Source of the DNA: Eledone cirrhosa
Lineage: Eukaryota
Direction of reading: 5' to 3'
DNA length: 64,000 nucleotides
Assembly (NCBI GenBank): GCA_964016885.1
Contig: OZ024743.1
Span: 1,674,001 to 1,738,000 of the forward strand
Positions 1-64,000 of this stretch are shown in pieces. The notes beneath the pieces are model-generated. The model saw only the letters and a list, made by a program, of their open reading frames with translations, did no database searches and was not told the DNA's origin. Made by a program: the position numbers and the translations under genes. Within the stretch, counting starts at the first letter, position 1. Every line of letters begins with the position of its first letter.

Positions 1-109
1 TGAGGCTTGCTATATTCTTTGTCTGGGTGTAAAATAAAGATTCACGCTGAATCTTTCCGAGTATTACTTTAAAGGTACACGTGTCTATGGAATGCTCAGT
101 GATTTACAC

Positions 110-780
110 CATAATGGTTTCTAATTTAGACACAAGGCTAACAATTTGGGGGAAGGGAAAGTCAATTAAATCGACACCAGTGCGTTACTGGTACTTTATT
201 TTATCGACCTTGTAAGGATGAAAGGCAAAGTTAACCTCGGCAGGATTTGAACTCAGAACGTAAAGGGCCGTAACTTTATGTCGCGCGACCCTGTAAGGAT
301 GAAAGGCAAAGCTAACCTCGGCGGGATTTGAACTCAGAACATAAAGGACCGTAACTCTGTGCCGCGAAGCAAGGTGTCCGGCACTCTACCGATATTGCCA
401 ATCAAACATAATGGTTTCTTATATAGGCACAAGGCCAGCAATTATCTCAGTGTATTGCTGGTACTTTATTTTATCGACCCCGTAAGTATGAAAGGCAAAT
501 TTAACCTCGGCGGGATTTGAACTCAGACCATAAAGGGTGGTCACTCTATGCTGCAAAGCATGGTGTCCGACTCTCTACCGATACTGCCAATCCATTGCCA
601 ATCAAACATAATTGTTTCTATTTTAGGCACAAGGCCAACAATTATGTACTGGTACATCACTGGTACTTTATTTTATCGACCCCGTAAGTATGAAAGGCAA
701 AGTTAACCTCGGCGGGATTTGAACTCAGATCATAAAGGGACGTAACTATGCTAGAAAGCATGGCGTCCGACCCTCAAACA
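110..780 (-). mobile_element. Cluster of about 4 head-to-tail partial copies of a tRNA-derived SINE (cephalopod-type)
   Basis: Repeated GGATGAAAGGCAAAGTTAACCTCGGCGGGATTTGAACTCAG; the reverse complement contains a B-box-like GAGTTCAAATCC. The same family recurs throughout the window. Confidence 0.85.
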
Positions 781-1268
781 TAATGCAAGGTAGAATGTAC
801 CTGTAATTTCGAGGGCCAGTTATGTCACACACATTACGTCACGCTGAATCTCCTTGAGATTTACAATAAGAGTACACGTGTCTATGAAAAGCTCAGCTAT
901 TTACACGTTGATTCTATGAGAAGGCTGTTACGTTGACCCCCCCCCCCCAAAAAAAAAAAAAACTTACCCAGCCATCGTCGAAACCGATGGAGGTCGATTC
1001 GTCAGCGTATAACAACTGAAATTAAAAACGCAACTATTAGCTGAGAACACACGACGCTGTACAAAGTCTAAGGTAAATAAACTGATCTCTTGTATTGTTT
1101 TTATAGCTTTCGTTTATCATGAAATGCTGTCCCGCTACACGTGATTATACACGTGGAAACACACCGTAGAACATATACAGATATATAGGCATACATATAC
1201 ACATACGTATACAGATATATAGGCATACACACACATATACATATACAGATATATACAGATATATAGGC

Positions 1269-1311
<43 letters not shown>

Positions 1312-1664
1312 CGTGTGTGAGCATATTCCACAGGTGGTATGGCGCATGATTCTGATATTCTCAGACATGACATCCTTAATATAATTTTGGTACTATACAT
1401 ATATACATACACAGTTATATACATATACAGATATATATACACATACATATACAGAGCTATAAGCATACATATACATACACACATACACACATACATAAAA
1501 CCATTCATTCACACATACACACATCCATAGATACTTGCATAAATCGTACGTACGTGAATGCGCACACACATATACTGTGTACATCTATACACACACACAC
1601 ATATGCACATTCGTACACGCATACGTACAAACACACACACAAATACTTATATATACATATAAGT

Positions 1665-1942
1665 GTGGAGGTGTGGTGTGGCCTAGCGGTAAGGGTGTTG
1701 AACTTACGATCATAATGTCGTGGGTTCGATTCCTGGGTTGCGTGTTGTGTTCTTGAGCAAAACACTTCATTTCACGTTGCTCCAGTATACTCAGCTGAAA
1801 ATGAGTACCAGCAATAGCTGGAGGTTTAACCCTGCGATGGACTGGCGTCCTGTCCAAGGGGAAGTCTTGTACTCTCAGTCGCTTCATACCATGAAACTGG
1901 AATAAGCATCGGCCAAATTAGCCTTCTGGCTAAAGACGGAAT
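1665..1942 (+). mobile_element. tRNA-derived SINE of a second family (CORE/V-SINE-like body)
   Basis: A-box-like TGGCCTAGCGG and B-box GGTTCGATTCC, followed by GTGTTCTTGAGCAAAACACTT and CCTGCGATGGACTGGCGTCCTGTCC typical of SINE central domains. Confidence 0.8.
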
Positions 1943-2202
1943 TATTATACATGGAAGTACATATACACGTCCACTCATATTGTATCTCGCCTCAGGATTA
2001 ACGTCCGAACTAATTTCTTTTCTCTCTCGCCTAATGTTATTTTGTGTACCGAATTTTTTTTTAAATCACTTTTCGTTCTTAGTTGAAGTATACTGGTTTG
2101 TAGTATGTTCTTTTTTCGATTATATTTGCGTCATTCGTCGAAAGACACACTATGTCCTGTATTACAGTCTCCTGTCCTGTTACAATCTCGTGTGCGCTGG
2201 AA

Positions 2203-2501
2203 CAGCGGTCGCCAACCGGTGGTCCGAGAGAAAATTCTGGTGGTCCGCAGAAAAATTTGGACATTATTTGCAATTTCTTTGTTTTATTAATAATAAAACA
2301 AAAATAATATTCGGTTAAAATATATTTTATAAACCCCTAAAAAATGTTTTAATAGGTGCATTTCATATGATTAAAATGGAAGTTCTGTCATCATTATTTT
2401 ACAAATGTATTTATCTTTTTTAAAAATTCCTATTAGGGGTCTGCGGGTTTTATAATTATGAATTCAGTGGCCCGTGAGGGCCGAAAGGTTGGCGATCGCT
2501 G
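2203..2501. mobile_element. hAT (Charlie-like) MITE
   Basis: TIRs CAGCGGTCGCCAACC / GGTTGGCGATCGCTG; perfect 8-bp TSD CGCTGGAA (2195-2202, 2502-2509). Confidence 0.9.
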
Positions 2502-2669
2502 CGCTGGAAGGAATGATATGAACTTTAATGCACCGAAACCATAAGGATTCCCAGCAGTTGACTGATGAGAAAGGATATGTCCGTGTTTTCTCTGTTGTCT
2601 TTGTTTTGTGCGCATTTTTAATTTATATTCACACACACACACACACAGACACAATCAGAGTTGTCTTTA

Positions 2670-3944
2670 TTTACAGTCCACAACACCATTGAGGCCTATT
2701 TTGTGTTTTACTCAGTCAGTTTTTAATTAATGGTGCAAAAGAAAGATCTCAACAAGCTCAACAAGTTTTAAATGGGTTTAAACACCCATTTAAAACTTGT
2801 TGAGCTTGTTGAGATCTTTCTTTTGCACCATTAATTATTTTTTCTCTTCCCTCCAGATCAAAAGTTATGGAAAGAAATGAAGAAAAGGACCAAGTTGAAG
2901 ATCGTGTTTTGGAGCTGAGAAGAAAAAGAAGACAGGGAAATATTGTTTCTTACACTCCCAAGAAAAAGCACAAGGTTGTGGATAAACTATTTATCGAATT
3001 TGTGGAGAGTTTGGTGAAAACAAAATCGATCTAGGAACCTTACCAAGGAGGAGAAGTTAGATATTCTCTCTGTACAAGCCAAATGTCGTCATGAACATGT
3101 CATGCTACACAGTAATAAGAGACCTGGACGAATGTAGAAGAATGCAGATGCCACGAACCGTACTGCGAATGTCCTTAGTTGAAATAATTAACTCTGCACT
3201 GAAATCTGGACCAAATTTGTTGAGACTGGAGAAAAATTTTCGGAGCAGAAGATGACACCACAAGGATCGTGGAAGAAGGCTCAAATGCAGGCGGCATGTC
3301 GAGAACGTGAGATTCCATTGGAAGCAGGAGATCTGAACTGTGTGCTATGGGAAAAGCTGAGGGAGTACAGCAAACTACACAACTTTCCAGTCGTTTGTTC
3401 CATGGCAAGAGAAAGAGATCATGAGGTCATCTTTTCTCCACCGCATCATTCCAATTTGCATCCAATCGAGCTCGTATGGGCATTGTCAAGGGAGAAATGG
3501 GAAGACAGTACACCACAAACACCACCTTCGAGTAAGTGCTGGAATAACTATGCATCATTTCAGAATCTCGAGAGCAAAACAGTCTAAGGATGCATTAACA
3601 AGGTTAATTCTTATCTGAACAAGCTTTACGATCTTATTAGAGCCATTGAAGACGATGAAGAATCCGAAGATGAAGTCAGTGATGGTGAAAGTGATACTTC
3701 AGGCAGTAGTGATAAAGATAACTTCAATAAATGATAAAATACACTACTTATGTTCCTGCTTTCTTTTATTTTCTCTCAAAACCGAAAAACGATCATAACT
3801 TTTGAACCAGAATTGCAAAACTACCAAATTATAGTCTATTCTACCCGTCAAAGCTATATTTATCTCGCCATAACATCAAAGCATTGTGTAAAAAAACAAA
3901 AAACAAAAAAAAAAAACGGCTTCAATGGTGTCGCGAACTGTTAA
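2670..3944 (+). mobile_element. Decayed IS630/Tc1/mariner-superfamily DNA transposon with transposase pseudogene
   Basis: ORF 3252-3587 has HEVIFSPPHHSNLHPIELVWA (DDE_3-type PxxSPxLxPIExxW motif). It continues after a frameshift as IVKGEMGRQYTTNTTF and an acidic tail. Degenerate ~30-bp TIRs: TTTACAGTCCACAACACCATTGAGGCC and GGCTTCAATGGTGTCGCGAACTGTTAA. Confidence 0.75.
2724..2837. repeat. Perfect 54-bp-arm palindrome inside the DNA transposon
   Basis: 2724-2777 is the reverse complement of 2784-2837; 6-nt loop. Confidence 0.9.
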
Positions 3945-4416
3945 GTGTTTATTTAATTGTGAGTGTTGATTTTGAACCATATCAATGCATACTACCATAT
4001 AAGCAGTATTAAGCACTCCACATCGTTGAACACGACGGCGTATTGTTGTACAAATAAACCTTAAGATAATACTGTGTTAACGTATGTATGTAAGGCGGCG
4101 AAATGGCAGAATCGTTAGAACGTCGGATAGAGTGCTTTACGGTATTCACCTCCTTTCTCTCACTCTTTATCCTTCTTTGGAAGAAATCTGCTGTACTCGG
4201 GCCCGGAGAGAGGATGTGCTCCACCAGGTTTTAAAATGCCCCCAAAAGACACCGTATATCAATATAACACCACACGACTTCCTGGGAAGTTATGGCTCCA
4301 TGCCATGCCATGTCATTTATGTATGTATTTTGTCGGTTGTGTTGTGTCCGGGGCGAAAACCACACTGTTTGTCATGTAGCTTGGACTCGGCAATCTCTCT
4401 GCATCTCTTTACATAC

Positions 4417-4449
<33 letters not shown>

Positions 4450-4479
4450 TGTATGTATGTATGTATGTATGTATGTATG

Positions 4480-4511
<32 letters not shown>

Positions 4512-4617
4512 AAAACCATGAGACAGGTTGTACTGGGATACATGTTACCAGTAGCACCAACTGGTGACCTGACACAATATACATACATACATATATATAT
4601 ACATACATATATATTAT

Positions 4618-4650
<33 letters not shown>

Positions 4651-4695
4651 CATACATATATATATTATATACATACATACATACGTACATATATA

Positions 4696-4727
<32 letters not shown>

Positions 4728-4759
4728 CATATATATATACACATACATATATATATTAT

Positions 4760-4790
<31 letters not shown>

Positions 4791-4805
4791 CATACATATA
4801 TATAT

Positions 4806-4840
<35 letters not shown>

Positions 4841-5027
4841 TATATACATACATACAGATATATCTTCAGTGACTGGGGATTCCTTTCTTTGTTTCTGTGC
4901 CTCTCCTTTGTTCTGTCCTACGCCATTTTGTTTCTTATTGGCAACATGACCCTCCCAAAGTATAACAATATCAGTTTCAACACACGATTTCAGATAAAGA
5001 ATCTTGCTAAACAAATTCAGAAACGAA

Positions 5028-5060
<33 letters not shown>

Positions 5061-5458
5061 TATATAGGAGATGAATAAATTGAGTATAATACCAGTTTCT
5101 TTTCAAATGCGAAGAAAGGCTATAGAGCATAATTTTTTCCACCACCTGTATATATATAATTTTTATATATATAATTGTATATATATAATTTTTGAAAAAA
5201 ATTGTATATATACAGTGGCGGTGGAACAGGGGGTGGGGTGGCATGACCCCTCCAATAATTATATCTTCTCTAGAAACTACCAAAACACACATCTATTTGC
5301 ATATGTGCTACAATTTATGTACATGCTATGTTTATCGCATATCGTTATGTTTATCACATAAGTTTCCTGACCATTTTAGAGTGCAAAGAGCTAAACTAAT
5401 CACGACGACTAAATTGTCCAAATTTACCCCTCGCCCCATTCAGCAATACTTCCACCGC

Positions 5459-5558
<100 letters not shown>

Positions 5559-6155
5559 AGAAGCAAAAAATTGCTTATTGTGATCCAGTTTTTGGTTAAG
5601 AAAGCCAGTTTCATGGATGGTTTCAACGTACGGTTAGGGGTAACTCCACAAGTGTAAGAATTCCGTTCAATCTTGGAGTATAAAGTATAAAAGAGAAAAC
5701 ACAGGTAAGCATTAAGAGAAGGATTTTATCCAGGTATTTACGACCGTTTCATTGGTAAATGCAACCTTATATTGCTATACTGTAAATAGCAGCCACTCAA
5801 TTATAATTGTTGTTCACAGTCCAAATTTTCAAAATAGTAAGTTACTCTTGAAATAATTCTTAATATATAGAGAAACACATTTATTTGGAATTGTATTTAC
5901 TAGTATAGAGAGAAAGGAATCAGGAGGTGAGGGGACAGACGGCATAGTATAGAGAGAGAGGAAGTGGGAAGAGGTAGGAAGTAGAATGACAAACTGAGAT
6001 GGAGGGAGGGGTAGAGGTGGAAGGATTCTTTGGTCAGTTTTGATAGCAGACATCATGTCGTGGAGTGTAGTGAGTTAAAGAGAATTAAATAGATAATAGT
6101 GGGAGGGATGCATAGAGAGGGAGACAGCGAGAGGGGGGGGGGGAGATATAAAGAG

Positions 6156-6266
<111 letters not shown>

Positions 6267-6473
6267 TGTTAAGTTAAAGTGTACATCTACATATGTATAC
6301 GGAAGTATTAGTATGCATATAAATACATATACATATGTAGATGTACACTTTAACTTAATTGTTTAAGCGTCAGTCATACAAAAGTGAGTTAGAAGCGAAA
6401 CGAAATTTAATTTCGTTTCGTTATTTGTTTTTATCGTTTCCGCTGAACCGGTGCGTACAATGACTCACGTTCT

Positions 6474-6520
6474 ATGCAAATTAGTCTACCCACTACTAAT
6501 TTTCATAGAAAAAGCATATA
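6474..6520 (+). promoter_or_regulatory. Putative snRNA/U6-type promoter module (octamer, PSE-like TAATTTTCATA, TATA-like box) of family A
   Basis: ATGCAAAT at 6474-6481, TAATTTTCATAG, CATATA at 6515-6520; same spacing in families B and C. Confidence 0.55.
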
Positions 6521-6566
6521 ACGATATCTGCTTTTACAATTCTCCAGAGAAGCCGGAAGATGGGTA

Positions 6567-6611
6567 AATATTGCTGATGAGATGTAATAACATCGAAACT
6601 AGTCCAATATT
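6567..6611 (+). ncRNA. Type I hammerhead ribozyme (family A copy 1)
   Basis: AATATTG-CTGATGA-GATG TAATAA CATC-GAAA-CTAG-TC-CAATATT: stems I and II, intact core, palindromic stem III, GUC site. Confidence 0.93.
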
Positions 6612-7035
6612 CCTGTCTGGCCCTCTGGAGAATAGAGGAAATGTGTTTCCTTGAAAACTCGTATGACTCTAAAACCCGGTCCGCCTGTGTGGTTACATAC
6701 AGACTAGCTGACACTCACTGTAAAGTGTCTAGTGAAAAGCTGAGTACATGTACATATGTATACATGTGTGTATTTATATGCATACTAATACTTCCGTATA
6801 CATATGTAGATGTGCACTTTAACTTAATTGTTTAAGCGTCAGTCATACAAAAGTGAGTTAGAAGCGAAACGAAATTTAATTTCGTTTCGTTATTTGTTTT
6901 TATCGTTTCCGCTGAACCGGTGCGTACAATGACTCACGTTCTATGCAAATTAGTCTACCCACTACTAATTTTCATAGAAAAAGCATATAACGATATCTGC
7001 TTTTACAATTCTCCAGAGAAGCCGGAAGATGGGTA

Positions 7036-7080
7036 AATATTGCTGATGAGATGTAATAACATCGAAACTAGTCCAATATT
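7036..7080 (+). ncRNA. Type I hammerhead ribozyme (family A copy 2)
   Basis: Identical to 6567-6611. Confidence 0.93.
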
Positions 7081-7365
7081 CCTGTCTGGCCCTCTGGAGA
7101 ATAGAGGAAATGTGTTTCCTTGAAAACTCGTATGACTCTAAAACCCGGTCCGCCTGTGTGGTTACATACAGACTAGCTGACACTCACTGTAAAGTGTCTA
7201 GTGAAAAGCTGAGTACATGTACATATGTATACATGTGTGTATTTATATGCATACTAATACTTCCGTATACATATGTAGATGTGCACTTTAACTTAATTGT
7301 TTAAGCGTCAGTCATACAAAAGTGAGTTAGAAGCGAAACGAAATTTAATTTCGTTTCGTTATTTG

Positions 7366-7418
<53 letters not shown>

Positions 7419-7495
7419 TACATATACATACATATATATATAAGTATGTCTGTATACGTACATACATATATGTATACAGACGTACAGTAGCATGC

Positions 7496-7526
<31 letters not shown>

Positions 7527-7677
7527 CAGGTACACATACATATATGTACGTATCAGTTTAGCGGACGCTTATTATAACGCCCGCTTTGTTCGTTTGTAAA
7601 CAAACTGAACAGCCTGAATTTATGCCGTACGGTGTTAAGGCAACCACGTGACCTTTTTGTTCAACACTGACACAGGA

Positions 7678-7720
7678 ACGATGTACTAGTTTCAAGCTTG
7701 TTAGCTATCATCAGCACCGT
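7678..7720 (-). ncRNA. Type I hammerhead ribozyme (family B)
   Basis: Reverse complement ACGGTG-CTGATGA-TAGC TAACAA GCTT-GAAA-CTAG-TA-CATCGT; GUA site. Confidence 0.9.
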
Positions 7721-7952
7721 ATACCCTTCTGCCAGATGGTTGAACGTTCGAAAGTATATACTTTCCTTATGAAAATTAACGGCTGAGCAGCCTAATTTGC
7801 ATATCGAGTGAGTTCGGCCAGGCGTACCGAGAACGATAAGTTGTAATAAAATGAAAACGAAATTTCATTTCTCCCTCTTAGTACGGCACTTACTTAAATG
7901 TAAGTATGTATGTATACGTACATACATATATGTATACAGACGTACAGTAGCA

Positions 7953-8012
<60 letters not shown>

Positions 8013-8163
8013 CAGGTACACATACATATATGTACGTATCAGTTTAGCGGACGCTTATTATAACGCCCGCTTTGTTCGTTTGTAAACAAACTGAACAGCC
8101 TGAATTTATGCCGTACGGTGTTAAGGCAACCACGTCACCTTTTTGTTCAACACTGACATAGGA

Positions 8164-8206
8164 ACGATGTACTAGTTTCAAGCTTGTTAGCTATCATCAG
8201 CACCGT
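8164..8206 (-). ncRNA. Type I hammerhead ribozyme (family B)
   Basis: Same motif, intact core. Confidence 0.9.
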
Positions 8207-8252
8207 ATACCCTTCTGCCAGATGGTTGAACGGTAAAACGGCAGAAGGGTAT

Positions 8253-8295
8253 ACGGTGCTGATTATAGCTAACAAGCTTGAAACTAGTACATCGT
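8253..8295 (+). ncRNA. Type I hammerhead (family B), core variant CUGAUUA, probably inactive
   Basis: ACGGTG-CTGATTA-...-GAAA-CTAG-TA-CATCGT; conserved G8 changed to U. Confidence 0.8.
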
Positions 8296-8443
8296 TCCTG
8301 TGTCAGTGTTGAACAAAAAGGTGACGTGGTTGCCTTAACACCGTACGGTATAAATTCAGGCTGTTCAGTTTGTTTACAAACGAACAAAGCGGGAGTTATA
8401 ATAGGCGTCCGCTAAACTGATACGTACATATATGTATGTGTAC

Positions 8444-8526
<83 letters not shown>

Positions 8527-8676
8527 TGCTACTGTACGTCTGTATACATATATGTATGTACGTATACATACATACTTACATTTAAGTAAGTGCCGTACTA
8601 AGAGTGAGAAATGAAATTTCGTTTTCATTTTATTACAACTTATCGTTCTCGGTACGCCTGGCCGAACTCACTCGAT

Positions 8677-8746
8677 ATGCAAATTAGGCTGCTCAGCCGT
8701 TAATTTTCATAAGGAAAGTATATACTTTCGAACGTTGAACCATCTG
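8677..8746 (+). promoter_or_regulatory. Putative snRNA/U6-type promoter module of family B (present in each complete unit)
   Basis: ATGCAAAT at 8677-8684, TAATTTTCATAAG, TATATA at 8719-8724, 21 nt, GGCAG at 8746. Confidence 0.55.
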
Positions 8747-8758
8747 GCAGAAGGGTAT

Positions 8759-8801
8759 ACGGTACTGATGATAGCTAACAAGCTTGAAACTAGTACATCG
8801 T
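8759..8801 (+). ncRNA. Type I hammerhead ribozyme (family B)
   Basis: Intact core; one stem I mismatch next to the core. Confidence 0.85.
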
Positions 8802-8952
8802 TCCTGTGTCAGTGTTGAACAAAAAGGTGACGTGGTTGCCTTAACACCGTACGGCATAAATTCAGGCTGTTCAGTTTGTTTACAAACGAACAAAGCGGGC
8901 GTTATAATAAGCGTCCGCTAAACTGAAATGTACATATATGTATGTGTACCTG

Positions 8953-9046
<94 letters not shown>

Positions 9047-9278
9047 TGCTACTGTACATCTGTATACATATATGTATGTACGTATACATACATACTTACA
9101 TTTAAGTAAGTGCCGTACTAAGAGTGAGAAATGAAATTTCGTTTTCATTTTATTACAACTTATCGTTCTCGGTACGCCTGGCCGAACTCACTCGATATGC
9201 AAATTAGGCTGCTCAGCCGTTAATTTTCATAAGGAAAGTATATACTTTCGAACGTTCAACCATCTGGCAGAAGGGTAT

Positions 9279-9321
9279 ACGGTGCTGATGATAGCTAACA
9301 AGCTTGAAACTAGTACATCAT
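9279..9321 (+). ncRNA. Type I hammerhead ribozyme (family B)
   Basis: Intact core CTGATGA...GAAACTAGTA. Confidence 0.9.
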
Positions 9322-9472
9322 CCCTGTGTCAGTGTTGAACAAAAAGGTGACGTGGTTGCCTTAACACCGTACGGCATAAATTCAGGCTGTTCAGTTTGTT
9401 TACAAACGAACAAAGCGGGCGTTATAATAAGCGTCCGCTAAACTGATACGTACATATATGTATGTGTACCTG

Positions 9473-9550
<78 letters not shown>

Positions 9551-9782
9551 TGCTACTGTACGTCTGTATACATATATGTATGTACGTATACATACATACT
9601 TACATTTAAGTAAGTGCCGTACTAAGAGTGAGAAATGAAATTTCGTTTTCATTTTATTACAACTTATCGTTCTCGGTACGCCTGGCCGAACTCACTCGAT
9701 ATGCAAATTAGGCTGCTCAGCCGTTAATTTTCATAAGGAAAGTATATACTTTCGAACGTTCAACCATCTGGCAGAAGGGTAT

Positions 9783-9825
9783 ACGGTGCTGATTATAGCT
9801 AACAAGCTTGAAACTAGTACATCGT
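9783..9825 (+). ncRNA. Type I hammerhead (family B), core variant CUGAUUA
   Basis: Same G-to-T change as the copy at 8253. Confidence 0.8.
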
Positions 9826-9976
9826 TCCTGTGTCAGTGTTGAACAAAAAGGTGACGTGGTTGCCTTAACACCGTACGGCATAAATTCAGGCTGTTCAGTT
9901 TGTTTACAAACGAACAAAGCGGGCGTTATAATAAGCGTCCGCTAAACTGATATGTACATATATGTATGTGTACCTG

Positions 9977-10051
<75 letters not shown>

Positions 10052-10286
10052 GCATGCTACTGTACGTCTGTATACATATATGTATGTAGGTATACATACA
10101 TACTTACATTTAAGTAAGTGCCCTACTAAGAGTGAGAAATGAAATTTCGTTTTCATTTTATTACAACTTATCGTTCTCGGTACGCCTGGCCGAACTCACT
10201 CGATATGCAAATTAGGCTGCTCAGCCGTTAATTTTCATAAGGAAAGTATATTCTTTCGAACGTTCAACCATCTGGCAGAAGGGTAT

Positions 10287-10329
10287 ACGGTGCTGATGAT
10301 AGCTAACAAGCTTGAAACTAGTACATCGT
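10287..10329 (+). ncRNA. Type I hammerhead ribozyme (family B)
   Basis: Intact core and stems. Confidence 0.9.
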
Positions 10330-10480
10330 TCCTGTGTCAGTGTTGAACAAAAAGGTGACGGGGTTGCCTTAACACCGTACGGCATAAATTCAGGCTGTTC
10401 AGTTTGTTTACAAACGTACAAAACGGGCGTTATAATAAGCGTCCGCTAAACTGATACGTACATATATGTATGTGTACCTG

Positions 10481-10544
<64 letters not shown>

Positions 10545-10546
<2 letters not shown>

Positions 10547-10902
10547 ATGTTAAAACTAACTTAAATTCTTTTAACTATGTTGGTTACACCTCGACAGAAT
10601 TTAAACTTCGCTATAATAATCATAAGAATTCTTTCACAGATCCAAACAAAAAATCTTCAACTTCATTATCAGGCTTACTCTGGCAACTTAAACATGATAA
10701 CGTTGGATATTCGATGTTTTGGAATATAGTCTCAACAGGGATTCCTTTTAATTCCTCATCTGAGACATGTGACCTCTGTGTGGAGGAGATATTCTTTATA
10801 TTAAAATCTAAAAATTCCCTTAATTTAAGGAGCAATTTATTCAGTTGCTGCAGACATAGATTGAACTCAACGTTTAAATATAAATATAAATTTAAAATGT
10901 AG
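10545..10902 (+). pseudogene. Penelope-like element 3' fragment (GIY-YIG endonuclease C-terminal half)
   Basis: Frame reads YVGYTSTEFKLRYNNHKNSF...LWQLK...CDLCVEE...LN.RS.LFSCCRH. Confidence 0.85.
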
Positions 10903-12652
10903 TATAATTAGTTAAGATATTTAATTAATTATGAAACCTGACGATAAATCTTTCGATTCCTTCAACTTTTTCTTTTAAACCTTCTTCATAAATATATACT
11001 AATGATGTAATTTAACTACCCTAAAATGTTAATGCTCCCAATCTATTGAATAAATTTTACGCTAGATGAACTTCTATACTAAATATAAGAGCATCTGTAG
11101 AACAACAGGGTCTCCTAAATCTTTTAAATGATTTCTGCTAAATAAGTTTTGTTGAATAATTTTTGGTTTTTTGTTTGCTTTTTGATTCTGATTGCTTCTA
11201 ATGAACTTGGCAATATATTGTCAGATAAATTGGAAGGGTAGATTTCTGTGGTTGATATGGGGGGCATACTGTGTTTTTTACGGCCTGAGATACTCTAGGG
11301 AGTGATGAAAATATTCTTAACGTTTTGATATCTCTGTGCTGATATATTAATATCTGTTGTCTCTGTGCAAAGGCCATATGTATTAATATGAATATGGAAT
11401 GATTACAGAGTATATTCTATTTTATCTGTTTATTTTATCTGTCCATGTACATATATGTGCGCACGCATATATATATATATGTATGTGTGGCTATAGTTCT
11501 GGATATGTTACAGATATGCATAATATTCTATACATGAACGATAATCATGTATGTGAGGGCAGGAATATTAATATATATTTTTATGTATATATATGTATGT
11601 ATATATATATAGTAAATTCTTTTATAACACAAGGGAACATTTTTTTTTCTGTGAAATAAGAAATTACAGAGTTGATCACGTAAGATCACGAGTATGTCTA
11701 TAGTATCAACTAGAACTTGAGATGACCTTCTATTTTTCTCTTTCTTTCCTTTTCCGGAAAGTACATATATACTTATGTATTTCCGTTTTTTTGAAGTTTA
11801 ATCTCAGTTTTTGGTACATCGACCTAAGAATTTTTAAACTAAACATATGGTCATTATTTTTCACACATTATATATCTATGTTCAAATCCCGCCGAGGTTG
11901 ACTTTGCCTTTCATCCTTACGGGGTCGATAAAATAAAGTACCAGTAATGCACTGGATAATTGCTGGCCTTGTGCCTAACGTAGAAACAATTATATATCTA
12001 TGTCTCATTCATGAATATTGATATTTACATTATAATACCCAATTCATATGAATTGATAATTCAAATTGATAGGACATAACGTAAAGATGTAAATCTATCA
12101 TCCTTCTCTCTAGATATAGCTCTTTCTTCTCCTCCCTCTTTATACATGATGAAATTTAAGTATCGGTTATTTTAACTTTGCCTCTCGAGCTTCTCTCTTG
12201 TTTTCTCTCTTACTTCTCTCATATTTCTCTCACCTCCCCATATATAATTATTATTATTTGGTCTACCTCTTTTTCCCCCACCTCTATCTTTCTCTACCTC
12301 TCTGTTTTCTCTTTATTTTTTATTTCTCTCCGTCTCCTTATCACTATAACTAAATAATTAAAGTACTCCCTCCCTCCTAAATCTCTCAATTTGTATGATG
12401 AATTATTATTATTCATCTGTTGCCTCAGTTGCCTCTCATTTTTCACCTCTTCACTAGTTCTCTCTCCCCTATCTCTCTCTATTTCTCTCTGTTTTTCTTT
12501 ACATACATTTCTTCTTTTTCTCCGTCTTTCTTTTTAACTGTGCTTAACACTAAATATTTATAAACATCTCACTACCAAACCAACTTCTTACATAAAAGTT
12601 GATCAATATTTATGGTACGTCAAATTTATTTATAAAACTGCTTATATATTGT

Positions 12653-12716
12653 ATTTTATCTGAAGAAGGCATGCCATATTTTTAATATGGTATCCCTGAA
12701 ATATGTATAATGAAAT
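12653..12716 (+). ncRNA. Type I hammerhead in a Penelope pseudo-LTR
   Basis: ATTTTAT-CTGAAGA-long stem II-GAAA-TATGTA-TA-ATGAAAT; related copy at 61605-61667. Confidence 0.7.
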
Positions 12717-12757
12717 AAATATGGTTTTATAAATATAGTTTCCATTTGTTTAATATC

Positions 12758-12836
<79 letters not shown>

Positions 12837-13201
12837 TGCTACTGTACGTCTGTATACATATATATATGTACGTATACATACATACTTACATTTAAGTAAG
12901 TGCCGTACTAAGAGTGAGAAATGAAATTTCGTTTTCATTTTATTACAACATATATATATAAATATATATAAAAAATAAAAATAAAGATAATAATGACAAA
13001 AATAAAAGCAAAGAAGGGGGTGAGAAAGAAGAAAAGAAAAGATAGCCAAGAAGGGGGAAGGAAGGAAGAAAACGAAGAAATAGAAGAGGAATGAGGGAGA
13101 AGAGGGGGATATATGTATTGGTTTTGTGGGTAATTAAAGGGTTTAGATATAAGAGGGTATAAAGTCTAAGTATATGCAGTTTGTCAGTTTGTAGTAAGAG
13201 G

Positions 13202-13505
13202 TTAAGGGTTCGATTTGTAGTGCGAAAACTTCTCTTTGAGTCTATGGTTACAATAAATTGATCTCTCAATTTTATTGTTGAGTAACTTATTCTTCGAACT
13301 TAAGATGTGGAACAGCTCAAGGTCGCATAATCGACAGCTTCTCATACCACTCCGATATGGGGGCGCGTTCGATAATTTTTTCCACTTCAGGGTGTATTGA
13401 TGGTTACTTTCCCTCAGTTGCCAGGTCTTGTTTGCAAGGGTAGTTACATAACGGTGCTGGGAATGTTTCATTGCGTAACGGTGTGTATACCAACGAGCTT
13501 TAAAT
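13202..13505 (-). pseudogene. Penelope-like element 3' fragment (GIY-YIG C-terminus)
   Basis: FKARWYTH...TLANKTWQLRE...CRLCDLE...LLN...CNH. Confidence 0.85.
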
Positions 13506-13673
13506 GTAAATACAATTCCAAATAAATGTTTTTCTCTATATATTAAGAATTATTTCAAGAGGAACTTACTATTTTGAAAATCTGGACTGTGAACAACAAT
13601 TACCAATGAAACGGTCGTAAATACCTGGATAAAATCCTTCTCTTAATGCTTACCTGTGTTTTCTCTTTTATAC

Positions 13674-13745
<72 letters not shown>

Positions 13746-13843
13746 TGAAATTAGAATATTATTTCTCGCTCTAGCACAGCTGATACATAAATGTAAGTAT
13801 GCATACGTACACACACACACATATATATATTTATATATACATA

Positions 13844-13904
<61 letters not shown>

Positions 13905-13907
<3 letters not shown>

Positions 13908-14130
13908 AGTATGTTTCTGGGACATTACCCTTCATCAGGACTGTTTACCTCTCTGCCACTCTGTTGAACGGTTGAAAATATATAGTATTTTCTGAAGTAT
14001 ACATCGACTGATTAACCTCATTTGCATACCGAGCCTTGTTATTTGTTCCTCGATGCCAGTGTTTAACAAACTGATGACGACTGGTCATCGGCACAGCACA
14101 GCTTTATCTCGCCGATATAACCCATACGTA
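13905..14130 (-). mobile_element. Solo family C unit: octamer-TATA module plus 3'-truncated hammerhead
   Basis: Reverse complement: ATGCAAAT (14027-14020), 35 nt, TATATA, 21 nt, GGCAG, then CTGATGA-AGGG TAATGT CCCA-GAAAC, ending in (TA)n. Confidence 0.65.
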
Positions 14131-14152
14131 CATATGTATATATGTGTGTCTG

Positions 14153-14206
<54 letters not shown>

Positions 14207-14369
14207 AATATATATGTATATATATATGTGTGTACGTATGCATATTTACACACACACACACACACGCACACACACACGCACACATATATAAATATATATA
14301 TATAAATATATACGTGTGTGTGTATCTGTGTGTGTATGTATGAGTATGTTTACACACACACACACACAC

Positions 14370-14442
<73 letters not shown>

Positions 14443-14587
14443 ATAGATATACAGAAAGAGTGAAAAACACATACATACAGGGAAAAAGAGATAGTGAGAG
14501 GGATAGAGAGACATAGACGTATATACAGGTATATATATATATATACAAAGTGTTAAAACGATCACATTTTAGTTTAGAACATTTATT

Positions 14588-14634
14588 TGCTGACAATTGT
14601 TTCTTCCAGAGGGAAGTCTGGAATCATCGGAGCA
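14588..14634 (-). ncRNA. Type I hammerhead, CCGAUGA variant, in a probable Penelope pseudo-LTR
   Basis: Reverse complement TGCT-CCGATGA-TTCCAGA CTTCCC TCTGGAA-GAAA-CAATTG-TC-AGCA. Confidence 0.75.
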
Positions 14635-15060
14635 TAGGGAATGTCAAAATATGTGACTAAAACCCTAGTCATTCAGAACATTTAGGATACATAAGTATTG
14701 TTAGTGTCATAGACATCATGTGGAGAATCAGGAGTTAAAAAGATGTTATGCTTGAGAGGATACAATTACATGCAGCACTGGTTAAAAGTGTAAGAGGTGT
14801 AAGCAAAAAGAAACAGGCAAAAAGCAAGGAAAAATGTGGGATAGGATAGACATAATATATAAGATATAAGATATCATAACATTGGAGAACAGTTAATGTT
14901 ATGGGTGTATAATGCATTGTAGACCCATAACATTAGCTGTTCTCCAATCTTATGCCTATCCTATCCAACATTTTCCTTGCTTGTAACTTTGTAACCTTAT
15001 TTATAATTGTATTAAACATATATAAATATAAATATTCTTATTACTATATATATATATATA

Positions 15061-15152
<92 letters not shown>

Positions 15153-15362
15153 TCTTCTTTTTTTTTTTCTCAACCTGTTAGTTCTTTCGTTACTTTGGTA
15201 TTGTGTGTTAGATTTTGCCTACCACAATGTTCAATTTGTCAAGCTATTTAAACGTATGTTATTACTCTAAGGACCTACCTTGTCGAGTGCTTTGCTAACC
15301 CATTCATATAGTAGGTCGAATTTGCTTGCACACCGCTAAAGATTCGATTTTACTAAGCATCC

Positions 15363-15399
<37 letters not shown>

Positions 15400-15404
<5 letters not shown>

Positions 15405-15634
15405 CGTTTCTGAATTTGTTTAGCAAGATTCTTTATCTGAAAACGTGTGTTGAAACCGATATTGTTATACTTTGGGAGGGTCATGTTGCCAATAAGAAAC
15501 ACACGCACCAGTTGCTTTCACTCCAATTTATTATAAATTAAATTTATAAATTTATAAATTTAATTTATAATAAATTGGAGTGAAAGCAACTGGTACGTGT
15601 GTTTCTTATTGGCAACACGACCTTCCTAAAGTAT

Positions 15635-15640
<6 letters not shown>
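15400..15640. repeat. Foldback (inverted) copy of a dispersed repeat between (TA)n tracts; related to 4930-5030
   Basis: 15459-15545 is approximately the reverse complement of 15555-15641. Confidence 0.8.
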
Positions 15641-15705
<65 letters not shown>

Positions 15706-15876
15706 CAAAAAGGAATATTTAATTTGTTGGTAATCCAACAAATATATATGTTTATAACTAATTCGAAGCACTCGATATATATATATAGAGAGATAGATAT
15801 ATAGAGAGAGTGGGAGAGAGAGAGAGAGGGAGAGAGAAGGAGAAAGAGAGAGAGAGAAAGAGAGAGATAGATAGAT

Positions 15877-15957
<81 letters not shown>

Positions 15958-16355
15958 GAGAGAGAGAGAGCGAGAGAAAGTGATATAGATAGATGGAAGA
16001 GCTATATAGAGACAGACATACATACAAGTAGAGAAAGACAGGTAGAAATGGAGAGGTAGAGAAAAGTTGAGAGAGAAAGAGAAAAAGATAATGAGAGACA
16101 TAAAATGAGAGATAGAGAGATAGAGAGACATAGAGGAAGATAGAGAGAGATAGAGAGGCATTGAGGGAGATAAATTGATAGAGAGATATTAAACTATGTG
16201 AATGTGCTTGAAAGAGCAGTGAAATGCAACCCCCATTCCGTTTTCGGAGTAAAAGCCGATGGCGAGCATGCCCGAGGTCAGATTAATTTGAAAACACGAA
16301 AAATCTCAATTATCACCAATTTTATTTTGTCAACGTACAAAGAAACAAACTTCCT

Positions 16356-16447
<92 letters not shown>

Positions 16448-16698
16448 TGACAGTTGAAAATTGCAAACTTGACTGTCACCGCACATTATGAATCTGAAGA
16501 TTGCGAAAGCCTGAAAATACTTTTTCAATTAACACTTAACATTTAATATTCTATTCTATCATACTATTTCATTATAATACCATTATAAATTTTAAAGGAT
16601 TGTAAATAAAACGAGTAAATCAGACAAAGTTGGAATTCCTCTTATTAATATAATCTTCTATACACAATCATACACACCCGTGTATATTTATTTATCTC

Positions 16699-16805
<107 letters not shown>

Positions 16806-17186
16806 AGTAAGTATGTTTTGAAACAGTGAGCAGGTTTGAAATTAGAAAATAGAATAGCTTTCACCGTATTTTTGACTAAAGGAATTTTAGCCTGATAATG
16901 GGGTTTAGAACCCTCAGATAAATGGAAAAAGATGAGTATTGACGTACATGTACTCCCATGTACGTCAATACTCATCTTTGTTTTTATGGTAAGGGTAATA
17001 TAGGCCAGTGTCAAGATTAAGAGATACATCCAAGAAATTAGCTAGTTTGATACTATTATCAAATTCAATTTTTAGGTTATGTTGGTTAAAGAGATTACGT
17101 ATATTGTTCTTAATAATATTAAGGTTAACTATATTGCAATTTAGGATAGTAAAGAGTCCATCGTCACGATAAATTCCACCGCGAAG

Positions 17187-18395
17187 TTGATGTATTTCTT
17201 GGATGTATCTCTTAATCTTGACACTGGCCTATATTACCCTTACCATAAAAACAATGAGAACCTAAATTATGTTAACTTTAAATCTAACCATCCTACCAAT
17301 ATCAAGAATGCTATAGTTAGTAATATTGGAAAAAGAATATCTAACATATCCTCTAATAAAAACATCTTTGATGCTAACGCCAATTACTATAATAACGCAC
17401 TTTCTAAAGCCGGCTATCCAGATAAAATCAAATATAGTAAAGAAACAAATTCTAGAAAAACTTACAGTAGAATAATTAATCATGATCATTCCAATAATTT
17501 TAATAAAAGACCTAGATACAAAAACATAATCTGGTATAATGCTCCTTTCTCCATCTCTATTAATAACAATATTCCTAAATTATTTTTTAGTGCCTTAAAT
17601 AAATGCTTCCCTCCCTCACATATCTATAGTAAAATATTTAACAAACACACCATCAAATTTTCTTATTCCACATCCTCCAATATTTCCAACATCATCTCTA
17701 AACACAACAATAAAATACTAAATACTAAATCTCTTCCTTCCAACATTGAATTTCATAATAACAGTAATAGTACTCCCGACGTCATTGTAAACCCTAGGCT
17801 AACTTCTGTAAACCCAAATACAACGTCAAACACAACTTCGCTAAATGTTCATAATCCAACTCTAAATCAAGAAACTATTATTCCTATCATTCCTATCGCA
17901 AACAACTTCTCCAATCCAATTCCTTCTATAGATAACACTAGGTCACTCATTAATAATCTCTCTAATTGCAACTGCCGCATTAAAAATAAATGTCCTCTCA
18001 ACAACCATTGTCTCGATAAAAACTTAATTTATGAATGTAAAATTATAACTAGCACCAATTCCTTCACCTATTTTGGCTCCACTTCCACCTCTTTTAAAGC
18101 TCGTCTCTATAATCATCATTCATCTTTCAAATACAAACTTAAAAGAACCAACACTGCTCTCTCAGAACTCATATGGTCCTTAAAAGACAAAAACATTAAA
18201 TATACCATCTTTTGGAAGAAGGTTTCTTCTGCATCCTCATACTCGAACAGCTCTCTATCTAAAATCTGTAATCTCTGCCTAAATGAAAAATTTACCATTA
18301 TCTCTAACCTAGATTCTATAATAAATAGACGTACAAATTTGTTTTCTATCTGCCTGCATAAATTCCATAGAACTTTTCACAAAGTATACAGTTAA
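17187..18395 (+). CDS. 5'-truncated Penelope-like element ORF (RT thumb, linker, GIY-YIG endonuclease)
   Basis: FLDVSLNL, SNHP, IIWYNAPFS, CNCRIKNKCPLNNHC, LIY...YFGSTSTSFKARLYNH, CNLCLNEK. Confidence 0.92.
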   Translation: MMYFLDVSLNLDTGLYYPYHKNNENLNYVNFKSNHPTNIKNAIVSNIGKRISNISSNKNIFDANANYYNNALSKAGYPDKIKYSKETNSRKTYSRIINHDHSNNFNKRPRYKNIIWYNAPFSISINNNIPKLFFSALNKCFPPSHIYSKIFNKHTIKFSYSTSSNISNIISKHNNKILNTKSLPSNIEFHNNSNSTPDVIVNPRLTSVNPNTTSNTTSLNVHNPTLNQETIIPIIPIANNFSNPIPSIDNTRSLINNLSNCNCRIKNKCPLNNHCLDKNLIYECKIITSTNSFTYFGSTSTSFKARLYNHHSSFKYKLKRTNTALSELIWSLKDKNIKYTIFWKKVSSASSYSNSSLSKICNLCLNEKFTIISNLDSIINRRTNLFSICLHKFHRTFHKVYS

Positions 18396-19418
18396 TATTC
18401 AATTCTTTATCAATTTAGAATCTTTTCTCAAAGGCACATATACATACACCTCTTTAAAATATACCCATCTTCCTACCATACTTTAAAGGGCTTTATACAC
18501 TCTATAATACTTGTTTACTCATTACCCTCATTCTATCTTCACCTTGTAAAATCATTCATAACATATACATCTGTTTTTTTGACGTTAGAATATTCATCCG
18601 CAATCATTATTTTTTTCTCTCTATCATAAATCTTTTTAATCTCAATTTCATCCTTAATTTATTATTTTTTTTTCTCCCCATCAACGAACTCATTCTTAAT
18701 ACATATTAACTCTATTCGCATATATTATCAATTCCTCCAATATACAAACTTTAACTTCACATTATTTTTCTCAAATCCTTCTACACACAAACCTTAATAA
18801 TTTTTCTCTTCGTTAATTTTGAAATTGCCACAACATACCCTTTTTTGACGTTAGAATATTCATCCACAATTATTATTTCCTCTCTCTATCTTCATACATA
18901 AATTCCCTTCGTTAATTTTCAAATTCCTTTAATTTATACATTATCTTCCAACGGTTTCTCAACCTCTCTATGTAAAACAATATATCTTTCTCTCAGTTAT
19001 AAAAACTATCTCTTTCTCTCTATCACCCATCTCTCCCTCTCCACCTTCACTCTCATCTCCTCCCCCTTTTTTCATCCTTTCCACCCCCCCTCCCTAAATA
19101 AAATACTTTTTCCTCGCACATATCCTCCTTTCGTTAATTTTCAAATTTTTTTTTTAATTTATATATTATCTTCCAACGGTTTTCAACCTCTCTATGTAAA
19201 ACAACATATCTCCTCTCAGTTATAAAAACTATCCCTTTCTCTCTATCACCCATCTCTCCCTCTCATCTCCTCCCCTTTTTCATCCTTTCCACCCCCCCCT
19301 CTCTCTAAATAAAATATTTTTCCCAATATCACACATCAATCTAAAACCACTTTTCATATGTTGATTTAAAACTGCACTATCCACAAGTGTTTTTTAGCCT
19401 TCATATCATGTTCTCCTG

Positions 19419-19485
19419 TTTTATCTGATGAAAACACAAATATTATTGCATGATGATGTTTGTTTTTGAAATGCGCATAATAAAA
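19419..19485 (+). ncRNA. Type I hammerhead at the 3' end of the Penelope element
   Basis: TTTTAT-CTGATGA-long stem II-GAAA-TGCGCA-TA-ATAAAA; palindromic stem III. Confidence 0.85.
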
Positions 19486-19636
19486 TACATGGAACTCCTT
19501 TAACCATCTTTTGATCTTATATTATATATATATATATATATATGTATGTAAAAGGTAAACAGAAAAATAACAACACAATCGGTACAGTATATGGAAGGGA
19601 TATATTAGGTTAACGCTTGATATAGCAGGAAGAGAG

Positions 19637-19672
19637 TCTTAACGTTTCGGTCGCTAGTCCTTCATCAGAAGA
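19637..19672 (-). ncRNA. Minimal hammerhead in a solo Penelope pseudo-LTR (~19545-19860)
   Basis: Reverse complement CTT-CTGATGA-AGGACTAGCGACC-GAAACGTTAAG; related copies at 34372 (+) and 48624 (-). Confidence 0.75.
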
Positions 19673-20109
19673 AAGAATGAGAAATAAGATAGATTGAGGG
19701 GACGGGTGGTTTGGAAGTGGAAAAAATATCTTTAGATAAAAATAACAGTTCGATTCATGTTGACATCTCTTGAAAACTGTTGGCGCTGGATGTTTTGTGT
19801 ATGATTTATTTTTTTAGAAAAGTGGATGATGGAGCGCGTCTACCTGAAATGGAAATAAAACTGTTTTGTAAAAAGAGCTATACTTGTGCACGTGCGTAAG
19901 CATGTATGTGTGTGTGTATGTGTGTGTGTGTGTGTGTGTGTTATTATACGTCCGTACGAAGCTAAGAAGAAATGTGTGTGTATATGTGAGTAAAAGACTG
20001 TGTGCATGTAAGTACAAAGCTATGAGCAAAAGTATGTTAATATAAGGGTGTGTATGTGTGTATACAGAGCAGTGAAGGGAAAAGTGGGCCTGTATTATAT
20101 ATATATATA

Positions 20110-20293
20110 GGGCGGTGGATTGGCAGTGTCGGTAGAGGGTCGGACGCCATGCTTTCCAGCATAGTTACGTCCCTTTACGATCTGAGTTCAAATCCCGCCG
20201 AGGTTGACTCCGCCTTTCATCCTTACGGGGTCGATAAAATAAAGTACCAGTAATGCACTGGGTAATTGCTGGCCTTGTGCCTAAAGTAGAAAC

Positions 20294-20298
<5 letters not shown>
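20110..20298 (+). mobile_element. tRNA-derived SINE (same family as 110-780)
   Basis: GAGTTCAAATCCCGCCGAGGTTGAC...GGGGTCGATAAAATAAAGTACCAG; near-identical copy at 39576-39760. Confidence 0.85.
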
Positions 20299-20340
<42 letters not shown>

Positions 20341-20473
20341 TTCTGTCATTACTACCGCAGAGGTCCGAGGAGCTTTTGATTCTAGATCGATACAGATCGA
20401 ACCTTAGCTGATCAGTAGCGAAACAAGCGTCACAAACTAATAAACGTAATGAAGGAGTAACCATTCGTCCTTG

Positions 20474-20803
<330 letters not shown>

Positions 20804-20869
20804 CAAATAGTATATTTCAGAAAATATCATATATTTTCACTAGCTCTGACAGTTGGCAGGTTAGCAGAA

Positions 20870-20918
20870 AACTGCACTGATGAAGGGTAATTACCCAGAA
20901 ACATTAGTGTCTGCAGTT
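20870..20918 (+). ncRNA. Type I hammerhead ribozyme (family C-related solo unit)
   Basis: AACTGCA-CTGATGA-AGGGT AATT ACCCA-GAAA-CA TTAG TG-TC-TGCAGTT; preceded by CATATA, 21 nt, GGCAG. Confidence 0.88.
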
Positions 20919-21133
20919 CTGTTTACATTCCAACACAAGAGCAAGAATGAGGGGCTCATTGATATGGGACATACTGATATGGGACATACTGATATGGCTT
21001 AAAAGAGGCTGTTTGCAAACGAATCGAATTATTATTAATATTCGAAAAACTCAGATTACATTTATATATTAACCCATGCTAGCGTGGAAGATAGACGTTA
21101 AACGATGATGATGATGATGATAATATATATATA

Positions 21134-21301
21134 CCGTATTTCCCGGCGCCGAAGACGCTTCGTCCTCGAGGACGCACCCTAATTTTGGCAACCAAAAATT
21201 TGAAAAAAAATAATAAACCACCTTCGCCCTCCAGGACGCATGGTAGATTTTTGAGACTTATTTTAGGAAAAAAGTAGCATCTTCGACGCCGGAAAATACG
21301 G
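21134..21301. mobile_element. Tc1/mariner (pogo-like) MITE
   Basis: TIRs CCGTATTTCCCGGCGCCGAAGACGC / GCATCTTCGACGCCGGAAAATACGG with TA on both sides. Confidence 0.85.
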
Positions 21302-21459
21302 TATACATATATATGTTTCCTTTTTATAAGTGTTATATATATATAGATGTGTTTACTCCGGACGAAAATGTATTAACTTTTCGAACCACTGAATGTTTTG
21401 TGACCTCTTCAAACAATTGGTATATGCTCTACTGCAGCTATCACTTCGATTTATACTTA

Positions 21460-21552
<93 letters not shown>

Positions 21553-21885
21553 ACACCACACACACTTCAAACAGTCAGTATTTCAGAAACATAATCATTT
21601 CTAAGAAAACACTTTTCTTAATATCAAAAACCACTCGACCATAAACTATGCGAATTAAAAAAAACAAAAACATAAAAACAACAACAAACAAACAACAACA
21701 AAAACACGTTTCTATTTGATTATCACTACAAAATAAAGAAAATAAATATTCAATGAATTTGATCCACAAAAACGACCGAAGCACCCAATATCATATAATG
21801 ATACGCCGTATCTGGTTATCTATATATTTTTATCTATAACTTGATAGGTAAAGAAAGAAAGAAAGAAAGAAAGAAAAAGAGAGAG

Positions 21886-21932
<47 letters not shown>

Positions 21933-21948
21933 AAAAGTGAGAGAGAGA

Positions 21949-21979
<31 letters not shown>

Positions 21980-21997
21980 TAAGAGAGAGAGAGAGAG

Positions 21998-22031
<34 letters not shown>

Positions 22032-22046
22032 GGAAAGAGAGAACGA

Positions 22047-22110
<64 letters not shown>

Positions 22111-22164
22111 GTGAGGCGGAGAGAAAATGTAAAATGAGATAACTAAAGGCACAGTGACTACATA

Positions 22165-23820
22165 AACTATGTCAGGTATTACCTTTGTTGTTCGTATTTT
22201 AGAGTCGAAGACGTCTACGACTTCAATGTTTGGTGGAGAATCTTTGGCTGTGATTGCAAAGGTGACAGGTGAGGCTAATCCGGGCCCGGAAACCACGCCC
22301 ATAAGTGGTGCACATCTGGATAAAAAGTACAGTGGAAGTGGATGTGGTTTGTGCGTTGTACGAGGAGCACTTCTCCTGGGCCTCTGTGGTATGTCTGGTT
22401 TCTGCTGCACATGCTCCATCAAAGATTTTACTTTACCAGATTGTGCGATCCAGGACAAGTGATTCTCTGCTACTGGGATTAATGTTGAGGTTTTTGAATG
22501 ACACTTTTAAATTGTCATTGAAACATTTCTTCTGCACAGCAGCGACTGATCGCTTGCCCTGGCTCAACTCTGCATACAGTAGTTTTTTCGGTAGCCTGCT
22601 GTCAGACATCCTGACAACACAACCAGTCCACCTGATTTGGGCATACCATGGGTAGGATACGGTGTGGATACTGTCGGGGCGAATCCGTCTCAGGACTTCC
22701 GACTATGGGAGTTTGTCCTGCTACCGTATGTGCAGAAGTCTGCAAAAGTAGCTCAAATGGAAATGGTTGAGCTGTTTAGCATATCTACTGTAGGCAGTGA
22801 AAATCTCACAGACGCAGAGGAGGGTAGTGAGTACCATTGCTCTGTAGATTTCCAGCTTAGTTGTGAGGCTGAGTCCACTCCCTCTCATACATTCTCATGG
22901 AACTTGCTAAAGCTCCTACTTTAGCAATTCTAATGCTGACTTCTTCAACTATGCTTGCCATTCGTGAAAGTCTGCTTCCCAGATAAATGAAGCTATCGGC
23001 AGCTTGTACTTCTGTCCTACTGTAATGTGGATATGTGGTTCATGATAGAGCTCTCTAAGTGCAGCCAAGTACATAGCTTCGGTTTTGTTGGTGCTAATTT
23101 TGAATACAAATTTGTCACAAACTTGTGAAAAACTGTCAACTTTTTGCTGCATCTTATATTGTGTGCTAGCATTGCGGGCGCAGCCATCAGCGAACAATAA
23201 GTCTCTGATGATAGCATCTTTTACTTTTGTGAGAGTATGCCGAGGTCGGAGATTAAATAGCCTACTATCAGTCCTGTATCGGATGTGTATGCCATCTTGG
23301 CAAACGTGGAAGGCATCATGCAGCATAACAGAAAAGACCAAATTAAAAAGTGTAGGGGTGAAAATGCATTCTTGCTTCTCACCATCAACCAATGCCAACG
23401 CTTCTGACTCGTCACTATCGCCCAAAACTTTCACCACTCTACCATCATGGAACCACCGAACAACCGTGGTGAACCTTCTAGGGCAACTAAACATTTCCAT
23501 TATTTTTAGTAGGCCATCTCTGATGACGGTATCAAATGCTTTAGTAAGATCGATGAACCTCATAAATATGCCGTTGTGCTACCTCTGGCATTGTTCCTGG
23601 AGTTAGCAGCAAATATTATACCAGCAGTGCTACTGACCTCTTCCAATCCATACGGAATGAAGGAAAAGTCCTGCAACATTTAAAAGATGCCAACATGATC
23701 CACATCTACAAAAGGAAAGACAACCGCCAGTCATGTGACAGTCACCGATGCATTTCTCTCCAGTCCATAGCCAAGAATATCTTGGCCCGCGTCCTTCTCA
23801 ACGACCTCATCCCTACCTTT
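22165..23820 (-). mobile_element. Decayed RTE (BovB-like) LINE, RT pseudogene, with an inverted 5' segment at ~23660-23820
   Basis: FIDLTKAFDTV, IRDLLFADG, ISTNKTE on minus; FKDANMIHIYKRKDNRQSCDSHRCISL on plus (twin-priming-like inversion). Confidence 0.85.
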
Positions 23821-24079
23821 GTACTGACACTGTGACTAAATAAGCTCTGTAAGGTATTTCAACCTTTCTTTCTTTGTATGTTTTTTGAAGCGTGGCTGAC
23901 CAAAAGGTTTTATATAACAATCATTAATCCACCCCGTGGACCAGTAAAACGTGTAAATAAAAAAGTTGTCATTTTTGACGGCTCAAGTGGCTATAAGCTT
24001 ATATATATTGGTCATCTATAATTTGCTGCAGGTTGTATGCACTTTCATATTTACGAACTATTGGTAATATTTTACTATA

Positions 24080-25330
24080 TAATTCTGAGTTCAAATCCTG
24101 CCGAGGTCGAATTTGTATTTGATCCTTCCGGGTTCGATAAAATAAAATACCAGTCACATATTGGGATCGATGCAATCGATTTTCCTCTCTCCACAAATTG
24201 TTTGTCTTGTGCTCAAATTAGAAATCAACACTTTACTATTAAATAGAAAATGTCAAGTTTTAGATATGAAATTCAACAATGGTTCTCCAGTGTTTCAAAC
24301 GGAAACAGCATTCCCTATAGTTAATAGTTTCTTCTTTAGGCACAAGGCCAGCAATTTTTTTGGAAGGGGAAAGTCGATTAAATCGACCCCAGTGCGTGAC
24401 TGGTTATTTTATCGACTCCGTAAGGATGAAAGGCAAAGCTAACCTCCGCGGGATTTGAACGCATAACGCAAAGGGCCGAAACCTTATGCTACGAAGCATG
24501 TTGCCCGACACTCTACCGGATCTGCTAATCCACCACTCTGGCATTCTCTATAATTAATAAAACTGTCGTAATATTTTACGACATGCGTAAAGGTTTCTTC
24601 TGTCTAGCGTCTGATCGCTGGCCTTGACTCTACTCTCCATACAGTGGTTGTTTCGGCTGTCTGCTTACAGACATCCTGACAACATGACCAGTCTATCTGA
24701 TTTGAGCCTACCGTAGGACTGTGTGGATACTGTGGGTGCAAATCCGTTTCAGGACCTGCGACTGTGGGACTTTGTCCTGCTATCATCTATGGAGAAGTTA
24801 ATCTGTTGAAGTCGCATGTTTTCAGTAGTAGGTTCTTGATTTCTAGTTATATGAGCTGTTATAGGTTGGGTGGCGTGTTTCCGGATTTATGGCATCTGTA
24901 TTCCTCTTGCATTAGTGAATTGGCAGAATCGGTAGACCGTCAGACAGCATGCTTTGCAATATAGAGTTATGACCCTTTACGTTCTGAGTTCAAATCCTGC
25001 CGAGGTTAGTTTTGCCTTTCATCCTTACGCGGTCGATAAAATAAAGCAGCAGTAATGCACTGGGATCGATTTAATCGACTTTCCCCTCTCCCCAAATTAC
25101 TGGCCTTGCTCCTATAATAGAAATCATTATTTCTGTTATTCCTAGGGTGGCAACTTAGTAGAATTATTAGAGCAACGGTATTTGTTCCGTCTTTTTAGAT
25201 TCTGGGTTCAAATACCATTGACGTCAGCATTGTCTTTCATCCTTTTAGGCTCGATAACATAAAGTACTATTAAAGTACTGAGGTCGATTTAATTGATTTT
25301 CTCCCTCTTTCTGCTTAAAATAGAAATCAT
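24080..25330. mobile_element. Cluster of 4 SINE copies (both strands) around a small RTE fragment (24600-24900)
   Basis: SINE core motif at ~24085(+), ~24425(-), ~24985(+), ~25200(+). Confidence 0.75.
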
Positions 25331-25435
25331 TATTTTTGTTATACCTGGCCATGTGCCAAAAGCAGAAACAATTATTTCTGTTACCTCTAATTACTAGTTC
25401 ATCGGACGGTTAGGAAGTGTTTCGTGGCTATAGAG

Positions 25436-25752
25436 CAGCGTTTCTCAACCTTTTTACCATTGTAGAACTCTTGAAATAGTTTTCATGTCTCAGGGAACCC
25501 CTGCATAAAAAAATATTATATACCACCGACAGGTAACGACCTAGTCTTAAATAATATAAGATGTTAAGCCTTTATTATAATAACCAAGGATTTTCCAACA
25601 ATATGCCGTACGTGCATAGTAAAATTACAATATAAAATTAAACAAAAATTACTCAAAAATACATTAGCTTATTTATCACTGTTTCTCGTGGAACCCCTAG
25701 CAACCGCTTGCGGGGCCCTATGGTTCCGGGGAACGCCGGTTGAGAAACGCAG
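25436..25752. mobile_element. hAT (Charlie-like) MITE
   Basis: TIRs CAGCGTTTCTCAACC / GGTTGAGAAACGCAG; 8-bp TSD CTATAGAG. Confidence 0.9.
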
Positions 25753-25907
25753 CTATAGAGGAAAGGAAAGGTGCCTTGATTTAGTTCATCATATAGACTT
25801 AAGAATTTAAAGTCCAGTACTTAGTTTATTGATTTCTTTTGTGTTGAGCCGTTACGGGATATAACCATAATACAGACACAAACATAAACATAGACGACCC
25901 GCATCCA

Positions 25908-25983
<76 letters not shown>

Positions 25984-27758
25984 AATGCCATGCACAGCAG
26001 CCGGTCCATCCGACAGGGGTGCCCTCTCTCCTCCCTTCTGTATGTAATGACTCTAGAGCCACTGCTGCGGAAGTTGGAGTTGTTGCAGGGCATCCCGTTG
26101 GAACCGGGATTGCGGAAAGCGGTGTCAGCCTACGCCGATGACGTAACAGTAATGGTGTCGACGGCCTCGGAAATCGGGGCGATCGGCACCTTACTGGAGG
26201 AGTACGAAAGGTTTACAGGGGCTAAGCTGAACCGGGACAAGTCGATTGGTCTGCAACTCGGCACGTGGAGGGGCAGATCGATGCCCTCCGATGGCGTCGT
26301 CGGGCGCTGGACGGAGGGCCCGGTGAAGTTGCTCGGGGTCTGGTTCGGACCAGACCTCCAGGTGGAGAAGAACTGAGGTGAGGTGACGAACAGGGTGTTT
26401 GCACTGACCCAGAAGTGGGCCGAGTGCAAACTGTCCCTGAAAGGTCGGGCGGAGGTGGCGAACACTTATATAGCGTCCGTCATCTACTACCGCCTGACCG
26501 TTGTGCCTTGCCCAAGGGAAACGCTCGCCAAAATGGAGCGCGCACTCTTCCAATTTTTTTGGAAGAAGCGGGCTCCTATGGTGAGGAGATCCATCTGCTG
26601 TCAACACCCTTCGAAAGGAGGGCTGGGGATGTCGTGGCTAATGATACGTAAACACGCATTAAGGCTACGGCACCTCCAGGTATTCCTCACCGGTCAACCG
26701 GTGTGGGTCCCGTTTGTGAGGCGAGCCTTTCCCAGACACGTCTCATTCACCGAGCTTCAATCCTGGGTCAAGCAAAGACCGAGAAAACTGGGCGCCTGGC
26801 ACACCGAGTATGCCCAGGCGCTCACGGCTCTTTGGCAGGCGGACCCGGCTGTCAGTGGAGAATCCACCTCGTCATTCTATAGAGGGCTGGTGGTTAGCAG
26901 GTGCGACGACGCCCTCGGAGGAAGACGAACTGGCCAACCTGTTCGGTAGGACATTCAGCCCGGGACCCATGGATAACTTCCAGAGGTCCCTGGCCTGGCA
27001 GTGCTACAGAAGGGTTCTGCCCGTTCGAGAAAGGCTCTACAAACACGGGCGCCCGGGTAGGGACCCCTCGAAAAATATCTGTCCCAGATGCGTGTGCGAC
27101 GAGGAAACCGTTGCACACGCATTGGTACACTGCTCGGGCATTGCCGATCTGTGGGGCTATGTCGAACAACTGTTGTCAAGGGTGGGACCGATCCGGTTGA
27201 CCACCGAGTCTATTGTAACGATCAAGCCGCCTCCCCTCTTTAAAAACAAAGGAGAGGCGGTATTTCTGTGCGTAATAGCCATGGCGAAAGAGGTTGTATG
27301 GTGGACGCGTCTGAAAGGACTGAGGTCAGACACCTTTCTCTCTGGCCAACAACTGGTCCGTTTCTTCCGATATCATTTCGGAAGAAGAATCAGGATGGAG
27401 AGAGAGGTGCTGCACCCCAGTCGTTTTTATGAAAGATGGGTGAAAGTGGGGAGAATGGCCCGTGTGAATGGGCCTTCACTCTACATCAGACTATAGGTGA
27501 GGAAGATGAAAGACCAAGGGAGCACCCCTTCTCTGTGCTCCTGAGGAGAAGGGTTGCACACTTTTTTCGGGGGTGTGTGCGACCCCCCAAGGCGCCTCCT
27601 CTCTATTGAGGACTTTGTTATAAATTTTATTTTTTGTTATATTTTATTTTATTTTTATATATTGTTATTGCCTCCTCTTATTGAGGACGCCTTGTTTTGT
27701 AAACTCCCCCCATTGTACTTGTCCCACTTTTGATGCCCTGGTGGCAAATAAAAGAAAC
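25984..27758 (+). mobile_element. 5'-truncated L1/Tx1-clade LINE (RT C-terminus, zinc finger, 3' UTR); disrupted
   Basis: IRQGCPLS, AYADD, CPRC...AHALVHC; stop at 26374 and a frameshift; ends AATAAAAGAAAC then (ATCT)n; homologous to 31760-33499. Confidence 0.92.
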
Positions 27759-27877
27759 ATATCTATCTATCTATCTATTGGCTAATAAAGAAACATATCT
27801 ATCTATCTATCTATCTATTTAAAAAAATTTTCTACATCGAATCTTGGAAAAAAATATTGTAAAATTTTGATTACGTT

Positions 27878-29575
27878 ATGAATGCTGCGTCCAACGATAA
27901 TGGTGGTGGAGAGGCGGTAAGACTACAAAGCTCGCAGTCAACAACGTCTTCTTCACTAGATACTATAGAGATGGAAAGACAAAATGAAAATAAAAAAACG
28001 AATTCACATCCAAACAACACAAATGACACCAAACAGTTCAATGACAACAAAAATAACAGCAAAACCAATAATGATGATAAAAGCAACAATGATAACAACA
28101 ACAAAGAAAAAAATAAAGACAACGCCAATAACACCAGCATCAAAGACAACAACAACACCAAGGAAAATACGGATGATACCAACATCGGTGACAACAAGAA
28201 TAACAACAACAATAACAACAATAATGACAACACCACCAATACGGATTCCACAAAGAAACCAAAAATCTCCTTTGCGGAGAAAGTTCAAAAGAAAGAACAA
28301 TTGATATATCTCGACATAACAAATGCTGAACAACTTTTAAAGGACGCTAAGAGATATGTCACCTTCGAAAAAAATGGTGCTTTCAACATCAATTCTCCGG
28401 TAGAAATTCGCAAGGAAACTGCTCTCAAAACGATAGTTTTTAGGACAGTTTCCAATTCTACCCGAAAACCAGTCCAATTGTCACAGAAAGATATTGAACT
28501 GGTTTTCAAAAATTCAATGAATGATATTGCATTCATTCAAAGAAGCAAACTTTTTGGGAGTATTTCGGTACTCATGAAGGATCAATTGACGGCCCAAAAT
28601 TACTCTGTGTCGCCAATTGTATCCAACCTGTACACCTTTTTCCCTACATACATGGGAAAAAGGACACAAAAGATCAGAATCACAAGTGTCACACCAAAGG
28701 TGAACATATGGTGGATACTGTGCGGCTTCATCAATTTTGATGAAGAGAGAATACTGTCAGTAGGAAAGTCCCCCAGAGATGTATTCAATGGGACTAGCAT
28801 TGAAGTTCTGGTGCAAATGAGCCCAGAGCGAATAGCTATGATCCCACAGCGTGTACTCCTGGACGGACTCACCTACATAAACCTTTCGGTTGAGGGTAGG
28901 CGGCCTTCATGTTACCATTGCTTTAGCAGGGGTCACCTGAGGGCTTCCTGTCCTAAACTAATGAACCAAAAAAAGGCTCTTCTGCCGACACCCATCAAAA
29001 CAACACAACCACCAACACCACCACAACAACAACAACAACACCAACACACAAAAATAACCACAACAAACACAGTCCCACCCAACCCCACTCCATCTAAAAC
29101 CACTGCAAAATCACATACAGACACAACAGCTCCCCAAGACATACACCTCCCCAATCACACAGACGATACAACAGATGAGGCTATCTCGCCATCACCCAGT
29201 GAAGACGAGGGAGAACCCCATCGCTCGAAAAGAAAGAAAAGACATCACAAAAGCAAAAAACCAGCAAACACTACCACAAACATACAACCACCAACACAAA
29301 CAACAAAAATATCACAAACAAAACCCCCACCTCCTGAAAACAAAATACCTACAACAAAACGAAAGCACACACAAGAACTACAGACAAAAACAAACACAAC
29401 ACAAGAAAATTACACTTACACTTACATAAACACTGAAAACAAAACACTAATGGAGACCATCACGAACGACCCTTCGGTGAAAACCGAAGGGAAAACTTTC
29501 GCCCACTCTATAAAAAATAGCAAAAAACTGAACCTAAAACTGATTAGGGTCCTATACAAACTTATAGGTCCCTAA
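27878..29575 (+). CDS. Tx1 ORF1, gag-like nucleic-acid-binding protein with CCHC zinc knuckle (probably extended to 29796 by a frameshift)
   Basis: 565 aa; SFAEKV motif, CYHCFSRGHLRASC knuckle, low-complexity N- and P/T-rich regions; directly upstream of ORF2. Confidence 0.85.
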   Translation: MNAASNDNGGGEAVRLQSSQSTTSSSLDTIEMERQNENKKTNSHPNNTNDTKQFNDNKNNSKTNNDDKSNNDNNNKEKNKDNANNTSIKDNNNTKENTDDTNIGDNKNNNNNNNNNDNTTNTDSTKKPKISFAEKVQKKEQLIYLDITNAEQLLKDAKRYVTFEKNGAFNINSPVEIRKETALKTIVFRTVSNSTRKPVQLSQKDIELVFKNSMNDIAFIQRSKLFGSISVLMKDQLTAQNYSVSPIVSNLYTFFPTYMGKRTQKIRITSVTPKVNIWWILCGFINFDEERILSVGKSPRDVFNGTSIEVLVQMSPERIAMIPQRVLLDGLTYINLSVEGRRPSCYHCFSRGHLRASCPKLMNQKKALLPTPIKTTQPPTPPQQQQQHQHTKITTTNTVPPNPTPSKTTAKSHTDTTAPQDIHLPNHTDDTTDEAISPSPSEDEGEPHRSKRKKRHHKSKKPANTTTNIQPPTQTTKISQTKPPPPENKIPTTKRKHTQELQTKTNTTQENYTYTYINTENKTLMETITNDPSVKTEGKTFAHSIKNSKKLNLKLIRVLYKLIGP

Positions 29576-29829
29576 AAGAAACATTTGAGAAGGATGTGGG
29601 TAATTCCTGCGTGAAACCACTCAACCGCGTCCTTCTCAAATGCCTCCCCACCCCAGACACCCCCATCCCACCAGACCCCACCCCACCAAACATCTGCGTC
29701 CCCACCCCGCCGGAAACCACCACCCATCCAGACAACCCCTCCAACACCCCCATGGAAATCGTGCGGCCTGGTCCCCAGGAGGCGAAGGGTGAGTGATCTC
29801 TTTTCCTCTTTTAACTTTTCAGCACCAAC

Positions 29830-32800
29830 ATGGCCAATATAAGAGTTGGATGTGTGAACGTACGCGGCCTGGGGATGCCCTGGAAACAGGGCAAACTCTT
29901 AAACGACCTCAGGTCGCACAGTATGGATGTGGTAGCCATTTGCGAGTCCAGGATCCACGGCGAGCGACAGCTGGCCCCCATCTTCGATGACTTTGAGATC
30001 TACGCATCTCTCTGTCAACCGGGGGGTGGGGCGGAGTTGCCGTTTTGCTGCGGAAACACCTGGGCCTTGTAACACAGACAGTACATCTGGACCCGGAGGG
30101 TCGACTGGTGGTCCTAGACGTTGACGGTAGTGAAGGTGGAGCCTTCAGGCTGGTGACCGCATATGCCCCATCCGGGACACCGCGGCCAGACTTCTTCAAA
30201 CGTCTAGAGACTTTTCTGGGAACGTCCCGCTCCTTGCTTTTAGTGGGGGACTGGAATGGAATCCTAGATGCACGTTGGGACTATGTGGGAGCATGTCCCG
30301 ATAAAGGGGGGTGTAACAGCCTCAAACAGTTAATCGACCGATTTGACCTGGCCGATAGATATCGACTAGATTTTCCGACTGCGACACTGTGGACGTGGAG
30401 TAATCGTAGCGGAACATCTAGATCGTACCTAGATAGGGTTCTAGTTAGAAATAAGGATAGGGACATGTTAAGCTGTCCACAAATGTTCATGGTTGCCTAT
30501 TCAGATCACAAACTAGTGACCTGCATGGCCAACCTTGATAGAACCCATAGACAAGGACCCGACTACTGGAAGCTGAACTTGTCGTTACCGACAAGCAAAG
30601 CCTACAGTAGACGGATTAGCACTTTAGTTAAACAGCACTTGACAGGGGCCATTGTCAACAACAGATGGTGGTACTCTCTCAAGAGGGCAGTTAGATTAGA
30701 CTCGATAGTTTTTAGTAAAGAATTAGCGTTAGATAGAAATAGAACCGAGAAGGAACTGGTAGATAAAGTAGAAGAGGCAATTAGAAGTGGCAACGTAGCC
30801 AGCGTGCTAGCAACGAGAACGGCCTTGGACCAGTTCTTCGACGCAAAGCACGAGGGCTGCGTTGTCAGAAGCAAAATACGTGCTCTGGGAAACGAGGGAG
30901 CCAAAGCTGTTAGCTGGGCCCGAGTGACGGAGGAAAAAAGTGGCAACGAGTCCACGATTCGGTCTTTGAAGGACCAAAACGGACGCGTGACACGTGAGCC
31001 GAAGCAGATGTGTGCGGCTTTTCAGCGGCACTTTGCTCGGCTGTTCGGGGGGAGCGGCGCGCCGGGAGGGGCGATGGATTTCGGTCAATACCTCGACGGC
31101 CTACCGCGACTCTCGGACAGCGAGGCAAAGTTCTGCGAAAAGCCGATTTCAGCCACTGAGATAGGTGACGCGCTGAGCCAATGCGGCAAACGCAAATCTC
31201 CAGGTCTCGACGGTCTACCCTACGAATTTTACGTAGCAATGCCGGACTTATTCTCCGGTCTACTGGAAGCGGTCTACTGCAACTGGCAACAGAACGGGAG
31301 AATTCCCAGTTCTGTAACCGGGGGCGTGGTCACACTAATCAGGAAGGACGAGAATAAGGGGGATGACATAGGCAACTTCCGGCCCATAACTCTGCTAAAC
31401 ACAGAGTTACAGATTTTGGCCAAGGTGTTGGCAAAGAGGCTGGCGCTTGTCGTCGAGAACCTGGTGGGAGAAGCGCAGACATGCGCAATCCCGACCAGGT
31501 CCATACACGACAACCTCCACCTCATGCGATACATCATAGAGAGGTTAGGGTGTAAACCCGGCTTCGGTGGGGCCCTGATCAACTTGGATCAGTCTAAGGC
31601 TTTCGATAGGGTTGACCATCGTTACCTGGATGCGGTGCTCGAGGCGGCAGGCTTCGGACCCGTGTTCAGGGGCTGGATTGCTGCAATGCACAACAGCAAC
31701 ATCTGCTCAAGGGTCAAGGTGAACGGCTACCTCTCGGAGCCGTTCCATATTACGCGATCCATTCGACAGGGATGCCCTCTCTCCTCCCTTCTGTACGTAC
31801 TGACTCTCGAGCCACTACTGCGGAAGCTGGAGCTATTGCAGGGCATCCCTCTGGAACCGGGACTGCGGAAAGCGGCGTCGGCCTACGCCGACGACGTCAC
31901 AGTAATGGTGTCGAGCGCCTCGCAAATCGAGGAAGTCGGCACCTTACTGAAGGAATACGAAAGTCTCACAGGAGCGAAGCTGAACCGGGACAAGTCCATC
32001 GGTTTGCAACTCGGATCGTGGAGAGGCAGACCGATGCCTTCCGATGGCGTCGTCGGACGCTGGACGGAAGGACCGGTAAAGCTGCTCGGGGTCTGGTTTG
32101 GTCCGGACCTCCAGGTGGAGAAGAACTGGAACGAAGTGACGGCCAAGGTGTTTGCACTCACCCAGAAGTGGGCCGAGTGCAAACTATCCTTGAAAGGTCG
32201 AGCGGAGGTGGCGAACACTTTTATAGCGTCCGCCATCTACTACCGCTTGACCGTCGTGCCTTGTCCAGCCAAAACGCTCGCCAAAATGGAGCGCGCGCTC
32301 TTCCGATTCCTTTGGAAGAGGCGGGCTCCTTTGGTGAGAAGATCCATCTGCTGCCAACACCCTTCTAACGGAGGGCTGGGGATGCCGTGGTTGACGATGC
32401 GCAAACACGCGCTCAGGCTGCGGCATCTCTACGTGTGGACAACCGGTGTGGGCCCCGTTCGTGAGGCGAACCTTCCCACGACTCGTCTCTCTGACCGAGC
32501 TGCAGTCCTGGGTCAAGCAAAGACCGAGGAAAATGGGCGACTGGCACATCGAATGTGCTCAGGCGCTCACAGCCCTCTGGCAGGCGGACCCGGCGATCAG
32601 TGGAGACTCCACTTCGTCATTCTATAGAGGGTTAGTCCGCAGCAAGTGCGACGACGCGCTCGGTGAAACTCTAGGCGTAGAGGAAGATGAACTGGCCAGT
32701 CTGTTCGGTAGGACCTTCCGCCCGGGACCGATGGACAACTTCCAAAAGTCCCTGGCCTGGCAGTGCTACCGAGGAGCTCTACCAGTTCGAGACAAGCTCT

Positions 32801-33258
32801 ACAGACATGGGCGCCCGGGCAGGGACCCTGCAATAAAGATCTGTCCGAGGTGCGTGCGAGACGAAGAAACCGTCGCGCACGCATTCATACACTGCCCGGG
32901 CGTCACTGACCTGTGGGGCTATGTAGAACGACTATTGTCGCGGGTGGGACCAATCCAGTTGACCACCGAGTCCATTGTCATGATCAAACCGCCACCCTCC
33001 TTCAAAAACGAAGGAGAGGCGGTTTTCCTTTGTGTGATAGCTATGGCGAAAGAGGTTGTATGGTGGACAAGGTTGAAAGGGCTGAGGTCAGACACCTTTC
33101 TCTCCGGCCAACAACTGATTCTTTTTTTCAAATACCAGTTTGGAAGAAGAATCAGAATGGAGAGAGAGGTGCTGTACCCCAGCAAGTTTTATGAAAGGTG
33201 GGTGAAAGTGGCGAGAATGGCCCGAGTGAATGGGCCTTCTCTCTATATCAGCCTGTAG
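29830..33258 (+). pseudogene. Tx1 ORF2: APE endonuclease, reverse transcriptase, C-terminal zinc finger; two frameshifts (~30030, ~32435)
   Basis: NVRGL, GDWN, YLDRV, YSDH (APE); KSPGLDGLP, FRPITLLN, KAFDRV, RQGCPLS, YADD (RT); CPRC...H....C. Confidence 0.95.
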
Positions 33259-33683
33259 GTTGAGGAAAAGGAGGAGGAGAGGAAAGGAGTACAAACTCTT
33301 CGTACTCCTGGAGATGAGGGTTGCACATTTTTTTTCGGGGGTATCTGTTACCCATATAAACTGTCTCCCTCTATTGGGGAAAATCGACTAACTTTTTTAA
33401 ATTCCATTTGTGATAACATTTTACACGTTTTTATTGTATGTAAACTTCCCCCCTTTGTATTTGTCCCCTTCTTTTGTGCCCCTGTGGCTAATAAAGAAAT
33501 CTATCTATCTATATATCTCTCTCTCTCTCTATATATATACACACATATATTTATATATATAGACACATATACGTATATACGTACACACACAAGTATATAT
33601 ATTTATATGAACTAGAGTAACTGAAAACGATATCTCGTTTACCTATAAATATATATATATATATATGTGTGTTTGTGTGTGTA

Positions 33684-33734
<51 letters not shown>

Positions 33735-33752
33735 ATCTATCTATCTATCTAA

Positions 33753-33812
<60 letters not shown>

Positions 33813-33821
33813 ATATATATA

Positions 33822-33856
<35 letters not shown>

Positions 33857-34371
33857 GCATACACAATAGCTTCCTGTTCCTGTCAATAGGTAAAGTTCTG
33901 CTATATTCTGCAATATATTGATGGCTATCCCCAGTAATGTCAGTAAGCCAGTGTCGTTTCCGATTCATGTCTTTCAGTCGAGAAACGAATGTAAAAACAG
34001 TTTGATAAACAGCCAATAGGATTAGATATTTCTGAAAAGGGAAACAAACCTTGGTTATTAATAATTCTTTCTAATTTAGACACAATGCCAACAATTTTGT
34101 GGGAATGAGAAATTCTATTATATCAACCCCAGTACTTGACTGTTACTTCATTCTATCGACCTCGGAAGGATGAAAGGCAAAGTTAACCTCGGCGGTGTTT
34201 AAACTCAGAATATAAATAATTAAACAATATATATTCTACACTAACAATTTTTTCTAAGTGATTCAACACCAGAAGTACTCCGGAAGCATATATATATATA
34301 TATTTATCTAAAGACATTTTTTCCAATTCCACCCCGCCCGTCCCCCCAATCTATCTTATTTCTCATTCTTG

Positions 34372-34406
34372 CTTCTGATGAAGGACTAGCGTCCGAAATG
34401 TTAAGA
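34372..34406 (+). ncRNA. Minimal hammerhead in a solo Penelope pseudo-LTR (~34305-34495)
   Basis: CTT-CTGATGA-AGGAC TAGC GTCC-GAAATGTTAAG. Confidence 0.75.
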
Positions 34407-34634
34407 CCCTCTTCCTGCTATATCAAGCGTTAACCTAATATATCCCTTCCATATACTGTACTGATTGAGTTGTTATTTCTGTTTAACTTTTACATACATA
34501 TATATATTTATATATATATGTATATATATCATTTTTATTCACAGTTGTATAAATAACATTACAAATAGTTCACAATTCTTTCAGAATGAAAAAATAAGCA
34601 CAAATAATGTATAATATACAATAATATATAATAA

Positions 34635-34815
34635 TAATTGTTTCTACTTTAGGCACATGGCCAGCAATTACCCAGTGCATTACTGGTACTTCTCGACCCC
34701 GTAAGGATGAAAGGCAAAGTCAACCTCGGCGGGATTCGAACTCAGATCGTAAAGGGACGTAACTATGCTGGAAAGCATGGCGTCCGACCCTCTACCGATA
34801 CTGCCAATCCACCGG
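34635..34815 (-). mobile_element. tRNA-derived SINE
   Basis: Same family core as 20110-20298; other copies at ~11875, 34060, 44508, 53860. Confidence 0.85.
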
Positions 34816-34839
34816 TGTGGGGATATATATACGATATTA

Positions 34840-34870
<31 letters not shown>

Positions 34871-34904
34871 TGTATGTATGTATGTATGTATGTATGTATG
34901 TATA

Positions 34905-35505
34905 TGTCAGGTCACCAGTTGGTGCTACTGGTAACATGTATCCCAGTACAACCTGTCTCATGGTCGGGTCGTTGGCGACTAAACTGGCAACCCCACCAAG
35001 GTTTCTTGGTGAGGAGGGTGACTTTGGACATCCTGCAGGACTAAAAACAAAACCTGTCAAAGGGCAAAGGAGCTCTTAAGAGTCAATGGCCATCCAAAAT
35101 CACCGGGAGAGATGACCCCTTAGCCTTTGTCAAGGCAGAATTCTAGGAGAAGGAAAACTCTGATATAACACCTGCAACTCTGATGGTATCCAATGATGTT
35201 GATTTGTTCTTCTTTTTGGTAAATATCATCTTGGTCAAGAGAGTGGGACTGGCTTTGTGCACTGCCTTTGCTCACTATAAAAGCTTCATGGCACAGGCAT
35301 TGCTTTATATCTGGAGATCTCTCTGCACTTGTCGTTACATGGGACCAGCACTATGTGTCAATGATTATCACAAGTGTAGTGTTTGTACCAGAGTTTTCAA
35401 GTCGCTGGCTGGACTAAAAAGTCACACACGTTCAGCGCATCGGTAGGGGTTCTCCTACATGGATATGAAGTAGTGGCCGTACTCGAAAACGAGTTGGCAG
35501 CCACC

Positions 35506-35508
<3 letters not shown>
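34905..35508 (+). mobile_element. Probable internally deleted, non-autonomous RTE-like element ending in a C2H2 finger remnant
   Basis: 3' end encodes HKCSVCTRVFKSLAGLKSHTRSAH; the first ~60 bp recur inverted at 4516-4575; bounded by microsatellites. Confidence 0.55.
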
Positions 35509-35551
<43 letters not shown>

Positions 35552-35698
35552 ATTAAAATACTGGAGCGTGTTGGAGTTAAACACCCTCTTCGTATTATAG
35601 AAATGACAGTAAAAGGTATAGCTCAATGTAATTAAACAGAGCCGAAGAATTATGAAAATAAAACAAAGAAGCCTTCAATACATCAAAAGTCTTTATTA

Positions 35699-35736
35699 GC
35701 CAACAATGTTTCGTCCTATTAAGGACTCATCAGGGC
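35699..35736 (-). ncRNA. Type I hammerhead at the 3' end of the minus-strand Penelope
   Basis: Reverse complement GCC-CTGATGA-GTCC TTAATA GGAC-GAAA-CATTG-TT-GGC (GUU site). Confidence 0.82.
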
Positions 35737-37485
35737 AATCAAAACCACAAGAAGTACTATCGGCCAATACAAGCCGAAAACTCCGAAGAATATGGAGTGT
35801 ACATACACTAAAGTATTGGAAGATTATGGGTAAAAATATATAATAAAAATCACTAAGGAGGTGTATCACATTTTGAACCATATTACAAATATAGTCCAAA
35901 GCAAAAAAAAACCTAGAGCTAAACAAAGGTGGTTATATAGAGCGGGAACTATATATAATACAATATAATATAATATAATATACTTGTAACAATATTAAAA
36001 TTAAAATTAAAATTAAAATTAAAATTAAAATTAAAATTAAAATTAAAATTAAAATAAAAATAAAAATTAAAGATAAAAATTAAAAGGCACAATATACATA
36101 TATATATGTGTACGCACACGTACGCACACATACATATACGTCAATACACATATCCATCATTTACAGCACAAATTAAACCTTATTAAGAGTTAAAATATAA
36201 ATAAGCATAGTAGGAATAAAAATAATAATAATACGTATAACTAATATACATGAAGTAATGAAATGATTAAAAGTAACACATATAATATATAATAAACTAT
36301 ATAATTATATAATATATAATATAATATAATAGATAATCTCCGGTTAATTTACACAAACAATATAGATGTCACAATAATACTATAATAATAATATAATAAT
36401 ATATATAATATATAATGGCATGTAAGTTAACAAATCAATTCATATAGAGTTACAGAGTAGGTGAGAAAAAAAATATAAATTGTACAATACCCAAAATTAT
36501 GATGGTACAAAAATATAAACATCTTACATGATATATAAAATTTAACATATCATAATGTTACATAAAATCAACGGTAAGTAATAAGGATCAATAGTACAAT
36601 AACAACTTCAATATAAAATAATGAACATAATATAATATATAATTACTTATAATTACAAGGTTGGTAAACAGACATATATGTGGATGAGTGAATAAGGGCC
36701 AGACAAAAAATACAATGCACAGTATTATTAATAAATAAATAAATAAAATCAACCGGAAATTAAAAAACAAAAACAAAAGTATTTACTTAGGTCTCACATG
36801 CAGTTAAGTAAAAACTTAGGAAACATCCCAGATAAAAGACTCGAAAACCCTATTTGATAAATTAATATTGAAAATATTTAAAATACCCAATAAGGCAATA
36901 CAATATTAGCTATGGTTTAAGTAATCAAAATTCATAAACATTAATATTTGACTAAAAATATATATATGAAGGAATGAAATATTCTACTATCATTTACATA
37001 ACGATATCTAAAAAACTGACTTAAGCAGAATTATGGTAGGCTAATAGGGACAGAAAGAAAGAAATGTATGGAGGATACAAAGGAGCATAAAATCATAATT
37101 AATATACTGTATTATATAATAGAAAGGAGCATAAAAGAGGGGGGGGGGGAATTAAATATAATCATAATATATTTGAAGGGGTTGACAATAAGTTTATGTG
37201 TGCATGGGGGGAGGGGGGGTTATCCAAAGAAGAATCCAAATAAAATAAAATAAAATGAAATGAAATGAAATAAAATAAAATAATATAAAATATATAATCA
37301 GATATATACTCATAAGGTGTTAATAGTGAAAATTTAATGTGTAAGAAGATAGATATGGTATAGTAGCCAAAAGATTATGAGAGCTAGAATAAAAAGTTGT
37401 CAAAAACCAATGATAATAATGATGATGATAATGGCGGTAAACAAAAAGAACCTAAACTAAAAAAATAAGTAATGAAATATATCAG

Positions 37486-38379
37486 CTAATGGATAAAATT
37501 TATACTACTAGAACCTTTAGGTTTATAATAAAAGTAAGAATTAGAAATAGCGTGGGGGCAAGAAGAGAATATCTCAGACTTTCTATTAAGTAAGGATTCA
37601 CTAGAGAAAATTATAGAGTGTGTTTCGAGGATACAGAGATTACAAAATTTAGTATGTGTAGAAAGGTTATTAGAGCGTGCTACTAAACGCCAATTAAGGC
37701 TATATGGTATATATAAGACCTTAAGATCCCAGATATAGTGTGCTAAAGAAGTAGAATTCTTAAACTTAACATGTTTGAAATTAGAGATATGAGAATTAAA
37801 CCTAGTCTTAAAAGTGTTAGATGTAGAGCCTATATAAGTTCTATTAGAGGAATTAGTTATAACTACGCAAGCATAGACGATGTTCTTAGAGAGGCAGTTA
37901 CCGTTTAAAGGGCAGTTAGCACTCACTCTACAGTTACACTTCCGGGTGCTATTGGTTGGCTGAAGTAGTGATGCATTACACGTAGGATTACTATTAGATA
38001 AGGTCTGCTCTGGTGGTAAGGCATTTACAGATCTGTTCAGACTAGTAGTATGTATAGAGGAGTATCCATCCCTAATTTTCCTATTGTTAGTGCTAGCTAA
38101 ATGAGAACTAATATTAGGGGTGGTAGAGAATGAAAGTTTAATAACATTTTTATTAAAAATACTATAGTACTTATGAGAAGGGGGGACATTTTTCTCTAAG
38201 ATAGAAAAGAAAGACCTAGGGATATTAGTTAATACTTCCTGATTATATGGCGAGTTAAAATAAGTATTTAGTCTCCTTCTATTTTTATCCTTACCGACTC
38301 TACCATTATCCAATATCCCATTATTAAGACTAGGGTTATTACAAGGATTAGTTAAAACCGCATTATTAGAATCAGCCAA
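37486..38379 (-). CDS. 5'-truncated Penelope-like ORF (linker and GIY-YIG); element extends to ~35545
   Basis: YFNSPYN, CNCRVSANCPLNGNC, IVY...YIGSTSNTFKTRFNSH, CNLCILE, LLNRKSEIFSSCPH. Confidence 0.9.
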   Translation of the reverse strand: MADSNNAVLTNPCNNPSLNNGILDNGRVGKDKNRRRLNTYFNSPYNQEVLTNIPRSFFSILEKNVPPSHKYYSIFNKNVIKLSFSTTPNISSHLASTNNRKIRDGYSSIHTTSLNRSVNALPPEQTLSNSNPTCNASLLQPTNSTRKCNCRVSANCPLNGNCLSKNIVYACVVITNSSNRTYIGSTSNTFKTRFNSHISNFKHVKFKNSTSLAHYIWDLKVLYIPYSLNWRLVARSNNLSTHTKFCNLCILETHSIIFSSESLLNRKSEIFSSCPHAISNSYFYYKPKGSSSINFIH

Positions 38380-38383
38380 AAAC

Positions 38384-38454
<71 letters not shown>

Positions 38455-38458
<4 letters not shown>

Positions 38459-39312
38459 TATGAAGAGAGAAGAAACATTTAGATATAATTAGTAATAAAA
38501 TGTATCATACCTAAACTGCTCCTAGATTCCTCGACTACGTAGTTTCGTGGCATAAACAAAAACAATACATCATAAAGATATAGAGTCCTTGCGAGGTCTG
38601 CCGACTTATCAAGAGGATACCTCATTTTACTAGTCTCAAGAACGCGTCTATACGACGTGAGAAAGAATCCCAAAAGGCGGAGGGGGAGATAGTCACTCGA
38701 TATAACGGTCGAGAAACAGAGCTAAGCCTCCTATAACCCCGAAGAAAATACCACGGAGGCGGAGGGGGTATTTATATCGAAGCCGTAGAAGAGGTGGTGA
38801 AGGAGGCGAGAAGTATGAGTAATGGAAGCTTTCCAGCAGTCCCCACACTTCAAAGATTGCTCGACCAGAGGGAGTTATTAACAATATATTTAGAAACACA
38901 CAGATACATGCGGACACACACATATACTGCTGGAAAGCTTCCATTACTCATACTTCTCGCCTCCTTCACCACCTCTTCTACGGCTTCGATATAAATACCC
39001 CCTCCGCCTCCGTGGTATTTTCTTCGGGGTTATAGGAGGCTTAGCTCTGTTTCTCGACCGTTATATCGCGTGACTATCTCCCCCTCCGCCTTTTGGGATT
39101 CTTTCTCACGTCGTGTAGACGCGTTCTTGAGACTAGTAAAATGAGGTATCCTCTTGATAAGTCGGCAGACCTCGCAAGGACTTTATATCTTTATGATGTA
39201 TTGTTTTTGTTTATGCCACGAAACTACGTAGTCGAGGAATCTAGGAGCAGTTTAGGTATGATACATTTTATTACTAATTATATCTAAATGTTTCTTCTCT
39301 CTTCATAATGTA
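38455..39312. repeat. Large inverted repeat with ~385-bp near-perfect arms and ~85-bp spacer
   Basis: 38455-38840 is the reverse complement of 38926-39312; spacer part 38879-38927 is also the reverse complement of 39432-39480. Confidence 0.92.
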
Positions 39313-39477
39313 TTTTTAACTCTGATACTGGTTCAGTCTAGTTCAACCGGATTGGTCTGTCCCAGTCATTCATTGAGCAACATCGGTGAAGTTGGCACCC
39401 TTAACTCACGGTTGGGTGCGGATGCATTCATGTATATGTGTGTGTCCGCATGTATCTGTGTGTTTCTAAATATATTG

Positions 39478-39540
<63 letters not shown>

Positions 39541-39892
39541 AGGGAAAAGTGGGCCTGTATTATATATATATATAGGGCGGTGGATTGGCAGTGTCGGTAG
39601 AGGGTCGGACGCCATGCTTTCCAGCATAGTTACGTCCCTTTACGATCTGAGTTCAAATCCCGCCGAGGTTGACTTTGCCTTTCATCCTTATGGGGTCGAT
39701 AAAATAAAGTACCAGTAATGCACTGGTAATTGCTGGCCATGTGCCTAAAGTAGAAACAATTATTATTATATATTATTGTATATTATACATTGATAATTTG
39801 ATTGGTGCTAATTATTTTGTGCTATAGAGACGGGAGTTGGAAGAGAGTTCTGTAGCATATATAGAGAGAGGGAGAGTTTATATATATCTCTC

Positions 39893-40130
<238 letters not shown>

Positions 40131-40641
40131 TAAAGTGGTCCTTCATCAGTGATCTTCCAACCATCATCGGTATTTCTTCGCTTTAAACACCATATACCTC
40201 CGGTTGGTGCGAACAACGGCTAAAGAAAGTCGCTGGGACACGTAAATAAAGGGAACAGCGGGAGTGTAACCAAACAAAGATGGTGAAGCAACGTAAAGTG
40301 AGGAAGAACGAGTCAAGTCCCAAATTTCCATGAATATAAGTTCGGTGAAATCGTGAACGAGAGAGAATAAAGACCATCAAACCTGGTTGAAATGTGAGCA
40401 AGGAAGGAATTCCGCACAGCTCTAACGGGAGGAAGAAGGGGTCTAGTCCGTGAATTCGGTGAACATAAGTTCTGTGAAATCGTAGACGAGAGAGAAAAAA
40501 GGCGAATCGGCCTGGCCAAGCGTGCGAAAGAAAAGAATTACGCACAGGTCAAACGGGAAGAAGGAGGAGGAGGAGAGGTAGTAACAGAGAGTGAGTGAGT
40601 GAAGGGTGAGGAAGAGGCTAATATATATATATATATATATA

Positions 40642-42369
40642 TAAATTAATAAAAATAATGAATAAAAACAAAGAAACAGTTCCATATATTAAAAAATTAA
40701 TCATTTTACGATCGTTTCTAGGATATATATGTGTGTGTTGGTAGACAGCATATATATGTGCAGGTATGTATATTCCCTCTGATAGTTTGTAAAAATTTTA
40801 CATAGATCTATATGATATACATACCAACACACACATATATATCCTAGAAACGATCGTAAAATGATGAATTTTTAAATATAAGGAACTGTTTCTTTGTTTT
40901 TATTCATTGTTTTTATTAATTTATCTAGACTCTGTTTTCCTGAGTTTTTCATCAAAAAATTTTGAATACATCTTCTCTTTTCATGATATTTGTATTACAT
41001 TGAGTTCTTCATACGGATTGGACACTACCGTACATTTTGTTCAGTGCGAAAATTGTTTTTGTGATCCTTGAGATTTATCCTCGGAGTTCTTGGGAGGAAT
41101 GGTTCGGTCTTTTTTCCGATGCCAAGTTTTGACATAATCTCAGAGGCTTCAAAGTTTATGGATTCTAAATTACCATGGTTGGTTTTACGATATTTTTTCA
41201 TAAGTTCCTTTAGGATAAGGTTGTTATAATTATCCTTGGAAATACCATATAAATTATTGGTTTTGTCAGAGTGGACTAAAACATTTTTTGAGGAATTTAG
41301 GTTTGAAATTGTGTTCTTGAGATTTACAAGGTGCTCTGTTCCATACTTGAACAGTTCTCTATCCAAGACTTGCAATCTCTGTCTAAATGAAAAATTTACC
41401 ATTATATCTAACTTAGATTCTATAATAAATAGACGCACTGACTTGTTTTCTCTCTGCTTGCATAAATTCCACAGAACATTCCATAAAGTATACAGCTAAT
41501 ATCCTAAACTTTATCAATTCAGAATCCTTTTCTCAAAGGCACATATATATATATATATACTTCTGTAAAAATATACCCATCTTTCTACCTTATTTCAAAG
41601 TTATTTATTATACATTATATAATACTTGTTACTCATTCTATATCACTCCTATTTATCACTTCCCTTTCTTCCTTTTCCTTTTCTTTTCTTTTTCTTTTAA
41701 TTTCCAACCCCTAATCTGTACCTTTTCTCACTGTGCCTAACATAGAAACAATTATTACACAATACAATATATTCTTACTTTATATCACCTTGAAAAAATC
41801 CTTCGTAAACATAAACATTTTTTTTGACGTTAGATTATTCATCCTCTATTCATTATTTTTTTCTCACTTTCATCTAACTTATTCATGCTCATCTCACAAT
41901 ATATCCTTACTTACATTACTTTTGTTTTTTTTAATAATACATATCAACATTTTTTTTCCATCGCACATATTATTAAACCCTTAAATATTATTCTTAATAC
42001 ATATTAACATTTTCTTTCCATCGTACATATTATTAAACCCTTAAATATTATTTTTAATACATATTAACAATTTCTTTTCATCGTACATATTATTAAACCC
42101 TTCAATATACAAACCTTAACTTTACATTTTTTTCTCTCTTCGTTAATTTTCAAATTCTTTTAATTTATACATTATCTTCCAACGGGTTTTCAACCTCTCT
42201 ATGTAAAACAATATATTTTTCTCGGTTATAAAAGCTATCTCTCTCTCTATCACCCATCTCTCCTCCTATCTCATCCTTCCTCATTATACTCCTCCCCCTC
42301 CACTTTTTACTCTCATCTCCTCCTCTTTTTCACCCCCCCCCCCTCAATTTTTTTTTCCCCCAATATAAC

Positions 42370-42370
<1 letters not shown>
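40642..42370. mobile_element. Rearranged Penelope-like element: foldback pseudo-LTR (40642-40925), minus-strand pre-RT fragment (41025-41340), plus-strand GIY-YIG end and 3' UTR
   Basis: SDKTNNLY...LKDHKNNF on minus; CNLCLNEK...CLHKFHR on plus, closely matching 18240-19330. Confidence 0.85.
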
Positions 42371-42443
<73 letters not shown>

Positions 42444-42587
42444 TATAGATATAGATAGGTAAATATACACGGGTGTGTATGATTGTGTATAGAAGATTAT
42501 ATTAATAAGAGGAATTCCAACTTTGTCTGATTTACTCGAGGATTGTAAATAAAACGAGTAAATCAGACAAAGTTGGAATTCCTCTTA

Positions 42588-42634
<47 letters not shown>

Positions 42635-42636
<2 letters not shown>

Positions 42637-43708
42637 AAGGCGGGTAAAATTCCCGAGATCCATGGACGAGTTCTCTCCAGCGGTCTCTGTCCCTCATTAT
42701 CGCTGCCATATCCTGCATCTCCAACAGACCAGTGTCTGTCCTTAGGGCATCAACATATGTTAACCTTGGTCTTCCTCTTCTAGTGTGTCCATGTAGGGGC
42801 TCCCAAAGGAGCACTGAGTGCAATGTCAACTCTGGATGTCGGTGAGCATGTCCAGCCAACCTCAGTCTCCTCTGTGTCACTTTTGAGCTGACTTTTGGGA
42901 TGCTCCCATACAGCTCTGAGTTTTTCATCCTCAGTGTATACTGATTAATGTTCAGAGCCATCCTCAGCATTCTCGTGTAGCACCCATCCACCATCTGAGT
43001 GAGTCTCTTGGTCAGTGTCCAAGTCTCAGACCCATACAGCAGCACAGACTCCACTACAGCAATGAAGAGGCGGATTTTCAGGTCTCTACGAAGGTCCGAC
43101 TTCCACACCGATCTCAAGCTGTGACACGCCGCCCAGGCCTTGCTCTTCCTCTCAACCACATCATCTTCCGTATTCCCAATCTTTGCTCCCAAATACAGGA
43201 AGTCCTCAACCAATTCCAGCGGCTTCCCGCCTACATTAGTGATCCCCTCTGGCTTCTCAACATTCTCTACCAGATATTTTGTTTTAGTCTCATTCATTCT
43301 CAGCCCCACACTCATCGACAGAGTCTCAACCTCCCGCATCAAATCCTCTGCCTCCTTCACTGTATTTGTCACCAAAACTATGTCGTCGGCAAATTCAGCA
43401 TCCGATACCTTTTTCGCCCCAACTCTCCTGCTCTGAGCCGGTGCTAAAGTAAAGCCAGAGTCGTGGTGTTTCTCCAGTGCAAGGCGCATACAATAGTCCA
43501 CTACGATGACAAAAAGGTAGGGAGCCAATGTATCTCCCTGGAGCACTCCAGCCAGTATCTCAAAGAACTCTGTCATCCCATCAGGTGTAATGACTTGGGG
43601 TTTGGTGTTGGTGTAGAGCAGTGATATCAGGTCCACTATCCTCTTGGGGATTCCATAAGCCTGTAAGATCTTCATCAGGCAGTAACGGTCCACAGAATCA
43701 AAGGCCAT
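42635..43708 (-). CDS. 5'-truncated RTE-clade LINE reverse transcriptase (open frame)
   Basis: AFDSV, GVLQGDTLAPYLF, EFADD, FLYLG, SVLLYGSETW, RLRLAGH; stop codon abuts (TA)n. Confidence 0.92.
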
Positions 43709-43714
43709 ATATAT

Positions 43715-44350
43715 ATCATCATCACCGTTTTACGTCCGTTCTTCCACGCTAGCATGGGTTAGACGGGTTGTCCTGTTGTGGGCAGTGTCTGGTCGGCTGA
43801 CCATGCCTTGCTCATACAGGAACTGATCTGGCTTGATTTCTACAGCTGGATGCCCTTCCTAACACCAACCTCATTTACAGTGAGTGCTGGGTGCTTTTTC
43901 GTGGCGCCTACACGTCCACTTTACAGTGTGGGCTGGGTGCTTTTTTGCCGTGGCACCTCCACGACCACCTTGCGGTGGGGGGGGGGGGGGGGGGGGGCAT
44001 ATTGTTTATATGCTTCAGCATGTACCCATGGGAGGTCGGGTACCCTGTATTACTGCGTGACGCCAGAAGTCACGGTCGTGTGTCATTGACTTTGAGAGGT
44101 GTAGTTGGGTAAGGTCGGCTTTTATCACCTCATCCCAAGTCATCTTGGGTCTCCCCACTCCGCGGTTTCCATCAACTTCTAGTGCTCTGCACCTTTTTAT
44201 GCAGCTGTCATCCTTCATACGCATCACATGTCCATACCAGCGTAACCGCCTCTCCTGCACGCAGCATTTGATTCCTCTTATGCTCAGTCTCTCTCTCAAT
44301 TCATTTATGCTTTGTCGTTCACGTATATTACTGTTACACATCCATCCATA
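43715..44350 (-). mobile_element. RTE-related fragment and RTE-tailed SINE-like 3' end with (GAT)n tail
   Basis: RLRWYGHVMRM...GRPKMTW on minus; CATCATCACCGTTTTACGTCCG tail also seen inverted at ~21070-21120. Confidence 0.7.
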
Positions 44351-44364
44351 TATATATATCAAAG

Positions 44365-44406
<42 letters not shown>

Positions 44407-44661
44407 TTACCACCAAATTCACCCCCCCCGCTCAACGTCAACCATTCAACACTCCCAATCCCCCTCCCTATATCAATAAACCAAAAACTCTACCCTTCTC
44501 TATATCTACAAAGTCAACCTCGGCGGGATTTGAAATCAGATCGTAAAGGGACGTAACTATGCTGGAAAGCATGGCGTCCGACCCTCTACCGATACTGATA
44601 GTCCACCGCCCTATATATATATATATAAGTCCGGGAATCTAATACGTTATATGTCTAAATA

Positions 44662-44877
<216 letters not shown>

Positions 44878-44911
44878 TATTTAGACATATAACGTATTAG
44901 ATTCCCGGACT

Positions 44912-44936
<25 letters not shown>

Positions 44937-44942
<6 letters not shown>

Positions 44943-46326
44943 TTAGACATATAACGTATTGGATTCCCGGACTTCCACACGGGAATATACCTCGACGATG
45001 GCCAGACCTTATCGAGCCATAAAAGTGGTCACAACCTCGACCGGTTTAAAAAAAGACTTAACTTCTACCTTTAATGAGTTAGGACTTAGGATAACAGTAG
45101 GATAACAGTAACTACCAAACTCTATAGCGTAGATTTCTTAGACATAAATTTAGACCTTCGCACACATACCTTCAGACGCTTCCATAAGCTTCCATAAGCT
45201 AAACGAAAAACTTAATTACATACACAAAGGCTCATGCCACCCTCCTACTGTTTTTAGAAACTTCGTAAATAATATCAGTACTAGAATCTCTAGCCTCTCC
45301 TTTAATAAGGCTATCTTTGACAGAGCGGAACCCTACTATGTCACGGCGTTAGCTAACAGCGGCTTCTCGCAACCAATTACTTACTCCCCCACTAACAACA
45401 ACAACAATAAGATAAGAAATCGTAACAATAGACAAACTATCTGCTTCTCTGCTCCCTTCTCACTCAACGTTAAAACTAATGTAGGAAAAACATTTTTAGC
45501 CTTCTTAGATAGACACTTTCCCATAGGTCACAAATACCGCTCCATCTTTAACAGACACAGGGTAAAACTAGGGTCCTCCTGCTCTAAGAATATGAAGGCC
45601 CACATCACCAACAGTCCTAAGAGCGGCACCCCACCAGGATGCTCATGCCGAAAGCTTGAATCTTGTCCCCTTCAACAGCAATGCAACACACCCGCTGTAG
45701 TTTATGAAGCTGTGGTTAATTTCAACCGACCAAATCAACCACAGGAGGTCAAATCCTATGTGAGTATGGCGGAGGGCCGATTTAAGGAACCTTTCCTGAA
45801 CCACCAGTCGAATTTTAGGTACCCGGACAAACTATCATCCACGAAACTCGCGAGTCACGTATGGTCCCTCAAGGACTCAGGTATAGACTACTCCATTCAA
45901 TGGAAAGCCATCACTAAGACCAAGCCATATGCAAGGGGCAATCGGTCTTGTGGACTGTGTATTGAAGAAAGGATAAATATTCTAAGGAGATTACGCAATA
46001 GCGATTGTCTAAATTCAAGAAAGGAAATTTTCTCACATTGTCCACATGTCTGGAAACACCTCTTACATAACTACAAAGCTCCGGATTGAATAACAACAGC
46101 ATTCTAATTTTTTACTCAACTCGAACATATTTTCCGGACTTTCACAGTTATCTCCCTTACACCTTTCGCCCGTGGCTTTGTATCGCTTGGGTGAAGTGAC
46201 CGTTTCTGCGCATGTACGTTCATACGGTCGTTCTTCCTGTTCCGTATAACCATGACCAGTGCGAGCTGAAGATCCGCTAAGATGAAACAATTGTTCTCGG
46301 TATGGTGAACTAACTGTTGTGTTACC

Positions 46327-46330
<4 letters not shown>
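44937..46330 (+). mobile_element. 5'-truncated, frameshifted Penelope-like element (RT GIYLDDG motif to GIY-YIG, 3' hammerhead)
   Basis: VDFLDINLDL; ORF 45592-46089 CSCRKLESCPL, VVY, YVSMAEGRFKE, CGLCIEE, LNSRKEIFSHCPH. Confidence 0.9.
46262..46299 (+). ncRNA. Minimal hammerhead at the Penelope 3' end
   Basis: CGAG-CTGAAGA-TC CGCTAA GAT-GAAA-CAATTG-TT-CTCG. Confidence 0.75.
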
Positions 46331-46421
<91 letters not shown>

Positions 46422-46508
46422 AGAAATAGGATTTCGCTTCAGGCATAGCTTTATACAAACACCGGGGCTAACGCCCTCTGGTGGTGTCCAGCAGAAGCAA
46501 GGGGGGAA

Positions 46509-46552
46509 ACCGTCTATGCATTTCAGGCTTGACCGGCCTTCATCAGGACGGT
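46509..46552 (-). ncRNA. Type I hammerhead in a ~165-bp solo element between (TA)n tracts
   Basis: Reverse complement ACCGTC-CTGATGA-AGGC CGGTCAA GCCT-GAAA-TGCA-TA-GACGGT; all stems perfect. Confidence 0.92.
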
Positions 46553-46709
46553 CCCTCGCACCGCTTGCAACTGCTGGACATACATATATATATATATGAA
46601 AAGAGCCAGGACCCCGACGGCTGAGCTCCGGCCGTTTCTACAGCTCGATCCGAGCATTGAGTATTCTGGTGCGTTATGGTCCACCTGGTATCTTACCACA
46701 CCCTCTTTG

Positions 46710-46747
<38 letters not shown>

Positions 46748-47136
46748 CATTCAATAGATAGATCCGATCGATCAAGAAACAGTAAAAATATGCATAGGTA
46801 GGCAGATGTTTTTATATATTGATCTATGTGTCCACATATTCACCAAACAAACCACTTATCAGATGATGTACCCAGCTACTTACGGTATAAATAATATATC
46901 TATTTGTATATCGATCAGTTTTTTTTAATGAAACACTACTTCAACCACAAGAGATTTTGACAAGTATTCGTGAGTATGCAACATACACCTAACCTTCTAG
47001 CGTATACAAGGACGATAACTCTCATAGTAGCGACATATACTTTGTGATGGAGGGTGACAGAGAATGCGTGGTGGAAAGAGGTCAGGTTTCAAGGGTATTG
47101 AAAACCGATGGAGTATGCTGAGAGCTATTTGTAATG

Positions 47137-47182
<46 letters not shown>

Positions 47183-47589
47183 TACACACACACACACACA
47201 CATATACACATTAAACAGACATTGATTTGTTGACACAGACTTGTTGACCCTGACACAGTTTCCGATCTTACAAGTAAAGCTATGCAAGGTAAATTAGCAG
47301 GAGCACTAACACAGTGTGATTCAGAATAGAGACTTGTATGAAAGCATATATACAATATGTTTATGTCTAATAAACATACATGTCACATTTGTTACCGAAC
47401 ACATCTACCTCTGTAATCATATACTATAGGATTTCTGGCGTATACGAAAACATTTTGTATGTTTTCGTGTGCTGTACCTCCGTCAATTTCAACGACGCGT
47501 ATTCCAGTTGTATGATCAACGAAACAGCTTGCTCGTGAAATAACGTGCATGCAAGTAGTTGAGCATTCTGTAGACACGTGTAATTTTAA

Positions 47590-47760
47590 CACATTTCTCA
47601 TGGAAATTCAGTATGACAAAGACCGGTCTTTAATTACATGTACAACTGGAGCAACGTTAAATAGAGTGTCTTGCTCAAGGACACGACGCGCTACCGCGAA
47701 TCGAACTCATAACCTTCCGTTCGTGCACCAAACACCCAAACCACTAAGCCACATGTGTAT
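47590..47760 (-). mobile_element. SINE fragment related to 1665-1942
   Basis: GTGTCTTGCTCAAGGACAC...AATCGAACTC (reverse-complement B box). Confidence 0.65.
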
Positions 47761-48235
47761 ACACTAGCAACCGGGGTTGATTATGACAAGTTCAGCCGAT
47801 GTACTTATCCAGAGAATAAAGTGTTTCTACTCCATTACTGGGCTTGCTATTCTGCAAATGTCAAACTTAACGCGGAATTATTCATAAGCAACGCAGTTGA
47901 CAGTCAACCATGTAAATTTATGTAAATTTTATTATGTTTGGCATCATTTTTCTTGACCTTTATATAAGTAGTTTACTATTTATTAGTAGACAGAGATAAG
48001 CTGTCCACAATGATACATATTTAACAACAGTTAACTCCATTTAATTGATCAAATTTACCGTATTTGACAACAATTATATAAATAAATATAGGCAGCGGAT
48101 TAAAAATGCCTAGATATTTGTTTCGGATCACTGCACTGTCGGTTCAGATCCTTCCCGATATCGATAAATAAAGTACCAGTACAATAGTGAAGCCGATGTT
48201 CTTTCTTTCTCTGGAAGAAATCAGCTGTGTTCGAA

Positions 48236-48343
<108 letters not shown>

Positions 48344-48532
48344 TAAACGGAATAGAAAATGGTGACAAATTGTTCACCACAGTGAAAAATAGTTTAATTA
48401 GGAATAAGTGATAATTAGTAATAGTATTGGTTAGTATTAAGTTTTGGTTTCAAGTTTTACCGGTTGCGCATTTCTAATGCTTTTCAAAAATAATTTTGAG
48501 ATAGAGCGTCCGTGATGTTTGTCCTAATTAAA

Positions 48533-48590
<58 letters not shown>

Positions 48591-48623
48591 TGGTTTAACA
48601 TTTGATATGATAAGAAAAACGTC

Positions 48624-48657
48624 ATGACGTTTCGGACGTTAGTCTTTCATCAGAATA
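48624..48657 (-). ncRNA. Minimal hammerhead-like motif in a Penelope pseudo-LTR fragment
   Basis: Reverse complement ATT-CTGATGA-AAGACTAACGTCC-GAAACGTCATG; weak stem I. Confidence 0.6.
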
Positions 48658-49414
48658 TAAAATGAGAGAGAAGAAATAAAAAAATATATGAGAGTAAGAA
48701 TGACTATAAGTAGAGTACATTTATAAATAGGTTAGCAAAATTGCAGGAAAAATACATATTATTCTAGAGGATGGTAAGTAAAGTAAAAATTGGAAAGAGC
48801 AGACTATAGTGCTTAATCAATAGGACTTTAAGATGGAAGGAAAATATTGATGTTAGCAGCTTTGATTGGCGGAAGTTATTGGGAAGAGGTTGACTACAGA
48901 AGATATGGTGTGTTGGCTATCATCTTTCTGAATTAATGGTGAGAATTGACATCAATACATGCCAGGGAGACTCATTGTTTCAACACATTGCATATGTATG
49001 TGTGCGCGCATGTGTATGTATGTTTGTATATGTGTGTATGTTTGTGTGTGTGTGTATGTTTGTGTATGTGTGTATGTTTGTGTATGTGTGTATGTGTGTG
49101 TGTGGCTATGCTTGCGTTCATTCGGAGCACAATTGAACAAGTACATCCGTACTTATGTATGCATGCATACAAAAGAACGAACTCAATCACGCATACATAA
49201 ATGTATGCATGCATGCGTACATACATGCTTGTATGTATACACACGTATATATGTACATGTATACATGCATATATACATCCATGCATGTAACCATACATAC
49301 GTATATACATGCATGCATATATACATACATGCATGCACACCATATATGCACATATACATCTTCTCCGAAAATGGACAAGTGTTCGAGATGTTAAACCTTT
49401 TTTTCATGGTATAA

Positions 49415-50220
49415 AATATGGCTATGTAATGATACCCTTATATAATGATATCGCTGTGTAATAACATTGCTATGTGATACTATCATTATGTAATGATATC
49501 ACTATGGAATCATATGATTATGAAAGGCTGTCGCTATGTAATATCGTTATGAAATGATATGGCTATGTAATGATGTGGCTATGCAATGATATATTTTTGT
49601 AATAATATCGCTATTTAATAGTACCACAATGTAATGATATCGCAATGTAATGATATCGCATGTAATGATATCACTATCTAATGATATAGCTATGCAATGA
49701 TATCACTGTGTAAGAATATTGTTATCTATTGATATCTCTATTGAATGATATGACTATGTAATGGAATCGATATATAATTATATCGCTATGTAATGATACC
49801 GCTATGTAATGATATCACTGTGTAATGATATGGCTATGTAATGATACCGCTATGTAATGATATTGTTATATATTGATATCACTGTGTAATGATATGGCTA
49901 TGTAATGATACAGCTATATAATGATACTGCTATGGAACGATATCACTGTGTAATGATGTGGCTATGTAACGATAAGGCTTTGTAATGATACCGCTATGTA
50001 ATGATATCACTGTGTAATGATATCGCTATGTAATGATACCGCTATGTAATGATATTGTTATATATTGATATGAGTGTGTAATGATATGGCTATGTAATGA
50101 TACTGATATGTAATGATATCACTGTGATGATACTGCTATGTAATGATATCACTGTGTCATTACATATATAATCATATCACTGTGTTATGATATCACTGTG
50201 TAATGATATGGTTATATGAT
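49415..50220. repeat. 16-bp minisatellite, consensus close to GCTATGTAATGATATC
   Basis: About 50 diverged units, alternating with ACTGTGTAATGATATG-type variants. Confidence 0.9.
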
Positions 50221-50659
50221 ATTTACAAACAAATGTAAATTCGTAAATAACAGAATACAAAAAAATCACCAAAACAAAAAGAATAAATATATAAACATAA
50301 TGATAAGTACAACTTGCTAGTCGGTAACATGTGTATGATACGATGTTGTTATGTATGTTATGTTAAGTATGTATGTATGTATGTATGTATGCATGTATGT
50401 ATGTATGTATGTATGTATGTATGTATGTATGTTCTGGTTTTATAATTTCACACATTTTTACCAATAGAGAGAGAGAGAGTCAGTTTCTAACATAGACACA
50501 AGACTCTCTCATTGGAATTTACACAACATCAACTAGGTAGATATGTATGCATGTCTGCATGTGTAGATATGGATGTTATTGTATGTGTGGATGTGGATGT
50601 TTTGAGTTGTATGTGTGCATGTGTATATGCTTTGTATCTGTACATGTGTATATGCAGTT

Positions 50660-51308
50660 ATTAGATGCAAAATTTTTGGAATGTTTTACATATTTTTACT
50701 GTTCCATTAATGGATTGTACTTGTAATTTCCTAACTAGTCGTGTTCTTTCTGTTTCTGTGAAGCCTAGCTTCTCAAGATTTGTAATGAGGAAGTTACTAA
50801 CATATCCCAGTGCCCCAATAATCACAGGCATAAATGTGAAGGTGTAATCAGGGTGGAGTATCTACAGATTTCTCATCAGTTCTGCATAAATATTCTCCTT
50901 TTCGCTAATCTTTGATATTATACTGGCATCTGCTGGGCAGCTAATTTCCACTACTATGCATGTTTTCTTCTCCCTGTCCCATATCATAATATCTGGTCTG
51001 TTATGTCTGCATTTTATTGGGGTTTTTACTGGAACATTCCACCAGTACTCTTTCATATTATGTACATGGATGTCTTCCACATTGTTGTAGCTTTTAATGT
51101 GTTTATTATCAGGGCTATCTTTTTTACGAACTGCATTGTACAGTGTTTTGGCCACTACATCATGCCTCATAGGTAGATAGTACCGCGATGACATCTTTGG
51201 ACAGCTGCTGATGACATGGGTGATATCCTCGATGTTAGTTCTGCAGAGTCTGCACTTGTTATCACATCTAGGTGTTTTGCCTGCATCCCTATCTCTTTTG
51301 TGAATCAT
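50660..51308 (-). pseudogene. 3' fragment of an R4/Dong-like non-LTR element (CCHC finger plus restriction-like endonuclease)
   Basis: CRLC...ITHVISSC, RHD, NRPDI...VVEISCP, KENIY, then PVIIGALG. Confidence 0.85.
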
Positions 51309-51765
51309 GTATGTATGTATGTATGTATGTATGTATGTATGTATGTATGTATGTATGTATGTATGTATGTATGTATGTATGTATGTATGTATGTATGTAT
51401 GTATGGCAACTCAGGAAACTGGGATAACTCCGTTATAAAACCTGCGGCTCAGTAGTAACCAATGATGTTGATCTTTTCTTTTCGGGTTATAGCTACTGTC
51501 GCTCAGAGAGTGGGATTGGCTCAGTGCACAGTCTGTCCTCACTTAAAAAAATATCTACATGCACAGGCATTGCACGATAGAATTAATTAATAATTATTAA
51601 TAATGGTATATCGTGCAATGGCCATACTCGATAACGCGGGGGCAGCCATCATGTATGTATGTTGTGTATATCTATGTATCATGTATTATATACATATATA
51701 TGTATACACGTGTTTGTGTGCGAGAGTGTGCACACACATTTATACACCCACCATATATACGTACA

Positions 51766-51806
<41 letters not shown>

Positions 51807-51829
51807 TCTCTCACTCTCTCTCTCACACG

Positions 51830-51863
<34 letters not shown>

Positions 51864-51962
51864 CAGGGTGTCCCAAAAATGTTTACACATTTCAACAGCA
51901 TTCTAATAAATATTGCCTGTACAGGTATTCAAAGTGTGTATACATTGTTTTGGAACAGCCTG
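51864..51962. mobile_element. Small Tc1/mariner MITE
   Basis: TA-CAGGGTGTCCCAAAA ... TTTTGGAACAGCCTG-TA. Confidence 0.75.
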
Positions 51963-52116
51963 TATATATATATATATCATAGAGTTTCTTTTAATAGTAT
52001 ATATTTGAACGATATATATGACTACACTGATATTTCAACTGGTGTAGACAAGTACATCTTTTAAATGTCAGTCCAGTATATATTTCGTTTGGCAAATATG
52101 TGAATATAACAAATCA

Positions 52117-52151
<35 letters not shown>

Positions 52152-52385
52152 CTGATTGCGCGTGCTTTCAGTCGTTAATATGCTTCGTAGGTAGTGTCCT
52201 CGAGACATTACAGATATGGACGAAATTATATAACTCTCACCTCTCGCGTACGCCTTGCAAACATAAATACATACACATACATGCATGCAAACATATATCC
52301 ATATACATCATCCCATCTCTCTCTCTCTCCCTCCCCTCTTTCTCTCTCTCCCTCCCTCTTTCTCTCCCTTTCTCACTAATATATA

Positions 52386-52558
52386 CATGTAAAATTCTGT
52401 TATAACGAATACTATTATAACGAATTTTTCAGTATAGCGAATTTTTTTTAAATCCCCGGTCATACGCTCGATGTGTTAGGTCGATCTCGTTATAAAGAAT
52501 TTTTCGTTACAACGAAATTTTTATACCCCATGAATTTCGTTAAAACGGAATTTCTCTG
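52386..52558. mobile_element. Tigger/pogo-like MITE
   Basis: Imperfect TIRs (AAATTCTGTTATAACGAA / TTCGTTAAAACGGAATTT) with internal TTATAACGAA repeats; TA flanks. Confidence 0.65.
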
Positions 52559-54339
52559 TATATATTGTTGTTGTTGTGTGTGTGTGTGTGCATGTTCCAT
52601 GTTTATACATTTGCACAATTTCAAACCTCGACTCAAAGTCTGTAAGAATGTTGTAAATGATCTAAACTTAGGTCAACGAATATTTATTTCATTCACACTC
52701 ACCAACAATTACAGAACTAATCGATAAAACTAAATACATGACGCTTTACCCCTCTAATACAATCAGATTACCTCTCTCTACTCCCCTTAAACTTTAAGAG
52801 AGATAGAGAGAGAGTGAGAGGGAGAGAGACAGAGAACGTTTGTTTTTGAGTGTGGAACGGTCAAACATTTATTTACTTCAATGACAAAGAGAACTTATTA
52901 CATTTCATACGAAACAACAATTATTCAAAAGCAACAGATACATTTATTCAACAACAAAAAAAAAAATAGCGATAAATCTTTTTTAAAACATCTATCAACG
53001 AACGTGGAAGAAAGAAGTATCAGTTCATTTACTATACACAATAATATCCTCTATGTGGTTACTAAACCTGCTAGAAACAGCAGCTAACTCTCCCCCATAT
53101 CACACCACCCTCTACTGTCTTAAATTTAGAAAACATATCCTCTATGATGTCACTAAAATTGCTAGAAACAGCAGCTAACTCTCCCCCATATCACACCCCA
53201 TCCCTACTGTCTTAAATTTAGAAAACACACATTAGACAACCATGCAAAACAACTCCATCGCAGCTCTGTTGTTCGATTGGCATCGTCTACGCATGTGTTG
53301 TGTAAGTACTGTGAAACAATAAATTTCAACACTTCTTTGCACAGATATAATATCCATAGGCGAAACTACAATTGTCACTGCTGGCGCAGCTCTTGCTTCG
53401 GCAGTCCAGGTCTGCAATTCATTCACCCAGTGCCTGGCAGACAAAAAAGTGCTGCCATAAAATGGGTGGTGCAACCTAACTTTGGTAACTTACTGACCCC
53501 GAGCAACGCGAGGCTTTAATGGTAGTATATATATATATATATAAATATATAATGAAAAACGTTAGAAAACGTTCTATACAGATAACGTTATATAAGGAAA
53601 AGGATAATAAAAAAGGGTTCGAAAAACGCACCTGGTATATATATTGTATATATATATATAAAGAATATTTATAAAATGCACAAAAAATTGATGTTAGCGA
53701 AGCTTGCTTTCTCCGTTCTGGATCTTCAAAAGATTTCTTATTAGATTAAATTGTTCTTTCGTTAAAACTCCTGCATGCAGATTTTCGATATATGTGTGTG
53801 TATGTGTATGTGTGTGCGTCGGAATTTTCGGAATATAAGACGCACAGAGCGTTACAGTAATAATTGTTTCTACTTTTGGCACAAGGCACAAGGCCAGCAA
53901 TTATCCCAGTGTATTACTGGTACTTTATTTTATCGACCCCGTAAGGATGAAAGGCAAAGTTAACCTCGGCGGGATTTGAACTCAGATCATAAAGGGACTT
54001 AACTGTGCTGCAAAGCATGGCGTCCGACCCTCTACCGATACTGCCCTACAGTAATAATAAATAGCAAAGTTGCCCACGAAGAGAAAAAAAGAAACACAGG
54101 GTGACTGAACAAAACCACCAGCTTCCTCATCAGCCACTCATGGGAAATGTAATTTCGTGCTTAAGGATGGCATTGTATAATATTTAGCCCAGGTTACACG
54201 ACGGCTTGGAACAGGCCACCAGAAAAACACTCGTATTTTTAGAAACGTTGAGCGAGTTATACATTTTTGAAAATACGTTAACACACACGCACACATAAAT
54301 CAACACATTCACAAACGGATACACACACAGACAGACACA

Positions 54340-54424
<85 letters not shown>

Positions 54425-55990
54425 CTGGTGATGTTGCCAATCTTTTTATGGTATGGTGGGAAAGGAGACTCAAAGATCTCCTTGAAGAGAGCTCCATAGA
54501 CTTCTTCATGTACTCTCGTTACGTAGACGATATTAATATAGTAATAAGAACACCCCAACAAGAGAGTACTAACGAACATGATATAGAATATAGCATAATG
54601 GAAAGCATCCAGCAGATAGCTAACTCCATACACCAGAGTATAACTGAAACTGTTGACTACCCTTCCAAACACCCTAACAATAGACTACCAGTATATGACA
54701 CGGAACTTTGGATTAACTCTGTAGACGAGAGGGCCCAAATTCTCCACCCACACTATGCTAAACCCATGGCCTCCAAATACCTGATACTCAAAAACTCAGC
54801 AATGTCCAATAGTGCTAAGTTTAATATTCTGATCGCAGACTTGGTATGAGTGATGAAGAACGTGTCCCGCATGTGCGACCCAACAGAAATGGAAAGACAT
54901 ATCCAACACTTCATCAACCGCATGCAGTTCTCTGGCTACAACCAAAGAGACAGAATCAGAGTATACAAAGGAGCCACGGGGAAGTATAAAACCCTCATAG
55001 AACTAGACATGAAAGGAATTTGCCCATTATACAGGAGAAAATCATGGAATAGCTTAGATAGGACTAAACATAAGATAGGGAAAACCACCTCATGGTACGA
55101 CAACCAGAGATACCAGAGTGTCATGTTCGTGGATGCTACCCCTGGAGGAAAATTAGCTAACCAATGTAGAAAGGCCCTAAGAAAGACTCACTTAAAGATT
55201 AAAGTGGTAGAAAAGCCAGGAACTAGCATAAAATCCCCGATCAGCAAAACATACCCCTTTAAGAAAACCCACTGTACTAATAAGAAATGTGTTATATGTA
55301 AAGTAAACCTCCAGATAAACTGTAAAACTAGAAATGTAGTTTACAGCATAAGATGTACAGAGAGTACGTGCAGAAACATGACAACGATATACATAGCTGA
55401 GACAGCTCGTAGCATAGGTGAAAGGATAGACCAACACTGGGGGGAATTAAAAGGACAAAAAACGGTTCAGTACTATAGAAACACGCCAGACAACAACATG
55501 ACAGTAACATAGACAACATAGAAATTAAAATAATATCTAAACATAGAAATGACCCAACAGGTAGGCAAATCAGAGAAGCGAGCGAAATAGAGCTTAGAAA
55601 GCCAAAGGTAAACAGAAAAAATGAATGGAATAACAACAACCATACCCAAACAAACATTACTGACTTAAGAGAAATATAAATAAATAAATAAATAAATATA
55701 TACACAAGTACAATAACAACAAACATATAAACACACATTAATAAGATCGAAAACAAAAACCAAAACCAAAAACCAAAAACACATACACCCAAACGCTCCA
55801 AACGCTAACACACACCAAACACTATACACACACGCAAACGCATGCGCAGAGACGGAGACAAAAATAAATAAATAAAATAAATAGATAAAATAAAAATGGC
55901 GTAGACATTACAATACAAAACAATACAGTAGGAGGAAACATGATAATAGTACCACTGATGATGTTGCAGATGTGCAACGAAGAACTTTGT
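54425..55990 (+). mobile_element. 5'-truncated Penelope-like element of a different subgroup (RT RYVDD, GIY-YIG), disrupted; degenerate hammerhead at ~55952-55985
   Basis: YSRYVDD, MQFSGY, CKTRNVVYSIRC, IYIAETARSIGERIDQH; CTGATGA-TGTTGCA GATG TGCAAC-GAA. Confidence 0.85.
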
Positions 55991-56001
55991 TAGCCTATAT
56001 A

Positions 56002-57870
56002 TCTATTTATTAATTTCAAGAACGTCAGTATTCCGTGTGTCATAATTCTCGATTATTATTGGTTCATAGGTTTCAAACGACTCCGCCCACATCAACGACG
56101 CCAAACTGAAATTAATATGCATAATGCCAATGAGGGGGTGAGAGGGGAGAGTGTGAACGCTGTGTTCAATAACTATTAACATGTGTGCGTGTGTATATAC
56201 GTGCACGTATGTTTATGTGTGTGCGTGCGTGCACACACACACAGAAAGTAAAAACTACAACATGTGTGAGTGTGTGCATGTGTAAGTTTGCGTGCGTGTG
56301 CGCGTTTCCATGCGTGTTTGTGTGTGGCGTTCCACAATCGCCACGCAGTTTATCTGTCTGTGTGCCTGTCTGTCAGTCTAACATACACAGAGTTGTGAAG
56401 GGAGTAAATAGGGACCTTTCTTTAAATTGACGGACATCTTTTATATTTATTATTGCGTCATTTTTAATACACTATGTATATGTGTCAGTGTAGAGACGTG
56501 TGTGTGTGATGTGTGTGGAAATAAGAGGGGAAGGAAAGCAATAACTATTAACATGTATGCGTGTGTATGTACGTGCGCGTATGTTTATGTGTGTGTGCGT
56601 GCGTGCAGCGTTCCACAGAAAGTAAAAACTATCAACATGTGTGAGTGTATGCGTGTGCAAGTTTGCGTGCGTGTGCGCGTTTCCATGCGTGTATGTGTGT
56701 GGCGTTCCACAATCGTCATGCAGTTTATCTGTCTGTGTGCTTGTCTGTCAGTCTAACATACACAGAGTTGTGAAGGGAGTAAATAGGGACCTTTTTTTAC
56801 ATTGACAGACATCTTTTATATTTATTATTGTGTCATTTTTTGACAATTGCTCGAAATGAATACTGATAATAAAAACAATTCGACTTTATCAAACAGTGAA
56901 CTACAGCGGCGACGGCGTGCAGCCAGCAATGAAGAAAAACGGGCCGAACAGCGCCATTAGAACGCCGAACTTCAGAGGCGAAGACGTGCCGCCATGAATG
57001 ACGAGAAGCTGGCTGAACAACGCCAACGAAACACTGGAGCCAAGCATCGACGGCGTGCTGCGATGGTTGAAGACGAACTGGCTGAGCATCATCAGCAGAT
57101 GGCCAGAATTTAGCAGCAACGGCGTGCTGCGATGGCTGAAGAGGAGCTGGCTGAACAGCGCCAGCACAATACAGAAGTCCAGAGAATGTGTCGCCAAAGT
57201 GCTCCTCATTCCAGTAAAGAGGCCAGAAGGCGAACGAATGATATTAAAAATGAATCATGGCAACCGTGTCATTTTCAGATTGGTGGACAAGCAGAGTGTC
57301 CACATTGTGGAGCATTGCTTTGGAGGCACGAAAAGACGTGGACCACAATGTGCTGTCATAAAGGAGCAGTTCAACTAGAACCCTTACGAATGCCGGATGA
57401 TGAGGAGTCACCAGAGTTTAAAATACTAAGTATGTGGGGTGATCAAGGAGACCGAGGTAGATTACTGCGCAAATATTCGCGGCAAATTAACAATTCATTA
57501 GCTTTAGCATCGCAGAGAGTTAGTGAGATGTTTGAGAGTGGAGCATGACAACCGAATGTAGTCATTCAAGGCCGTTTGTATCATTGTATCGGTAATTTAG
57601 AAGTTACCCCAGGAGAGAGGCCTCGATTCGCTCAAATTTACGTTAACGATCCAGATTATAGTGAATCGGAGGAGGACATCAGGATCGGTTGGATGAAGTT
57701 GCCGGGAAATATAACTGAACTTGAACGGCAAAGGTTAAGTGATTTGATCCGTGATTTGCAATCATGGCTTAGGCAGTGTAATCCTTATGTTATGGATTTT
57801 ATGTTGGTGGCTGAACTGCAAAATGTTCAGCAGCAAACATTGGTGATTAAGGCTGACGCAGTGCCAAGGA
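56002..57870 (+). mobile_element. Helitron 5' part: ~370-bp tandem duplication, then RepHel N-terminus pseudogene (56857-57870) with 23-aa repeats and zinc-binding region
   Basis: ECPHCGALLWRHE...CCHKGAV, RQINNSLALAS, IQGRLYHCIGNL...PRFAQIYVNDP, NPYV; in-frame stops; candidate 5' TC at 56002. Confidence 0.85.
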
Positions 57871-57872
57871 AT

Positions 57873-58675
57873 ATACATACACACATACAAACACACACAC
57901 ACACACATATATACACATACACACACATATATATACACACACACGCACACACATATATATATATACACATACGCATACATCCAGATACACACAAACATAC
58001 ACACACACACAATACATACATCCACATGCACACACATACACACACACATATACACATACATACACCCACACACAGAGAAATGGCCTGCAAATATATATAT
58101 ATACATACATACACATATATTGTTTCCATAATATAAGAAGTTAGGGCAGTGAAATTAAAATACAAGTCATTCTGATCACATTGAGTTCTTCATGTAGATT
58201 GGGCCCCGCAACCGACAGTGGTGAATTCTGTGTGCGCATATATATATAGATATATGTGTGTGCACGTGCAGGGTTTAACATGGATGTGTGTGCACGTGCA
58301 GGGTTTAACATGGATGCGTTGACAGACCATGCCTTTGTGTGACCAACACATCCATGTTAAACCCTACACGTACACACACATATATCTATATATATATGCG
58401 CACACAAAATTCATCACTGTCGGTTGCGGGGCCCAATCTACATGAAGAACTCAATGTGATCAGAATGACTTGTATTTTAATTTCACTGCCCTAACTTCTT
58501 ATATTATGGAAACAATATATGTGTATCTGGATGTATGCGTATGTGTATATATATATGTGTGTGTGTGTGTGTATATATATGTGTGTGTATGTGTATATAT
58601 GTGTGTGTGTGTGTTTGTATGTGTGTATGTATATATATGTGTGTGTGTATGTGTGTATGTATGTGTGTATCTGGA

Positions 58676-58690
<15 letters not shown>
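57873..58690. repeat. Large foldback inverted repeat centred near 58320 that truncates the Helitron
   Basis: 58115-58295 is approximately the reverse complement of 58348-58522; the flanking microsatellite mosaics are also mirrored. Confidence 0.88.
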
Positions 58691-58738
<48 letters not shown>

Positions 58739-58839
58739 ATGTGCATATATGTGTGTGTGTATGTGTGTATGTATGTGTGTGTGTATGTATGTGTGTATAT
58801 GTATATATGTATATATATATATATATGTGTGTATATGTA

Positions 58840-58944
<105 letters not shown>

Positions 58945-59476
58945 GTATATGTATATGTATATGTATGTATGTGTGGATGAAGGTACGTGTGTATATATAG
59001 GTGTAAGTGCACTAAATCCCTTTCTATCAATCTCCCCTCTCCTACCGAGCACAGGAAGATATATGTATGTATATTGCTTCCACCCCCTCACTGACCAGCA
59101 GCTGGCTATCTGGCCATTGCTAAATTTGACCTTTATAAAATAACCCACACCCCCAAATAACTTCTCATTCACTACCAGAAGCAGTCAACGAGCTGCTACC
59201 AAGATGAAAACTACTATGAAATCCCACAATGAATTTTATACTTGAATTTTCAAATCTCAAATTTTAACTCTTCTTATTATTAATTTTTCTTAATATTAAT
59301 CAACATTTGAAAAGATGGCTTTTGCAGACCCATCGAAATCGGTCATTTTTTATACCCTTTATTATTTCCTTACCTTATAAAATTATATGTTTTTTCACAA
59401 AAAAGTATTCTGTCTCTTATATATTCCATGTGCCATTACCAACCTCAATTTTCTCTCTCTCTCTATATATATATAT

Positions 59477-60185
59477 ACTACCCGAATTACCCGCGCCTTG
59501 TTGCGTTTCACACATTTTTTTTGTAAGAAAATGATGATTGATTTTAAATCAGTGATATCATTTATAGAGAAACACTCTGCATTTCAATATTACTCAATGT
59601 AAAATGTAATGCATGAAAAATTAAAAAACATTATATGTAATCAAAATTACATTATTAAATCTTATTCTTATTTTGTTTCTTGTAAATAATTTTTTTCAAA
59701 ATATCAATTCAAAACTTGATCATTTCATTTTGTGTAAAGCATTATTTTCAAATTATAAATTCAAAGTTATTATTTATTTTTTAACATAATAAATACATGA
59801 AAATATATTTCATACTTTGTCCTAATGAAGAACTTCAGGGTAAACAACATTTCTTGTCTTTCTTTGATTGGCTAGAATGTAGAGATTTTTTGAAGTTCCA
59901 AGTCCTTGAAACAGCCACATAAAACATGCAATGACTGAAACATGGGTTTATCAGATCTATATCAATAGTTTTGAAAGTTTGACCTTGACTCTTATTGATG
60001 CTCATGACAAAACAAAGCCTCACTGGGAACTGCAACCTCTTAAATGTAAAAGGTAACTCGCTATCACTTGGTATAAGTGGAATCCTCGGAATGAGAAGAG
60101 CTTGACCTTTGTAAGCCCCGAATATAATGGTTGCTTCAATCAAGTTCTCATGCAATCTTGTTACAAGACATCTTGTTCCATTTAT
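59477..60185 (-). mobile_element. Helitron 3' part: Pif1 helicase C-terminus pseudogene and 3' terminus
   Basis: IPRIPL...FKRLQFPVRLCFVMSINKSQGQT...PCFSH..FYVAVSR; reverse complement ends GCGCGGGTAATTCGGGTAGT. Confidence 0.88.
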
Positions 60186-60479
60186 TGGCCAACATTTTCA
60201 CTATAGTGTCTTAATATTATTGAAATTTGCTGAGAATTTGTGAATAGGTGTCATATCTTGTCATTTACCTATGGTTTAAATTTCATATAAATCGAAATGA
60301 AAACATTTTCAGCGGGGGTTTGTGCCCCCGGGGAACCCTATGATTAAAATGAAATATACTTATCCAAGTACCCTGGGCAATGTAGTTTCAGAATATATAT
60401 GGTTATGGGATCTATCTCTAAAACCATAGGAGGAGTTCGTGAACAAAAAAACAAAAAAAAAAAACAGACAGGAACCACA

Positions 60480-60574
<95 letters not shown>

Positions 60575-61604
60575 TAAAATAACAGATTAAAGTTTAAGCA
60601 AAGAATCGCTGCTTTCACCCTTAACGGGATCTTCTGAAACTAACAAAGTCAATCTGTAAACGCAGAACTGGATATTTCAAAAACGTTGCAACCAGAGGAA
60701 GACAGGAAGGCGATACTCTGGTTCGTGGTAACATTCGCTGGCAAAGAACGGGAAAAAACGAATAATACGTCATTAATAGGAGCGGTGAAAAACAATTACG
60801 CGCAAAGACAAAACCACGTTTATGGTATAAAAGAGGTCGTAGACTAATGTTCTCTTAGGTGGTGCATAGAGACGTTCTCTGGCAATGAGCGAAAAAACGA
60901 AGATAATAAGTCATATGTGGAGCGTGGAGAACAATAGCACGCAAAGACAAAACCACGTAAATGGTATAGCAGAAATCGTAGACTAAAATTCTAACTAGGA
61001 GACCAAATGAATCTCCGCTACAGAGTTAAGAACAAAGTAAATAAATACAATACAGAAGTAATAGAAACATACACGCAAACAGATACGTACATACACAAGC
61101 ATACGCAAAACCTTACCATGGGTATACAAAACCACGCACATATAAATATGTGTGTGTGTGTATGCTTGTGTACAAATAAATAAATAATTATATAAACCTA
61201 TATAACTAAATAAATACGTATATAACAAGCGCACACGCATACCTACATATAAATACACGAATGTTCGGAGACGTAAGTCAACTAAAACAAGAAGTACACA
61301 TATACACCCACCCACCATACGTACGAACCTGCACACTCACGCGGACGCAAAACTCCCGTATACACATAGCCAAACCCTAAATACCAGAATATGTAAAAAT
61401 TATACGCTATAACAGTCAAATATACGTAGGAGAAGGTATACATACCTTCACAAAACATATATATATATATATGCAAAAGTTCTATTTAAATTGTTGGGAT
61501 ACAACAAGCAAATATTTTTTATAACTGATATAAAGCACTCAACAAGTATTTGGAGTAGATATACGATATTAACAAATGGAAACTATATTTATAAAACCAT
61601 ATTT

Positions 61605-61667
61605 ATTTCATTCTACATATTTCAAGGATACCAAGTTAAATTATGGTATGCCTTCATCAGACAAAAT
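61605..61667 (-). ncRNA. Hammerhead (homolog of 12653-12716), cleavage region degenerate
   Basis: Reverse complement TTTTGT-CTGATGA-AGGCATACCA...TGGTATCCTT-GAAATATGTAGAATGAAAT. Confidence 0.6.
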
Positions 61668-62768
61668 ACAATATATACCAGTTTTATAAATAAACATTGA
61701 CGTACCCTTTTTAAAATGCGACCGTTACTTTTGGAAGACATCATCTATCCTGATGTCATCCAAAAGTAATGGCAACATTGAGGACCGAGTAAGTTAGATC
61801 GCAGATATATATATATATAAAAGACAGCTAGAAGCGAAAACCAACCAAACAGTGAGTGTGTTCTGTTATTCATTCTGGCAATATTACGCAAATATGACCC
61901 TCCCCAAATATAACAATATATATATATATATATATCTAAATTAATAAAATAATGAATAAACAAAGAAACAGTTCCTTATATTAAAAAAATTCATCATTTT
62001 ACGATCGTTTCTAGGATATATATGTGTTAGAGTTGGTATGCATATTCTATAGATCTATGTACAATATTTATACAAACTATCAGAGGGAATATACATACCT
62101 ACACATATATATGCTGTCTTCAGAAATAATGATATTTGTTTATTGAAAAAAACAAAGATTCAATACAATAGGTCTGTTTGGGAACAGGTTTTGAATTGAC
62201 CAATAGAGAGATAGTGAGGGTCAGGATAGTAATATAGTAGTAGAATAACCTTAAATTATGGGTAGAGGAAGGTAGATTTCAGTTTTGGATGGAAAAGAAT
62301 ATTATGAATGAAGGATTATTTTAGGGAAGAAAATAGGTCGTATGCTGACCTCAGAAATAATTTTATTTGTTCCTTGAATAAAACCAACAAAGATCTAATA
62401 TATTCTGTCTGTTTGGTAAGAGGTTTAGAATTAACCAATAGAAAGTTAATAATTGGCCAAATGGTAAAATAGTAGTAATTGAAGCTTATTTTAGGGGTGA
62501 AAATAGGTCAGGTGGTCAGTAAAAGGTATACAAGCAGTTGCTGTTATAAAATAGTAATGTCAATGCAAATATCTAAGGAGACTAAAGTGTTAGTGAAAAA
62601 AAATACATCTATGAAAAGAATATAAATTAATTTAATTGATGGGTATATTTATATTGATAAAATTATACTAATACATATAGATATGATAAATAAGAGTTAG
62701 ATGCAGTTGAAAAGTGCTGTTAAAGATGAGGGGAAATTAAAAGAATATAAAAATAATATATATATATA

Positions 62769-62846
<78 letters not shown>

Positions 62847-63103
62847 TACACATACACACACACACATACACATATATATATATATACACATACATATATA
62901 TATATACATATACCTGCAAATATACATACATACATACATATATACACACACATACACATTTACATATACATATAATTATTGGGGGGGGGGGGGAATTAAA
63001 TTTATTAGTGAGAAATAATAAATATATTATTATCGTAAAATGATGAATTTTTTAATATAAGGAACTGTTTCTTTGTTTATTCATTATTTTATTAATTTAT
63101 CTT

Positions 63104-63751
63104 TCCTCAAAAACCAGTATGACTCTAAAAACCGGTTTGTCTGTGTGTTTACATACAGAATAGCTGGATACTCACAGTAAAGTAACCAGTGAAAGACTTG
63201 GTACATCTACATATGTATACGTGTGTGTATTCATATGCATACTAGTATTTCAGTATGCATATGTAGATGTACATTTTTAACTTAATTGTTTAAGCGTCAG
63301 TCATACAAAAGTGAGTTACAAACGAAACGAAATTTAATTTCGTTTCGTTATTTGTTTTTATCGTCTCCGTTGAACCGGTACGTACTCACACTCTATGCAA
63401 ATTAGTCTGCCCACTACTAATTTTCATAGAAAAAGCATATAACGATATGTGATTTTACGATTCTCCAGAAAGGCCGGTAGATAGGTAAATATTGCTGATG
63501 AGTTGTAACAACAACGAAACTAGTTCAATATTCCTTGTCTGGCTTTCTGGAGAATAGAGGAAAGGTGTTTCCTCAAAAACCAGTATGACTCTAAAAACCG
63601 GTTTGTCTGTGTGTTTACATACAGAATAGCTGGATACTCACAGTAAAGTAACCAGTGAAAGACTTGGTACATCTACATATGTATACGTGTGTGTATTCAT
63701 ATGCATACTAGTATTTCAGTATGCATATGTAGATGTACATTTTTAACTTAA
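63104..63751 (+). mobile_element. Diverged family A retrozyme-like array (466-bp unit, 1.4 copies) inserted into a Penelope terminal repeat
   Basis: Homologous to 6269-7367; TTATCTT at 63097-63103 and 63752-63758; uninterrupted homologous target at ~40855-41030. Confidence 0.85.
63488..63532 (+). ncRNA. Type I hammerhead (diverged family A)
   Basis: AATATTG-CTGATGA-GTTG TAACAA CAAC-GAAA-CTAG-TT-CAATATT; compensatory stem II change versus 6567. Confidence 0.88.
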
Positions 63752-63886
63752 TTATCTTGACTCTGTTTTCCGTTTATTTTTCACCGAAAATAGTTTTTGA
63801 ATGCATCCTCTCTTTTCATGATATCCGGATTACATTGAGTTCTTCATACGGATTGGACACTACCGTAAACTTTTGGTAGATTTATC

Positions 63887-63963
<77 letters not shown>

Positions 63964-64000
63964 AGATATATATCAAGATATATATATATATATATATATA

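Follow-up and report, generated by a model that had tools for sequence, protein, structure and literature searches.

Hammerhead tandem repeats of Eledone cirrhosa with a likely snRNA-type promoter and a Penelope-like insertion footprint

The transcription of animal retrozymes and the identity of the retrotransposon that mobilises them are named as open points in the accessible part of PMC7761336. Both questions are raised by two adjacent repeat arrays in the genome of Eledone cirrhosa, which lie in a window of 64,000 nucleotides (the whole stretch analysed, contig OZ024743.1, positions 1,674,001 to 1,738,000; coordinates below are those of the window). The original prediction for this locus was of retrozymes mobilised in trans, and this idea is supported by hammerhead-bearing tandem units of low GC content (37% in family A, 34% in family B), many dispersed copies that are 99% identical, and the lack of an attached ORF. 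What went unrecognised is the insertion footprint of Penelope-like elements (PLEs). On balance, we think it probable that A and B are retrozymes that transcribe themselves from a block resembling snRNA promoters and are copied in trans by a PLE protein.

The prediction of two neighbouring non-coding tandem arrays with one hammerhead per unit agrees with our count of nine motifs in nine units. Family A has the expected 469-bp unit (469-bp period, 2.2 copies, 99% match). For family B, the expected 504–520 bp fits the forward strand, where cut-to-cut spacings are 506, 520, 504 and 504, whereas the single spacing on the reverse strand is shorter, at 486. Outside the microsatellite, B units are 98–99% identical, and their length differences (486–520 bp) arise because the internal (TA)n varies. 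The tandem part of the proposed layout stands, but it had been missed that both arrays are two-armed, head-to-head insertions, and that B, rather than ending at about 10490, reaches 12953, past a nested 2.2-kb PLE (Table 1). As had been seen, A and B are mostly unalike, having in common only an RY-rich stretch, a hairpin, the upstream block and the hammerhead, and they have no coding capacity: the four longest frames outside microsatellites (67–84 aa) are without Pfam match above cut-off. Frameshifting indels within the unit of subfamily A2 are consistent with this.

Table 1. Features of the family A and B insertions and of the nested element
Feature	Position	Strand	Remarks
Family A short inverted arm	6269..6346	-	stops at short 3' end adjoining (TA)n
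Family A direct arm	6281..7367	+	2.3 units of 469 bp; stops at long 3' end adjoining (TA)n
Promoter-like block, A unit 1	6474..6522	+	ATGCAAATTAG at 6474, TATA at 6517; predicted start ~6547
Type I hammerhead A1	6568..6610	+	core 6574; predicted cut after 6604 (GUC)
Promoter-like block, A unit 2	6943..6991	+	
Type I hammerhead A2	7037..7079	+	core 7043; predicted cut after 7073 (GUC)
Family A tail, short-to-long 3' end interval	7298..7367	+	GAAACGAAATTT hairpin at 7335-7357
Family B inverted arm	about 7438..8232	-	1.6 units; hammerhead cores 8200, 7714; promoter-like block 7802; short 3' end
Family B direct arm	8240..10543	+	hammerhead cores 8259, 8765, 9285, 9789, 10293; internal (TA)n in each unit
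Family B direct-arm promoter-like blocks	8677, 9197, 9701, 10205	+	TATA 42 nt further on
Hydra-type PLE, 5'-truncated	10543..12759	+	nested in last internal (TA)n of B
Hydra-type PLE contents		+	GIY-YIG C-terminus 10543-10899; long 3' UTR; own hammerhead core ~12660
True 3' end of B insertion	12759..12953	+	remaining unit and tail; hairpin 12918; long 3' end adjoining (TA)n

All nine hammerhead motifs are of type I and close with GAAA-CTAG-T(C/A), as predicted. Seven cores are intact, while those at 8259 and 9789 read CUGAUUA, with G8 lost. The B hammerhead at 8765 has a mismatched first helix I pair, and U.U stands at 10.1-11.1 in all B hammerheads, that is, in seven of the nine motifs of the window. 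Although their sequences differ, families A, A2, B, B2, D and E all fold into the same extended helix I (z -2.1 to -5.4). The Rfam search suggested with the prediction gave no match at gathering score in the window; two A motifs matched Hammerhead_HH9 below the gathering cut-off of 52 (31.8 bits, E 5e-5), and no B motif was among the matches below gathering score. At gathering score, Rfam likewise gave nothing for eight loci drawn from families F and G and from the L254 type. Sub-threshold Rfam miRNA matches in the window were rejected as artefacts of the hairpin and the RY-repeat. According to the accessible text of bioRxiv 10.64898/2026.07.22.740005, one of nine predicted Xenopus retrozymes cut in vitro; this poor record, together with the U.U of the B type and the lost G8, counts against the explanation that we prefer.

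The repeats are spread over the genome. One genome search gave at least 188 matches to dispersed copies in 39 scored of 528 candidates and a second at least 44 in 40 scored of 1959, and the pattern of promoter-like block plus hammerhead occurs 19,072 times, as against 0 for the reversed control. The block recurs in seven or more families that otherwise cannot be aligned with one another (A, B, C, E, F, G and the L254 type); the loci analysed were the best-scoring or first-listed places rather than a random sample. To judge by their sequences, A and B are young, genome-wide retrozyme families, an already known kind of element.

The shared upstream block had been noticed in the original prediction, though not its likeness to promoters. 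It consists of ATGCAAAT(T/G)AG and TATA, matching the upstream regions of the U6, U6atac and MRP genes of this genome, and is likely to be an snRNA-type promoter. TATG(C/G)(A/T)AAT(T/G)AG at -76 to -78 with TATA at -30 was found at five of nine U6 loci, one of six U6atac loci and the one MRP locus, and the best-scoring locus of each gene has both words. Two observations count against the match: four U6 and five U6atac loci are without the octamer word, these being loci that look like retrocopies or have what looks like a repeat upstream, and a distal TTACCTCCC-like word, present about 260 nt upstream at 8 of 21 snRNA/MRP loci, is absent from A and B units.

As to the polymerase, all 16 U1/U2/U5/U12 loci have YCAG at -55 to -58 and a TATA-like word, and none of them has the octamer word, which among the snRNA-type genes examined here is confined to Pol III genes. 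At -56/-57, counting from TATA+30, where U1/U2/U5/U12 have YCAG, the units have a YCAS word; at this PSE position stands TCAG in B and C, TCAC in E and CCAC in A. Against the Pol II matrix, family C scored 17.5 bits, with 0 of 500 shuffles as good, and the scores of A, B, E and F were non-significant (p 0.20–0.91). The predicted start falls between YC and AG in B, C and E, compared with GC and A in U1. The octamer-to-TATA spacing is 42–43 in A, B, C and E, 4–5 nt shorter than in the Pol III genes (46–48), and 47 in F. We lean towards Pol II as the polymerase of the units; Pol III, alone or alongside Pol II, is a possible but doubtful choice, and it seems improbable that the block is not a promoter at all.

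The question of mobilisation is addressed by the ends of the insertions. In family A, 79 of 93 3' ends fall into two intervals, 224–233 and 294–302, adjoining (TA)n. One short and one long end are combined in 29 of 37 two-armed insertions of A, tallied by hand from the arm maps, and in 17 of 27 of B; the remainder are ambiguous, and no pair of long or of short ends was seen among the 37 and 27. Between the two fixed 3' ends lies a one-sided tail of 62–72 nt, which contains the hairpin common to A and B. The 5' ends of arms are uniformly spread (KS p 0.21; 87 of 94 ends kept, seven filler or duplicate pieces dropped and four values set by hand), and pile up neither at the predicted transcription start, where 5 were seen and 3.2 expected, nor at the cut site, with 2 seen and 3.0 expected; the former result counts against our explanation. 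The flanks of A/B insertions, inspected for target-site duplications of more than 4 bp, consist of (TA)n.

PLEs are described in the accessible part of PMC8557442 as truncated at the 5' end, with inverted 5' copies, a tail on one side and (TA)n as target; that of PMC11167929 describes a PLE protein that cuts and extends both strands, and a tail that is the interval separating two internal RT starts. Our insertions have fixed 3' ends, random 5' truncation, an inverted 5' copy, a one-sided tail and a microsatellite target, all of them traits of PLE mobilisation; their tails exceed the published 30–40 bp, which counts against our explanation. Arms cross the cut site over up to 16 units, and thus the template would be either circular or a multimer left uncut. 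Six variants are present in every unit of one insertion, five of the six on both arms. Three times as many, 19, are shared by just part of the units of an insertion and count against our explanation: templates that are mixed or linear would account for them, as would later exchange.

The best candidate for the helper is a Neptune-like PLE family. Two insertions of B have a Neptune-like arm attached: in one (L210), this arm, with a long end, meets a B arm with a short end 5'-to-5', while in the other chimera (L211) both ends are long, which counts against our explanation. With (TA)n as the common target of all these elements, the partners in both chimeras may be neighbours by chance. In the Atlas, the Neptune-like protein is grouped with HTH_animal/GIY-YIG clusters (0.96–0.97), and Pfam recognised none of these PLE proteins above cut-off; the labels Hydra and Neptune-like come from motifs that the accessible part of PMC8557442 describes, not from a tree. 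Homologue searches bearing on the host taxon gave remote matches only, most of them unnamed; two Argonauta proteins and one Octopus protein among them, at 34–42%, are not diagnostic. The neighbouring Hydra-type PLE was rejected as helper or source, as it has a different hammerhead and a different tail (about 88 nt), is without the octamer word, and is simply nested in B.

In the cycle that we propose, transcription would start about 30 nt past TATA and 45–57 nt ahead of the cut site, most likely by Pol II, and would run through the promoter of the next unit. Adjacent hammerheads would cut, probably as dimers via the palindromic CUAG. Unlike an ordinary snRNA transcript, from which the promoter sequence would be lost, the cut-to-cut monomer would therefore retain it and would probably be circularised. 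The PLE protein would nick both strands of a (TA)n tract, and reverse transcription would begin within the RNA at two fixed sites 62–72 nt apart, one per strand. The two cDNAs would extend over several units and be joined at random 5' ends, producing head-to-head arrays with a short and a long end, some of which would later grow by unequal exchange. A fuller version can be offered only tentatively: a superfamily of hammerhead retrozymes, with seven or more families and about 19,000 units, may have captured a host snRNA promoter and may keep it, though it is normally external, during retrotransposition by cutting it into its own circular RNA, with a PLE dimer priming the two cDNAs on such circles, one for each target strand, and a Neptune-like helper.

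A competing account retains the PLE-mobilised, promoter-bearing element but takes an uncut linear read-through multimer as the template, possibly made by Pol III with leaky termination at T-runs, and places cleavage and circles outside the copying step. It draws on an Anolis PLE whose hammerhead mutants insert normally and whose main substrate in vitro is unprocessed RNA (both in the accessible part of PMC11167929), and it agrees with the octamer word at Pol III genes only, with the T5 run at the long end of A, and with variants in only some units, at times on both arms (L151), as a heterogeneous multimer would give. Against this, 5' ends are not in excess at the predicted start, the long end of B lies 8–12 nt past its T4 runs, and T4–T5 runs stand between every hammerhead and the following promoter; moreover, a bottleneck of one unit is suggested by private variants that are fixed in every unit of the two arms, and the hammerhead fold is kept in unrelated families. 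We consider a linear template unlikely, if a serious contender.

If A and B were instead solo or tandem pseudo-LTRs of coding PLEs outside the six ends sampled, their footprint would be the same as that of PLEs, and 24 of 57 Xenopus retrozyme families do match known elements, nearly all PLE termini (bioRxiv 10.64898/2026.07.22.740005, accessible text). The original prediction had itself named ordinary pseudo-LTRs always attached to a coding Penelope as a ground for rejecting it. In the arm maps, however, further units, flank or the inverted arm lie upstream of the arms, with no RT/GIY-YIG ORF. Neither A nor B has significant similarity to the six PLE ends sampled from this genome (best E 0.19, from a Neptune-like end that resembles the A hairpin at 18 of 21 positions and has other upstream motifs), and none of the six has the octamer word, so that we regard this origin as quite improbable. 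Ordinary satellite DNA, amplified at the DNA level only and with incidental ribozyme and promoter words, would suit the long arrays, whose higher-order patterns of units (L152, L165/166) are those expected of unequal exchange. Satellite turnover cannot give fixed 3' ends in (TA)n, short/long asymmetry and random 5' ends, nor multi-contig dispersion or a motif order kept across unalignable families, and this last explanation is scarcely credible.

The promoter of newt satellite 2 reportedly has an octamer/PSE make-up. This hammerhead tandem repeat, from a vertebrate unlike A and B, resembles them in having an snRNA-type promoter inside the unit, Pol II-driven and tested in the newt (Coats, Zhang and Epstein 1994, as reported in the accessible part of PMC2220036) and inferred in A and B, where an octamer-like word adjoins the PSE position and TATA in at least seven families. 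We found no PLE tail analysis of satellite 2 in the literature. With metazoan non-LTR retrozymes, as portrayed in the accessible parts of PMC7229834 and PMC7761336, A and B share tandem units that are short, non-coding and equipped with one type I hammerhead, a weak palindromic helix III, GC below 45%, thousands of copies and PLEs in the same genome. Their units are 469–520 bp as against about 170–400 nt there, within the 51–972 bp range given in the accessible text of bioRxiv 10.64898/2026.07.22.740005. Those retrozymes seemingly have no promoters and no conserved motif hinting at a helper (PMC7761336, same part), whereas A and B have both a block resembling a promoter and the tail signature of PLEs; circular RNA has been shown for the former (PMC7229834, PMC7761336) and is predicted for A and B.

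Hydra and Neptune/Nematis PLEs are similar to A and B in their (TA)n targets, 5' truncation, tandem or inverted copies, one-sided tail and hammerhead in the repeat (accessible parts of PMC8557442, PMC11167929 and PMC4209133). A and B differ from them in having no RT-EN ORF, a tail of 62–72 nt and other promoter motifs, and in sequence they are not homologous to any of the six PLE ends that were examined. Li, Clavereau and Pollet 2026 (bioRxiv 10.64898/2026.07.22.740005) also have PLEs mobilising retrozymes, their evidence, from 31 vertebrates, three insects and a coral, being co-occurrence together with pLTR homology; our evidence is an insertion footprint without pLTR homology, and the accessible text of that preprint mentions no mollusc, footprint or promoter.

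No description of such repeats in cephalopods was found in the literature, of which subscription journals were thinly covered and repeat databases lay outside the scope; cephalopod families may be listed in supplementary material such as that on Hydra families in PMC8557442 or the tables of species in bioRxiv 10.64898/2026.07.22.740005. What is added to the original prediction is a likely snRNA-type promoter and a PLE footprint on a known kind of retrozyme. Since the system predicts a start site, two promoter words, two RT start sites per family and a candidate helper, both open points become addressable by experiment. The comparison with snRNA genes also gives first-pass promoter motifs of this genome for Pol II and for Pol III snRNAs, of use when small RNAs are to be expressed. 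More broadly, it suggests that the design of newt satellite 2, an snRNA promoter with a tandem hammerhead, is not a salamander oddity, and the fuller version of the proposed cycle, if true, would be the first complete, testable retrozyme cycle from promoter through integration.

The units of families A and B, adjacent non-coding tandem repeats that lie in a 3.0-Gb assembly, each carry one type I hammerhead. All nine predicted motifs with terminal GAAA-CTAG-T(C/A) were found again: two have a CUGAUUA core, one has a mismatched first helix I pair, and those of B show U.U at 10.1-11.1. The A hammerhead matches Rfam at a sub-cut-off score only, and those of B have no Rfam support even below the cut-off. 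In A, B, their subfamilies A2 and B2, and the further families D and E, helix I is extended by a long bulged stem (z -2.1 to -5.4) of different sequence in each. The original prediction gave the period of A correctly (469 bp), but B units measure 486-520 bp from cut site to cut site rather than 504-520 bp, the main variable part being the internal (TA)n. It also held that the units lack coding capacity, and neither encodes a recognisable protein; autonomous Penelope-like elements (PLEs) were rejected as the identity of A and B.

The two arrays are adjacent as predicted, but their extent differs: each has two head-to-head arms, and B resumes beyond a PLE nested in its last internal (TA)n. Near-full copies of this PLE (ORFs of 659-749 aa at all eight loci retrieved) share its endonuclease end, its hammerhead and its final end, with a UTR of 1.5 kb leading from the endonuclease to the hammerhead; this marks the nested interval as a single element. 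The CxxC and CxH motifs it carries, together with its (TA)n target, agree with the description of the Hydra clade in PMC8557442. PLE fragments are many in the window, several with minimal hammerheads of their own.

Features in the window and at other loci (L-numbers) of the same genome
Feature	Position	Strand	Remark
Family A inverted arm (short)	6269-6346	-	
Family A direct arm	ends 7367	+	
Family B minus arm	about 7438-8232	-	
Family B plus arm	starts 8240	+	
Single 5'-truncated PLE nested in B	10543-12759	+	by comparison with near-full copies
Remainder of last B unit	12759-12953		3' of nested PLE
PLE fragment, Neptune-like or Hydra-type	54424-56050	+	
Same	4860-5030	+	
Same	13205-13680, 5550-6140		
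Same	17145-18392, 37489-38382, 45190-46047		
Family C fragments	13740-14160	-	promoter block at 14027, truncated hammerhead
Further hammerhead elements	20803-20990	+	
Same	46460-46620	-	
Same	63102-63753	+	
Families F, G and a further type (old, diverged)	L243, L244, L249, L250, L253, L248, L251, L254		
Tandem hammerhead family, ~307-bp unit, helix III CGCG	L168:4634-5501, L171:1-330, L194:3000-3400		

Genome searches gave 188 matches for A (39 scored of 528 candidates) and 44 for B (40 scored of 1959); identity was 99-100% in most of them. Their 3' ends are of two kinds, short and long, with the tail as the interval between them: unit positions 224-233 (36/93) and 294-302 (43/93) in A, ~287-293 and ~348-352 in B, directly followed by (TA)n. 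The 5' ends (87 kept) are uniformly distributed. One short and one long end are combined in 29 of 37 two-armed A insertions, by our own tally of arm maps, and in 17 of 27 for B, a set in which L037 and L038 are duplicates. The other eight and ten were not classed, the window's B insertion falling among the ten because of its nested PLE; two like ends were found in none of the 37 or the 27. The hairpin first noticed from the sequence lies inside the tail in both families. Such ends, the 5' truncation pattern and (TA)n targets are among the PLE traits in PMC8557442. PMC11167929 shows a PLE protein that acts on both strands and starts reverse transcription at two internal sites, the tail being the stretch from one to the other. 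A and B are thus very probably retrozymes moved by PLE machinery.

Which PLE supplies this machinery is a more tentative matter. A Neptune-like family with RT and GIY-YIG motifs ends in (TA)n and has a 60-nt tail whose closing sequence, GAAACGAAAT, is that of the 5' arm in the family A hairpin (tail versus A, E 0.19). Two of 45 B clusters are 5'-joined to an inverted, truncated Neptune-like arm, one (L210) with complementary short/long ends and without leftover B sequence on the opposite side, the other (L211) with both ends long; one A insertion (L163) continues into a second Hydra family. Common (TA)n targeting can also yield such junctions through chance neighbourhood, and six PLE ends gave neither a match to A or B nor an octamer word (0/6). 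We treat the three junctions as leads, and the Neptune-like PLE as a possible but rather doubtful helper. The arms, of up to 16 units, run across the cut site, so the template was a circle or an uncut multimer; unit variants (102 single, 19 partial and 6 fixed among 37 insertions and 217 unit pieces) are compatible with both, and we consider a circular RNA intermediate fairly probable. Arrays of 16 and ~31 units with recurring variant patterns, at L165-L166 (C1:5738000-5752800) and L152, point to post-insertion growth or to the copying of multimeric templates. At L026:809 a B unit passes without a gap into an A2 unit close to the hammerhead, a junction that may record a template switch between the two families.

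Both families share the block ATGCAAAT(T/G)AG, with TATA 42-43 nt past its first base. TATG(C/G)(A/T)AAT(T/G)AG at -76 to -78 with TATA at -30 occurs in 5/9 U6 loci, 1/6 U6atac loci and the single MRP locus examined, including each family's best-scoring locus; U6/U6atac loci without the word are preceded by (TA)n or other repeats. In sixteen U1, U2, U5 and U12 loci, picked from 31 fetched for distinct upstream sequence, YCAG is always present at -55 to -58 and the octamer word always absent. Counted from TATA+30, the octamer of the units falls at -72/-73 and their YCAS at -56/-57; the block reads as a hybrid of the Pol II and Pol III snRNA promoter classes with Pol II geometry. The Pol II matrix scores significantly for family C only; family F has U6 geometry. 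The octamer-TATA-CUGAUGA pattern occurs 19,072 times in the genome (control 0) and 278 times with the longer spacing, and the octamer-TATA-hammerhead block recurs in at least seven families of otherwise dissimilar sequence. Judged by its motifs, a functional internal snRNA-type promoter, Pol II or Pol III, is highly likely. Pol II is favoured because T runs separate each hammerhead from the next promoter, and by the newt precedent (PMC2220036); compact promoters of the H1 type can attract Pol II as well as Pol III (PMC11340601).

Across the snRNA loci compared (U1, U2, U5, U12, U6, U6atac and MRP; L061-L090, L143, L149, L230-L242), the Pol II genes combine YCAG at -56 with a TATA-like word at -30; in the Pol III genes TATA goes with an octamer-like word at -77. 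Members of both classes show, around -260, a distal TTACCTCCC-like word. Tandem U6 copies at L075, L078 and L080 keep TATA, with the upstream element swapped for a common repeat. Of the blocks, that of family C at 14027 comes closest to the PSE of Pol II snRNA genes, and the C tail is related to that of B. Further window elements are family D (C-like), family E, whose helix III is TGCA, and an older copy of A2 in which the cut triplet is GUU. Families F and G and the further type have the same octamer/TATA block ahead of hammerhead-like cores; in F the spacing is U6-type (47), and a T run often comes straight after the ribozyme. The ~307-bp family lacks the octamer block and is head-to-head like A and B.

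A proposal from 2020 links PLEs with retrozymes, and the preprint bioRxiv 10.64898/2026.07.22.740005 bases its case for that link on co-occurrence and homology. We found no such repeats described in the literature on cephalopod or octopus hammerheads, ribozymes, retrozymes or Penelope, and no retrozyme paper among the 15 best matches for a retrozyme with an snRNA promoter and octamer. A and B work like the non-LTR retrozymes that PMC7229834 describes, and by the features compared they are members of that group. Retrozymes seem to be without promoters according to the review PMC7761336, whereas A and B carry the promoter-like block; newt satellite 2, for its part, has a promoter in its repeat (PMC2220036). 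The tail footprint is a second difference from described retrozymes. A and B are a real feature, and what is new here is the promoter-like block and the tail footprint.
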